This document shows positions 1 to 64,000 of a stretch of DNA of 64,000 nt, one piece after another. The notes under the pieces are model-generated. The model had not been told where the DNA came from and searched no databases. It saw only the letters and a list, made by a program, of their open reading frames with translations. Position numbers and translations under genes: made by a program. The DNA comes from Trichodelitschia bisporula (taxonomy: Eukaryota), in contig ML996688.1 of assembly GCA_010356995.1 (NCBI GenBank), positions 434,001 through 498,000 on the forward strand, given 5' to 3'. Position 1 is the stretch's first letter; every line of letters starts with the position of its first letter.

Positions 1-654
1 ATTGACAGGTTAAGGCGCTGGGGCGTTGCTTGACCCGGGTTGCCAGTCCTTGTGAGGTTATGATGTGGTCCTGTGCGTTGCACTACGGGTGCGGATGCGG
101 ATGCGGTTTACCCATCTCGGCGCCCTGGAATTGCACATCAGCTTGATTCTAGGCCTCAGAATAAACAGTGGTCTTGAATTGCTAGATGCTGATATGCCTT
201 GTGCTTGTTAGACGATCGTGTAATGTGAAGGTATGGAGGCTTATCAAAGCTGAGTGCACCAAAACCGGACCCTTTGATAGTTTGTTCTAGCTTTCTCCAT
301 CATCCATACAATCCACTACCTCTTGACTGAACAAGCTTCGATTGCCACAGCCCTTGCCAAAAAACGGCGGCTGCAAAACACTCCCCAAAGACTACCCCCA
401 GGACTGCAACGTTCCTTTCACCAAAGGACATCCTCTACGCTTCTCCTCTTCTACATACGTACTAGCGTCCTTCGTTTCAACTACGTATTCACGAGCCAAG
501 TCACGAGCCTCGACGAGTCGAGGAGTATAAGTATATTCGACTTAATATTTTCTAGAACCAAACATCTTCGACAACAACTCATCCACCGTCAACATCCCCC
601 CACTCCCCCAACAACAAGAACCAAAGCCGGCGAAAACGCAAAATCGCCGCAGAA

Positions 655-1122
655 ATGGAGGTGACGGGTAAGTCTCCTACTCCTATATATCCCCCTTAAC
701 CACTGTAATTCCCTATCTCCAGACGCGTCCAAGCTCAACACTGGCGGCAAGCCCAACGCCAGCGGCCCGGCTAAGGATCTCAACCTCCACGACAAGATGG
801 AGGTAAGCCTAGGAGCCTGTCGGGTCGTCGTCGTCACGAACGGTGTGGCCTGTGCGTGCACCCGCGGCCTCTGCTTCCCCCGTGTGAACAACAGCACCAG
901 GGTGTCCATCATGAAGCACGTCTGTATCAACTGCCATCATATGATGGAATGGCATGACTTGTACAGTGGCGAGTATAGTAAGTATCTTTATATCTACATG
1001 TCAGCTTTTCGTATATACAATTCTAGAACTAACAAGTACCCACTTTCCCCCTGAATGGACGCTGAGCTGACTTGACTATAGCCTCCCACGCCTCCATGGA
1101 ACAAGGGCAGCAGGGCCAGTAG
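655..1122 (+). CDS. Small (~102 aa) 3-exon Cys/His-rich hypothetical protein, putative zinc-binding
   Basis: ATG 655; exons 655-667, 723-977, 1082-1122. Both introns start GTAAGT and end YAG (intron 2 has a GCTGAC branch). Splicing keeps the frame to TAG 1120-1122. Motif C-x10-CxC-x4-C...CxxCxH-x4-H. Confidence 0.65.
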
Positions 1123-1922
1123 GTTGGGTGGATTTGACGAATCATGGCGTTGAGGCGCGATTACTTGCGGAGTGTGGCTTCTTAGACAGTGACCGTCATT
1201 TGGATGGCTTGATCTAGGTTGCGGGAATTCTTTGTGTGCTTTTGATGCGTGTGATGGTGTTGAAGGTGTTGCTAGACCTGAGCCGCCGGTGTGCGTGTGC
1301 TTATGAGGAGTCAGTTATGTTGCAACATGGATACGAATGCCGTTTACCCGTCTCCAGCGCCATAGAGACGCACATCGGTTAAGTCTTCAAAATCTCCGAA
1401 TGCTGATATGTCTTGTTTTTGCCCATGAAACACATGTAGTAGCTGCCGGCAGGTACGTGGAGTGATGTATCATTACTGATGTCAACATCAAGCTCGCTTG
1501 ACATGTTAGCCACTCCTTCCTAGCGTTCGTGGCGTCTTCCCTGCCCGTGGGTTAGGTATCCTTCCCAAAGCGAAGGACAACACCTGCCCCACGAACCAGC
1601 ACTCTCAGGCCCTCAAGCACTCGACCGCGGGACCAAAAATATACACAATAAGACCTGAATTTCAGAGTTGCACCTAGCCTTTGGGCCGCACCCTATCGTA
1701 GAGCGCTATATACAAAGCCGCCGCCCTACCAACCGTCAATTGGCAGACCGCGCAAGCTCACACTCAGCACAATCGCACATCTCGAAAACACGCAACACCG
1801 TCTACGCTATCCGCGCAAAAAACTTTTATCATCTTCCATCATCTCATCTCCGCTAATCACACAAAATTTCCTCCCAACAGTTACAATCCCCATCAAACGC
1901 CCCGCACCAATTCTCTCTGCGT

Positions 1923-4834
<2,912 letters not shown>

Positions 4835-5175
4835 TCACAACCCTTGATAAATTCGTCACTCGGGTACAATTACCGTCCTGAACTTCTCACAGCATTCCAG
4901 TCAGAAGTAGGAGGGGAACTGTTATGCCCAGGGCAGTGGGGAAGAGTTGGGAGGGTCGGAGGGGCTCCGCTTTTTCTCGTCCTGATCCCCGGCGGGGCGG
5001 CGCAGACGCTCTACGTTATTTGGGACGATGATTGCTTCCAAGTACGGTGTCTTGCTCTTCTGTACGATCAAACAGGCTGATAATGAAGGATAAGCGGAGT
5101 GAGAGGAAGATGGGAGGAATAGATGGGAGTAGAGCGAAAGGAAGTGAGAGAGGCAGTCTTCAAGCAAAGCCAGTC

Positions 5176-5181
5176 GAGTCA
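5176..5181 (-). promoter_or_regulatory. Possible Gcn4/CpcA (cross-pathway control) site TGACTC upstream of ARG5,6
   Basis: TGACTC on the minus strand ~460 nt upstream of the ATG, plus TGAGTC at 4832-4837. Each is a 6/7 match to TGASTCA. Arginine biosynthesis genes are classic Gcn4/CPC-1 targets, but the motif is short and could be chance. Confidence 0.3.
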
Positions 5182-5851
5182 CTGATGAAATTGCCGCTCT
5201 CCGCCTTTACTGCAACCGGTGCCACTGCCACGGCACGCCGTTATCGGTGGAGCACGATTATCTGCCCAGAAACTGAGCACTGAAGCATGCAAGTCACGAG
5301 CTTCACAAAGCGGGGGATTGGAAGGCGAAGTGATGTGCCCTGATGGCTGCTGGCTCACGCTTGCACAAGCATATCATCGTCTGATGGTCGTGGCTCGAAG
5401 ACTTTTTTCTTCCTTGTAACTTTTTTTAACGCAACCCTCCAAACCCCATGTCGGGATGCATGCGCTATCACTGAATTGTCCCATGATTCTCGTGGTAAGC
5501 AAGCCCAGAATCTTGCAATTCCTTCCACCTGCATCGGCAAATTTTCACTTGTCAAGTCACATAACTGTCTGAACTATTATCGTGCATATCAAAGACGCTG
5601 CATTGCCGTAGCCGAATCGAACGCCCCAGAAAAAATCAAAGACAGCTTGCTGAAGTCTGAGTCTCAAGGCGTGTAGCGCAACCGTCACGCCGGTATTCCC
5701 CCCCACCCATCGAAGAAGTATGATTACAAGGGCCAACCCCACAATGCACCGTAGCGGCCATGTACGAGCTGGTCATATCCACATAGCCGACGTCCGCTTG
5801 TTCTGCGGCTGGACCTAAACACCACCCGTGCAGATATCGGCCAACACTTTT

Positions 5852-6409
5852 CTACTTCTTGCTCTGGGTAACTGAGCCGGTCAGCTTCGTATCAGAAACC
5901 GCAAGGACAACTTACTTGGAACGACAATGACAATGACGAGAATAATGATGACAGCGGCGGCGATGCACATCCGCATCTTCATGTCCTTCCACCACATCTG
6001 CTTGCGCACACGGTTGGCTCCACGGCGGAAGCCCTGGGCCGACTGGGCGAGGTTGTCCGTCTTGCCTTGCAGCGAGTCCAGGTGCTCACCGCGCTCCGAC
6101 ACCTTGTTGATATTGTCACGCATGATGCCTACGGTGCTGTCGATTTCCTGGGCATGTCAGCTGCTGCCTCGGCAAAGGGCCATTCCGCAGTGCTCCTGAC
6201 ATCGCCAACTCAGTCAAACACAGAGGCCACCGTGCAGTGAGCCAGTGCGCGACGAAGCTGGACGTCAGGAGTACCGCGAACTGGAGTTGTAATAAACGTA
6301 CCGCTTGAAGAGCCGCGGTGCGGCTGTTGCCGCCCTGCGCCGTACCAGCTCCAGCATTGGGGCCGCCGGCGGGGATGTAGGGATCGTAGGGCTGGTTGTT
6401 GTCGGCCAT
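5852..6409 (-). CDS. SNC1: Synaptobrevin/VAMP-type v-SNARE
   Basis: YDPYIP N-terminus, R-SNARE motif [18 protein letters not shown]..., MWWKDMKM plus C-terminal TM. Exons 6409-6302, 6147-5916, 5871-5852. Confidence 0.97.
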
Positions 6410-8986
6410 TGCTTATGAGGTTGTGATGAAGAGAAGTGGGGGTCGGGGCTTGTAGAGGTCTGCTCGCACTGTGGAGACGTGCGGGCGTGGGTCGACAAAG
6501 AGCGTTGAGCGGCTTGTTCACCTGGGCGGCAGCCTGCGACAGGTGTCGTTTGAGGGAAGCGGGACCCAGTGAAGCTTCTGGGAGTGAATGGGCTGTGCAC
6601 TGGCAGGAGTGGGAAGTATGGTGATGGAATGCGAGGGCGGGTAGGATGGTAATGTCGATGGTGGATGGGGGTGGAGTTGACGTTGACGTGTGTTGGAGAT
6701 GAACCGGGGGAGGATGGATGATTGAGGTGATCAAGGCGAGACCGGCTTTCTTTTACTGCGACGGGCAGGCGCGAGTGAGTGAGCCCGTCCTTGGGCAAGT
6801 GAGAGTGAGACGCTGGGCGGCGGGGGGGCCAGGGGGGCGGGGGCTGGGCCAAAAACCCTTCTGCTCAGGCATCTGTGAGGCATTCTCACCAAATCTCGGG
6901 CTCCGACTTTCTCGGCCAACTCCTCCCCCACCAAAGGCGCTTACTGTGGCTGACACGTCAAAGCGGGAGGCACACTCGCCACACGCCACTGCTACTTCAA
7001 TCTGTACAAAGTGCGGAGTTACGCAACGTATGCGTAGGGCCTCGGAGTTAAATATAGGAAAGGATGCAGAAGCATATGAATAGCTGCCTACTACCGTACC
7101 CGTCTCTGTCTGGACGTTTGTCTCGCTGCTCGGACTTCTTCAGACTTCTCCCCTTCTTCAGACTTCTCACATCCGCCATCTGCATCACTTTCATCTCGAA
7201 CCTCTACTGAGCCTGAATCTCAGTAGCCGTTTTGTTTCACCCATCCACCCATACTGCGCTCCGAGTCTGGAAACTCGATGTGCCTCGTTTACTCTTCCAT
7301 TCCAGTCAAGAGGAGGAGCGGGCTTGTCCGCAATTAATGCACCACTTCCGGCCGGGGGTCGGTGACCACTCACTGGGTGCGGGGGGCCGACGACCTGAAG
7401 GTTGTGTCGCTGTTCAGCCAGACACAAGGCTGTGGTGATCCAGGCACGCAGCTGCTTTACTACGGTACTTGGCACCACAGAGCATCGAGGGAGGACTGAT
7501 ATACGTGGATCCGGCCTCGTCCGTCTTCGTTCTTCCGGTCAACTCTCTTGTTTCGATGAAACCATAATATGGCTGGATTCTGGGAGCGTTAAATGTTTGG
7601 TGCCGTCTGATACAGGATCCATCTTTCAACATGCACACGTTGCAAGGCTCCAGACCAGGCGATGTCGAGACTGTGGACTCTTACCAGCGCTTTCGCGGAC
7701 CGCCATGGCTATTTCTACGAGGGATGCGATGCCGCGCGTAACAATATGACCGGATTACGCGGGAGTTGAGGGTCGACACATGGCATGATATTCGGCATGG
7801 GTATGATGGGGGTTTCGGTGGGCCGTTACGGTATAAGCGGGTCCCGGGCTTTATGAAGCGTGTCAACAGTCCCGTTGGGGTTCCGATGCCATTTACCCTT
7901 GCTGATGGCATTGGTAACCTGATGGACGCGTTTACAGTGAGTACTGCTCTCGTCGTTCTATGATGATCCGATGCAATCCCTATGTTGTCCGGTTCGACTA
8001 CGGCTTCTTCCTCTCGCGTGGTAAGAGACAGGAGCAGGTCTACGAAGACTTTGAAGTGGTGACGAATGCTCGTTGCCCGGGAGGCGAGTTCCCGAGTGGA
8101 GGACGTCATCGTCTTTGCCTCCGAGCCTGCTTTGACAGCTTTTCATTGGCGCAGAGCCTCAGTTGCTGCGCCTCGCACCCTGGGACGGCTAGTTGCCGCA
8201 AACAGCCTAGTGGCCTGTGGAATCCTGGGAACGGGGACAAGATGTGACAGGCCAGGCTACAAATGAGGCCACAACAAGGCAACAAATACGGAAAACAAGG
8301 GGTTGAAGGGAGATGGAAAGAGGCGTAAGAGAGAAGCTGAGGAGGAAAGCGTGAGCGACTCCGCAGCCGCAGGACCCCCCCAAGGGAAGGGACCCAAAAG
8401 ACGATTCTCTTGTCTGGTGTTTCTTGTCTTTCTGTCCACCATTGCACATCATCATCACCACCCCCTCCCTCTACCCACACATTCCTACTCCTCCCTACAT
8501 CATCGTCGCTCTTTTGCTTTGATCAACAACTAAATCCGTACAGTAAACAATCAACTGCTGTTTCCTACTCTTGCACGACCAAGTACATAGGTTCTTCTAC
8601 ACCCAGCGCTTATAATTACCTAACCTAATCCATCGACCACCCACACCCACCCCCCCCCCCTTGAGCCTGCTTTCCTCCTGAGTTCCTTCCAACCGTCGCT
8701 TGCCGACCGACTCCAAGACCTCCAAGACCTCCGACACTCACCCCTTCACCTACCGCTTTCTCGCGACCTCGTCTCGGTCGTTCTTTGTTCGCCAATCCAC
8801 CTCTACCCTCGTCCCTCGTTTTCTACCTACAAGCACGCGCGGTGAATGACTGCGACATAATTCTTACTCTCTGTTGACGTCCTTCCGCGCTCCGCTACAG
8901 AGTCACCTCATCCATCCCGAGCTGTTGACGCTGGCGTTGACGCGCATCTTCGTCATTCCCGCACTTCTCTCCTCTCTCCATCAATC

Positions 8987-10447
8987 ATGAAGTTCTCACG
9001 TCCACAATTTCTCGGTGCGCTGTTGGCAGCCTCAACCACCGTCCAAGCCGCAATCACCCTCGACCTCACAGACACCAGTGCGTCACGTTCAGCCTTCCAT
9101 TTCCCGCCATGCCTTGGCTAACCACTTGCAGAATCCATAAAAGCTGCCGCATCAAAAGTAGCTTACGGCATGGTCAAATACTACACAGGCAACAACACAG
9201 GCGATGTTCCCGGTAACTTGCCCCAGCCATACTACTGGTGGGAAGCGGGCGCCATGTTCGGTACACTGATCGACTACTGGTACTACACGGGCGACGACAG
9301 CTACAATGCCATCACGTCGCAAGCCATGTTGTTCCAGACAGGTCCGAATGCGGACTTTATGCCGCCCAATCAGACCAAGACTGAGGGTAACGACGACCAG
9401 TCTTTCTGGGGTCTGGCCGCCATGTCGGCCGCCGAGGCACGTTTCCCTAACCCACCGCCGGACAAGCCGCAATGGCTCGCGCTCGCCCAGGCCGTATTCA
9501 ACACCCAGGCGGTCCGCTGGGACGCGTCAACGTGTGGTGGTGGTCTCCGGTGGCAGATCTTTGCGTTCAACAATGGTTACAACTACAAGAACACAATTTC
9601 GAACGGCTGTTTCTTCAACATGGCTGCACGGCTCGGTCGCTACACTGGCAACGCGACGTACCTGGAATGGGCGAACCGCATGTGGACATGGGTTGGCGAC
9701 GTCGGACTCATGAGCCCTGATTATCATTTCTACGATGGCACGGACGATACCCTCAACTGCACCAACGTCAATCACATCCAGTGGTCGTACAATGCTGGCG
9801 TGTTCCTGTACGGCGCCGCCACCATGTACAATGTCGTAAGTCGATATCAACCTTATTTCGTGCATAGCTAAGCGCAGCAGACCACGGGCGCCGAGCAAGA
9901 AAAGTGGAAGAACGCGGTCATGGGCATCGTCAACCAAACCGACGTCTTCTTCCAAGATGGGGGCATCATGAAAGAAGTCGCCTGCGAAGACAACGGCAAA
10001 TGCGACGTCGATCAGCGCTCCTTCAAGGCCTACCTCGCGCGCTGGATGGCGGCAACCATCAAAGTTGCTCCCTTTACCAAGGAAGTAATCATGGGCTACC
10101 TATCCGCCTCCGCCGTCGCCGCAGCTGCGACCTGCACTGGCGGCGATGATGGCAACGCCTGCGGCCTGCGCTGGACGAAGAAGGTGAACGACGGCTCCCT
10201 TGGCGTCGGCGAGCAAATGTCCGCCCTCGAAATCATCCAAGGCACCCTGATCAATGAAGTCGACGGGCCAGTCACGAATAAGTCAGGTGGTATCAGCAAG
10301 GGCGACCCTAACGCGGGCAGCAAGTCTTCAGACACAAAGATCAACTATAACGCCATTACCGGGGGCGACAGGGCCGGTGCCGGCATCCTCACAACTCTTA
10401 TTCTGATATTCCTTTTTGGAGGCGCCTATTGGATGGCGATGAAGTAA
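8987..10447 (+). CDS. DCW1: GH76 alpha-1,6-mannanase/transglycosidase, GPI-anchored (Dcw1/Dfg5 family)
   Basis: Signal peptide [28 protein letters not shown] catalytic motif, [16 protein letters not shown]-terminal [13 protein letters not shown] signal. Exons 8987-9077, 9132-9835, 9881-10447. Confidence 0.95.
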
Positions 10448-11403
10448 CGTGGTTTTTTTTTAGGGTGGGGTCATTTTCTTGGGTAATTTGGGTGTTTTAG
10501 TTTGGTTAGGGGCGCGTTTCGCATGGAGCTGCAGTTCTGGATTCCGATGCTTCGGGCGGCTGTACAAAGCTAATGGGATTGCGGGAGTGTGTGGCGCGGG
10601 TAGTACATATGCCGGGTTGCACACGCGCCTGGGCCGGCGAACCGACCGACCCAGCTGAAGAGAAGGAGGGAGTAGAAAGAGCAGAGCAGAGCACACGGCG
10701 CATGGTTTCCCACTTGGGTTTGGGGTCATTAAAACCGCGCAGGGCGTTTTATTTATCCTTTATATTGGCTGGGAGAACGACATAGGTGAGCATTTTGGGG
10801 TTTCTTGGGCGTTTTTTTTGTTTGTTTGGAGAGGCGATTTATGTATGGCACTCCTGATAGCGAATTGGAGGTTTCTGCCCTTAGGCGGGCTGTATGGATA
10901 CCTTTTGGGCTTCCCTATGCTTTTGGGGTCTTATATTTGCGCGTCAGTTGATGGTGAGGGTGGTGATGGATGTTGCGCTGTTGAGCGCGCTCTCCATACC
11001 CATAGGGCTGACGTCGTTGTGGGAGGTGACGTCAAACGCTACCCGGACGCCAGCGGATCGTCGCCGGGGAGTTTACCCGCTGGCTTGCGGGACCAGGAGC
11101 GGGACGAGCGGGCTACTGCACGCTCTATCGGCGGGTGGTCGCGTGCGCTAAAGTGGGTAATATATCGTGGGTTTGGGAGAGGGTGTCGTACCCTCGTAGC
11201 TGGGGCTCGGGCTGGGACGGGGCAATATATAGGATCGCAACGGCTATTGACTGGGGGGGTGGAGGAACCATGGAACTCCGAGGATTGAATGGCAGTGTAC
11301 GTATGCTATGCTCCGATGCCGTCGACGTCGGCATCCCGACCTCACCTCACCCCACACCATCCACCACGCCAGCATCTAACCTACACCTAACCTGCTAACC
11401 AAC

Positions 11404-12978
11404 CTACTCCTCCCCCGGCGCACTCGCCCCCCTTGCAACCAACGCCCCAAGCGCCGCGCCAACTCCACTCCCATCCTTCGCAATCCCCACTCGAATCTTC
11501 CCCTCCCTCTCCCCAATCCCCTCCAGCGCCAGCCACACCTCCCTCATCCTTTCCTCGAACCCAGGATAGAACTCAACGAGACTGCCATCGACGCCGACGT
11601 CTACGATCTCATCCGTCTCTAGCCGACCGGAATGGATGGCGATAGCACCGATAGCGACAGCGGCCAGGCGAGCGGCGCGCCGGCCGACGGCACCAGCGAC
11701 GCGTTGTACGGCGCGCGCGGCGCCGACGCTCGTGCCTTCGACGCCGAGGTCGCGCTCGAGGGACTGCCGCGTGAGGGCGAGGGAGGGCGATGAATCGCCG
11801 GCGGCGGTGGACAGGAGCGCGGAGTCGAGGGCGAAGGGCGTGAAGAGGGGCGCGTCGGGGGCGACGCGGGCGGTGGAGTGCAGTTCCGTTTGGCCGGAGA
11901 AGAGACCCGTATCCTCTTGGTGCAGGGCGAGGAGCGCGCGGCGCAGGATCTCGCCGAGGAACATACCACTGACGCGTTTCTCGAAAAGCTGCATGCCGGG
12001 GTTGACCGATTCGGTGTCAAGCTCGCGGTCGAAGCGCGTTGTGGGCAGGGTGGCGAGGGCGTTGTCGAAGGAGCCCCATTCGGTGTTGACGATCATGTCG
12101 CCGGTTGAGGCGTCGTAGTCGGCTTCCTTGTTTGCGGATAGCTTTGTGAGGCGCGACAGCTGCTCGACGTAAGCGCCGTTGGTGCCGGTGCCGAAGATGG
12201 CGCCGAGGAGGGTGCTGGTTTTGCCGGGGGAGGTGTAGGAGCGTGCCATCAGGGTGCCGACGGTGTCGTTGATCAGAGCCGTGATGCGCACGGGGAGGTG
12301 GAGGGCATCAATCTCGGCCTGCAGGAGTGCGCAGATGTCCTTGCCCAGCGCGTCGGGGATGTCGTACCCTTTGGTCCAGCGCATGAGGAGGCCCCTGTTG
12401 ATGCCGATTTGGTGCACGGGGAAGGAGAAGGTGAAGCCCATGTGAAAGATTTCTTCTTCTTCGATGGCATCGCGACCCGCGGCTTTGACCTTGCGCTTGA
12501 CGCCCTCGTAGTGGTCGCCGTGGTGCTGTTGGAGGAAGAGCTCGACTTGTTTCGCGAGGAAGGAGAAGAGCTCTTTGGCGGTTTTGGCTTTCTGCAGGCT
12601 TTGGGGGACCTTGACTTTCGTCTGCTGAAGCTTGAAGGTGCTGTCGCCATTGAGTTCGATAGAACACACGCGGAAGTTGGTGCCGCCGAGGTCAACGGCC
12701 ATATACAGTCCCTGTTATGGTCAACCTCAGTCCAACATCTCCACGATGAACACACCTTTTCTGTCCCATTCGGCACAGCCGTCACATAGGTCGGGATCTG
12801 AGCCATACTGGTGCCATCCTTCTCCAACCCCTCATCTCTTCCTGTCAGAAAAGGCTCACGGAATATATTCTCAAAGCTTACCCATCTCCCTCAAAAACTC
12901 ATCCACAACCTTCTGCAGATGCTCATCCTTGAAGTCAAAGTCCTCCACCACCCGCTCCACAGCCTTTTCCAGCACCAT
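11404..12978 (-). CDS. GLK1: Glucokinase (hexokinase family)
   Basis: QIPTYVTAVPNGTEKG, AVDLGGTNFRVC, GFTFSFP, INDTVGT, GTGTNGAY, DGSGVGAAL. Exons 12978-12882, ~12835-12756, 12711-11404. Confidence 0.96.
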
Positions 12979-15051
12979 ATCGGAAGCCCTCGTTTGCGAA
13001 AGAGTATTCACACCCCAATGGCGAACCGAAGGTCGTCCCGAATCGTCACCACGTCCGTAAGGCTCACACGTCCCACCACCAAAGAGCCGATCCGCAAGGC
13101 AAACGCGGTCACTAGGATCGGTTACCGTAACCGGCGAATAGTACGCAGGAGTTCGAGCGTCACGGAGTTTGACCTGCACGCGCGAGAACAAAACTTGAGC
13201 GAGGAGAACGATGACGACAAGGGCGAGGAAGACAACAGAGCGCGGGAAAGGCAGGAGACGGCGCTTCGAATGCGGGGGGCGCGACTTGTAGACCAGGTGT
13301 TTACTGGTTGACGTCAATGGTGCGCGAAGCTTGTAATCCTTGCCGTGCTGAGCGGGGGTTATTGTAGTCTCGTCGGCGGGAGAAGAGGGATCTCGCCTGC
13401 GTGGGAGCAGCGAAGCTATGGTGGGCACGATAGCGGGGCGCGCGGAGCCCTGAATCAAAAGACGGCGGCAAAAGGTGATGGGATAAATTAGTACATCCGT
13501 AGGAAGCGGGGGGATAGGTCACGATGAAGAGAAGGAGAGGAGGAGGTCGAGCACAGAAAGAAGGAAGGCAAAGCGGGGTAGGCTTATTGTGTGACGCAGT
13601 ACCACCCTACACCAGGCTGTGGAATGAGGTCAGAACAAGGTGATCTTGCACATGGGATCTGGGAATCGAATGCACTGCAGTTTTTTTCAAGTTCGCCTTG
13701 CCTTGCTTGCCTTTTGAACCCAGCATCAATCACTTGATACTGAAGAAACGCACCCACTCCGTACTGCTGAACATGTCAGCTTCCTAGGCCGTCGTGCGTA
13801 CTCACTATCGGTAGCTCCTGTTGTTCTGCCCTCATTGCAACCGCACTATGTACATCTCACGGCTGGTGGAGAGTGGATGGTACCATACACGATGACATCG
13901 TCTTCTCGAGGAGACCGGGGTCTGCCTGCCTGAGTACGCAGTAGGCGGCTGAAAGAGCGCGCTTTGTTCCGGCGAAATTCTCGTCACTCTGCGAGCTGCT
14001 GCACGTCGACAAAACAGACATCAGTGAGATGGCAAGAGGGCAGATATATCCTGCCCTCGCATTACTCCCACTTTCCCATATGTACACACACGCACTTGCG
14101 CCTCTTGTGCCTCCAAACTAACCTCCCCCACACACACCACGACAAGTCTAAAAGGCGAGTAGTCCGAAGGAGAGAAGAGGCCTACTACTGTACGAGAGAG
14201 CGTTCCGACAGACACAACAAAGGAAAATCCTGGTGAATTATGCACGAGAAATGAGCTTTCATTTCCCCATCTCCGAAAGCCTCCATCTTTGTGCCATGTC
14301 CCACCCTTTGCTGTTCTCTCCCACAATGCACACACATCTCCAGCATACGGTAGCCTTTCAAACATGCTCCAGAAAAACAAATTCGGTTACCGGCTCGCCC
14401 AAAGCGAGACCCAACCAACCCTTTCAAGTGTACTCGAGCATCTCCATACACATATAGAGATGCAAGAAAAACCCCCACAATCAATATGTCAATGCATCTG
14501 TGCCCTTCGCGCCCTACCCCCGAGTGGCCGGCTAACCGGTGCTGTGGTATTCGACGTAACTCTGCCAAATATCGGCGAAAAGCAAGAAAAACGCGAAGCA
14601 AGTGGAAAAAGGCTCCTGCTTCCTCAAAAAAGTCCCGTTTTCGCGCCAGATGTATGAAAGGGATGGCTCGACAATCCCGTCAAGCCCATCCTCGTATGTA
14701 CGTTTGAAAAGACACCCGCCTTGTGTTGGTGCGTGGAAGAAAGCAATAACAGAGCTCGCAAAATGACCAGTCCGGTGCTGCCGCCCTGTCTCCCATTCAC
14801 ATTCACTACAGTCATTAGCAGTCGCATCCAGAGCGCAACTGGCCGCCCGTGAATTGCCGCAAAGGCCTCCAGGACAATTAAGGATTATGGACAAAACAAA
14901 AAGCATGGTAGACCGATGTGGTCTCCGGGGTTCCCGCTGAATGCAATAGTGAATCATGACTCCGGCCAAATGGGGAGAAGACCAAGGACAAAGGAGATAC
15001 GAGAAGGCGTGAGTCGGATTTTCGTGAGATCTAAGAGAGAAGTGGTGTCGG

Positions 15052-17733
15052 CTATGCCGCAAGGACTTGCCTAGGCGGGAGTCCAAGACTGCTATTCGCA
15101 CTGCTGTTCGACGAGTCGATACGCCCGCTGGCGCCGCTGTCCCCACTCTCGGCACTGGCGCTAGCACTGCCGGTCAATGAGCGGTCTCCAGGCTGCTTCT
15201 GCGGATACAGGGAGCCGATGTGCTGCTCAACAGCCTGAGGGGCAACTGCGTTGCCATGTCCGGGAGGATGGCGGGGAACTGGCTGTCTCATGCCAGGAGG
15301 GGACGGACGCCCGCCGGCAATTCCGTTGGGGTACGGCCCGTTGGGGTATGCTCCGCCGTGTTGGTAAGGACCACTACCATTAGGGTAGGAAGCTGAAAAC
15401 CCGTTCGGCGGTGAAGGCCGCTTCGGAGGGCCGAGCGGGTTCCCGGGAGAAGCGCTCTGGCGTCGAGGAGGATAAGGACCGTGCTGGGCATTTCTTTGAA
15501 TTTCTTCAAGTCTAGTGGAAGTGAGGGAATTCTGTCTGGATTCCTGACCCATCGCCGCGCGATCCACATTGCCGTATCTGTTGGAAGAGTAACCAAGCAT
15601 GGGGTTGTTCATCAGACTGTCATGCAGACCGGGAACGTCCGCCATCAAGCGAGTGCTCGTCCGATTCTTGTTCCGCATAAACAGATTCCGACCACGAGAC
15701 GACACAGGCGGGTTGTCATATCGGAGGTTGGCATTTTGTGTGCTCGGCCCCTTACGATTCCGGCGCGACGTGATGCTCATCATGTCGAAGTTCTCGTCCA
15801 TTATGGCAGGGTTCGGAGCACGAGCCATGTTCGGGTCGATGAAATCGTCGTCATCCTCGTCATCTTCAAATCCCGTCTGGACAGGAGGAGGACCCGGCCG
15901 TCCGCGCGGCGGAGCACGTCCCATAGCCATTTGTCGCTCCCGCAACTCCAATTCTCTTTGACGGAGCTGGAGCTCACGTTCCCTCAATGCCAAATCCGTT
16001 GTCGACGCGCCGTTCTGCATCGGCCCCTCGGCATAGACACCATTCAGCGTCTCAGAAGCGCCTTCAGGAATGTTGTCGTAGAGCATCAGATGGCTGAACT
16101 CTTCCAGGTTATCGCCCTCGAGTGAACCACGATTTGAGGGACCAGGCCCATGACCGTTAGGGATACCGTTCGGGATGCGGGGACCGTAACCGTTAGGCTG
16201 CGGTGGACCGCGCCTCATTGCGCTGGGAGGTCCTTGCATTGATGGTGCGCGTCCACGGCCCATCCCATTCATCGGACCGTTGCCATTCATGACCGGCCTG
16301 GCATATCCAGCAACTGAAGATGACCGCGGTGGGGGCTTGACGCCAGGCGAAATTGGCGGTCGGTTCGGCTTGTTCGCGTTCTTGTAGCGGAGCAGGGCGT
16401 ACAGAGTCTCTAACCGCGGAACAGAAACCCCAGCTTCCCGCGCCAGCTTGACCGGCGAACCAAGGTAAGTCTCAACTTCCATCGGCCGACCGGCAACGAA
16501 GTCCTGGTACATGACGCCGTGAACTTCTCCAGGGCGGATCATATTCTCCATGGTTGTCTCCTTGAAGTCTGGCGGAAACGTGCAACCGTTGGCGGCTGCA
16601 ACTGCGAGGAGCTCGTCAATCGCACCGTTCACGATATCCCGCACACCGACAATCTCTAATAACTCGGCATGATTAGGGCACTCAAAAAGGACGCTGGCAG
16701 GGTGGAAGGCGATGGGGCTAGAAGCATGTTAGACCAGTTCATAATTGCAGGGAGCCAACCATACCCAATGACTCTCTCAAACTGCTGCTGCCGAATGTTT
16801 TCGGACACAGTGCAGTTAACGCGACCAGTGGTCAACGTCATCGCCAGAGCTTCTGCCATGTCCCGCTGAATGGATTCCGGTATCCGCGAGTTCTTGTTTG
16901 CCCAGCCAACCGAGATGTCCGTTGCTGAACCACGATGCTCGAATTGGTCTGCGCCCAGTTGTGCGAGGTCGGCACCGCAAACGAGTGACAGGACAACATT
17001 TGTGGGAAAGCGCTGCACCAAGTATTCCTCCACTCCGAGTGACGTCGTCGTATTGAGGAGAATGCACGTGTGTTGGGGCGTGACAACCGGCTCGATGATT
17101 TTGGCGAGGTCGTAGATGTCAGGTAGGGCTTTGACGCATAACAGCACATAGTCGAAAGGGGACTTCGGGTTATGTGACGCTTCCTCGGTAGACTGAATGA
17201 CTGCACCACAAGGTTAGGAGGCAAAGCAGGGCTGAACGGAGTACCAACCTGAGTGAGGTAGAAAACGCTCATTGCCCAAAGCCTGGGACCTATTCGCACG
17301 TGGTTAGGACTGCCAGTGAGCGCGACCGGGTAACTCACTTCATGGCAATGCCATACTGGGCGACGGCCTCATACTGAGCCTTCCAAACCAAAGTTACATC
17401 GCAAGCGTTCGTGGCCTGGAGTCGCCATGAGAGAAAGGCCGATACAGCATTCCCGCCGACTACACAATATCGATTAGTCTCAGTCATGGCTGTCTGGAGC
17501 TCAACAGTGGTTGACGGGTGGTTCGAGGATGGAGGGGTGAAATGTGGTTTTGGGGGAGTGAAGTGAACCGCCAGTCTTTGCAGGAAGGCGAAGACGGGCT
17601 AAAGCGGAGCGGCTAGGCCTGAGAAAAGTGGGGATGGACAAGCCGATCGTGTTTCTTTTCGCACGATTTGCGAGGTGGTCGGGGTCTTTGACATACCTGA
17701 GAGTATGCGCAGCCGGGGCGCGGTAGGTGCCAT
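15052..17733 (-). CDS. Ketopantoate-reductase-like (ApbA/PanE fold) protein with long Pro/Gly-rich disordered tail; Svl3/Pam1-like
   Basis: LRILSVGGNAVSAFLSWRL Rossmann start, FDYVLLCVKALP, MYQDF..GRPMEVETYLG. Exons 17733-17697, 17459-17339, 17289-17249, 17200-16765, 16717-15052. Confidence 0.88.
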
Positions 17734-20700
17734 TGTATGTTCCGGATATCAGAACGGAGGAGGCAGGTGTGCCGCCTGTACCGGGAGGATGGGGAGGAGT
17801 GAGAAACCCAGGCAACTCTTTCGATGTTTCAACGAGACAATTCGCCCGAGCGGAGCTTATCAAAGCCGATGGAGGAGGCCGATGCGTATCTTGGAGGCTG
17901 ACGGGCCGGAGTTGGAAGTGGAGTGTTCCTGGGTCCAGCTACCGCCTAACGAGGCCGGGAAATTGCGAGATCTAACGAGTGACGATTGCGAGGAACGACG
18001 ATGCGATTGTGTACTTTTTCGGCCTCCAACTGTCCACCAACAATTGTACCTGAGGATCCACGAGGTTTTGTCCGAGGAATTTTTTGGGTGGTGAGGCGGG
18101 TTTAGGAGAGAGAACCCTTTTTCGCGCTGGGGGGCTGGTCGAGGTTGAGTAGCTTTTTTTCGGGTGAGAGGGGGGGGTGGGTGCAAGATGATGTCTTGGA
18201 TGGCGGAAGACGGAGGCTTGGTAAGGTGAGTCGAGGATAGGTTTTGGGGGCTTGGGTGTGAGTGGACGACAGGCGGGTTTGAGTGGGGGGGGGGTAGAGG
18301 TGTGAAGGAAGGAGGGAGGTGGGATGGGAGGAGGGAAGTAGTGTCCTCCGTAGCAGCGGCCCCAACCAAGGAACACTTTTAGGTCGGAAATCGGGGGTAT
18401 TGGGGCGAGGTGGAGCTAGGAAGTGTGAGGAGATTGAGATGAAGTGTTTGGGTTTTGGCGGGGGTGAGTTGGCGTAGGTACAGTTTTAGTGGGGTTTAGG
18501 AGGTTGCGAAAGTGTGTAGGGATGGTGGAAATGTAAGAAAAATGAGGGAGGGTTTTTTTTTTTGGAGGTTGGTGAAGTTGGTGATGAAGAAATAATAAGG
18601 GAAAGGGCCCCTCTCCTATTTTCACTTGATACCCCCTGCTTGGAGTGTGGTGAAGTGGCAGATGGGACCTTCCGCGTGTTGTGAATGGGGTCGCAAGGGT
18701 GAATGGAGGGGACAAGACAACGAGTTTGTGTCTCTTCAACGGTCGTGAGAGCCACAGGTTGGAAGGGAAGACAGAGGCAAGTAGTGGGGAAAGGCAAGTC
18801 TGGGGCTGAGGCAATTGGACCAGGGAAGGGGAACGTGCGTACCTTGAAGCGTGGGTGAATGTTTACCTCGAATAGGCTGGTTTCGTAGACTGTGACGACA
18901 CTAAGGGCGAAGGAAGATAAAGTGGAACATGTGGCTGTGGTGGTTGCAGGTTGAACTGAGGAGACGGCGGTAAGTGATAGTTGAGGTGGAGGTTGAGGTT
19001 GAGCTCGTTGAAGTACAGTTTTAGAGTAGAGCAAGCAAGAGCAATGCGCCGAGTGAGGTGAATGAGGTTTAGTGGGAGCTTGATGTCGTGAGATGCCGGA
19101 AGCTCCACATCCCAGAACTATGCGCGGGAAGCCGAGAAGACGAAGAAGAAAGGCTTGTGCAGAAAAGCCGCGTGCACTGTACACTGCACTATCCTACGGA
19201 CTTCGCAGCTGTGCAGAGAAAGCTTGTGCTTCCTTTGTCTCCTCTCTCGCGGATGTCTCGCCGATTGTGCAGGGCAATGATTGCGAATCCCCTTACTACC
19301 GCAAACGAGAGTAGTGGTGGCTGGCGGTCCGTCTTGTGGGCATGTACCTATGCGTACAATGGATGCCAATAATGCGTATCGTCTCTGTCTCGTCGAAGGA
19401 AGCGAGAGAAAACCGTGGAGCGAGCGACGGTGACAATAATGACAACGAGGAGGAGCGAGCGATTGTGGAGAGGAAAATGAAGAACACGACAGCGAACAAG
19501 CAATCTACTTTTGACTTCAAGAACTGCGAACCCGCAAATGTTAAAAAGGCACCCGCCAACCGAGCCAGAAAGCTTCGAAAAGAGGGAGATGTTGCTGGCT
19601 GCTGCAGCCGCCTCCTGCTTGCTGTTGGGGGGAGAATCATCAACCAACGGATGAGAGGCGAAAAGATATGCCTGCGGCTGCTAGCCAGCATGTTCACAGC
19701 CTCCGTGTGTGTGTGGTATGTTTCTGCGTCTCCCGTCTCTTGTCTCCCGTTTCTTGCCTTCCATTAGGTTGTCTCTCCCTCAATTCACTCGTTCGTCGAC
19801 TTCGCTGTCCTCTCACAGTCTCTCTTCACACTCGCTGCCTGCCAACGCCTCGTCCAACTCTTCTGCCTTCTCAAGCCGCCGCCATCCCGCTATTGCCTGG
19901 GCTTGTCAGCTGCAGGAGCAAGCCAAGATCAGAGACAAGAAAGGCTGGCGCGGACCCTTTCCGATGGAAGAATTCTCTTGAAAGCTTTGGCCGGTTACTT
20001 CAGTACGATAGATTATTCGCTGATCCTTGCGCTACAGTTACCAACTTAGCACCCTGCTTCGCCGCCGTCTTCTACGTGTTTGTCCCCATTTTTTTCCCAA
20101 CTCTCCTTCCGCGGGGGGGAGTTGACCGAAACGGCAAGCTAACGACTGCAACGGCCGCCGTCTATCACTATGTAGCATCGCCAAACGTACTTAATCTAGC
20201 TTCAGCTTGCCCGACCCCTTTGCTCCACCGCGTGGACATACTATGACGCAGGAGAGGGAAACATTGAGTCCCCCGCATGAACGGTCGCCCAAAAAACCAC
20301 AGTCGCGATAACCAAGCAGCTCAGCCTTCATCTCCGTGATTTGTCCCCGGATAAACGCACGCACCTCCTTTGATCGCAGCTTTGGCCCTAGTCTGCATTG
20401 CGCGCGCAGCCTGCAGCAACCGGATTGCCCAAGAGAGAAGCAGGAATCTGCAATAGGGAAGTCGGGGGTTCGGTACTTTCGTGCTGACGCCCTTTCGCCC
20501 TGCGGCTTGCCAGCCCCCAAGCTGCACTCCAGGAAAATCGGGGCCAAAGGAAGAAAGAAAAATAGGAATTTTGGAGACATGGGATACGAATGGAGAATGT
20601 CCACCTTCCCGGACCCCTCCGGCTCCACGTCTCACCAAAGGGCTGACCCTATCCAACAGATCCAACCCCTCCAACCCCTCGTCAATCACGTTTCGATTGA

Positions 20701-23700
20701 AACCACGAGTCTATATACTCCATTCCCCAAAGTGTCATCCTCTCCCGATCCTTCTCCTTTTCCCAGTCCTCGGTCACCGCCACATCTCCACCCACGACGT
20801 CGTGGACACGGCAAAGTGACAACGACAGCCACACCGCAATCCTCCGGAGCCGAGCTAGCGGGAGACAAGCGGCCCCCAGCGGGAGTCTGGGCACACGCTT
20901 CCTAGCCGCCAGCAAGCCTGCTCCGCGACGTGCCTGTACTAATACGCTTGCGTATCCCTCTCACAGCTCACAGCGCGTGCACGAGCCGCCGCTTCGTGGG
21001 GGAGACCTACGTCAAAGGCGTCTGTCAAGCAGGCTCTTGGAACTAGCCGGATAGAATTAAACAGAGCTACTGTAGCCCGGCAACCGAGCCGATGCCTTTC
21101 TCGCGTTCGGCGCGCGGCAAGAATCCGGCATCTCATAAGAGTGCGAAAAAAAGAAGAGCGAAGTGCCGGCTTTGATGGGTGGTGTTGCGACGTGGGCGAT
21201 CGCTCGGCAAGGCGGGCACGGCGGGTTCGTGACGCCAGCGCTGTCCGACTCGGCCTCACTCTCCCTTCCGAGTCGCGCAGCACGCGTGTGCATGAGATGT
21301 CTCTCATCGCGCAGGAGAGACCTCCGCTGTGCGCGTCCCGGTAGTCCTTGCGTAACGACGAGGTTTCGAACCGCGACACATGTGTGCCTTAACCCCTCGT
21401 GGGGGCATGGGGAGCAGGCGACGTCGAGCGTGAAAGTGGCACACGGCGCGCATGCAGAGCATTTTTTTGTGGTTGAGCTGCATCCACCCCCTCTCCGGGA
21501 GCGGGGATCTCCATCACGTTTTCTTGTAGAGAGGTTCCGTTGTGCGCCACTTTTGTCGTCAATGCGTAATTACGGAGCGTCTGGTACGCAGCCTAATCGC
21601 TGTCAGCGCCTGTCGCCTGTCGTCTATCGTCTCCCCTGTGCGGATTATCCGGCGCCACTCAGACAAGATCTCGAAATATCCCTCCACAGGGAAAGCACGC
21701 CAGTGCGCATTTACCGGTAACGATTTTGGCCGGCAAGTCCCTGATAGGGATCGGCGGCAGGCTGTTGATGTTGTGGCTGCGGTGATACCCGTTTGGTTCG
21801 ACTGGTACCCCGTTAGGGCATAGTGGCCGCGCGATTGGCGGGCGTCTCGCAATTTGGTGGCCTTAACTTCGTCCACCTGTCAGCCCCCTATTGCACTTTA
21901 GGTATTGTAAACGGGTCGGGCCCTGCCTGCCAGGCTGATATCGCCCTATGGGATCATCGATATAAGCCCAAGGAAGAACGGATCTCTTGCCGCCCCTCGC
22001 GGCTCATCCACCAAACAACCCCAATGTTCTCACATGCGCCACAGTCAGACAGATACTGTAGTTTAGAGACTTCATCCCGCACCCGAAGACCATCATTGAT
22101 CGAACGGGCGCCAGAGAGAGATAGCGGCGAGCAACTGATAGACGAGCCGGAAAATAGATGGATATTGCACATCAGCTTTCCCGCTTCGTGGCACGCTAGT
22201 TCGGAGGAGTTGCCCCCGTGATACTAGACCGCTGTTCATGCAGCATCGCTCGCAATAGACGACCTTTAGTGTATCGATATATGCCGCCTTTGTGCACCAA
22301 CCTTAAGATCTGCAGAACAGGTTTCGCGGCATCGCCTCCTATCGATTGGCTTCAGCTGACAGCCCGCTGCATGCACTACGAAAAACGTCGGCTACGCTTT
22401 TGAGCCTCGTACTTCTCGGGTCCCGCTATGCCGTGCTGGCTTTGCTGCTTCACTTTCAAACTTGGTACGTACTCCCGCGGCTAATACTGCAACTGCACGG
22501 CCTATTTTCTAGCGGTGACGAAAGTGCCCGTCCGCTTAACAACCGACATGTCCTCCCCGCTCATAAACGTCGATTGCGCAACCGAAGTCTCGCAGGTCAG
22601 GAACTCATCAACGACCAGCCGGCATCCCGCGCACACCATTCATACCATAGTACCCCACACACCATCTGTCCGGTCCAAGACTCGTACGAACCATATTGCC
22701 CTGCATGCGCATCTGCAGCATCTATGCACTTTGCCGCCCCAGTCCATGTCTCTCATCATCCACTGCCCTCTCCTCGCGCGATACAGCAGCTCCGGACACC
22801 GCCCCTCGTCTTCAGATAGAGGCTTCCGCACACAATCGCCGCATCTCAATCAACGCACGCATCCTGCACTGACATGAATCGCGAGATCCACAATCGCGTA
22901 CTCCGTAGTCTGGCCGCCGCCCCCGCGCTTGGGGAGATGGGAAGGGGTTGTTGGATACTGAATGTTCCCGCGCGGGCCGACTGGTATAATTGACCCGGAA
23001 GGCCACGGCACACAGGCGCGCGCTCGCGCAGCGCCGGCTGCAAATAGATAGACGCGCAAAATCCTCGTAGCTTGTAAAGCGAATAAGAAGCACCCGTTAA
23101 AAAAGCTCAAAGAACCCCAAGCCCACACATCCACGCCCAGCGCCGCGCCGAACGCCACTATGAATCCCTCCCGCCCACCCCACACCGTTCGGCTCCCCAC
23201 CGACAACGACCGCGCGCACCGCCTATTCGATGACGATACACAAAAGACTGTAATCAATCTCGCGCCCCCTTCTCTGCCTCAGCATCTCGACATTCCGCCA
23301 TCAAAGCCAAACTGCGCCACACCTCCCTTTCCTCCCTATCTCCGGTACGTACCGGCGACATCCGCGGCGCAACGCGCGCTACAGCCACGCTTGCTTGCTC
23401 GCTCGCCTTGTGCCCGTGATCCGTGCTCTCGCCTCGCGCCTTGAACCCCGTTCCTGGGTCCCGACGTCGGTCCTCGGGCGGACATCATCCCTATCGGCGC
23501 ACATATCGGGCGGGCGCGTACGGTAACAGCCTTCAAATGCGCGATGTGGGCTCATCGTCCAACACTCAGCTGAAGACACACTCGTCCGCACTCCGGACCT
23601 AACTCCTCGCTTGCAGCTCCTCCATCAACGCACTTACAGCAAGCAAGCGCATAATCACTCAACTTTCTAGCCTTTTCGACAGTTTGTCACCCGTTTAATC

Positions 23701-26680
23701 CCATCAAATCCGCTAAAAACCATGGCAGAGATACGTTCCCCACTGTCCCCCCCATCCCTGGAACTTATTTCGCCATCCCTGCCAGGCACGCCCGCCCCCG
23801 GCCCGGGCGGCGCGCACCCGGGGCGCAGGGATGGCGGACCCGGCGCCAGGGCGTGAATGCCGACGGCCAGGGTGAAATGGGAAGCACAATTGGGAGGCCT
23901 CGTAGGCGAGGAGAATCATAATTAGGGACTAGGTTAGCGAAGCGCGAGCGCGGGGGCGTGGGTACCACAAAGCCCCCGGGTTCGAAGGGGGGGCCAAGGG
24001 AAGATACCACATGTCCACCCGCTCGGGCGCGGTACTAGCACGACTAGCCCGGGATGATGGGGAAGTAGGTTGCCGTGGGGGACCATAATTAGAAAGCGCG
24101 ATATGGACATGGGCGGGAAACCGTGAATATTGATGGGAAATGCAATTTCCATGAGGGCCGGTGCTTCTCGGCCTATCGTCCCAGCCTTGCGACTTGGAGC
24201 TCGGGGCCAGCCTTGCTGCCTCGTGGGCCAATGATGCGTGTGGTAGGGTGCAGGAGTGGAGTGTCGACCACGCGGGATGGAGCCTGGGGTGTTTTTGGGG
24301 GTAGGTTTGTAGTTAGGACGGGTGTGCGGTACCACGTTGGCGAGTTTCGGCATCCCGAGGTTCGGGTCGGTCACAGGGACAAGGAAGTTGTGGTATGTAA
24401 GGCTCCTAGGGGAGATTGATATCATGTCCACGATACAGAGGCTTCGGTTCCTGAGGGGACGACGGATGAAGATGCTCCGACTCGCAGGCACCGTGTACGG
24501 TTTCTACGAAACACCGGTTGCAGCGTAGGTATGTACCTGAGTAGTACATGCAGTCATTCAACGACGCTGCAGGTTCGCCGTCACATATTCGCTGGTCATG
24601 GCTGTGGTTTCAGCGGTACTTGAACGGCTTGTCCTGCTAGGATATACTCTCTTGCACTCGAGTGGGGGTCGTGATCGCGTTAAGCTCTGGCCAGACCGGG
24701 CCGTTCCATGAAGCGAATCCCATTACCGCTTTGGGGGGTTGGTGATATCAATCGTGAACGGACCCATTCAACTTCGACTGTTTTCGGTCAGGGCAGGCTC
24801 TGCGCAAGGCTGTGCTCGCCTCTATCTCGTTCACCGTAGTAACCTAATCGTTCCCATCTTCCTCGCTGTCCCAAAGTGTCCTCGATCGCGATGTTGATCC
24901 ATCCCCTGGCCGGGTCATCAACTCGACCGCGCGATGCTCAATAAACATCGCCATCCATCCATCATAAGGCCGCGGGAATTACCCAAGGATAGTAACCGAT
25001 AAGAAAATCCCCGACGAACGACTGGCTGATCTACTCGCCATTTGCAATACGTCCAGGAACTAATCGATTCACGTTGATCAACGAAGGGATGTCGTTGTCG
25101 TTGGTCTGGCGCAAGCCGTTTTGCAGGGAAGATAAGTACGTGGAGGTCTTGACTCGGTATCCAGTGGCACAAGCTACCATATTGGGTCGCATAAATCCTG
25201 CATGAAGCTCATTTGTTAGAACAGTCGTGATAATTGGCTCGTCATAGCCATGGTCAATCTTCAGACCCGCTCCAGAACTCACTCTCAATTGGCACTTTTC
25301 GCCCCCTCGGACAAAATACCACAAATGCCTTTCGTCAAGCTACATAGACACGGGACAAGCGGGCATCAAGATATTGGCGCCAGTTCCAGATCACCAGTAC
25401 ATCTTCCCCACTCACCAATCACACACCAAAGACAAGGCAAAACGTCGTCACGACCCCACCCCAACCCGCAGGCTCCCAGGCTCGCACCCAGAACGCAGCT
25501 ATTTTTGCACCGCCCACCCGCAAGCTCGCCCCAACCACTCGTCCCCAGATCAGCGGGCAGACCCGCGCCCGCCACATTACCCACCTGCCCACGAAGTGCA
25601 AAGCAAAATATTGAACATTTCTCCGCCCGCCCACCGCGACGGCAAAATGCGCGATAAGCGAGCGCGTCCAAGCGTGAATCCCGCGTCCGTCATCAGCCCC
25701 GCCCTCTCGCGCTGAAGCCGCATAATCAGTCGGAGCCTCGCGGGAAAGAAACTTGCACGATCTTACCGGTAGAAAAGACGGTGACAAGAAAACCCGGACT
25801 CGTCGCCGCTATCTCCGCAAACCCGCAGGTCGTGCCTGCAGTCTACTGCGTACTAACTTACGCAGTACGTACGGTGGTCGCATCTCGCCATCGCCAGCCA
25901 TGCAGACACGCAGGCGGATCACATTACTGCCGATCTCCAGCTTCCGCTCCAGCAAACCACGTCAAAAAAACTCGCGCAAACTTGACAAGTTTGACAAGCG
26001 CCGCCCCGGAGTGGCGGCGGGGTCCAACTGCCCTGTTTCCCGGAGGCTGAATGTGCGGTCCGAATGCGGACTGGCGAGGTGCCCGATGAGGATGAGAGGA
26101 ACGCGTGGCCGTGCAGCGAGGGGCGGTCCAAGGTCGCCACGGTCGCTTAGCGTTGCTTGCGCCGGGCGCGCGTAGCTTGTTCTTGGTTAACTGCGGTGCT
26201 GGAATTCTTGGATGGAGCGCCGATGCGGGCATGCGTTGGCGATGAGTGGTTTAGCTTTGTGGGGGAACTTGGAGGTGCAGCTTCCCCGCTACTGCGGTAT
26301 TCGGTGGTGGGATAGCTTTGTGTGGATGGAGTTGTGATAGTTGATTCTGACAATTTTCATTCTCTCACAGCTCCTCCTACCCTAGTTCGAGATTCCAATG
26401 GCAACAGTTGAAATCACACTGTGAACCAGCCAATATGTGACAGAGTCTATCCGTGAACAACCGGAAACTGTAAGTGTCATTAGAATAAGCTCACAAGCTT
26501 GTCCGTCCACAGAGTGGGACAGCATTTTGGCCATGGACCACATCACTGGCAACGAGAAAAGATTACGAGATGAGAACGCCTTTCCTTCCTTGGTTAACCC
26601 GTTGATCGTGAACGAAATAGTACTACAGGAAAGGTCGATTTTTAAGCATCACGAGAACACCCTAAACCAATGCCTTCCGA

Positions 26681-28556
26681 CTAGTTGGCCATGTACGTAC
26701 TGGCGTCAACACCGTCCTTGGGGAACTCGCTGAACGCCGTTAGCAACAACTCATGAAACCGCTGGACAAACTTACGGCAAAGCAACCTCGAAGCGCTTTT
26801 CGATCGACTTGAGCACCGCCTCGTCCTTCTCGTCGCTGACGAACGAGATGCTGAGACCCTTGGTACCGAAGCGACCAGCACGACCAACGCGGTGAAGGTA
26901 CGAGTCCGCATCCGCCGGGAGATCGTAGTTGATCGCAAGGTTGATCTTCTCAATATCGATACCACGGCCAAAGACATCGGTGGCAACGCAGATGCGCTTG
27001 TTGAAGTCCTTGAACTCCTTATAGCGCTTGATGCTACTTCTGTTAGCCGTGCTGGTGCTAGACGACATCTTATACATACCGCTCTTCCTGGCTAACGCCG
27101 GAGTGAACCGCAATGCTAGGGAAGTTGCACTCCCGCAGGAGCTTGTCAAGTTCCGTAGCACGCACAGTGCTCTTGACAAAGATGATGACCTGATTGAACT
27201 CAAGGGTATCCAGGAGCTCATTCAGCTTCCGGTTCTTCTCGGACTCAGACAACTTGATGTAGTACTGCTGAAGACCGTGAAGAGTGAGCTTCGTCTCATC
27301 GTCGACGTAGATCTCAAGCGGGTTCTGCATGAACTTCTTGCAGATCGGGCGGGTCTCCTGAGAAAGCGTAGCCGAGAACATCATCACCTGCTTCTGAGTA
27401 GGAGTAGCACGGAAGATCTCCTGAACATCACGACGCATATCTGCAAATGTCAGTCGACAATCTGGATGCGGTTTATACGGACATACCAATCTGGTCAAGC
27501 ATCTTGTCACACTCGTCAAGAATGAACTGCCGAATATGGCTCAAGCGAAGCTTCTTGTCACGAACGAGCGCGTTCAGACGGCCGGGGGTCCCGACAATGA
27601 TGTGCGGGTGGGTATCCTTGTTCGCAAGGAGCTCGAGGTCCTTCTGCATAGGAGTGCCTCCGTAGAACACGGCGGTCTTGACGCCAGGCATGTACTTGGA
27701 GAAGCGGCCGTACTCGCTCTTGATCTGATATGCCAGCTCGCGGGTGTGGCACATCACGAGGACGGAGGTCTCTCCAGCAACAGGCTCGATCTGCTGAAGG
27801 CTGGCAAGGACGAAGACAGCCGTCTTGCCGAGACCCGACTTCGCCTGACAGATGACGTCGGTACCGATGATAGCCTGCGGGATGCAGACTTGCTGGACTG
27901 AAGGTTCGAAGCGTTAGATAAGATCGTCCAAACGGTACCGGAGAAAAAGAGTCGACCGTCCGCCCATCCGTCCCGAGCAAGAGTGTCCATCTCAGCTTTC
28001 CAGACCTCCTCTTTCAGAGCGATGGAGGGCATTTGCTGCCATTCCTCCAACCAAGCTCAAGAGCAAGGACGCTCTATCCGTCCCATCGATGTCGCGCATG
28101 CCTCCTCGTGTCATGTCCAAGGACAAGGAGACAGTAGTACTGGAACAATCGTTCGAACAGTAGTGCGAGGAGGCTTCGCAACACCGTGGTGGAAGCAAGC
28201 CGCAGGACCATCCATCGACATGGTTTCTCTTTTCGTATGCTCGAATTCGGGAAGGATGGACGGTCGGTCGCAAAAAATGTGGCTTGGGGTGAAGAACGCA
28301 GTGACTAACCCTCCGATGGATGTTCAAAACCGCAGTCGGTGATGGCCCGAATGAGTTCCGGCTTCAGGAGGAAGTCCTCAAAGCGTGTCGAGTGGATGCC
28401 GACATAGCTGCCCTTCACCGTGGCTCCGCCGGAAACGGTCAAGTCGCCTTTCTTCTGTTCACCGTGGGAGGGCGCTGCAACAGCACCGCCGGCGGCGGCG
28501 TCGTTTGTCTGCAGCTCCTCGTCAGAGTAGTCGATGAGATCCTCTTCGTGAGACAT
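26681..28556 (-). CDS. SUB2: DECD-box RNA helicase (UAP56), splicing/mRNA export
   Basis: [44 protein letters not shown]. Exons 28556-28310, 27897-27487, 27440-27080, 27033-26776, 26729-26681. Confidence 0.98.
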
Positions 28557-30056
28557 GATGAAGGTCCTAAGTAGAGTCCTGAGGTGATGAACGTGTCGTG
28601 GAGTCGCGGAAGAGCTCGACCGTCAACTCAGACGCGAAGAGTGGCGTGTGGCGGCAACAAGATAGCCGGCTTCTGGATGGATGAACGGACGGACGCGGGT
28701 TGTGAAGCGGTGACGCTGATGGGTTAGATAAACCGGAGGGGTGGATGGAGAGTTTGCTGATGGGGGAAGTTTGAGGCTGAGAAGTTGGAGGTTCGTGCAG
28801 TGAAGACGCCAGAGAGACTTTCCTCGCTTCGCCAAGCGCCCAGAGAAAGCGATCGGTGGCAGGATTCCGCCCCTTGCGCATCACGTGATATGTATGAATG
28901 TCCTGACCACCGAAACAGGCAGGTGTGGGATGTTTGCTCTTTGTCCTTAATGATGTTGAGACGCGACCACCCCGCTTCCACCCTTCCTCCACTCCTCCAA
29001 TGCTGAGGTCAACCCGCCTTCCACTGTTGTCGTTACCATCATAGCCTAAGTTAGAAGCAACGACCGTTTCCGGGAATCTACGTAATAAGCGCATTTCGGC
29101 TCGTTTGTCCTTGCTTCAGTCTCCACCGCGCTGCGTCGCAGCAATCTTTGAACGTGCCCTGGATATCGGTACCGCTTATCTACACCGACGGACTATCCTG
29201 CGACCTTCAAACTGAATCCCCCATAGCGCAGCATTCAAGATGGATATGTACGGCATCTTGCCAGCAGTGATTGCACAGCCTTTCAATGCCTTACGTTCGA
29301 CTTTCCTCTGAAGTCACAGGCCCCATGTGCAGGCGCTGCTCTTCTGTGCCAGTTGACTCAGTATCAGCATGTCGCAGCATCGTAGAGATTACGAGTAGAA
29401 CTTGTAGAAGCCCGTGCAGAAGTCTTGTGGGTGGAAGGGACAATCCGGGGCACCCAAAGAGACACAACTTTGTCGTTAAAAGACAGTCAAGGAAGGGACC
29501 AAGACATCATAGAGATCCTAACTAGAATGAGTACAGGTGTGAAGCGGGATCTGACAGGTTCAGCGTCATAGTCTGTTCAGGGAAGTTGACTTTGTGGTTG
29601 ACTGGAAGTCCTCCGAAAAGCTTGATCGGATGAGGTCAGCTATTTACATCACGGTGACAGGGGCAATTGTGGCCCGTAGGAAAACACTCATTGCCGCTTT
29701 GCGGAGCGAGGTAATTTTTTTCAGAGTTAAGAAGCATGATATGTTGTTCATAAATAGACGGGATGGTTACTGTACTGCGTAGTAGTTAGCGACGGGGTGG
29801 GCCGTCTTGAGCTAGCGCGGGGTAACATCGGGATTTGCGGAGGGGTTGTCGAATGAGGGGGTTGCGCGGCAACCGGTGGCATTTAGCACTTCCTGCCCCA
29901 CAACATCACCCTTGACCGCCCGCAACATCAATCCCCGTGCTATCAGGAAACAGCGACTAAGTGCTCGAGCTACTCGTTTGCGGAGCTCACCACTCTTCGA
30001 CCCTCCGCTGCATCTTCAACAAACCCACTCGTTGGCTTCGACGAGCCACAGTAAAC

Positions 30057-32212
30057 ATGACAACAAATCCCTTCACCGGGTATTCCAACTCTGAATACAA
30101 GATGCCCGAGCCGCCACCAGCACTTCTCACGCGCTCTGCGAACGAGTACTACGGTCGCCCGTCTACGCCTTCGCAGCATGCATTCACGAGCCCACAGCAG
30201 ACTCCACAGGGAAGCCCGAGCAAAAACCATTTGCCACCAGGGGCTTTCGACTTGCCGAATGTCTTCGACAATTCCATGAGGCTCATGCCGAGCTCTAACA
30301 GCAGTTCCCCTACCCGACCCGGGCAGCCGCAGTTCACGCCAGGATCGCCGGGCAAGGGCATCACCACAGACCAGAGATTTCCCCCAGAGTATGGTGTCGA
30401 CGCGGGAAGTGGGGCGTCTCCTGGGAGCCCGACCCGCCAGACAAACAACGAGAACACTCCAACTGGCATCCGCCCAGCATTGAAGAAAGAGTCGACATTC
30501 CTCACTCATGCTGCTCAGTCGCGCGAAGCGCCTTACAAAGCGCGTGATGCGGACACTGCGTCTCGCCCGCAGTACGTGACGCGGGGCTTGTCAGCCGAGG
30601 AAATCGAGAAGCTGCAAAAGCCGTCCGTGAAGCGTCTGGCCAACGTTACACAACTCTGTATGTTTATAAATCTTGCCCGCCTGGCGTACGCTAACCACGA
30701 TTTAGACTTCCTGGATTACTACTTCGATCTGCTGAGCTACGTGCACATCCGCCAGAACCGCCTTGCTCAGTTCAAGGCTCAGAACCCCCCACCCCCCGAG
30801 ACGCCGGAAGCTGAATACAACGCGGCTCTTCAAAAGTATCTTGGGCGTGAGCGTGTCAACTTGAGGAAGCGGCGGACTCGCCTGCATCATGGCGATTTCC
30901 AGATCCTCACGCAAGTTGGACAAGGTGGTTACGGGCAGGTCTACCTTGCAACCAAGAAGGATACCAGAGAGGTGTGCGCGCTTAAGGTCATGAGCAAGAA
31001 GCTGCTCTTCAAGCTGGACGAAATCAGACATGTCCTGACGGAGCGAGATATCTTGACCACGGCCAATAGTGAGTGGCTGGTGAGGTTGCTCTATGCCTTC
31101 CAGGATGACAAGAGCATATATCTTGCTATGGTAAGTATCGCTCTCCAGTACTCCCTCTCAGCTTCTCATCTGTTTATAGGAGTATGTTCCAGGCGGCGAC
31201 TTCCGCACGTTGCTCAACAACACAGGCGTGCTTCACAACCGACACGCGCGGTTTTACATTGCCGAGATGTTTGCTTGTGTCGACGCTCTGCACCAACTTG
31301 GGTATATTCACCGCGACTTGAAGCCCGAGAACTTCCTCATCGACAGCACCGGCCATGTCAAGCTCACGGACTTCGGTTTGGCGGCTGGATTTCTTGCGCC
31401 CGCGAAGATCGAGTCTATGCGCATCAAGCTGGAGTCTGTCGGCAACGTGGTCTCCCCCTTTGGTCGGCCGATGGAGGACCGGACAGCTGCAGAGCGTCGG
31501 GATGGATACCGTTCTCTACGCGAACGCAACGTCAACTACGCCAAGAGCATCGTTGGCAGCCCGGACTACATGGCTCCAGAAGTACTCAAAGGCGAGGAGT
31601 ACGATTACACTGTTGACTACTGGAGCTTGGGGTGTATGTTGTTCGAGGCCTTGGCTGGCTACCCGCCCTTTGCCGGCGCCACTGTCGAGGAGACGTGGCA
31701 GAACTTGAAGCGGTGGAAGGAGGTGCTCAAGAAGCCTGTCTACGAAGACCCGAGCTACTACCTCAGCAAGCGCACGTGGGACCTCATCATACGGCTAGTG
31801 GCGGCGAAGAAGAATCGTTTCCGTGTCATCAGCGAGATCAAGTCGCACGCCTACTTTGCCGAAGTTGATTGGTCAGGGCTTCGTGAGCAACGCGCGCCAT
31901 TTGTGCCAGAACTGGACTCCGAGACCGACGCTGGCTACTTCGATGACTTTTCCAACGAGGCTGACATGGCCAAGTACAAGGAGGTGCACGAGAAGCAGCA
32001 GGCTCTCGAGACCATGGCAGACCGGGAGGACAGGATGAACAAGGGGCTGTTCGTCGGCTTCACATTCAAGTGTGTTTCGTTCTCCCTTCAAGTGATTATC
32101 ACTAATGTTTTATAGGCACCGGAAGCCAGCTACCGACGAGAGTGGAAACCCGACTACTCCGAGAAAGCCGCTGCCGCGTGAAGCGGATGGCACTTTCGGG
32201 ACGTTCTTTTAA
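30057..32212 (+). CDS. DBF2: NDR/LATS Ser/Thr kinase Dbf2/Sid2 (MEN/SIN)
   Basis: RLANVTQLYFLDYY, GQGGYGQV, HRDLKPEN, DFG, SIVGSPDYMAPE, FVGFTF. Exons 30057-30657, 30706-31130, 31180-32069, 32116-32212. Confidence 0.96.
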
Positions 32213-33474
32213 GTCTTCTTGTGAACTTTAGCGCGCCTGCTTTTTCATCCTTTCTTGACCTTGAATCACGAGTTTTTGTCTTTCTTATAAAAATTACGCG
32301 CATGCTCTAGGAGTCAAGGGTCTCTGAAATATGGCCACTCGTGATGCTGCAGGCATGGTATCATTTTGCCGTCCAAACATGCAATCTTTTGCTTTGGCGT
32401 TATGCTGCCTTATGAGTTATGGTCGCGCTAGGGATGTTGAACCTGCACGAATAGGTGCCGGGAATGTGATGGCTTTAGACGCGTGGCGAAAGGGAAGAGT
32501 ACGGGGAAGCGGTTTTCATTTTGAGTGATGCAGTCACTAGAGTTCTCCTTATGCACTTGCGAATACCCGTGATCAGAAGTAATGAATTACGACACCATGA
32601 TCATTGCACATAGTGGCACTTTGAGAGCATATCAGATATCTGATGTCTTTTTTTGCCACTTGAGCAGAGGTTGCAGACTCCTGTATTATCGTGCCTGGTT
32701 TCCACATTCTCCGCATCCATTGTTTGACGGCACAATCATCTTCGGGGTCAAACAGCATCCAAAGGGCACTCGACGTATACATTTATTCGCGGGTGAGTGA
32801 ATATGAGAAGCGGGCCCAGTAGGGAGTATAGACAACAGCATGACTAGAATACGGAGTCGGTGTCGAATATCCACACGGGTTTGAAGCCGGAGACGATCAG
32901 TTCGGCGCCTGGACACTTTGAATCGATGTGTAGGCCTTGGCTGTCACGCTCCGGGGCTTCTTTCACGAGTCCCGGACTCCATTATTGCCTATCTGCACCC
33001 CTCCAAGTCCATCCGTCTTCCGCAAGTTCGATATAAATACAATCCGCACTTTTTTCACAACTCGCGCGTACAGTCACCTCCCGCAGACGATTTCACACCC
33101 TTACTGCAGCTGCTCACCCTCACCCTCACTGCCACCGTAACCCGCATCCGTCTTTCCCGCGTCTCTCTCAAACACTCCCGACAGCACACGACCATTGCTT
33201 GGGACGAGGCGCGACTCGCTACCACCGCACCGTCGCAAACTCCGGGGAAAGAGTAGAAAGCCGCATTCCGTTTTCTCGCAATACATGTGAGTTACTGAAG
33301 CCTATCTTCACGCGATCTATTCTATCCGCCACCATTCCGTCACCTTGAACGTTGCTGAGTTGTGAGACTATCGGTGTAGCCTTAGCCACTCGCCCCTCTC
33401 TCGCCCCTCTCTCGCCCCTCCTTCCCCCACAACGTTCCATCAACACTCCAGAGTGACGCGCGACAAACGTCCGG

Positions 33475-35461
33475 ATGGACGACCGACCACGAACTCCCTC
33501 TTTGAAATCCAGAAGCACACCTGATCTCCTAAATTTTGACAACTCGAGTCTCCGTTCAGATCCAACTCCGCATAGCACTTCGTCCACTGCACTCCCTTTG
33601 TCACACCGTCCGCTACAGCGGTATCGAAGGGATTATGAAAGACAGCACAGCTTGCGCACACAATCTGATACACCGGTAGATGGCACTTCAGCTCGGGAGA
33701 CTTGGGTAGACTTCCTTCGCAATCCGCCTTACGAGGCTGACCTCAACACTAACACTATGGAGGGTAGTCGCACATTCCCGGATCCTCAGGAGGACGGAGC
33801 AACCGCTGCTCAGGGTGAAGCGCAAAATAGCACAACCTCTACCGACTATCGGCGAGCTGCCGATAGGAAGCGAAGGATGACAGCGCCAGAGACACCTCCG
33901 CGCCGGTACGGACACGCGCCGCCGCAGACGGGTTCCTCGAGCGGTCAGTCGCAGGGCCCTGTGGGGTTAGTAGCTGCTTCTACAACGAATGCCGGGTCTT
34001 CCGCAGACAATCCAATCGACCTGATGAGCTCGCCGCTCCAAATCTCCAACCTTCCCTCTCGACCTCAGCCCGCGCCGCGTCAACGCGGACATCCGCACCC
34101 GTTTGTGAGGCGACCGACCATGCCACATCCTTTACCGCAGCCCTCTGTAGGAGGGAGTGATATTGTGCTTCCAAGCTGGCAACCGGACGCGGCGGTGTCG
34201 AGCTGCCCGGTTTGCAAAACGGCGTTTTCCTTCTGGTATCGGAAGCATCATTGCAGGTAAGCTTCTTTGGTCGTTTGCAAGCTGTTTGCTGATCTGTTGG
34301 TAGGAAATGCGGCAGGGTAGTGTGTGCTCATTGTTCACCGCATCGCATCACCATTCCCAGCCAGTTCATTGTACGCCCTCCCAGTGTTATTGATCTCACC
34401 GATGATCATGAGGAAATGCCCGCATTCCGGAATCACTGGGGAGGAGAAGAAGTCAGAGTCTGCAACCCATGCGTGCCCGACCCGAATATGAGTCCGCCTC
34501 CCCAACGCCCCTCCGATCGCATCCCTTCACACAATTGCCGATTACCGACGGCTACAACTGAAGACGGGGCGGGAATCCCCTCCATACTAGGAAGGCCGCG
34601 TAACTCAACCGGTCCTCTCGTACCGCCGCCTCCTCTGCTAGCACCGTATCGTGGTCACCGCTCCACAAGCAGTGATATCAGCCACCTCTATCCCGGCCAT
34701 ATCAGACCGACAGCAAGAGACGCGTTCCGCTATCCGCCCGGCTCTTTCCCCAACCAACCCGGACTCTCCGGTCACTGGCCCCCTTCCACCCCTCCCCCAC
34801 ACCCCGCCGGACCTTCTTCCGGGATGTACCCTCCTCGCAACTCAAGTAGCAATGCACAGCAGTTCGCCCAGCATTACCGCTCGCTCATCACACCCCAAGA
34901 ACCTCCCCGGGCCCCTCCACCACCCCGGCGTCAGATAGCAGAAGAGGATGAGTGCCCCATCTGTGGGTCCGAGCTTCCGCCCAAAGGACCGGATGGCAGC
35001 GATGTGGACCGCGAAGCGCATATTGATGATTGCATCAGATCGCACTCGTACGGCTCGACCACGTCACGCGCATCACCCGATGCGGACAGGACCGGCTCGC
35101 CTGGCCTGTCGACATCTTCAGGGGTTTTGGCGGGAAGTCCACATGGCCAGGCGTCAGCCGGCGGGTCACCGAGACCGGGTGGGTTGCGACCGCGTAGGAT
35201 GACAGGCGGGAGGATGCTGTTGTATCGGGCGACGGAGAAGGATTGTGTAGGGGAGAATGGGGAGAACCAGGAGTGCATTATTTGCTTTGAGGAGTTTGAA
35301 GAGGGAGATGAGATGGGGCGTCTGGAGTGCTTGTGTAAGTTCCACAAAGTAAGTGGTTCCCTTTTCAGGTCTTACGTAGCTAACATGTGCAGTCCTGCAT
35401 TCGACAGTGGTGGGATACGAAGGGTATGGGGAGCTGTCCGACGCATCAGCTTCACGATTAA
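33475..35461 (+). CDS. PIB1: FYVE-domain RING-H2 E3 ubiquitin ligase (Pib1-like)
   Basis: WQPD..CPVC..RKHHCRKCGRVVC FYVE domain; C-terminal ECIICFEEF..RLECLCKFHKSCI..CPTH. Exons 33475-34256, 34304-35348, 35393-35461. Confidence 0.9.
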
Positions 35462-35676
35462 TGAGCCTTTCATGTTCAACAGCATTTTGCAAGCATTCAT
35501 GGCACGGTTTCGGTATGCGTTTTGTTAGGCGCACGGCGGGCTCTCCAAATTTGGCATGTGTTTCGAATGACTTGATGAGTGATACCAGTCTCCAAGCACG
35601 ACATCATAAGTTAGCGAAATTGTACATGAAGGGTAGCCAGTTTTCTATAGATACATGCGTAGACTCTGGCCTCCCA

Positions 35677-38600
35677 TCAGGAGGTCGAAAAGCCGTTACG
35701 CTGAATCAGCCGAATAGGCGTAACCTCCACGTTCCGCTTATGCGTGTCCACCGAATAGAGCTCCACCTCCCAAATATCAGTGAGCTCGAAGGCATCACCC
35801 GTAGTGTTTTCCCGGATGATGACCTCCAAGCTATTATCCAGCATCTGCCCCAACGCGATCTGCTCCGGCAACGCAGACCGCACAATAACATTGAACCGCC
35901 GCGGTAGATCCAGTTCCCCGTGCATCCACGCCCGGAACTCAAGTTGCGTGATCCAGTGCTTGTCGCACGAAACCCTCGCCCGTGAAATCAGCCTTTCGCG
36001 GGGTTGCAACCGCGAGATTATCGGCTCGAGCGCCGCGCGGTGGAACGGGACTACTTTATCAATATCTTCCGCCCCCACGCCGGCAAGACTCTTGCCCACC
36101 CGCGCCTCCTCCCTCAGCACCGCCTCGATCTGCCAATGCGCCATCATGTCCGCGTACCGCCGCAGCGGGCTCGTGACCTTGGCGTACCTGTCGATGCCGA
36201 GGGAGTAGTGCTTGATCGGGTGCAGAGATAACATGCCCCGGCCGTACATCTGCATGTACTCCAGCCCCAGCTTAAGCGGCAACACACCGTTCGCCGCCAC
36301 AGCGGGTTGGATAACTTCCGCCTCGTGCCGGTCCATAGCGGCTTGGCTCATGGTGCGCAGGATGCCGCGGTAGATCATGGGCATGCTGCGGGCCCACATC
36401 CAGCTCGCTGCGGCTTCGCCGGCTAGGATCATCATCTCGCGCACCAGGTGCTCGTGCGTGCCGGCCGCGGAGACGTCGAAGTAGTTGCGGAAGGGCTCGG
36501 TGGTGACGGCGATTATGGGGTCGTTGAGCATGTGCATGGCCTTTTTGCGGCGCGGGACGGGGGACGCTGGGAGGCCTGGGACGCCGGGGGCACGGTAGAC
36601 GGTGGGCTTGGGGTGGGGGAGGTCGAAGTACACACCGCCTTGTTTGCGGCGGTGTTCGTAACGGCCGAGGGAGAGGGTGTGGAGGAGTTTGAGGTCTGCG
36701 ATTTCGGATTCTTTGAGAGGTGGGGGTGGGGGGGGGGAGAGGGAGGGTAATTCACCGCCTACGACGAGTTGGACTGCTTTTTTGCGCGTGGCGCTCCCGA
36801 GGATGTCGGCTAGGTGGTCGTAGGTAAGGCTGACGACGTTGCGGAGAAGGCCGGGTTGGACTTTTGTTTCGGAGATTTCGCCGGTCAGGCTGACTTTTGC
36901 GCTGAAGGTTAGGCAGGGGCGGTCGTTTTGCAGGCTGAACATGTCTCTGGGCATCCAGTTGGGGAGTAAAGGGTAGGTGACTTCGGGGGCGTAAAAGGTT
37001 TCGGTGAGATGGGCGGCCATTTTGGAGAAGATGGATTCTTCGGTAACGTAGGCGGTTGGGTTGGCAATGTGAACGTGGATCCAGTGCTCATCCGACGAGC
37101 CTGGTATGCGCTCTATGGAGATGGCATCGTCAATCTCCAGTGCGCCCGCGTCATCTATGCAGAATGCCGGTAGGTCCTTCCAGTCATGGCGCAGGTCGCT
37201 CATGGTGTCCTTGAGATTCACACCTTCCTTGGTGAGCGTTGCCAACTTGGACGCCATCTTCTCCAGCGGCTTTGAGTGCTGGGAAGTCGGGAGAAGGAGA
37301 TTGACATCAAAGAGGACGCGGTTGACGTAAGGATTCATAACGCCGATCTCTTGAAGGAACAGTGACCCGGTTTGTACGCGCAACTGATGGTCTTCGTACA
37401 TGCCAGTGGCCCGGATTAACATTGGAGCAATCGCCTTGAGGGTGGAGTCTCTGGTAAAAAGCTCTCGCAAGCACCAGTACTCTACGAACAGGATGATTTG
37501 CTGTTCTTCAGGAGTGAAAGCCGCTCCTGAGAGGATCCGGTTCTTCTCTTTGCTCGGCCCGGCGCAGCCAGTATGTGAGGGTTCTCGGCTGACGCGTGAT
37601 TTTGCGATCTCGATGCGCGCCTTATTAATGAAATTTTGAACAATCGTAAATCCCTTGCTGAGCTTCGGGGGATCGTCGCCGATCTCTGCTGTCGTCTGGA
37701 GACGCACACGATCCTCCTGAAATTCACGAAGCCAGTCCTGCACTTCGTGAATGTGCTGAACCTGCTCCTTGGACCTGATCTGGTAGATACCGGTCTGCCG
37801 ATGACTTCTCTCATCTGACCCAAACCCAATGCCGGCGTGTAAGATTGCCCTGCGCACTGCAAACAGTTCAGGATTACTTGGTTCATCCTTGCCGAGTAAC
37901 TTTGATGCAATCCTGTTCAATGTACCAAACCGGAGGTCAGTACTGTGTGCTAGAATTTCGTGGACCCTGTCAAGAACCGATGTATTTTGCCGGAAGGCCT
38001 CCTCGGTTTGTCGCCAGAATTTGCCCAAGGCATTTATAATGGGCCCCGTAACGGCGCGAGGTGGATTGATGTCGAAGTGCCGTGCCTGGTCCAGCAACTC
38101 CTCTGCAACCTCCTCGGTAGGTAAATAGGGGATAATCGGTTCGATTATCATTGGGGAAAGAAAGTTTGGAAGAGTGTAGTGGACGTTGTTTTTCCGCATG
38201 TTAACCCAGTTCCCGCGTATCGTGATAAACTGAGCCTGTGTCAACCCGATATCCTGGACATACACAGCCAGGACAGGCTCACTACCGGAAGAACTGGACT
38301 ACGAGTGAGTTTGGAAAACCATGGAAATCAATTATTACTCACATCAATTCCACGAGGTCTCCAGGGCTGTATAAGATTCCAGGAGGCACAAACTCCAGGT
38401 CAACATCATCTCCAAGCGGCATCGTTTCGCTATCGACCCTGTCCTCAACCTGCTCGGGTGACACTCGAAAGTTGCCAGAGGCCAGTCCTCTAATTCCACC
38501 GGTGTCCGGGGGCGCAAGGATTTCCGTGAGGGGGTTTCCGTGCGCAGCTTGCCACTCCGCGAGTTGTTCTCTTATGGGGACATTCGACAAAAGGTAGTCT

Positions 38601-39063
38601 GGTATCTCAGGTATCATCGAAAGGTCTTCATTTTCGTCCACATGGCTACTAACTTCATCCCGTTGCTACAAGTCGTATTAGATTTAAGACGGTAAACCAC
38701 AAAGCATAGAGCAGTGCTTACCTCCCTCGCCGGCTCAACCAAGACCTTCCGGATTTGAAAGTCTCTACGAGGAAGGACTCTATTAAACTGAAAGACTTTC
38801 TCAAACTGGGGCGGCGGCGAGGGCGGGGCCCTGACTCTTCTGATAGGAACAGCGGTTTCATGGCGACTATCCGAAGGATCCTGCGAATCTGTCGAGAGGC
38901 GTGATTGTGACGATGTTGAGTAGGTTCTGCTCGCCGATACCTTTCGCAGACTGCGGGGGGCAAGCGGAGAAACGTGGGGTTGCGTTCGCTGGCTGATGAG
39001 GCAATCGTAGCAAATTCCTGAGAATAGAGATTGTCCAGAAGCTGGAATCGCTCTGCGGCGCAT
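35677..39063 (-). CDS. DSS1: Mitochondrial RNase II/RNB exoribonuclease (Dss1/Cyt-4)
   Basis: RNB motifs FCIDD..ALEIDDA, HIANP, TSPLRRYAD; Arg-rich presequence. Exons 39063-38722, 38665-38343, 38293-35677. An alternative in-frame ATG lies at 39126. Confidence 0.92.
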
Positions 39064-39399
39064 TGTATTCAGGATCCAAGCCTGGAGGTGTCGACAGAAG
39101 CTGCAGGAGGATGGCGATGGTCGCATGAAGTTTTGGGCAGAGGTCCGAGAAAATGTACGCCACAGCACCGCGTCTGTGGCTTGTATCCCGCCCTGTGCCA
39201 CACATCGGGGGCCTCCAGCTCCGGGCCTCACGGGACTTGGATGCTGCAGGTGAGCTACAAGATCAACCCCACCATCTCAACAACTTCCACCATTCTTCTT
39301 CACCAAGCAGCGAGCATCAACCCAACACCCGTAGCAACATCAAGGTAAGCATGCTCTCAGGTATCGTCCTCAGCCCATGTCAGACACTGGACACCTCAT

Positions 39400-39485
39400 T
39401 TCAATGATGTTTTTCAAAGCATGTATTATCCGAGCTGATGGTCGAACGGCCTGGCACAGCGGAGACCATAATGCCACTGAACCCT
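39400..39485 (+). ncRNA. Box C/D snoRNA in the cnxG 5'-UTR intron (18S guide, possible second LSU guide)
   Basis: Box C ATGATGT 39404-39410, D' CCGA 39430-39433, C' CTGATGG 39435-39441, D CTGA 39477-39480. The D' guide AGCATGTATTA is complementary to conserved 18S UAAUACAUGCU. Lies between a GTAAGC donor (39345) and an acceptor at 39547. Confidence 0.8.
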
Positions 39486-39551
39486 TCCTTCCTTTCATCA
39501 TTATTCCCTTGCAGAGCATTCTGTCAGCGTTATTGACGTGCTTCAAGGACA

Positions 39552-39839
39552 ATGCCATCAAAGAAGCCGCCACCTGGGCACTTCAACCTCCTCTACTTCG
39601 CCGCATCCTCGTCCTACACCAAGAAGAGCGTGGAGGCATTCAAAGCTCCTGTCAGCGCAGCGGATCTATTTGATCTTCTCGAAGAGCGATATCCTGGAAT
39701 AAAGGATAAAGTGCTTTCGAGCTGTGCTGTCACTGTCAACTACCAGTATGTCGACCTGGACGATGATGGAGATGACCGTGCCATCACTATCAAGGAGGGA
39801 GACGAAGTTGCAATTATACCGCCGGTGAGCTCTGGCTAG
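39552..39839 (+). CDS. cnxG: Molybdopterin synthase sulfur-carrier (small) subunit, MoaD/MOCS2A
   Basis: 95 aa, LLYFA start, C-terminal EGDEVAIIPPVSSG (ThiS/MoaD ubiquitin-like fold). Confidence 0.93.
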   Translation: MPSKKPPPGHFNLLYFAASSSYTKKSVEAFKAPVSAADLFDLLEERYPGIKDKVLSSCAVTVNYQYVDLDDDGDDRAITIKEGDEVAIIPPVSSG

Positions 39840-41711
39840 CACGCTGATGAGGGCCATACTTCATGTCACGCATCGACATACGCAATCTCCACGCAGACAC
39901 ACATTCATACCATGCCCAATGCCATCGAGAGTACGCGGCAGGTGCCTAGGACCATCCGAAAACGTCGTGACCGCCCCGCGTGAGCGTGTTTGCCGACGCA
40001 AACAGCCGCGATTTTATCGGATGGCTCTTGAGGATCGTCAGCTTAAGTGATTACGAGGCCTGTTTTCAAGCTGCAAGAGAAGGCGGTGGTACACGTTCTT
40101 GCCAATCGGGTTCGATTGGTTGGTGGCCTATCTGATGGTGGACTGGCTGACTTTGCTGTGGCTTCCCTGATTGCGGTTGTGGGATGACATCCATTGTTGG
40201 GGCGCCGTGGAACTGTTGATCACTGGTAACGAATGGCTTTTTTTAGCAGATTTGAACGGGCTGTGATGTCTGGGGAGCGACGCCACGATGGATAGTGACT
40301 TCAGGCGCAGCAAAGCACGAGGCCGATGTTCAGATTGCTTCACAAGCTGCGGCCTCGATTGACTCGATGGAGTCGAGGAAGTCTTTTCGTAGGTGTTTGC
40401 AGACATGTACCACACAAACTGAACACCCACTGCATCATTCAACGTAAAGTCTGGCACGTTTGGAGGTGTGACGACGCCATTTAGGCTTATAAATAGGCTT
40501 AACCTAAGCGCGAGCCCTTTGGTTTTCCGCACTCCACATTCTAGTTCTAGTTCTAGGGCCGAGGAGGCTCTTGGTGCCGGGGGTGCATTGTGTCTCCACC
40601 CACATCCCGTCCACCATTAAGCTACGGTATGGGCTATTCTTCCCGCGTCGCCCATGTATCGCATCATCTGGAACTATGGGAATGGTCTCTGTTTCGACCT
40701 TTGGTAATGCATCTCGTACGCCTACCCTCTTTTCTTTCTCGAGCCAGGAGCCTTCACGCATACCTCCGTAGAAGAGAGGATCAAGAAAATCCAGATTCCC
40801 ACCATGATTCAAGGCCACCAGCAGCAAGGCGCATGGCATGGTACCGTACGAGTAACGGAGACACACCAGCCACGAGTAAGGCCTCAGGCCCACTGGGATC
40901 CTAGAACTACGAGGAGAACTAGCTCTAGTCCGCAGCGACGCCCGCAGGCGAGGAAAGAGTACGTACCTCGTACATCCGTAGTATGTGACTGAGCAGCGAA
41001 AGAATGATCTGTCTCCCACGTTTCACTTCTCCCTCCTTGGACCATCATTACGAACCGCCAACAAAAAAAGGGATGATGCTGAAAGCCTTGCTATGAAAGA
41101 GCTGAAATGCCTAGACTGGATTGATGGAGTGAAGTACATCCGTAAGCAACGCAATGCGAGTGAGCGAGGGTTAAGGAAATAAGAGAAACGACGAAGAAGG
41201 TCGCGCATGGGAGCCTGAAAGCAGCTGCTTCCATTTGATGCCAATTCGTAGGTAAGTTGGTAAGGAAGGAAGCAAGCGTATCCAAAAAGGTGCCTTAATT
41301 GCATTGCCCTCCTTGTTCCCCCAGTTTCCCCCTCCCCCAAAAAAACAGCTTTCTCCGCTTTTCATCCCATCACCCAACCAAATATCATCACGTCGCATTC
41401 CATTGTCTATCCCCACCCCATTCCCCATTTCTTTCAGCCAAGTTCATCACCAAAGTTATCAATCCACAAAGCAAAAACTGGCAGAGTGACGCGGTTCCCG
41501 GCTCCGGCGCTGGTTCCGTCGAATCCAAGACTCCCCCCCCCCCGCCCCCTCTCCGCCGTAACGTTTCCTGCTGCCGTCGCACGGAGCCCTGCAGCTTGCT
41601 GACCTGGCCCACATCGCTCTTCTTTCAGGTCCGCCAGCGCCGACTTCAAACCACCGACTCTCCGACCTCTGGCCTTCCGAACCCGCACTTGCACTCTAAC
41701 CAGTACGTCCC

Positions 41712-44479
41712 ATGGCGTCTAACGCGACCAACCACTACCTTACAACAACATCATATAATCATTCCATAAAGCAGCTTCACAACCAACACGAACCTCCTTC
41801 CCAACATCGTCCAAGTCAAAACCAAGCTCATCTCCCGCCTTTAGGTCAAGCTCTCAAGTTACCCGGACTGTCGGGCCCGGACCCCGCCCTCAGTGTGAGC
41901 AGCTTGGATACTACATTAGGCGGAGGTGAGGATGCAAACGACACCACGGCAAATCTAAGTCCGCAACAGCCCGGCACGTCTTCGCACCCGGGGTGCGTCT
42001 CTCTGCCTTTCGCCGTGATGCCGAAAACTAATCTCGAGCAGGTCGGCTTCAAAAGGCCCCGAGTCAAAGCGCTCACGCGCTTGCGATTCCTGCCGTGGCT
42101 TAAAAGTCAAGTGCCAACCAGGGGGAGAGCATCCCCAAAACGCTTGTAGGCGATGTGCAAAGGCCAACCGCACTTGCATTGTTACGCCTCCGACGAAGAA
42201 GAGGACGAGGAAGACCGACAACAAAGTCGCCGACCTGGAACGCAAGCTGGACGAACTCAAAGCCAGGCTTGAGTTGACCGAGGAACAGAAAGAGAAGGAC
42301 AGGGCGAAGGAAAGGGCAAGGGACAGGCCTGAGGAACGGGATCCACCCACCATGATGCCCAAGCCTCCCGTCAAGAGGCAGCTAAGCCCGTCGCACTCCC
42401 CGTACGACTACTACCCACCGGACACGAAATCGGTTCCTGACATTCGCTCGTCTTCGCTGACGGTGGGACATGACGACAGATCACCGAACAAAAGATATCG
42501 CGTGTTGGGCAATGAAGTGAGTGTGCTTGTGGGGAGGGGATGTTCGCATGGTTGGCTAACTCGCTGTAGCCTCGATGTGGTAACGAGCGGTCTCAGAACG
42601 AGTTTGTGGAGAATGCAGGCCGAGACGAACGAGGGGCAAGCATCTACAACCAGCGGGGCCCTGTAGTTTTCGACCATTCGGATATTGATGGCAAAATCGA
42701 TGCGATCATCTCCCATCGAACCGCGGAACATCTCTTCGACCGTTACGTCCACGAGTTCGTACCTAACTTCCCTGCCGTCACCTTCCCGCCTGGAACCAAA
42801 GCCAGCGATGTTCGGAGAAACAAGCCTATACTGTTCTTGTCCATCCTCAGCAGCACGTGCTTTGGCGCCGGGCTTGATGATGACACGCAAAGTCGGTTGG
42901 AGGAGGTTCTGCGCGAGCAATTCGCGACCAGCATGTGGAAGAACGGAGAGAAGAGCTTGGAGCTGATCCAGTCCCTTCAGGTCCGTCCGTGTTGCGACTC
43001 GACGATGCGTTCTAACTTGCGTGTAGGTTGCAACGCTCTGGTACCGCCCTCCGGAAAACTTCGAGCAGCATATGCACTATCAGATGGTGCACATGTCTGC
43101 GGTTATGGCTATCGACATTGGTATGGGTAAGCGGGGGCCGGTGTGGAAGAAGCTTTTCCCCAATGACCAGCGGCCTCAAGACCAACGACCCCGACTCCCC
43201 AGTGTCCATGATAATGCCGAAGCTCGGCGGGCTTGGTTGGTGTGCTACTTTCTCTGCATCAGCATCACGATGATTCTGCGACGGCCCATCCTCGTTCGGT
43301 TTACAGACTATATGGAAGACTGCCTCGCCTACCTCGAGACGGCCGAGGATGCGCTTCCGTCGGACAAAATACTGTGCCAACACGTCAAGCTTGCCAATAT
43401 TGCCGAGCGAATCGCAGCGGAATTTCACATGGACGACCCAGCCGTCAGCCTTTCAATCCAGGATGGCAAAGTTACTACGAGCATCAAACGCTTTGAAGAA
43501 AACCTGGCCGATGTCCGGACTCGAGTCATCGATGACAAGGCCTTGTTACTCGCCGAGCATGTCACCAACCTCTATCTCCACGAAATCGCTCTACACTCAC
43601 AGAACAACGTCGAGGATTTCAAGACGCCGTTTACGGAAGAAACTTTCAAGAACTCAGCGGGCCCGAGTGTCCTTGGTCCTCATCACATCCAGGCCTTGAC
43701 AGCATGCCAAACGTCATGTCACAAGATCCTCCATACATTCCTGTCCCTTGAAATTGACGTCATCTACGTCTTGCCCGTCCTCTTTTGTGAGTGTGTGAGA
43801 TGCTGCCGATGTGCACAAGCTTACAAGTTTAGGTGTACGGTGCATTTACGCTATGGTAGTCATGATCAAGCTGTACATGGCCGCGAGCTCGGAGGATCTG
43901 GCAAACGTCATCAAGAAGGATGACCTTCGAATCGAGCAATACCTTGGGGAGCTGGAGCAGAGGTTCCAGACGATAATGTCGCGCGATGCGAGGAGCCCTC
44001 ATTCCAAATTCTTCTACGTCATCCGTCGCCTTGCCGAAAAGTATCAAAACATCAAGCAGGGCAAGGGAGGCCCCCTCAGCAGAAGGGCCACGCCTCCGAC
44101 AGGCCAAGAGGTCCGGCAAGCGGGGAACGCGGTCATGCAGCCTGCCCAAGGACTTGATCTCCTTAGCCAAGCAGCCATGGGGAACAACTACAGCAACGGG
44201 GCGATGCCGGCCAACGGGCAGGTCCAACAGCCTCCCATGGTACCGCAGGCGGGTTGGTACCAGCCGGTGTCAACGGATGCAGGCGGCATGCCCATGGACC
44301 CGAATTACCAGTATGCGGGTGGGATGCCCATGTACGACGCGTTCGACTACGGCCTCCAGGGGATGAACCTAGTGATCGACGGGGCGATATCCGGCCTTTT
44401 TGGGCCAGATACGTTCTGGAACGTGGATCAGTCTACGAATATGTATCCGCAGAACGGCGGAAATGGCGGATGGGGTTAA
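41712..44479 (+). CDS. Zn(II)2Cys6 transcription factor with fungal TF middle-homology region
   Basis: RACDSCRGLKVKC-x9-CRRCAKANRTC followed by a coiled coil; ARRAWLVCY motif. Exons 41712-41992, 42042-42516, 42570-42980, 43027-43786, 43833-44479. Confidence 0.92.
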
Positions 44480-45776
44480 AGGAGCAAGAGCCATTCCGAA
44501 AAAGTCGTGGCCGCCTTTGGCCAAGTTACTGAGTATAAGGCGGGAACTATTCCGGAGGCGTGCCATAACTTTTTTTCGGATGGCCCTTGGAGGAGACAGA
44601 GAATGATGAGGGGGTCATAGGCGTATTTTCGGGATTCGGATTCACCGGCGTCGTGGAGTCTTGGGCTACAGTGGGGTTGGAGGAGTTTGGTTGCTCAACA
44701 CATTCTTCAGTCGTGGGCAATTCAGGTAACGGGTGTTTGGAAAGGGCTGCGGAGTTGGAGGCGAATACGGGGAAGAGTAACACTCTGTACTAATCACTTG
44801 ACACTCTCATCAGTGTATATGTACATATGATGAATGCACGTTGACCAACGGCCAAGAATGAAGGGGGTCAGATGAGCAGGCAGGATGCAAGCACCTGGTT
44901 ACCGTACCGAGGACCGGTAGACTATCCCTGAGATGCTGTGCAGATGAACCGAGCATCCCGTATGGCGTGCGTACATGCGTAATGCACAATGCACACATGG
45001 CGACGGGGAGGGGGTTGTTGCAGCGCAACTGTGGCAGGCAGCGGGCAGGTGAAGCAAGCGAGCCAGCATCCTGTAAGCAAGCATCCTGCAAGCCCCTCAT
45101 CTCATCTTCGAGTCCAGATGGTTGAGGCCTCGGATCTCTTGTTTGCCCTTAGATGATGCCCCTCTACCGTATGCCCTCCAACCCCTCTCCATACTCACTC
45201 CCCCCTGGCGGTTCGGCGGGTTGGACTGTGCTAAATAAGGACTAGCGGAAGGTGGCTTGTTTGCGGGGTTTAAGCCTTAAAAAGGTGGCGCTATGACGCG
45301 CTAAGTTAAGGTTATTACCGGCGGTCCATGGGTGGGCCGAAGGGAAGGGAGTTGCCGTGTACGCCCCCTCAACGACCAAAAGTCTTTGCATTTGTTTGCG
45401 GGGAAACTTGCGCGAGAGATCCTTAGCATATCGTACCGTAACTTCCTGGCAAGGGTGGCAAGTGGATCAACTGAGACCAGTCTGTTCTCGGTGCTAGCTC
45501 GTGGTCCCCTGAGCCCTTTGAGCTTGTCAGCACCGACATCGCATCTCCTCGCCATCGCACTTCTCATGCTCTGTCATGAGCTCCCTCCCTTAGTTCTAGT
45601 ACATCCCCCTCCTTGAATACCAGTCGTTCTTAACTGCTATCCGAGCGGTGTGACGACTTCTCTATTTCCCCCACTCAACATTATTCTTACCGTTGGGAAC
45701 CTCCGCGACATTCCATGTTCCGCAGGGACGACACGAGCAGGAGCCCATACGTCATACATCACGGCCCTTCGCCATC

Positions 45777-48110
45777 ATGGTTCGCAAGCCCGAGCGCAAG
45801 CTGCCGGTGCAGCAACTCACTATTCTGGGTATATATTCCTATCTCAATAGAAAGCCCTTGGTAGCCTTCCACGTGCTAATCACAATATCAATCAAACAGC
45901 AATTGCGAGACTTAGCGAGCCAATAACCCTTACGTCCATCTTCCCTTACTTGCCGGAGATGATCGAGTCCTTTGGCGTCCCGGAGACTGATATTGCATTC
46001 TGGGCCGGTACTGCGTCCGCCATGTTCTCCGTCAGCCAATGTTTGACCGCCGTGTCGTGGGGGCGCGCATCCGATAGGTTTGGGCGCAAGTACATTGTGC
46101 TGCTCGGACTGGTGAACGCCATGATCACAAGCTTGATCTGGGGTTTCTCTACCTCGCTCCCCATGGCAATAACTGCGCGCGCGCTGAGTGGCGCCGGCAG
46201 CGGTAATGTGGGCATCATCAGAACCATGGTTGCCGAAATGTGCCCTTGGAAGGTGGGTGGGGGTGGCATGGCGCTTTTGCCCTCATGGTTACCGTGCTGA
46301 CGCTTGAATTACAGGAACTCCAGCCCAGGGCTTTCAGCCTGATGCCTCTCGTCTACAGCATTGGGAGTGTCCTAGGTCCAGCCTTTGGCGGCGCCTTGTC
46401 GAATCCCTACCGCCGCAAACCGTCCGAGGGTCCGGATGATCCTCGCGGGCATGGTGGTCTGCTCTGGCGCTACCCGTACGCCCTGCCAAACATTGTGTCG
46501 TCGGTGTTTTTCCTCATTGGCATTACAGTCGGCGTGCTCTTCTTGAAAGAAACGCTCGACTCTAAGCGAGGTCAGCCGGATTACGGCCTTTTGCTGGGTC
46601 AGAAATTGCAGGGGGTGGTTGTAAGAGGCGTCACTCGGGCAAAGAACATTTGGCGGCAAGCGCGGGGTGCTGAAACAGAACCGCTCCTGCGCGCCAATCG
46701 CCCGTATACCCCGCCGAAGGATGAGGAGTCCTCGGTGCCTTTGGCCCCGACGACGAAGCGTGAAAGCGCGCCCGGATACCGAGAGGTAATCACACGTCAA
46801 ACGGCGCTAAACCTGGTGGTATACACACTGCTGGCAATGCACTCCACGGCATTTGATCAGCTGCTCCCAGTGTTCATGCATCATCCAAGAGCGGGAAAGA
46901 ACGTAGATGAGATTAAGCTGCCGCTAAATTTCAATCGTGGTTTTGGTTTAAGTAGGGCTGCCATTTCTTTTCCCCACAACGCCGCATGACGCGCATTACC
47001 CGATCTTCAGCCTTGATAGGCTTTTTTTCGTCTGTTATCACTGACTAAAGAATTACCCTTCTAGGATCTAGCCGGATCGGAGCCTTGTTCACGGTGAACG
47101 GATTCGTAGGCATCTTCTACCAATTTTTCCTGTTTCCGCCGTTGGCGCGCCGCTACGGCGTGCTCCACTGTCTGCGCATCGTCCTTTCGGTACTAACAGT
47201 AGTATACGTTTTCGTACCATTCGCGACGCTCGTGCCAAATGAGAACGGCGCACAGGCCGCGCTCTTTGGCCTCTGGCTCGTCAAGAGCCTGTGCTGCATC
47301 TTTGCCTTTCCCTGCTCTACTATTCTGCTGACCAACACGGCGAGCTCGCTGCGCGTCCTGGGCACGGTCAACGGTATCGCAACCAGCACGGGCGCCGTGG
47401 GACGAGCCATCGGCCCGAGCGTCGCGGGAGTAGTCTTCAGCCGGGGCGTGCGCCGCAATTTCATCATCGCCCCGTTCTGGCTCCTCTCGCTTGTTGCAGC
47501 TTGTTCTGCAGTGGTGAGTGCCTGGTTAGTCGAGGGCGAGGGGTTCGGAGGCGACGACGATGACGCGGCTGATGAGAGCGACGAGGATAAGCTGGATGGG
47601 GCTGAGGGGGATGATGAGCCGGTGGAGGAGTACGATGAGCTAGACGAGGAGGACGAGGTGCCAGAGGGCGACTTTGCGCCGCTGCTCAGCCGCGCCTCTA
47701 CGCTGTCGCGCGGCCGCGAGCGGGCGTATAGCTTTGGATCGGCTGGGCAGCGCGGCTCGGGGTGGGGTTACAGCATGGGCGGGGCGAGCCCAGGCGGGGC
47801 TGGTCTGGGCCCGGAGGGGACGCGCAGCGCCTCACTTGCGTCGGCGGCGATTACGGAGGGGAGCAGCGAAGTCGGCGATGGGGACTACGAGGGAGCGGAT
47901 GCAGAGGCCGGGTTTTCCGGGTGGGCGCCGCTGGTGCAGACTGGATCGGCGCCTGGACGGGGTGCGGTGGAGGCGAGGCGTCCGTCGATGGGTGTGAGGA
48001 GGAGGAGGAGTAGTGTCCCCATTGGGATGGGGATGGGGTTTAGGCGGATGAGCTCGAATTTGGGGACGAGTAGGAGTGGGTATGGGGATGGGGGGGGGCT
48101 GGCGGGGTAG
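45777..48110 (+). CDS. MFS transporter (YCR023C/ZIFL-like)
   Basis: EPITLTSIFPYL, motif A WGRASDRFGRK, GNVGIIRTMVAE, QPRAFS, many TM helices, acidic tail. Exons 45777-45828, 45900-46252, 46315-46951, 47065-48110. Confidence 0.93.
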
Positions 48111-48523
48111 TGTTGGCTTGGATGTGGTGCGTGCGTTTGTGGAGTTTGGAGGGGTGCGTGGAGGGGAGAGCGGGGTGTGGCGCTTGGAGGGGGAGGGGTT
48201 GTGATTAGCGAGGCTGAGAAGGGAGCGGTGTGGATGTGGGTTGGGTTTTGGGGTGGACCGAGATAGGAAGTCTGGTGGCGTTAAGCCTTTTTTGGTTCGA
48301 TGAGGCGGTTACAGTGGGCACGAGGACTGAGGGGTAGAGAGGTTGAATAGTCCGTGGCATTTTTACATGAATGAGGATTCTAGCGATATACCGTGGCGCA
48401 TATACGTCGAGCATGGTCCAGCAGCTGGGCAATGCGATGCGCGCGCGAATGTACAGAAGCGCGGCTCCCGCTACTTCCATACATTGTGTGTATGCACAAT
48501 TGCGGGAATGCGCATGACGGCCG

Positions 48524-48571
48524 AACAGCGTGCCGGGAACAGGCGTGCCGGTAACAGGCGTGCCGGTAACA
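48524..48571. repeat. 15-nt tandem repeat (AACAGGCGTGCCGGT) x3
   Basis: Three near-identical copies read directly. Confidence 0.85.
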
Positions 48572-49847
48572 TGTACGATACGACAGCCTTTCGGGATACA
48601 GTATCGCGGGAAGCGAGCGGCGTGATCTGGAGAAGCAAGTCAGCCAGCCAGACTCGCGCCCCCCCTCCCCGCACGCCAGACCAACGGCTCCCTTCCGCAT
48701 CCAGACACGGAGCATCCGGCTGCGCGGGCCTGCGCGGGTTAGTGCCGGGTTACAGGCGCGCTGTTGCGACGACGCCGGCTGGCGGGCCAGGGTTATCCGA
48801 AGAATTCATGGCCGGCCTGCCCAGGTGTCTTCGCGGACGGGAACGGTCGCCACTTTCTCGAGTGGGCCGGGAATCTGCAGCCTGGGTGCCTTGCATTAGC
48901 GCCCCTCGTCCCACTCGAGCAAGTCAAGTCACGACAACACAAGCGCATGTCGAGAAAAAAGCAGCATCTCCACCTCCGCCGCTACCGTACTCCCCGTCTC
49001 GTCCGATCTCCAGCTGCAGCTAGCCGGATATCGGGGCCGCCGTACCGGTACCAACCGCTGACCTCCCTGCCGCAACCAGCGCCTAACTGCTGCAGCCGCC
49101 GCTGCAACCGCTGCCACCGCGATGACAACTGACACCTGACACGCTTGACACTGACAAGACCGGGCCTGCGACCCGCATGCACCAGGCCGGAGACGTGGGG
49201 GCCGCGCGACGCGCCCGCCAAGTCGCAGCAGCGCGAGGCGAGGCGCCGGATCAGCGTGATATCAGCGTAGGATCTAGCCGCGCGCTCCAGCCGGGCCAGC
49301 CGGGCCGGTCGGGCCAGGATTGCGACCCGGATGCGCGCTGTGGAGCCGACGTGTGAAGTACCATCAGCGCGCGCGTGGCCGTGCCTGTGTGGACGGGGGA
49401 AGGGGCGGCTACCGTCGCACACGATAGACTGGGTAGGCATGCATAGTAGGATTTACCATACTATGCGGTACCGACGTGGTAGCGTGGGGTTTGGCGAGGG
49501 GGTTAATATACGAGTCGAACAAGCGCGCGGCGAGGGCAGCGCAAGCGGGGCGGGGCGGTGGGCCGATATACCCCGACATATTTGTTTTCCCCCTCCCACT
49601 TCACCGCATCCCCCGTAGGTGCCGTCCCCCATTTCAATTCCCCGTTTCTGGTTCCTTTCCTATCCCCAGGCTACGCGCGCACCTACCGCGCCGTGCCAGC
49701 GCAACGCACAGCATGCCAGCGTATACCCATCGCCCACGGGCCCGAAACAAGCCCAGCGGGCCAAGTCATAACCTTAACCGCAATTTATATACACGGCGCC
49801 AAGCGCAGCCGGGCACTGTATTAAGGTACGCCGGCGCACCTCGCATG

Positions 49848-49871
49848 CCCCCCCCCCCCCCCCCCCCCCCC
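49848..49871. repeat. Poly-C homopolymer (24 nt)
   Basis: Read directly. Confidence 0.95.
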
Positions 49872-50546
49872 GGCCCGCTCTGCAAAGCTTTTGTAAGCCC
49901 ACCTGATGCCTCGCAGGGCCGGTGCATTGCATCCCATGCCAGGAAAAACGGCTGTCCGTTCCTGATAATGGGGGCGCCGGGGGGAGGGGGTTAGCGCGGG
50001 TGGGCGATGGTGAATGAGCACCCCTGGACACCCGGCCTTCCCGGTCCTCCCACTCCCCAGGCTTTGTGGGTTCGGTTTTGGATTGAGAGTGGCTGCCCGA
50101 TCGGCTTCGCGCGCGGGGGCGTTGGGACGTGCGATGACCGTGCGCTTGGGGGTGGGGAACGACTACTGCGTACGCGCGGGGCGTGGGGAGGGGGGGTATG
50201 GGATACCAATATGTTCTTTATCCCCCCCCCTTTCCTCTTCTACCATCCCCCAGCCCTGTCCACCACATTCTCTTGCCTCCCTCCTGCCCATCTACGGTCC
50301 AAGCGCTTGGCCATATATAGACCGTTCGGCGGCGTCATATCAACCGCCAACGCACCTACCCCTCACTCACTCCCATCCCCACGCTTATAACCCCACCCCA
50401 CCCACGCGCCGCAGGTGAGGGACCTGCAGCCTTTCGCGCCCGCCTCGTCGACTCTTTTCCAACAGCACTTCCTTCCATCACCCCTGCGAGATCGGGGTCC
50501 GGGGGGAACAGCAGCAGGCCAGCTAAACATACGAAGGACGCTGACA

Positions 50547-51770
50547 ATGACCGATCCCAACCTCCACGTCCACCACTACAACCCCGCCGTCGACCGGGCC
50601 CGCGCCGCCGCCTTGGCGAAGCAGCGCATCAAACGCCTCGTCGACGCGTACGCCCAGGGCCGTCCGCTGTTCCCGCGAGCTGTGCTCGAAGACGTGGATC
50701 GCCAGCTGTCGGCCGCGCCGGCCGTGGTTACGATTGAGGACTTCGAGGGCGTGCGCAAGGAGTACAAGCTGGATAAGTCGCGCGTGCGCCCGCGCAAGTC
50801 GCAGTATCCCCGCGGCCGCGTCAAGTGAGCTTCATCCCCCGTCAGGGCGCCGCATGCCTTGCCCCTCCCCCTTCCCCACTCAGCACCCCGCTAACCTCCT
50901 CCCCAGAGTCGTCTGGCGCCCCGCCTACCACTCCTACGAGCAGCTCGTGCACGACGCAGAAGCGCGCTGCGGGCCGCCATACCCCGCGCCCATCACGCTG
51001 GGCCTGTATGTGCAAGACGTGCCCAGCTACCCGCTGCGGCAAGTGGCGAGCGAATTCGAGCACCACCGCGGCGCATGGGAAGCCAGCGGGGCAAGCTCTA
51101 CACTGATAGCCGCGCTAGCAGCCGCGCCCGTCGCCCGCCGCATCACGAAGATCGTCGCCTTCGGTCTCGGGTCACTGAGCCGGCTCGGGTGCCCGGACAC
51201 GACGCGCGCGGCCGTGACGCAGCACTGCGCGCTCGTCGCCATGGCGGCGGCGCTGCGCGACTTGCATGGCCGGGGGGTTGCGTGCTACGCCCAGGACCCG
51301 GCGTACACGGATGTTGACGCTGACATCCTGGCTCGGCTGGGCGTTGGGGTGGTGGATGATCCGCGCGGGTTTTTGGCGGTGGATGAGCGCACGCTCGTAT
51401 TTGCCGTCAGTCCTGATGTGCCGGTCAAGCAGATTGTCGTGGATGGGCCTTGGCCGGCTGCGATGGTGTGGAATACGGTTTTGCCTGAAGCGCGGCAGAT
51501 GCGCGAATGGAGCCCGATTGAGGGGCCGGATGGGTTGCTGGTTACTGTTAGGTATGTGTTACTGGGAGGGGCTGTTTCTTCTTGGTATACTGACGTCGCA
51601 GTCCGTTTTGCACGGATCCCGATTCGCTGCGTGTCCGCGACATGGTGCAGCATTACGACGAGGCACCATTCCACACGGGCCGGTTACAGTGGGGGCGCTT
51701 GTCGATGTACACCCGACGGAGAGTGTCGCGGAGTGCGCGGATGGGAGGGATCAAGGCTTCGGTAGAGTGA
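50547..51770 (+). CDS. SRR1-like domain protein
   Basis: KIVAFGLGSL, TQH, CYAQDPAYT..D..L, DPRGFLAVDERTLV. Exons 50547-50824, 50907-51551, 51602-51770. Confidence 0.8.
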
Positions 51771-52503
51771 AGGGTGATAAGGAGTAAAAGAGGCGCCTTC
51801 AGGAGATTGAGCACGAAGGTCCGGCCAGAAGGTCGGGTCAGGTTGGCCAGTGAGGCGGCACTAGAGCATGGGTAAGTCGGAGCTTCCCTGTGATAGATGC
51901 CGTGTATTGACGGGTATTAGGACGTCCAGGGGCTGCTACAGGCCGTGATACGGACCGAGACGGGCATGGGGAGAGGGACTCAGCGTATCTCGAGGGCGTC
52001 CAGATGATACAGGCTGATACGGTCATCTGGAGCAAATCCGCAAGTATTCAGAGGGCATCCAGATCTACCAGTCGCGCCTGGCTCGGCGTAGTCAAAAGCA
52101 CTGCGCAGTGTAAGCAGCTGAACCAGACAAGTGGGGTTGTTGAGGGCGCAAGGCAGAGACGCAGCCTTGGGGCTGGGGGAGGTAGTAAGACGAGAAGATA
52201 TGAGCGAATGTACTCACAGCATCCCTTTCCCATAGTCCAAGCTCACATACTCCATAGGAGTGGGTGAAGGAAGTGATAGAACGAATCTTCAACTTTCGTC
52301 CCATCTGCAGCCCCCACCCCCGCGCCGCATCTATCTGACATGTGCTTACCAAGGCGCAAGGGTCTCACGCCCCGCACGCCACAACGTCATATCCCGCCAG
52401 TCCGGGCGGCCGGAGGGGCAGCCTCGAAGAAAACATAAAAACAGCTGGCAGCCGCCGCACAACCGCCGCACACCCCCACCCCCCTCCCCCCCAATTCGCA
52501 ACA

Positions 52504-53337
52504 ATGACCCCGCGCCTCTTCATCATCCGCCACGGGGAAACCCAGTGGTCGCTAAGCGGGCAGTAAGTGTCTCCCCGCTCCCTCCCGCTCCACCGCACTC
52601 ACCCCGTGCCCCAGGCACACGAGCACAACGGACATCCCGCTGACAGCCGCGGGCGAAAAGCGCATCCAAGCTACGGGTCGCGCGCTCGTCGGGCCGGACC
52701 GACTGATCGTGCCCGACCGCCTGGCGCAAGTGTACGTGTCGCCGCGGGCGCGGGCGCGCCGCACGCTCGAGCTGCTGGGCCTGGGGGTTGGCGACGCGCT
52801 TCCGTGGCAGACGGCAACCGGGAACGAGGACTGGGATGAGAGCGTGCGGTGCGCGGCAAAGGTCACGGTGACCGAGGATGTGCGCGAGTGGGACTATGGA
52901 CAGTATGAGGGGTTGACGAGTAAGGTGATTAGGGAGGAGAAGGGCGCGCCCGGATGGGATATCTGGCGCGATGGATGTCCCGGGGGTGAGTCGCCTGAGG
53001 ACGTTATGCAGCGGTTGGATCGCATCATTGCGGAAATAAGGGACAAGTACCATGCGCCTGCGCTGGCGTGCCCGCCTGAGGAGTGTCCTCCCGCCGACGT
53101 ACTGATTGTTGCGCATGGTCATATTCTGCGGGCTTTGGCAGCGAGATGGGTAGGGAGGAATGTGGCGGATAATCCGTCCTTGATCTTGGAGGCTGGAGGC
53201 GTGGGGACGTTGAGGTACGTGGCCTGGGAGCATGGAGACGGGGATTTTCGCTGACCGGTGCTAGCTATGAGCATCATGCGGTTGATGAGCCGGCGATTCT
53301 GCTCGGCGGTGCGTTTGTTGTACCGGGAGAGATGTGA
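52504..53337 (+). CDS. SHB17: Histidine phosphatase, sedoheptulose-1,7-bisphosphatase-like
   Basis: RHGETQWS..HTS.TDIPLT, SPR.RA, REWDYG.YEGL, WDIWRDGC, VAHGH.LR, LSYEHH. Exons 52504-52562, 52615-53214, 53265-53337. Confidence 0.9.
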
Positions 53338-54090
53338 GCGCGCACCTTGATTGTCCTACTGAACGGTCGCATGGTGGTTGCTAGGGTTTATCGTGGGTCT
53401 GGGGCAACAACAGCAGACGGTAGCAAGCCGCTTCTTCGACATCCCGGGAAGGGTATCAGCTTGCTCTTTCGGTCCCTGAGGAGTCATTCATCCGGACGCA
53501 AAGATCAACAAACAAGAATCTCGGGTCTTGATACCGGGTTGGTGTGACCGAGGATACCTCTGATCGGACAGTAATTGGCGTAGATGAAGAGCGAGGACGT
53601 ACGCTTCCTGCATAGCGAAGGACGGCATCAGCTGTGCCAACACATTCTATTGACTACGGGTTGGATATCGTCAGCCTGACAATCAAATGGTCGCACACCG
53701 GGTCCGATTGCTTGTGTGACATTCGATTTGCATATCGTCCGCCGACGGCCCGACATTCGATCGCCGTACACAATACCACATCCGGGAGCATGCCGTCCGG
53801 CTTGGTAGCATTCGTTCTGCACTAAAGTAGACGCTTTTCGTGTTGGTTAGCGACACCTCGAACATTGCGGCTAGACTCCACTCAAAAGTTGTGCTCAGCC
53901 CACGGCGTTGATCCTCGTTGTGGTCATGACCGGCTGATCTCGATCGAGTAGGAAGCTGGAAGCATTGTTAGTAAAGGCTAGGTAATGGGGAACGAGACAC
54001 ATGAAAGCCGTGGTGGCTGTGGATGCTTATTTTGAACACATGAGTCCTAGTAACGGATCCAACGGATCCTGAGCGTGAGATGCAAGATTA

Positions 54091-54157
54091 AGATGAGAGC
54101 AGAGCTAGATGAGAGCAGAGCTAGATGAGAGCAGAGCTAGATGAGAGCAGAGCTAGA
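54091..54157. repeat. 16-nt perfect tandem repeat (AGATGAGAGCAGAGCT) x4
   Basis: Read directly. Confidence 0.95.
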
Positions 54158-54955
54158 CGCGATATACATTGAGATATTGATGGCGAGCTGAAGTCGTTCA
54201 GAGATTGCCGCGTCTACTGACCAAGCCTCCCTTCTAAAGGCAGCCATACTGTGTAGTTGTGAACGGCAAAGAACAACCCTGGACTCTTCGCCACTTTAAC
54301 CCACGACTAGAACTAGCGACTCACGACGCCAGTGTCCATGGCTGCCTTTGCAACTGGCTTCATCACAGCTATTCGCATCAGCATCTCCACGATATGGAAC
54401 CAACATCAACACATGACATGCCATATGCCCACTTGCTCCGATCATCCCCATAGCTTGAGCATCACCGGTCCAATAAAGGCCGATACCCCGAGTTGGGCTC
54501 TGCAGTTTCGGTCCATACGCCAGCTAGAGCTGACATCCACAAGTCCCAACACCTAAAATACGGCGTGTGCGACAGTCACACAGACAAAACCAACATCCAG
54601 GGACGAAGCTTCTCTCTGGGTGACTAGGAAAGGACAGTCAGCAGAGGAATGACAGGCCTACGGGTAACTGAGGGGAGCAGAAAGCATGGAAGAACAGCTC
54701 GAAACAATACACTTCTTCCGCATCTCGACCGTCGATTTCGCCTTCCTGTCGGGAACTTTGAACAGTCTAGAGAAGACAAAGAGGCCTTTTCCAGCCGTGG
54801 ACCCGCGCATGCTCCGCAGAAGTGCCGAAGGGGTTATGTGTGACGTGATACAGCGGGAGATGAGTCTGCCACGCGGGATTCCCTAGGCTCTGGAACCCGA
54901 ACGTGGACTCTTGAGGCTTTTCTCCACGAGATTGCTTCATGGATCTCTTTACGGT

Positions 54956-55039
54956 GATGGATGGACCTGCGATGGATGGACCTGCGATGGATGGACCTGC
55001 GATGGATGGACCTGCGATGGATGGACCTGCGATGGATGG
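54956..55039. repeat. 15-nt perfect tandem repeat (GATGGATGGACCTGC) x5.6
   Basis: Read directly. Confidence 0.95.
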
Positions 55040-56707
55040 CGGCGGGCTTGCCAGCTGGTGATTTGTCGCCCATAAGCGCTGCTAGTAGTGAGCAGGGAGC
55101 CGTGTTGGACCTGGCGACAATAACCGACGAGAATTCTCACCACGCTGTAACACAGACTATTCCAGGGCCTGTTGCACGGCTTGTCAGCCAAAGTACCGGG
55201 TTCACCCGGACGACTGAAATGCTCACGACATCTCGAGTCGTGAGTATGCGACACGTTTCAGTTTATAGGCACGAGTTGACTGTTGGAAGTGGCATCGGCG
55301 TTGCGAGCATCCCGAACACCGACATCGGCTGAATCAGACGAATAAGGGCTACAGCTGGCCTGAGAATGCAATGCGCATCAACGACGGGATGTTCTTTTGG
55401 TAATTACTGATCCATGAGTCCGACGGCTCGTACGCTATTCCTCCCAGATCCGCACAAATCCTCGCCTTCCATCTACCGTTCCTGCCGACCTCATTCTGGA
55501 CGCGGTCACACAGCGCTGTCATCTCGACACCCTCCCTCGGGAGAGTTGCTCGTAACCGCGATGGCGATGGCGATGCGATACGGCCAGGTGCGGGGGGCGG
55601 GGGAGGGGCTGAGGTGGTGTTGGCCCAGGGTGTTCGATCGGGAGGGAGGCGGTTTCGGGCTGCGCCACAGAGGCCAACGAGGCGGAGAGGGGCAAGCCCA
55701 GCACGCCCAGGTGTTTATTGCTGGGGACGCCTTATGTGATGGGGAAATCCGCGACAGGCTTATGGCTTTTCGTCGCCGACCTGACTGTCGTCACGCTTCG
55801 GTTCTTTCAGGGGGGCATCGTGGATGGATAATATCGCCGGGACTGTTTCCTACTCCGGACGGATCTATCGGACTACGGATGTATTGACAACACCAACGCC
55901 AACATCCCCCACCAGGCTTGTTGTTGCAGAAACAACTGCCCTCTCAGGGAGGCGAGGCCAGCCAAGGATGCGCCGTCAATGCATGCAGAGGTTGGGACAA
56001 GGCCGTGGCGTCCACGGCTCAGCCCCGGCTTAGCAGGCTGCTCCAGGCAGGGGAGGCCACAATGTGGGGCTTCTCTTTGGCTGTTGCGGCTATTTTGGGG
56101 TGCGTGGCTCGGCTCCCCACCCGCCGCCGAACAGCCTTGCCCCGGGAAATGGTGGAAGCTGCCATACCCATGTTGGTAACTGCAGGACGTCCAACTTCCA
56201 TCCACTGTCACCCATCACTGCGGCTGCTCTGCTCGCTCCGCTCTGCCATGATCAAAGGGCGCACGTCACCCATTGCCCTATGATGTTTTAGTGCTAATCC
56301 GACTTACGACGCCACTCCCGTCTCCCGCGTGTGCCGGAGATATGCTGGTGTGATGCGCGCACAGCGACAGCTCGCCAGGGGGATGGGTCAAGGCTCTCAC
56401 ATATGCCCGCACAAGCCCACCGCAACGTGAACTCGGCCTCCACTGCTGCTGTCTGCCTGATCTTTTTGCTTCCTATTGCTGAGGCCCTGCTGCTCTTTTA
56501 CACGTTAATTCCTCAGAGGAGGCTCATGAGGCCCAGAATAGTCATCGTCGAGCACTGCCTGCGTTCTGCATGTTTCACATCCTTCCTAATGTCGTTCTAA
56601 TCCTGTTTATGGCTATTTTACCAATCTCCTCCCAACAGGCCGCCTTTCCGTCGATTTTGGACATTTGAGATTATCCAACAGCTCGCCTTACCACGTCTGA
56701 CTGCAGC

Positions 56708-57504
56708 ATGGCGTCGTCAGAGGTTTCTCACGCCGCCTTACCGCAGTCCAGCGCTGCATCTATCAACCGCCGTAGCCTCTCCATCTTCAGCCGTCGTGGC
56801 ACCGAAACTCCTGTCCTAACTACCCAAGCTCTCGCCGTATCAAGCATGGCTATCGCCTTCCCACCTACACCGCTAACTTCGGCTTTCACGCCTACCGCGA
56901 CCATGGCTCCTCCTCAGCAGAAGCGCTGGAGACTACGGAAAAGCGACCCGCGCCTCGAGGGAACTATCTTGCGCGCCGTCCCACCGGTTTCTGGACCAAA
57001 ACTCACGCCGCTCGAGGTCGAAATGGCAACGTCACCTAACGAGGAGATTTTGCGCATGATCGGCGCTGCCCCGCCAGAAGAGCCGGAATTGCACCGCATG
57101 GCCTCTGTGAGCACGGCTAGCTTTTCACCCTCCGATGCTCCCAGTTCCCCGTCGCGACGTCAGTCGCGGCGTGACCGCCGCACCCACAGCCAGGGTGATA
57201 TCATCGGCGTATGGAAGGACGGCAAGACGCAATGGGACTCCAGCCGGCTCTCGGAACCTCCCACTATCACGGGCGGAGACTATCTTTCCCACTCACCATC
57301 AAAACTCCAGAAGCCGAAGATCCAGGTCACCATCCCGAACAACTTTGCCCAGCGCCGGCCCTTCTCTTTCGTCCCCTTCTCCAAGCCTTCCGGACCCGTC
57401 CACCCTAAGGGCATCACCGTCTCCCACACGATCACGCAGGATGTATCACCCATCTCCCCCGTGGCCAGCAACAACTACTACAACAATAACAACAACAACA
57501 ACAA

Positions 57505-57549
<45 letters not shown>

Positions 57550-57556
57550 TAGCAAT

Positions 57557-57641
<85 letters not shown>

Positions 57642-59963
57642 ACAGCCACAGCCACATCCTCACCTCCGCCTCGCCCACCTTCCAACACCCCCACCAACCC
57701 CACCCCCGCCGCTCATTCCTCCCCTCCACCGCCTCCATCCTCGAAGAATCCGCCCCCATAAAACCCGCCTCAACAAGCTCCTCCTCAGACGACGAGCGTT
57801 CCTCCCGCCCCTCCGCCCGCTCCAGCATGACAAGCATGCACTCCGGCCCCAAGCGCATCGAAACAACAACCTACCACAGCCCCACCACCCCGCCTCTCTC
57901 CCCCCTCGCGGCCCCAGTGCCACGTCGCGCCTCGGACGCCAATGCAGCCCCCAAAATGGCCGACATAGTCCGCCTCATGCGCGAACCCAGCGTCCCCCCC
58001 CCTCCCCGGAGGCGCATGTCCTCCCGCCGCGGCAACAAGCTCCTCACCAAGCTGCACACCGACCCAAGCCCCACCCTCAGCGAAGCCGAGCGCGACCTAG
58101 AATCGCACCTCGGCAGCCTCTCCCCCGTCGACCAAGCCCTGCCCGCCTGGGCCCTCGCCCGCGCCGCCGCCACGCCCCCGCCCATGCCCCGCCGGTCCTC
58201 CAAGCGGCGCTCCGCGGCGCTCCCCGCGCGCCCCGTCCGCAAGCCCGTCGGCGGCTGGGTGCGGTTCGCGGAGCCGCTGCGCGCCCACCGCGGCCCGGTT
58301 GCGCAGTGCATCATTGGGCCTGCGGTGGTTGGGGGGGTGATTCGCGCGATGCTTGATGCGGCGGGGTGTTTGGCGGATTTGTGGGCGCTGGCGAGGGTGA
58401 GTCATGGGTTTTATGGCGTGTTTAAGGAGGAGGAGGGGGGGCTTGTGAGGGGGGTGGTTGGGAGGCAGTGTCCGGCTGCGGCGGAGTGGGTGCAGAGTGC
58501 GGTGGAGGCGGGGGATGGGGAGGATGAGGAGAGGGTGCGCGAGGTGGGCGCGGCGGAGTGGGTTAGGACGTATGGGTATGGGGCGAGGGTGGTTAATGGG
58601 GTTAAGCGCGTGCTTGCGGCGAGGTGTGCGGGGTGTTTGAGGCCGGAGATGCTGGCGGAGTGTGCGGCTGCTCCGGCGGATGAGGTTTTCGATCCGCTGA
58701 GGGAGGGGGGAAGTGGACGTGTTGATGCTGCGCTGTGGCGTATGTGGACGTTCGCGGGGGTATTTGGGCGACAGGGGCGTGCCGGGGATACGGTTGCGCA
58801 AAGGGACTGGCTACGTGGTGGGGAAATGGCGCATGCCGAGGGGTGCAGCGGGAGCATTATCGGCGCAGATGCGTTCTCCGTCTCCGCGACGCTGCTGGGT
58901 GCGCGTGAGTGGTTTGGCGCCGGGAACGGGCGCTCCGGACTCTCGCCCGAAGAGCTGTGGGATCTGGGCGAGGTGTGGGAGGCACTCACGGGGTTGCTAG
59001 CCGGCGACGAGGGCCTGCTGGGTCGCACGGATCTGGCGCGCGGGTATGGTGTGTATGACGCGCTGGGCGTGGAAGGCGGGGACGTTGAGCGCGAGGAGGA
59101 GATGCTTGGTTTGTCTTTCCTTCTTCCTTCTTTGAACCACCAAGCTAATCTCCCCCGCAGCCGAATGGCACGCCCACCTCCTCACCCTCGGCCTCTCCCC
59201 CCTCCTCGCCCTCGCCTCCGCATCCTCCACGCCCTCCACCCCCGCCACCATCGCCAACGTCCCCGCCTCCGTCTCCGCACCTTACGCCCTTGCCCGCGCC
59301 TCCGGCTGGACGAATTGGATCCCGCCGCCGGGGGCCTCGACGCGGCGCGGCTTCCTGGGCGCGGCGGTGCGGGCTGCGTACGAGGAGCGGCTGGCCGAGG
59401 CCTTTGCGCCCGAGGTACCAAGGCGGATGAAGGCGGTGGCTGTCCCCGTGTTGCAGCGGGAGCAGAGTCGCGGGCCGGTGTATGGCGGGGAGTGGCCTAG
59501 GCGGGGAGGGAGCGTGGGGTCTGCGGGGGAGGGCGTGCAGCGCGGGAGTTTGGATGTTGGCGTGGGCAGTGTGAGGGGGAGTCTGCGGTACAGTCTTTAC
59601 TCGGTGTCGACAAGGTGGGAGCCGGAGATGGAGCCGGAGCACGTGGATGGACTGGGGATTGCTGTGCCGGCTACGCCGACGGACGGCACAATGTACCCGC
59701 CAATGCCGGTGTCGCCGCCGCCGCCGCCGCCGCCCGCTGGGCATCCGGCGCTTGGGGAGGAGGACCCGCCGGCGTATTTTGGGGATGAGGGGATGCCCGG
59801 GGATGGGGCGTTGAATTCGGCGGAGAGGGCGATATTCCGGATTGTGGAGATGGGGTTTACGCCGGCGCAGGCGAAGGGCGCGTTGAAGATTACGGATATG
59901 GGGGATGGTTTGAGGGTGGATCGGGCGGTGGAGGTTTTGCTTAGGGGGTTGAAGATGCGGTGA
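56708..59963 (+). CDS. Fungal hypothetical protein with disordered N-half, (NS)n tract, globular domain and C-terminal UBA domain
   Basis: Long ORF. Intron 59109-59160 (GTTTGT..GCTAAT..CAG) joins in frame to the exon ending IVEMGFTPAQAKGALKITD...VDRAVEVLL (UBA MGF motif). Confidence 0.85.
57482..57645 (+). repeat. Coding microsatellite (AAC)n followed by (AACAGC)n, encoding poly-Asn then (Asn-Ser)n
   Basis: Read directly; in frame within the UBA gene. Confidence 0.95.
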
Positions 59964-60655
59964 TGGAGAGGTTATGATGATACGGCCGTTGCATCTTTTC
60001 CTTGGTGTGATTGGGAGAGCGTTGTATACAGGCCGGTCGGGACACAGGTTGGAGCGATATACCCCATCGTTGGCTTTTTCTTTGTTCTAAGCTTCTGGTA
60101 CATGGATCGAGGGCAAAAGTTTCTTGAGTGGTGATGAGTAATGCACATTTAGCTCATGCTTGGGATCGGACTGGAGGTGTCGTGAGGTCGTGTGGTTCGC
60201 GAGCTTCTGGTTTAGGAAGGTGTTCAGCCTTGCTCTTAGGCGGTGAGGTATATCCCCGATGATGGGCTCCCTGGGTGCAATCCCTGAAACCGAACGCCGA
60301 TTATCCGTGCGGTGAACTCCAAGATCTGGTCCGGGCATGGCTTGAAAGGCGGGAGTGAAGCTGTAACCTGAAGGCGAACAAGGCTGTCCGATACAGAACG
60401 GCAAGGCTGTGGAGCCTCATCCCCTCACGTGGAATTCTCTACCACCACATAGAATCACGCTCAATGATCCTATTCCATCCCAAATCAACTGTTATCCTAT
60501 CTTTCACGAATCTAGAAGTAACAACTCATTCCCACCACCACTTTCGACTCCCTCCAAAGTCACGTGACACCAAAAAAAAAACCCTCACACAACTTTCCAC
60601 TCATGCCAAACCACCACCACGACACCATCACGACCACACTCCCCCATGGCGCGCA

Positions 60656-62426
60656 ATGCCCCCTCTACCCCCAACCCCCGCCCCCTCCGCCGCCCTCCTC
60701 TCCTTCCTCAAGGCCCAGACTAGCCGGCCCCTCACCACGCCGCCCGTCCTCCCCGCAACCGCAATCTGTCTCCGCATCCGCAGACCCTCGACCGCGCGCT
60801 TCCTCCCCGCATCGCTACACACCGCACACTTCTCTACCGCACCGCTGCGCCCTCTCGCCCCGCCTCCGCGGCCACACACACCCTACAATGCGCAAACCTA
60901 TCCCCGCGCCGTACCCCGCCGACCTCTGTCCTCAACTCGAGCAGCCCGCCTCTGGGACTTCCTCAGCCTCAAGCGTCGCCGCCCCTCCCCCTGCCGCCTC
61001 GAAACCATCCGTCCCCTCGCGCCGTACATAGACGACGGCTCCGCCGCCTCGCGCATCGTCAAAACAACCCCGGAGCTGCGTCTCCGCTGCACCGAATTCG
61101 ATGCTTGTGGGAACGTAACCCTCGTAAACGGGGAATTCCGCAAGAGCGAGCTGATCGCGAAATACGGGCTGCTGCCGCGGGACCTAAGGAAGATAGACAG
61201 CAGTATCTTGCCGCATATACTGGTGCGGCCGAGCGCGATATTGTTGAATTTGTTGCACTTAAGGGTGCTGATTAAGTATGACCGCGTACTTGTGTTCGAT
61301 GCGTATGGCAGCTCGGATAGCTACTCGCAGAGCGTCTTCATGTACGACTTGGAGGGCAAACTGCGCTCGCGCGACGCGCGCGCCAACGGGAGCCTGCCCT
61401 ACGAACTGCGCGCCCTGGAAGCGGTCCTCATCTCCGTGACCTCAGGCCTAGAATCCGAATTCGAAGGCGTGCGCGACCCCGTGCTCAAGGTCCTGCGCGA
61501 GCTGGAAGAAGACATCGACAGGGATAAGTTGCGCTACCTACTCGTGTACAGCAAGAAACTGGGCACGTTTGAGCAGAAAGCGCGACTTGTGCGCGATGCG
61601 CTCGACGAGTTACTCGAGGCGGACGACGATTTGGCGGCTATGTATTTGACGGACAAGGCGAAGGGCGGTCAGCGCCGCGAGAGCGATCACACGGAGGTTG
61701 AAATGCTGCTGGAGAGCTACCACAAGGTCGCCGATGAAATCGTCCAAGCGGCCGAGAATCTAGTCTCCAACATCCGCAACACGGAGGAAATGTACGTCCC
61801 CCCCGGAGTGGGCCCCCCCCCCCCCAAATTTACTAACCAACCCCCGCAGCGTAAAAGCCATCCTCGACGCCAACCGCAACGCCCTCATGCTCCTGGAGCT
61901 CCGCTTCAGCATCTGCACCCTCGGCCTCGGGGCAGGGACCTTCATCGCGGCCCTCTACGGCATGAACCTCAAGAACTTCATCGAAGAATCGGATCTCGGG
62001 TTCGGCGCCGTGAGCGTCGCCTGCGCCGCTATCTCCGCTATCGTGCTCTGGCTGGGTCTAGGAAGACTGCGTCGTGTGCAGCGCGTGCGCATGTGGGGCG
62101 AGGGACCGCCGGGGATTGGGCTGAGGGAGAGGAGGGAGGGGTTGCCGCTGCCGGGGGCGCCGGGGGGTGGACTGGGTATGGGTGGTGCGGGAGCCGCGGC
62201 GTCGGCTCATGCACAGGCGCAGGCTCAGGCGCATGCGGCGGCGACGGCGAGACGGGAGCGCTTTGGCGTGCATCAGCAGCAGCATGCGGGGTTCTTTGCC
62301 CGGCGAAGGAAAGCGGTGGAGGCGAGGCATGGGGCGCATGGGGCGGGGCATTCGGCTTCGGCTTCGGCGTCGGGGGCGCATTCGGGCCCAGTCCAGCCTC
62401 CGGTCAGGCCGGCGGGGGAGAGTTAA
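60656..62426 (+). CDS. MRS2: Mitochondrial CorA-family Mg2+ transporter (Mrs2/Lpe10)
   Basis: Presequence-like N-terminus, LLPRDLRKID, LPYELRALEAVL, LDANRN, YGMNL signature, 2 TMs. Intron 61792-61849. An upstream in-frame ATG also lies at 60464. Confidence 0.93.
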
Positions 62427-62809
62427 TGTACCATAGCACGGGCGTTGGGGGGCGTTAATGGGGGAGGGGATGGGATGTACGATGGCTCGCTTCTCTGGGC
62501 ATGGGCATAGCATGGGGTTGTAAGCATAGAACAGTGGAAATAGAACACCGCGAGGCGTGCAATTTATCCTACTACCGAATACCATCCGCTCTTCCTAGCC
62601 TACCTAGCCTACAACCCGCACACAGCCCATTTGCTGGAAACACCGGAAACCGAGAATGAAAGGGTGAAACGGGGGGATGTGAAATGGGGGAAACGATGTA
62701 TGGTGAAAAGCCATTCTAGTGGTGGAGTACATTTCGCTGTCGTTGGGGTGATTGAGAACGCCGGAATGGAGATGAAGAAATGACGTCGATCTAATGTGGA
62801 ATCGGGACG

Positions 62810-62900
62810 GTGTTGAGGGGTCGTTGAGGGTCGTTGAGTCGGAGTCGGGCCGGAGTCGAGCGATAGTCGAGCCGTGTCGAGCCGAGTCGAGCCGAATTCG
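62810..62900. repeat. Degenerate ~10-nt tandem repeat (GAGTCGAGCC / GTCGTTGAGG)
   Basis: Read directly between the convergent MRS2 and MORN-RING 3' ends. Confidence 0.7.
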
Positions 62901-63118
62901 CATCGTCGCAGTCGTGATAGCTCCACGTCCCGAGTCCAGCCCAACGGAGCCCACAAACGAACACAGAAAAGAAACCTCAAGCAACACACAAAAGCAATTG
63001 AAAGTAAACCATGAAAAGCACACCCATCGATAGAACACCCGCATCATCATCTAGACCGTAACCTCAAAGCACAACGCGCCATCTTCCGCAGACATAAAAT
63101 GCACCCAGCACCCAGCCC

Positions 63119-64000
63119 CTAACTGACATAAAACAACTTCATCACACTCAGAACCCTCTTCCGACACACCGGGCACTGATCCATCCGCTTCGCACACCCC
63201 AGGCACGCAACCACATGCCCACAGTCATAGAACGCCGCCTCAGCCCCCTCATCCCAGCAAATGCGGCAAAGCCGCTCCGTCTCCTGCGCCACCTTCCACG
63301 TCGTCACGCCCTCGCCATGGCGCTTATCATGCCGCCAACCCCCCTCGTACTTATTCCCCGTTGACGCCTCCACGTACTGCCCCTGCCCATGCTGCATCCC
63401 GCGCTCCCACGTCCCCTCGTATACATCCCCATTCGCATACACCATCACACCGTCGCCCTGCCGCTCGCCCAACACAAACGACCCGCGGTAGCTATTCCCA
63501 TTGTGATACACGCGGTGCCCGATGCCGTGCGCCTGCCGCGCAACCATGTCGCCCTCGTACCGCTCCGTGCTGAAGTAATCGAGGATGAAGCGGCCGGAGC
63601 ACCAATTTGGGAAGTTGCGCAGATCGCTGCGCGCGCGCAGGAAGTGTGTGATGTCGGTGTGGAGGCCGCGCTCGCGGAGCTCGTTGGCGATTTCGTCTGG
63701 CATCTGTGGCTGGACGATGATAATGGCTCCACAACGCAGTTCCTCGTCGGCGAAGGTCTTGCGACGACGCAGCGAGTGGGCTGCGTCCGTGGCGTTTTCC
63801 TCCCACAGCTGGAGGGCTGTGTCCTTGCCGGAGGAGAGCAACTTGTTTACGGTGTGGTCGATGCGGGCCGATTTCCTCGCCATGTAGGTGCCCTTGTGCA
63901 CCAGCTGTTGGGTCGCGGGTTTGAAGACCTTGAGGAAGAAGATGATATCCTCAGCGCGGGCGGGAATAGCGGCTGGTGGCGGCGGCGGCGGGATTGAGAG
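63119..64000 (-). CDS. C-terminal part of a MORN-repeat / RING (C3HC4) protein; 5' end outside the window
   Basis: Frame is open from the window edge. Four MORN repeats (YEGD..QAHGIG, YRGSF..GERQGDG, YEGTW..GMQHGQG, YEGGW..DKRHGEG), then CRIC..CGHVVAC..C..CPVCR. Confidence 0.9.
   Translation of the reverse strand, partial: LSIPPPPPPAAIPARAEDIIFFLKVFKPATQQLVHKGTYMARKSARIDHTVNKLLSSGKDTALQLWEENATDAAHSLRRRKTFADEELRCGAIIIVQPQMPDEIANELRERGLHTDITHFLRARSDLRNFPNWCSGRFILDYFSTERYEGDMVARQAHGIGHRVYHNGNSYRGSFVLGERQGDGVMVYANGDVYEGTWERGMQHGQGQYVEASTGNKYEGGWRHDKRHGEGVTTWKVAQETERLCRICWDEGAEAAFYDCGHVVACLGCAKRMDQCPVCRKRVLSVMKLFYVS

Follow-up and report, generated by a model that had tools for sequence, protein, structure and literature searches.

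The window analysed here, that is, the whole stretch of 64,000 nucleotides of the Trichodelitschia bisporula contig ML996688.1, carries on its minus strand a gene encoding a v-SNARE of the Snc1/synaptobrevin type. Its coding part (5852..6408, 119 aa) was delimited by sequence, protein match and contig junctions, and the sequence resolves it into exon 1 (6408-6302), exon 2 (6147-5916) and exon 3 (5871-5852), the last of which closes with the stop codon TAG at 5854-5852. The exon 2 peptide is 100% identical to protein P0001 (119 aa, PF00957), which bears the source name synaptobrevin of Trichodelitschia bisporula, and by this protein match the host organism is a Dothideomycete. The homology search returned 2104 proteins at E ≤0.001, and the PF00957 domain was found in all of the best 120 of these 2104. 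With this domain, a C-terminal transmembrane segment and close orthologues, the product has the attributes of a synaptobrevin/Snc v-SNARE.

Two introns interrupt the gene. Intron 1 (6148-6301, 154 nt, phase 0) lies between ..RTAALQA and EIDSTV.. and presents the 5' splice site GTACGT at 6296..6301, the branch-point motif CTGAC at 6156..6160, with its A at 6157 (intron nt 145) and 9 nt from the intron end, and the acceptor CAG at 6148..6150. Intron 2 (5872-5915) measures only 44 nt and has its branch A at intron nt 35. Both were followed in assembled contigs of the runs X1 to X4, which were labelled RNA by guess; X1 and X2 were taken as transcript-derived because their contigs skip both GT..AG introns. 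In these two same-organism runs (2 of 2, both from one sample) exactly 6148-6301 (154 nt) and 5872-5915 (44 nt) are removed, so that 6147 is joined to 6302 and 5871 to 5916 with 0 mismatches, intron 1 being bordered by CT..AC on the plus strand. The X1 contig, of 966 nt, is made up of three pieces (5484-5871, 5916-6146 and 6301-6647, the cut at intron 1 being placed at +1) and 0 other letters, whereas the X2 contig, of 732 nt, aligned to the window with 0 mismatches. The assembled transcript extends over 5484..6647, with a 5' UTR of ~239 nt and a 3' UTR of ~368 nt.

Since these contigs skip 6148-6301 exactly, the existence of intron 1 is confirmed, splicing in the assembled transcript goes to the distal acceptor, and the original prediction had the gene model right, including an intron 1 of 154 nt at 6301-6148. 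No joint other than the two intron junctions appeared among the 1 (X1) and 33 (X2) aligned records, contigs being blind to rare isoforms, and the interior of intron 1 was covered by no contig of the runs examined.

Two further observations concern this junction and this intron. Record 11 of run X3, a transcript-like contig from another organism, matches exon 2 (6050-6147) with 14 differences in 98 nt and passes into exon-1-like sequence exactly at 6147, so that the junction is also used in a relative. In addition, the exon 1 frame is open through all 154 nt of intron 1 (a 98-codon open frame from stop to stop, 6116-6412, minus strand), and retention of the intron would give a longer aberrant product with no stop inside the intron.

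The First Intron in Related Fungi

The length of intron 1 had been noticed as about three times the local norm. This stands with respect to the window, where intron 2 has 44 nt and a motif heuristic returned 19 short-intron candidates of 39-74 nt, all of them unverified, but the length is not special to this species. When metagenome contigs were scanned with P0001, 80 loci were obtained, about half of which are intronless, transcript-like contigs. At 28 genomic loci, corresponding to 21 distinct sequences, an intron with a clean GT...CTRAC...AG arrangement occupies the identical phase-0 place (..RT(A/Q)ALQA|EIDSTV..). The 21 distinct introns measure 62, 127, 189, 228, 253, 254, 255, 265, 268, 286, 289, 301, 301, 331, 334, 352, 387, 407, 428, 440 and 458 nt; thus 20 of the 21 are long (127-458 nt), several times what is usual for fungal introns. 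In this v-SNARE gene a long first intron is the rule, and the 154 nt of the window are near the short end. The SNC1 gene of S. cerevisiae has, we assume, a single intron after ..TAELQA, and if so the position is older than the split between yeast and filamentous ascomycetes.

These relatives are distant, their exon 2 third-codon identity to the window not exceeding 0.68. A MAFFT alignment of 12 introns gave a mean identity of 38%, and in 12 of 12 pairs no conservation above that of synonymous sites was found, intron identity being below third-codon identity.

Structure and Stability of the Intron 1 Hairpin

Fold prediction on the minus strand revealed a rod-like hairpin of 105 nt at 6180..6284 (intron nt 18-122), composed of a 5' arm at 6284-6236, a GCAC loop at 6235-6232 and a 3' arm at 6231-6180. 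The minimum free energy structure contains 43 pairs (23 G-C, 12 A-U and 8 G-U), involves 82% of the hairpin bases and is interrupted only by three 1x1 mismatches, one 2x2 loop, which is the largest internal one, and three small bulges; the apical GGC.CACU/GGUGGCC helix forms part of it. Pairing of the arms through several G-U pairs and on into an apical helix was as originally predicted, and so was the shortening of the intron to ~50 effective nt, given that a tail of 17 nt on the 5' side and one of 32 nt on the 3' side leave 49 nt outside the hairpin (154-105). The same helix was recovered unchanged as the minimum free energy structure in a 274-nt pre-mRNA context.

The folding energy of the hairpin is -59.5 kcal/mol, compared to -37.5 ± 3.8 kcal/mol for 200 dinucleotide shuffles (z -5.85), none of which was as stable. 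The choice of this segment within the intron was corrected for by comparing the best 105-nt window of intron 1 with the best windows of shuffled introns, and the result was nearly the same (z -5.9, 0 of 25 shuffles). In a scan of both strands of the 64-kb window with 105-nt windows and a step of 20, the hairpin ranked 10th by raw energy among 6390 windows and 1st after regression on G+C content (-3.5 sd). The nine windows above it by raw energy have 71-85% G+C, versus 60% in the hairpin.

A search of Rfam over 5700-6800, with E values up to 10, gave no hit overlapping the intron and two chance-level hits outside it. No second copy of the hairpin or of the intron was detected with blastn-short and nhmmer either in the 64-kb window or in the 80 related loci; all matches were ≤17 nt and none was significant, the best one being to the branch-point region of one related intron (E 0.27).

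These data bear on two possible origins or uses of the hairpin. One is that it is what remains of an introner-like element or of a symmetrical, proliferating intron such as those known from Dothideomycetes and Hypoxylaceae. The host is a Dothideomycete by protein match, introner-like elements are described as longer than regular introns and as having stable predicted structures in the part of PMC3609843 that was available, and the accessible portion of PMC8469720 reports symmetrical introns with inverted repeats of 45-55 nt and ~73% identity; intron 1 resembles both in being a long fungal intron with internal symmetry and a stable hairpin with G-U pairs. However, those elements, as far as these two sources describe them, are multi-copy, recently gained and provided with terminal repeats, whereas here 0 further copies were found in the 64-kb window and the 80 loci, the inverted repeat is internal, and the intron position is ancestral, being common to 21 distinct relatives, so that a recent gain does not apply. 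We consider such an origin very unlikely. A nested intron (stwintron) was rejected, since inspection of the sequence showed no internal donor with G at position 5, and so was a snoRNA, as no RUGAUGA motif was seen by inspection of the intron sequence and Rfam gave no match.

The other is that the excised intron, through its 43-bp stem, is a Dicer substrate giving milRNA-like small RNAs. Like mirtrons and fungal milRNA precursors, it would offer an intronic hairpin long enough for Dicer, with a nearly uninterrupted stem of 43 pairs whose largest internal loop is 2x2, and the transcript that releases the intron was assembled in both X1 and X2. Nevertheless, the hairpin does not reach the intron ends. 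Its 17-nt and 32-nt tails keep it off the splice sites, so by anatomy it is not a mirtron, and the mirtron-like precursor originally suggested was discarded. Besides, no Rfam family matched and no conservation was found among the relatives. Processing by Dicer seems hardly probable.

A Decoy Branch Point and Acceptor Inside the Stem

The 5' arm of the hairpin carries a second set of splicing motifs, at the place where it had been predicted: a branch-point-like CTGAC at 6264..6268, with its A at 6265 (intron nt 37), and a CAG at 6258..6260, which ends at intron nt 44. All the bases of both motifs are paired in the fold. A naive heuristic calling the first branch point and the first AG takes this decoy as the intron, and its geometry (44 nt, branch A at nt 37) is near that of the authentic intron 2 (44 nt, A at nt 35). 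If it were used, a 44-nt intron would be removed and translation would end at a stop codon at 6212-6210, giving a product of 36+15 = 51 aa with neither SNARE motif nor membrane anchor; the reading frame agrees in this with the original prediction, and the tail of the decoy frame is visible in the open reading frame 6210..6752. The stop lies upstream of intron 2, and a stop upstream of a later intron is the layout that usually triggers nonsense-mediated decay (NMD).

The description of this decoy as a normal 44-nt intron holds only in part, because its length matches that of intron 2 but the distance from its branch A to the acceptor G, 7 nt, is below that of the authentic sites (9-17 nt in 22 intron 1 sites and 9 nt in intron 2). 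The two motifs are separated by only 3 nt, and a fungal intron search tool requires, according to the available part of PMC9024468, a minimum of 4 nt between branch motif and acceptor, 6-7 nt being the commonest. Among the 19 unverified short-intron candidates of the window, with spacings of 2-10 nt, the decoy is one of the three shortest. Because of this short spacing, its competence as a splice site is plausible but not certain. In addition, the chance expectation of such a decoy in intron 1 is 0.24, and its burial alone is not significant because 82% of the hairpin bases are paired.

The 5' arm segment 6261-6267 also contains TGACGTC, which we take to be 7 of the 8 bases of the CRE/ATF bZIP palindrome.

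Modelled Accessibility of the Splice Signals

Partition-function modelling at 37 C gave unpaired probabilities of 0.000 for the decoy CTGAC and 0.006 for the decoy AG, compared to 0.60 for the true branch point, 0.65 for the true AG and 0.44 for the 5' splice site. In the model, then, the decoy sits in a stable helix and the authentic sites are accessible, which is the disposition of a structure-masked cryptic site. Between 15 and 60 C the paired share of the decoy never fell under 98% (≤0.016 unpaired at 60 C), and the decoy opened only above ~80 C; an unpaired probability of ~0.46 was reached only at 90 C, which places half-opening near that temperature. Forcing intron nt 32-44 open cost 20.8 kcal/mol in the model.

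The original prediction had proposed that the hairpin is a structure-controlled splice switch, possibly a thermosensor. A thermosensor was rejected because the modelled helix does not melt in the growth range; this argues against physiological temperature sensing and for a helix that would be constitutive. Of the switch, the thermosensor and the milRNA that had been suggested, none found support, and the thermosensor is the only one that a result directly contradicts, in silico. More broadly, a helicase, an RNA-binding protein or stress might open the stem and thus shift splicing to the proximal acceptor, yielding the NMD-prone 51-aa product and less v-SNARE. The near-native geometry of the decoy intron and the premature stop at 6212-6210 upstream of intron 2 would suit such regulation, and concealed branch sites regulate poison exons in animals according to the accessible text of PMC11162794. 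Moreover, besides its pairing with the decoy, the 3' arm segment 6207-6196 has a second potential partner in the true branch point and acceptor (6160-6149), to which it is complementary at 10 of 12 positions (inverted repeat I2), although this may simply reflect two copies of one splice consensus. Against regulation, only the distal junction was seen: no joint to 6257, the decoy acceptor, was present in the contigs of X1 and X2 (two runs, one sample), and contigs lose rare variants. The modelled opening cost of 20.8 kcal/mol and the pairing of the decoy to ~80 C point in the same direction, an alternative helix of 7 bp is no match for 43 pairs, and the hairpin should win kinetically, given that transcription completes both of its arms ahead of the true branch point. 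Finally, there was no match to a riboswitch or other Rfam family and no conservation among the distant relatives. Stress- or factor-induced opening is consequently improbable, and quite improbable is the specific version in which a protein- or helicase-operated switch tunes the dosage of the exocytic v-SNARE through a truncated, NMD-targeted isoform, the 3' arm pairing with either the decoy or the true site. If true, filamentous fungi would have here a first core secretion gene whose dosage is gated by structure, and RNA structure would be linked to secretory capacity.

The graph distance from the 5' splice site to the branch point was uninformative: its value of 32 was no shorter than in shuffles, which averaged 16 and were at ≤32 in 30 of 30 cases, and no trend was found in 21 relatives.

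Stems and Decoys in the Orthologous Introns

The main rival to a stem that hides the decoy is a palindrome that does nothing. This reading holds that an inverted duplication or a fold-back insertion occurred in a tolerant long intron, without effect on splicing, that the decoy is inert owing to its short spacing and that the helix is slowly decaying. Several properties of the hairpin are as it predicts. The palindrome is degenerate, the outer 24 nt of the arms being only ~79% complementary at the DNA level; the decoy spacing of 7 nt is under that of all 23 authentic sites; and the antisense strand also folds well (-44.3 kcal/mol, z -4.10), as expected of a DNA palindrome.

Folding of the orthologous introns is in part consistent with it as well. 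The RNAalifold consensus of six hairpin regions (52% identity) comprised 4 pairs at -1.04 kcal/mol in relatives too distant for covariation, and intron identity falls below third-codon identity; with third-codon identity at ≤0.68 the comparison lacks power, so this null on conserved pairing says nothing either way. Whole-intron z values in the relatives ran from +0.2 to -3.8 and were mostly mildly negative (30 shuffles each). In the best-window test, 20 orthologous introns gave +1.5 to -3.1, versus -5.9 in the window; in 6 of the 20, two of them near-duplicates, 0 of 25 shuffles were as stable. Within a trio of close relatives (L066:1114-1500, L068:1073-1500 and L062:575-1014, 93% column identity), L066 has neither arm of the stem that L068 and L062 share; it lacks a 9-nt segment (columns 142-150) and a 39-column segment (columns 207-245; 33 nt of L068 and 39 nt of L062), which indicates that these arms were gained or lost as a pair. 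From this loss and the varied z values it appears that stems arise and vanish in the orthologous intron, no particular one being conserved, and hairpin modules that come and go among close relatives are what a neutral origin would produce.

Three results speak against it. First of all, the helix of the window is far more stable than any stem in the 20 orthologous introns. Secondly, its divergence is biased by strand. The sense strand is 15 kcal/mol more stable than the antisense strand because it has 8 G-U pairs versus a single A.C mismatch, the mirror class. If a DNA palindrome decayed with no strand preference, the G-U and A.C classes would be equally likely, and at least 8 of 9 would have a probability of 0.02 one-sided and 0.04 two-sided; over all 13 diverged arm positions the p value went from 0.006 to 0.10, depending on the assumed share of transitions. 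This 8:1 excess is modest evidence that the pairing has been preserved in the transcript; a transcription-linked mutation bias acts in the same direction, in our judgement, and could partly explain it.

Thirdly, decoys are depleted from the orthologous introns. A decoy unit was defined as an internal CTRAC at least 28 nt from the donor with an AG 5-27 nt downstream, the authentic site being excluded. In 20 relatives, counted with one near-duplicate dropped and the window left out, 1 such unit was observed versus 8.0 ± 2.6 expected, and 0 of 500 dinucleotide shuffles had ≤1. The subset of 15 less-related introns gave 1 observed versus 5.49 expected (Poisson p 0.027). Both the sole surviving decoy, in L067, and that of the window lie in stems, with pair probabilities of 0.66/0.49 and 1.0/0.99, respectively. 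An exposed CTGAC..CAG would probably matter in this intron, and the best indirect argument for masking is that exposed decoys appear to be harmful here and that the one in the window may be tolerated because it is buried. The roughly eight-fold deficit with respect to shuffles suggests a purging of decoys from long fungal introns wherever structure does not conceal them; such purging may hold for these introns in general and is probably the point of the locus with the wider bearing. Taking both sides together, the neutral palindrome with an inert decoy is possible but doubtful.

A Putative Constitutive Mask and its Counterparts

The explanation that we favour, giving it an even chance of being right, is that a lineage-specific stem constitutively loops out the interior of the intron and hides a cryptic branch point and acceptor. 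A stable stem-loop would occupy nt 18-122 of an ancient and habitually long v-SNARE intron 1, and, both of its arms being transcribed ahead of the true branch point, the helix would form first and loop out two thirds of the intron. Two single-stranded stretches would remain, one of 17 nt following the 5' splice site and one of 22 nt leading up to the true branch A, a geometry like that of the ordinary 44-58-nt introns of this fungus. With the branch-point-like CTGAC and the CAG locked in the helix, the spliceosome would be presented with no branch point and acceptor other than the distal ones, and splicing would be constitutive. An inverted duplication inside the intron probably gave rise to the palindrome, which may since have been kept or tolerated at the RNA level. 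That the hairpin forms in vivo, has a causal role in the choice of acceptor and originated in this way is what we infer. The masking part of the original prediction is plausible.

Some points weigh against the mask. The decoy may be incompetent, with its 7-nt spacing and its 3 nt between motifs versus the 4-nt minimum given in the accessible part of PMC9024468; one point mutation would be a cheaper way to be rid of it than the upkeep of 43 pairs; introns of up to 458 nt are spliced at this place in relatives that have no comparable stem, so compaction is dispensable; and hairpins in this intron are labile, as L066 illustrates.

Most documented cases of intron stems steering the choice of splice site come from budding yeast and animals. 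In filamentous fungi, introns are very short and recognised by intron definition, and to our knowledge few such stems have been described there. The locus is a clean example: its stem of 43 bp encloses a decoy intron of near-native form, and the RNA contigs show a single, constitutive junction.

The nearest counterparts are the zipper stems of S. cerevisiae, reported in 32 of 88 introns by the accessible text of PMC12350175, which also finds stems to be enriched at cryptic 3' splice sites. In the zipper stems (RPS17B, RPL7A and others, as covered in the available portions of PMC12350175 and PMC2536676), as in intron 1, the interior of the intron is held in a loop and the splice signals remain single-stranded. 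Here the 43 pairs over intron nt 18-122 are placed between the 5' splice site (nt 1-6) and the branch A (nt 145), as in a zipper stem. However, the linker from intron nt 1 to the branch A amounts to 17+22 = ~39 nt, narrowly short of the 42-85 nt of yeast; that range was defined for the S. cerevisiae A complex, according to the same part of PMC12350175, and the 44-nt intron 2 of the present gene has its branch A already at nt 35. Other differences are that the stem is much longer (43 bp), that introns measure ~50 nt in the filamentous host, that the orthologues lack such a stem and that the fold is an in-silico one. Yeast stems that occlude cryptic 3' splice sites, such as those of RPS23B (PMC12350175) and COF1 (PMC3239191), again taken from the portions available, are alike in that structure hides a competing AG and enforces the correct one, whereas the stem of intron 1 is located upstream of the true branch point, and what it covers is a complete unit of branch point plus AG. 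By analogy, the hairpin would work like a yeast zipper stem and a cryptic-site-masking stem combined. The literature search found no paper mentioning structure in the SNC1 intron, and SNC1 does not occur in the main text of PMC12350175.

A more remote parallel is the poison exon of SF3B3, where, in the accessible text of PMC11162794, concealed branch sites lie in a stem-loop; in both cases the branch motif is in a stem-loop whose destabilisation would unmask it and lead to an NMD-prone isoform. That animal case is deeply conserved and its regulation was demonstrated, whereas here the contigs contained no alternative isoform and no conservation was found among the distant relatives.

Other Folded Segments of the Window

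The second-strongest hairpin of the window after G+C correction was found on the plus strand at 44481-44585 (-46.6 kcal/mol, 52% G+C, ~35 pairs), directly following an open frame whose end is at 44479. By raw folding energy the lowest values, in segments of 71-85% G+C, corresponded to 23741-23865 (minus strand), 3121-3225 (plus strand) and 58161-58345, the second of which is inside a long open frame of the opposite strand (2303-4834). The low energies of these three segments are probably effects of composition.

Follow-up and report, generated by a model that had tools for sequence, protein, structure and literature searches.

The window, i.e. the whole 64-kb stretch of DNA that was analysed, carries on its minus strand the glucokinase gene of Trichodelitschia bisporula (Table 1), whose product is 100% identical to the T. 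bisporula protein P0001. This public model of 452 aa lacks exon 1 and the extension described below. The translation of exon 3 contains both hexokinase domains (Pfam PF00349 at 1.6e-54 and PF03727 at 4e-73), and the nearest proteins after P0001 are 56–67% identical over 95–100% of the query, several of them being named glucokinase in their source, which makes the gene a GLK1-type orthologue. The best orthologue is about 66–67% identical, so that the relatives compared are not close ones.

Contigs from two sequencing runs (X1 and X2, one sample of one study) cover the locus. They were taken as cDNA because both GT–AG introns are absent from them; the RNA origin of the runs is a guess from their labels. 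These spliced contigs continue unspliced through the leader, to 13467 in X2 and to 13880 in X1, where upstream ATGs (13496, 13653 and more) are taken in; contig ends do not define the transcription start site (TSS), and contigs can drop rare forms. In run X2 the glucokinase contig ending at 13467 is followed by a contig that begins at 13756, and the gap between them is no evidence on the TSS.

Table 1. Features of the glucokinase locus, in positions of the window.
Feature	Position	Strand	Basis
Open in-frame leader, 180 codons upstream of the glucokinase AUG, putatively encoding an N-terminal extension	12979..13518	minus	Sequence; alignment to orthologue extensions; unspliced cDNA cover to at least 13467 in both runs
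Nearest upstream ATG, out of frame (ATG TAC TAA), upper edge of the ATG-free leader	13488..13496	minus	Sequence
Candidate near-cognate start AUA (CCCACC AUA GC), 61 codons before the helix, predicted 641-residue isoform	13417..13419	minus	Context
Candidate start CUG (AAACAC CUG GU), 20 codons before the helix, predicted 600-residue isoform	13294..13296	minus	Similar to the conserved CUG that precedes the helix by 17 codons in L018–L021
Basic patch KSRPPHSKRRLLPFPR, N-terminal flank of the helix	13240..13287	minus	Net charge +5 in the 15 residues before the helix vs +3 after
Predicted transmembrane (TM) helix VVFLALVVIVLLAQVLF with the family's conserved Gln	13186..13236	minus	Kyte-Doolittle 17-residue mean 3.2; Gln nearly invariant (Q75, alignment A2)
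Conserved Cys motif GGGTCEP in the linker (Cys 13068–13066)	13060..13080	minus	Compare DGGTCESP in L009 and DQDTCESP in P0123
Main AUG (TCCGAT AUG GT), start of the soluble 494-residue glucokinase	12976..12978	minus	Nearly invariant Met (M148, alignment A2)
Coding exon 1 (MVLEKAVERVVEDFDFKDEHLQKVVDEFLREM plus one base)	12882..12978	minus	tblastn to the orthologues' exon 1; splice joint 12882/12835
Intron 1, 46 bases, GT..AG	12836..12881	minus	Joint in both runs
Coding exon 2	12755..12835	minus	cDNA contigs
Intron 2, 44 bases, GT..AG	12711..12754	minus	Joint in both runs
Coding exon 3, both hexokinase domains and stop codon	11404..12710	minus	Pfam; 100% identity to P0001

The glucokinase frame is open on the minus strand from 13518 to 12871, i.e. 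for 215 codons from stop to stop, the upstream in-frame stop being a TGA at 13521–13519. From 13493 to 12979 ATG is absent from all three frames. An earlier note on this DNA had described such a frame, open for 180 codons upstream of ATG 12978 as far as the stop at 13519–13521, and a lack of AUG in any frame between 12979 and 13493; the sequence bears out both statements. The basic patch, the 17-residue hydrophobic helix at 13236–13186 and the linker with two Cys, which it had also described, are all present; the Cys outside the GGGTCEP motif lies at 13101–13099. With a Kyte-Doolittle (KD) mean of 3.2 over its 17–19 residue segment, the helix has the top value among all sequences compared. No Pfam family matched the 180-residue extension.

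We then considered what could be expected by chance from a leader of this composition. In 20,000 dinucleotide-preserving shuffles of the 540 leader bases, frame 0 was open in 1.0%, at most one ATG was found in 4.6%, and the two occurred together in 0.05%. The leader contains 13 stop triplets for 14.2 expected from its composition, distributed as 0, 7 and 6 in frames 0, 1 and 2; by arithmetic, the chance that none of the 13 falls in one given frame is (2/3)^13 = 0.005. By its codon usage, frame 0 has a score of 0.04 bits per codon, to be compared with -0.25 +/- 0.14 for non-coding windows, 2.8% of which reach 0.04, and 0.18 +/- 0.10 for coding windows; 12 long frames from the window, some of them perhaps not genes, served to train this measure, which partly restates that the frame is open. 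Over the whole window and both strands there are 11 ATG-free gaps of at least 400 bases, and 58 of the 3666 stop-to-stop frames reach 180 codons. Long ATG-free gaps and open frames are thus not rare here, and the case therefore rests on the comparative data and not on the statistics of the leader.

The open frame and its hydrophobic stretch might be an accident in a normal 5' UTR that is long and rich in C. The 11 ATG-free gaps are in line with this, as are the frequency of long open frames in GC-rich DNA and the lack of a database match for the extension alone. But the joint shuffle probability is 0.0005, and the parts of the extension match those of the orthologue extensions in order and spacing (helix Gln, GTCEP, motif before the Met). 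Such an accident appears to us extremely improbable.

Searched alone, the extension gave no match at E <=0.001 among 1.84 billion proteins (phmmer), and the 215-residue frame gave none in a word search among longer proteins; a profile of 14 extensions matched at least 15 proteins. The homology of the extension rests on the kinase-anchored alignment, in which that of T. bisporula is homologous to the orthologue extensions, which occur in four Pezizomycotina classes, and has its parts in the same order: basic patch, helix with the conserved Gln, Cys motif, T-x-x-x-T/R-x-x-S-M and conserved Met. Identity of the extensions across this alignment is 18–33%. The main AUG at 12978 corresponds to the nearly invariant internal Met of all the long forms.

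Among the 120 best orthologues, 26 have more than 100 residues before the IPTYV anchor; a 17-residue stretch with a KD value of at least 2.19 is found in 22 of these 26, and the four others start inside the helix. Database models of the 120 best matches accordingly start at different places: at the internal Met in 34, so as to include the helix in 22, and inside the helix in 4. The 22 models that begin the extension with ATG are automatic gene models. They include those of Venturia effusa (P0017, 717 aa), Lophium (P0120), Xylogone (P0123), Seirophora (P0126) and Rasamsonia (P0068), and in the Pleosporales P0038, P0057, P0064, P0065, P0077, P0084, P0091 and P0097. The long models are orthologous kinases, 58–62% identical, with the same helix, Cys motif and conserved internal Met.

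Metagenome loci provided a second set of leaders: 23 in total, 20 of them informative, from 8 lineages. The earlier note had proposed a comparison of orthologous leaders, and in this set the frame is open and the TM helix kept in 19 of the 20 informative loci, with no usable in-frame ATG. Eighteen have 94–246 open codons with the helix; in the nineteenth, L009, the extension is present with an intron inside the helix. L017 is the sole informative locus from which the extension is absent. No in-frame ATG occurs within the open stretch in 18 of the 19 extension-bearing loci; in the remaining one, L001, an in-frame ATG lies 142 codons before the helix, where its relatives have frame-breaking indels. 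As judged from these sequences, glucokinases of the Pezizomycotina have long had the extension and have conserved it, and it is not peculiar to T. bisporula; its start would be an AUG in some lineages and a UUG or CUG in many.

Selection on the extension was measured in two related lineages; for the T. bisporula lineage, conservation of the motifs is what is seen. L001 and L002 differ at 7 sites, at codon positions 3/0/4, with a pN/pS of 0.13, and have no indel in the 300 bases before the Met vs 13–16 gap events in the 400 bases upstream. L021 and L018 differ at 32 sites, at codon positions 6/6/20, with a pN/pS of 0.21 and one 36-base indel. Purifying selection in frame, another of the signs that the earlier note had listed, is thus found in both pairs.

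The leaders also avoid ATG in all frames. The distance to the nearest upstream ATG in any frame is 343–698 bases in 18 extension-bearing loci, ATG density being normal beyond it; L006 has no upstream ATG in its 364 available bases, and L016 has an out-of-frame ATG 40 codons before the helix. Between the main AUG and a point 20 codons ahead of the helix, the 8 lineages have no ATG at all, vs a summed expectation of 19.3 from base composition, 10.9 from dinucleotide shuffles and 8.6 from codon-order shuffles. This depletion is significant in sum only (single lineages, P 0.03–0.61 vs composition-preserving shuffles). At the protein level, the extensions of the 26 long database forms total 3088 residues, of which 6 are internal Met (0.19%, vs 1.89% in the kinase body), i.e. 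a tenfold depletion.

An extension that is old and conserved in relatives may nevertheless be a relic in T. bisporula: an ancestral membrane isoform would have lost its start in this species, leaving a long 5' UTR in which the open frame and the helix have not decayed. No in-frame ATG exists up to the stop at 13519–13521, ATG-free leaders are normal for UTRs and the codon usage is weakly coding-like; moreover, the best orthologue is only about 66% identical and the selection figures come from other lineages. Against a relic, however, the AUG-less state is shared by 8 other lineages, two of which were tested with the pN/pS values given above. The two AUG-less lineages tested are under purifying selection, and therefore a missing AUG is not equal to a lost function in the glucokinase-extension family. 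In T. bisporula itself all 13 stop triplets avoid frame 0, the helix is the most hydrophobic of the sequences compared, and the conserved Gln and the Cys motif are kept. We therefore regard a relic as unlikely, though it deserves more weight than an accident.

The earlier note had singled out two codons as possible upstream starts, an in-frame AUA at 13419 in a strong context and an in-frame CUG at 13296. Both are where it had placed them, and they are still the best candidates. No other near-cognate in frame before the helix combines A at -3 with G at +4, as the AUA does; by estimate about 0.5 such codons are expected per 94 codons, so that one is at chance level. AUA is among the weaker near-cognates. 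It aligns near the region where relatives appear to start, at an AUG in P0075 (MAPLN) and at a UUG then GCG in L002 and L012, cross-lineage residue alignment being unreliable here. Both upstream candidates, being near-cognates, are weaker than the main AUG, which in T. bisporula is flanked by G at both -3 and +4; in the 11 metagenome loci listed it has A at -3. No hairpin that could assist a start was detected downstream of the candidates (six 86-base stretches, z-scores -1.03 to +1.11).

In the relatives a conserved UUG or CUG is followed by GCG, and frame-breaking indels stop shortly before it. They end 28 bases upstream of the conserved UUG (GCAGCA UUG GC) in cluster A, and 23 bases upstream of the conserved CUG in L018/L021. 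From the in-frame stop to the helix, L018 has no near-cognate codon other than this CUG.

A long isoform could also be real and begin at an ordinary AUG, supplied by an upstream exon or a longer transcript. An example can be drawn in T. bisporula: ATG 13835 followed by 30 bases, a GTGAGT donor at 13805, a TACTAAT branch site at 13494 and the CAG acceptor at 13452–13450 would give a join in phase. Donor, branch site and acceptor all read well, L009 shows that introns occur inside the extension, and in clusters A and C an AG slightly downstream of the conserved UUG/CUG is a possible acceptor. But a join in phase has one chance in three, and both cDNA contigs cross 13450 without a joint, their sole joints being the two known introns (rare forms may be dropped). 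They pass straight through the CAG at 13452–13450, which the earlier note had named as a possible acceptor, and the leader is not spliced out; its removal by splicing would have told against the earlier note. Furthermore, L018 and L021 have no AG between the frame-breaking indel and the CUG, and the AUG of P0075 falls exactly at the position of the UUG of L002 and L012. We consider a start on an ordinary upstream AUG to be quite improbable, more so than a relic.

The reading that we prefer, and think probable without being secure, is initiation at a near-cognate codon, AUA 13419 or CUG 13296, combined with leaky scanning as far as AUG 12978. We favour a near-cognate start because of the homology of the extension, the AUG-less relatives, the pN/pS values, the depletion of Met and ATG and the unspliced leader. 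The glucokinase mRNA would have an AUG-free leader of about 450–500 bases that has no stop in the kinase frame. Of the 40S subunits that scan it, a minority would start at a near-cognate codon, most likely AUA 13419, with its optimal context, and/or CUG 13296. The product would be a long isoform of about 600–641 residues, whose added N-terminus comprises the basic patch, the single, highly hydrophobic TM helix and the linker with its Cys residues. Most 40S subunits would scan on, with no AUG in any frame to hinder them, to AUG 12978 and give the soluble 494-residue enzyme. For T. bisporula we infer the upstream translation start itself, the codon used, the leaky-scanning ratio and the role of the helix. 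The main proposal of the earlier note, an AUG-less in-frame extension that adds a TM helix through a near-cognate start and leaky scanning, is thus supported by the comparative tests that it had asked for.

The earlier note had also guessed a type II topology from the positive-inside rule, and the charge counts agree with it: in 23 of 33 sequences the helix has more positive charge on its N-terminal side than on its C-terminal side. These counts favour a cytosolic N-terminus with the kinase domain beyond the membrane, and such a far-side placement would correspond to an ER-type type II protein or to a mitochondrial stop-transfer signal. The helix might also be a cytosol-facing organelle tether, by analogy with plant hexokinases. 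An AlphaFold2 model of the long orthologue P0028 has the corresponding segment, residues 57–80, as one helix (block pLDDT 87 and 72) with flanks below 50; it was built with 25 sequences and is poor overall (mean pLDDT 55, pTM 0.54), so that docking of the linker is unreadable.

A broader reading is that a membrane-inserted glucokinase is conserved in at least four classes (Dothideomycetes, Eurotiomycetes, Lecanoromycetes and Leotiomycetes), in many lineages only via UUG/CUG/AUA and leaky scanning, and that its kinase domain lies in the ER lumen or the mitochondrial intermembrane space, where it would serve compartmentalised hexose phosphorylation or glucose sensing. The positive N-flank and the conserved Cys just past the helix are the basis for placing the kinase inside an organelle. 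Taken as a whole this reading is speculative, and we would not expect it to hold in full.

Membrane-bound members of the hexokinase family are known outside fungi. In mammalian hexokinases I and II an N-terminal hydrophobic segment ties the enzyme to a membrane, and the anchor of plant type-B enzymes lies at the very N-terminus of a protein that starts at a normal AUG and has a separate gene. Plant type-B hexokinases, e.g. PpHxk2 of Physcomitrella, have an N-terminal membrane anchor (PMC3045890). The fungal glucokinase resembles both groups in that an N-terminal hydrophobic segment would be placed on an enzyme of this family, with soluble forms alongside. The search of 1.84 billion proteins, with no match to the extension at E <=0.001, revealed no sequence relation to the plant anchors; the extension is thus an analogue, not a member, of type B. 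Unlike in plants, one glucokinase gene would give both forms, and 20–61 residues precede the helix. The flank charges (23/33) moreover point to an orientation opposite to that of a cytosol-facing outer-membrane anchor.

A parallel for the proposed control is found in yeast, where non-AUG upstream starts of ALA1 and GRS1 add a mitochondrial targeting signal. As in these genes, one mRNA would combine a strong AUG with a weak non-AUG start upstream of it and give two isoforms in different compartments, which is what we propose here. Unlike ALA1 and GRS1, the glucokinase would gain a TM helix with a conserved linker and not a cleavable presequence; a bipartite mitochondrial signal could nevertheless be involved. 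Within the Pezizomycotina the long glucokinase models start at ATG, unlike the predicted long form of T. bisporula. Wei et al. in 2013 reportedly surveyed N. crassa leaders for conserved near-cognate extensions.

A close precedent is cpc-1 of Neurospora crassa and its Pezizomycotina homologues, which have an N-terminal extension initiated at a near-cognate codon (Ivanov et al. 2017, PMC5487733). The two cases share a long leader open in the main frame and purifying selection in the extension, here in two related lineages. The near-cognates of cpc-1 are conserved and well placed, with A at -3 and G at +4; in the glucokinases a UUG or CUG is conserved among relatives, and the AUA of T. bisporula has this context at roughly the same place. 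Both extensions are old within, and confined to, the Pezizomycotina, and automatic annotations sometimes take the extension in with its start unresolved (PMC5487733). They differ in that cpc-1 has two AUG uORFs and reinitiation, whereas the glucokinase leader is AUG-free, which fits plain leaky scanning. The cpc-1 product is a transcription factor and glucokinase a metabolic enzyme that would gain a membrane helix; initiation in cpc-1 was shown by experiment (PMC5487733), whereas the glucokinase start is a prediction from sequence.

In our literature search no account turned up of a fungal glucokinase that is membrane-bound or has a non-AUG start, nor of work on the long Pezizomycotina forms. 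Glucokinase and hexokinase open the glycolytic pathway; in filamentous fungi they are linked to carbon catabolite repression and regarded as soluble enzymes of the cytosol. A conserved isoform with a TM helix would, if real, add a compartment to fungal sugar metabolism or sensing, in parallel with the organelle-bound hexokinases of plants and animals, which arose independently. If the kinase did lie inside an organelle, hexose phosphorylation or glucose sensing would be compartmentalised in a way that is not known to have been looked for in fungi. The leader would also be a clean natural case of non-AUG isoform control, AUG-free and with an upstream start that switched between AUG, UUG, CUG and AUA in evolution. 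Gene models at the glucokinase locus are inconsistent across genomes, and annotation pipelines that demand an ATG would systematically miss the long isoform.

The kinase frame stays open for 180 codons 5' of the main AUG of the glucokinase gene (ATG 12978; Table), and from 13493 to 12979 all frames are free of ATG. The peptide encoded by this extension carries a basic patch, a 17-residue helix VVFLALVVIVLLAQVLF and two Cys. These features, reported in an earlier note made from the sequence, were all found again, as were ATA 13419 and CTG 13296 in the kinase frame (frame 0). Dinucleotide-preserving shuffles left frame 0 open in 1.0% of cases, contained at most one ATG in 4.6%, and combined both in 0.05%. 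The leader holds 13 stop triplets (14.2 expected from composition), none in frame 0; the probability that all 13 avoid this frame by chance is (2/3)^13 = 0.005. The codon usage of frame 0 is inside the coding range and exceeds that of 97% of non-coding windows, a test that partly repeats the openness of the frame. Since long open frames and long ATG-free gaps are not unusual in a window as GC-rich as this, comparative evidence was sought. The window's longest stretch without ATG lies elsewhere (Table); its strand is rich in C (39%) and poor in G (15%), and this composition is the probable cause of the gap.

Table. Coordinates of the glucokinase gene, its leader and neighbouring features
Feature	Position	Strand	Details
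Glucokinase coding region	11404-12978	minus	
Exon 1	starts ATG 12978	minus	32 codons; spliced contigs and orthologues
Intron, GT-AG	12836-12881	minus	short; absent from contigs of two runs
Intron, GT-AG	12711-12754	minus	short; absent from contigs of two runs
Stop bounding the open leader	13521-13519	minus	TGA
Nearest upstream ATG	13496	minus	out of frame, ATG TAC TAA
Candidate start AUA	13419	minus	CCCACC AUA GC
Candidate start CUG	13296	minus	C at -3, G at +4
Possible intron	13450-13835	minus	span counted from ATG 13835; donor GTGAGT 13805; branch-like TACTAAT 13494-13488; pyrimidine run, then CAG 13452-13450
Ketopantoate-reductase-like gene	15052-17213	minus	ApbA and ApbA_C domains
Longest ATG-free stretch	17733-18930	minus	1197 bases; overlapping open frames, Pro/Ser/Thr-rich

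The large exon of the gene encodes both hexokinase domains (PF00349 and PF03727) and is 100% identical to P0001, a database protein named Trichodelitschia bisporula by its source. Both introns are missing from contigs of two coded runs, both from one sample of one study, which fixes the exon structure and identifies these contigs as cDNA-derived. The public model P0001 (452 aa) begins MAQIPTY in exon 2 and leaves out the conserved exon 1 (within 12755-12978), which is backed by the spliced contigs and by all orthologues. The contigs with both splice joints extend across the leader with no further joint, reaching 13467 in one run and 13880 in the other; AUA 13419 and CUG 13296 are thus present on assembled transcripts. 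The earlier note had considered that the leader might be spliced out, or that an upstream AUG exon might be joined to it. The cDNA contigs, which do not define the transcription start site and can miss rare forms, retain the leader. The possible intron of the Table is well formed and would splice ATG 13835 (MRAEQQELPI) in phase onto the extension, but both contigs pass straight across its acceptor, and its joint was not seen in the contigs of the two runs. The same-strand upstream neighbour, a ketopantoate-reductase-like gene, encodes a Pro/Gly/Asn-rich tail of about 440 residues; a cDNA contig over it continues about 1.2-1.3 kb beyond the stop codon, ending at 13756 or 13882, and this span (13756-15052) may represent a very long 3' UTR or an additional transcript.

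Among the 120 best orthologues, 34 start at the Met equivalent to ATG 12978 and 26 have more than 100 residues before the conserved IPTYV motif. A strongly hydrophobic 17-residue stretch (mean Kyte-Doolittle hydropathy 2.19-3.14) is found in 22 of these 26; the other four begin within it. Those long forms that carry a name come from Venturia, many Pleosporales, Lophium and the eurotiomycete Rasamsonia; a profile search added Xylogone (leotiomycete) and Seirophora (lecanoromycete). The extension alone as a query gave no matches, being too divergent, so that homology rests on an alignment anchored on the kinase. There the window has the same order of parts as its orthologues: the basic patch; the helix, with a nearly invariant Gln at its end (window LLAQVLF); a Cys motif, reading GGGTCEP in the window, DGGTCESP in the metagenome locus L009 and DQDTCESP in Xylogone P0123; a short motif T-x-x-x-T/R-x-x-S; and a nearly invariant Met. 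This alignment marks the extension as conserved within the glucokinase gene family. Several database models (P0025, P0052, P0115 and P0127) start at a Met within the helix (MVIAIVLQ...) and P0058 starts with V. The probable reason is that gene callers picked the first ATG in frame within an open leader that otherwise has no AUG; in those species the helix-internal Met would add a third possible start. The transcript-derived model P0075 appears to retain the first intron at residues about 130-200 […AFISQMSLSSSSSCHSH…], after which kinase sequence resumes.

Orthologues are encoded by 23 metagenome loci; exon 1 was located in 21, one of which (L023) lacks upstream DNA, leaving 20 informative. The conserved open frame and helix expected from the earlier note were found in 18 of the 20, with 94-246 open codons before the conserved Met. 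In L009 the extension is present and split within the helix by a canonical short intron. This intron, in a leotiomycete-like sequence (L009:3480-3560, GTGAGT ... CTAAT ... TTTTAG), keeps the frame on both sides. Only L017, a distant match (49% identity), has no extension. Of the 19 loci with the extension, 18 have an open stretch without in-frame ATG; the exception, L001, has one 142 codons before the helix, where close relatives show frame-breaking indels. The 19 loci represent eight lineages, two of which include close relatives and allow selection to be measured. Over the last 100 codons before the Met, L001 and L002 show 7 differences (3/0/4 by codon position), a pN/pS of 0.13 and no indels, vs 13-16 gap events in the next 400 bases upstream. 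L021 and L018 show 32 differences (6/6/20), a pN/pS of 0.21 and one indel of 36 bases, vs an upstream flank with 11 gap events, most of which are not multiples of three. Both ratios agree with the predicted dN/dS below 1. Low pN/pS and few indels in frame indicate that the extension is read as protein in AUG-less lineages.

Counting all frames, the first ATG upstream of the main AUG lies 343-698 bases away in 18 extension-bearing loci, with normal ATG density beyond; L006 has none within its 364 upstream bases. Between a point 20 codons 5' of the helix and the main AUG, eight lineages contain no ATG, for expected sums of 19.3 (base composition), 10.9 (dinucleotide shuffles) and 8.6 (codon-order shuffles); taken singly, no lineage is significant except the window (P = 0.03-0.05). 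Met makes up 6 of 3088 residues (0.19%) in the extensions of the 26 database long forms, vs 1.89% in the kinase body, and four of the six lie at most 18 residues from the annotated start. All 12 sequences examined have a purine at -3 of the main AUG. The scarcity of ATG and this context fit a leader crossed by 40S subunits en route to the main AUG. The Lophium-like L016 (3343 region) has an out-of-frame ATG (TCA TGG, Ser-Trp) 40 codons before the helix, inside a part conserved as protein with Lophium P0120, and breaks the ATG-free rule 5' of the helix.

In one cluster of loci (cluster A) a conserved in-frame UUG (GCAGCA UUG GC), 42 codons before the helix, follows 28 bases after the last frame-breaking indel. 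L012 has a UUG (GCCACA UUG GC) at the same distance, L014 a CUG (CUCACG CUG GC) 44 codons before the helix, and the UUG of L002 and L012 is matched in the alignment by the AUG of P0075 (MAPLN). In L018 and L021 a 2-base indel precedes by 23 bases a common CUG, followed by GCG; in L018 no other near-cognate codon lies from the in-frame stop to the helix. Alternatively, an acceptor site may lie shortly 3' of the conserved UUG and CUG codons of these relatives; no AG occurs between the indel and the shared CUG of L018 and L021. As for a non-AUG start in the window, AUA 13419 is the only in-frame near-cognate 5' of the helix to combine A at -3 with G at +4, and it aligns near the start position of relatives, while CUG 13296 resembles the CUG of L018 and L021 in context and distance to the helix. 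One such near-cognate among 94 codons is no more than chance predicts; AUA 13419 and CUG 13296 therefore both stand as candidate starts. No hairpin was found 3' of the candidate starts.

In 23 of 33 sequences the 15-residue segment preceding the helix has more positive charge than the 15 residues following it; in 6 the two are equal, and in 4 the preceding segment is the less positive (mean charge +2.4 vs +0.9). By the positive-inside rule the N-terminus would be cytosolic and the kinase domain would lie on the other side of the membrane. Mitochondrial stop-transfer signals are likewise built from a basic segment and a helix after it, and the extension may instead be a cytosol-facing tether like that of plant type-B hexokinases. 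The predicted fold of one long orthologue was of too poor quality to inform the role of the helix. Membrane-anchored plant hexokinases (PMC3045890) represent an outcome similar to the predicted long form; no sequence relationship was found between their anchors and the extension.

The loci, the selection and the scarcity of ATG support the interpretation of the earlier note, and we lean towards a long isoform made from a non-AUG start in T. bisporula. We found no account of a membrane-bound or non-AUG fungal glucokinase in the literature; the genome-wide survey of Wei et al. 2013 might list one. The same kind of mechanism has been shown experimentally for cpc-1 of N. crassa (PMC5487733); unlike that case, the glucokinase leader is free of uORFs and adds a membrane helix.
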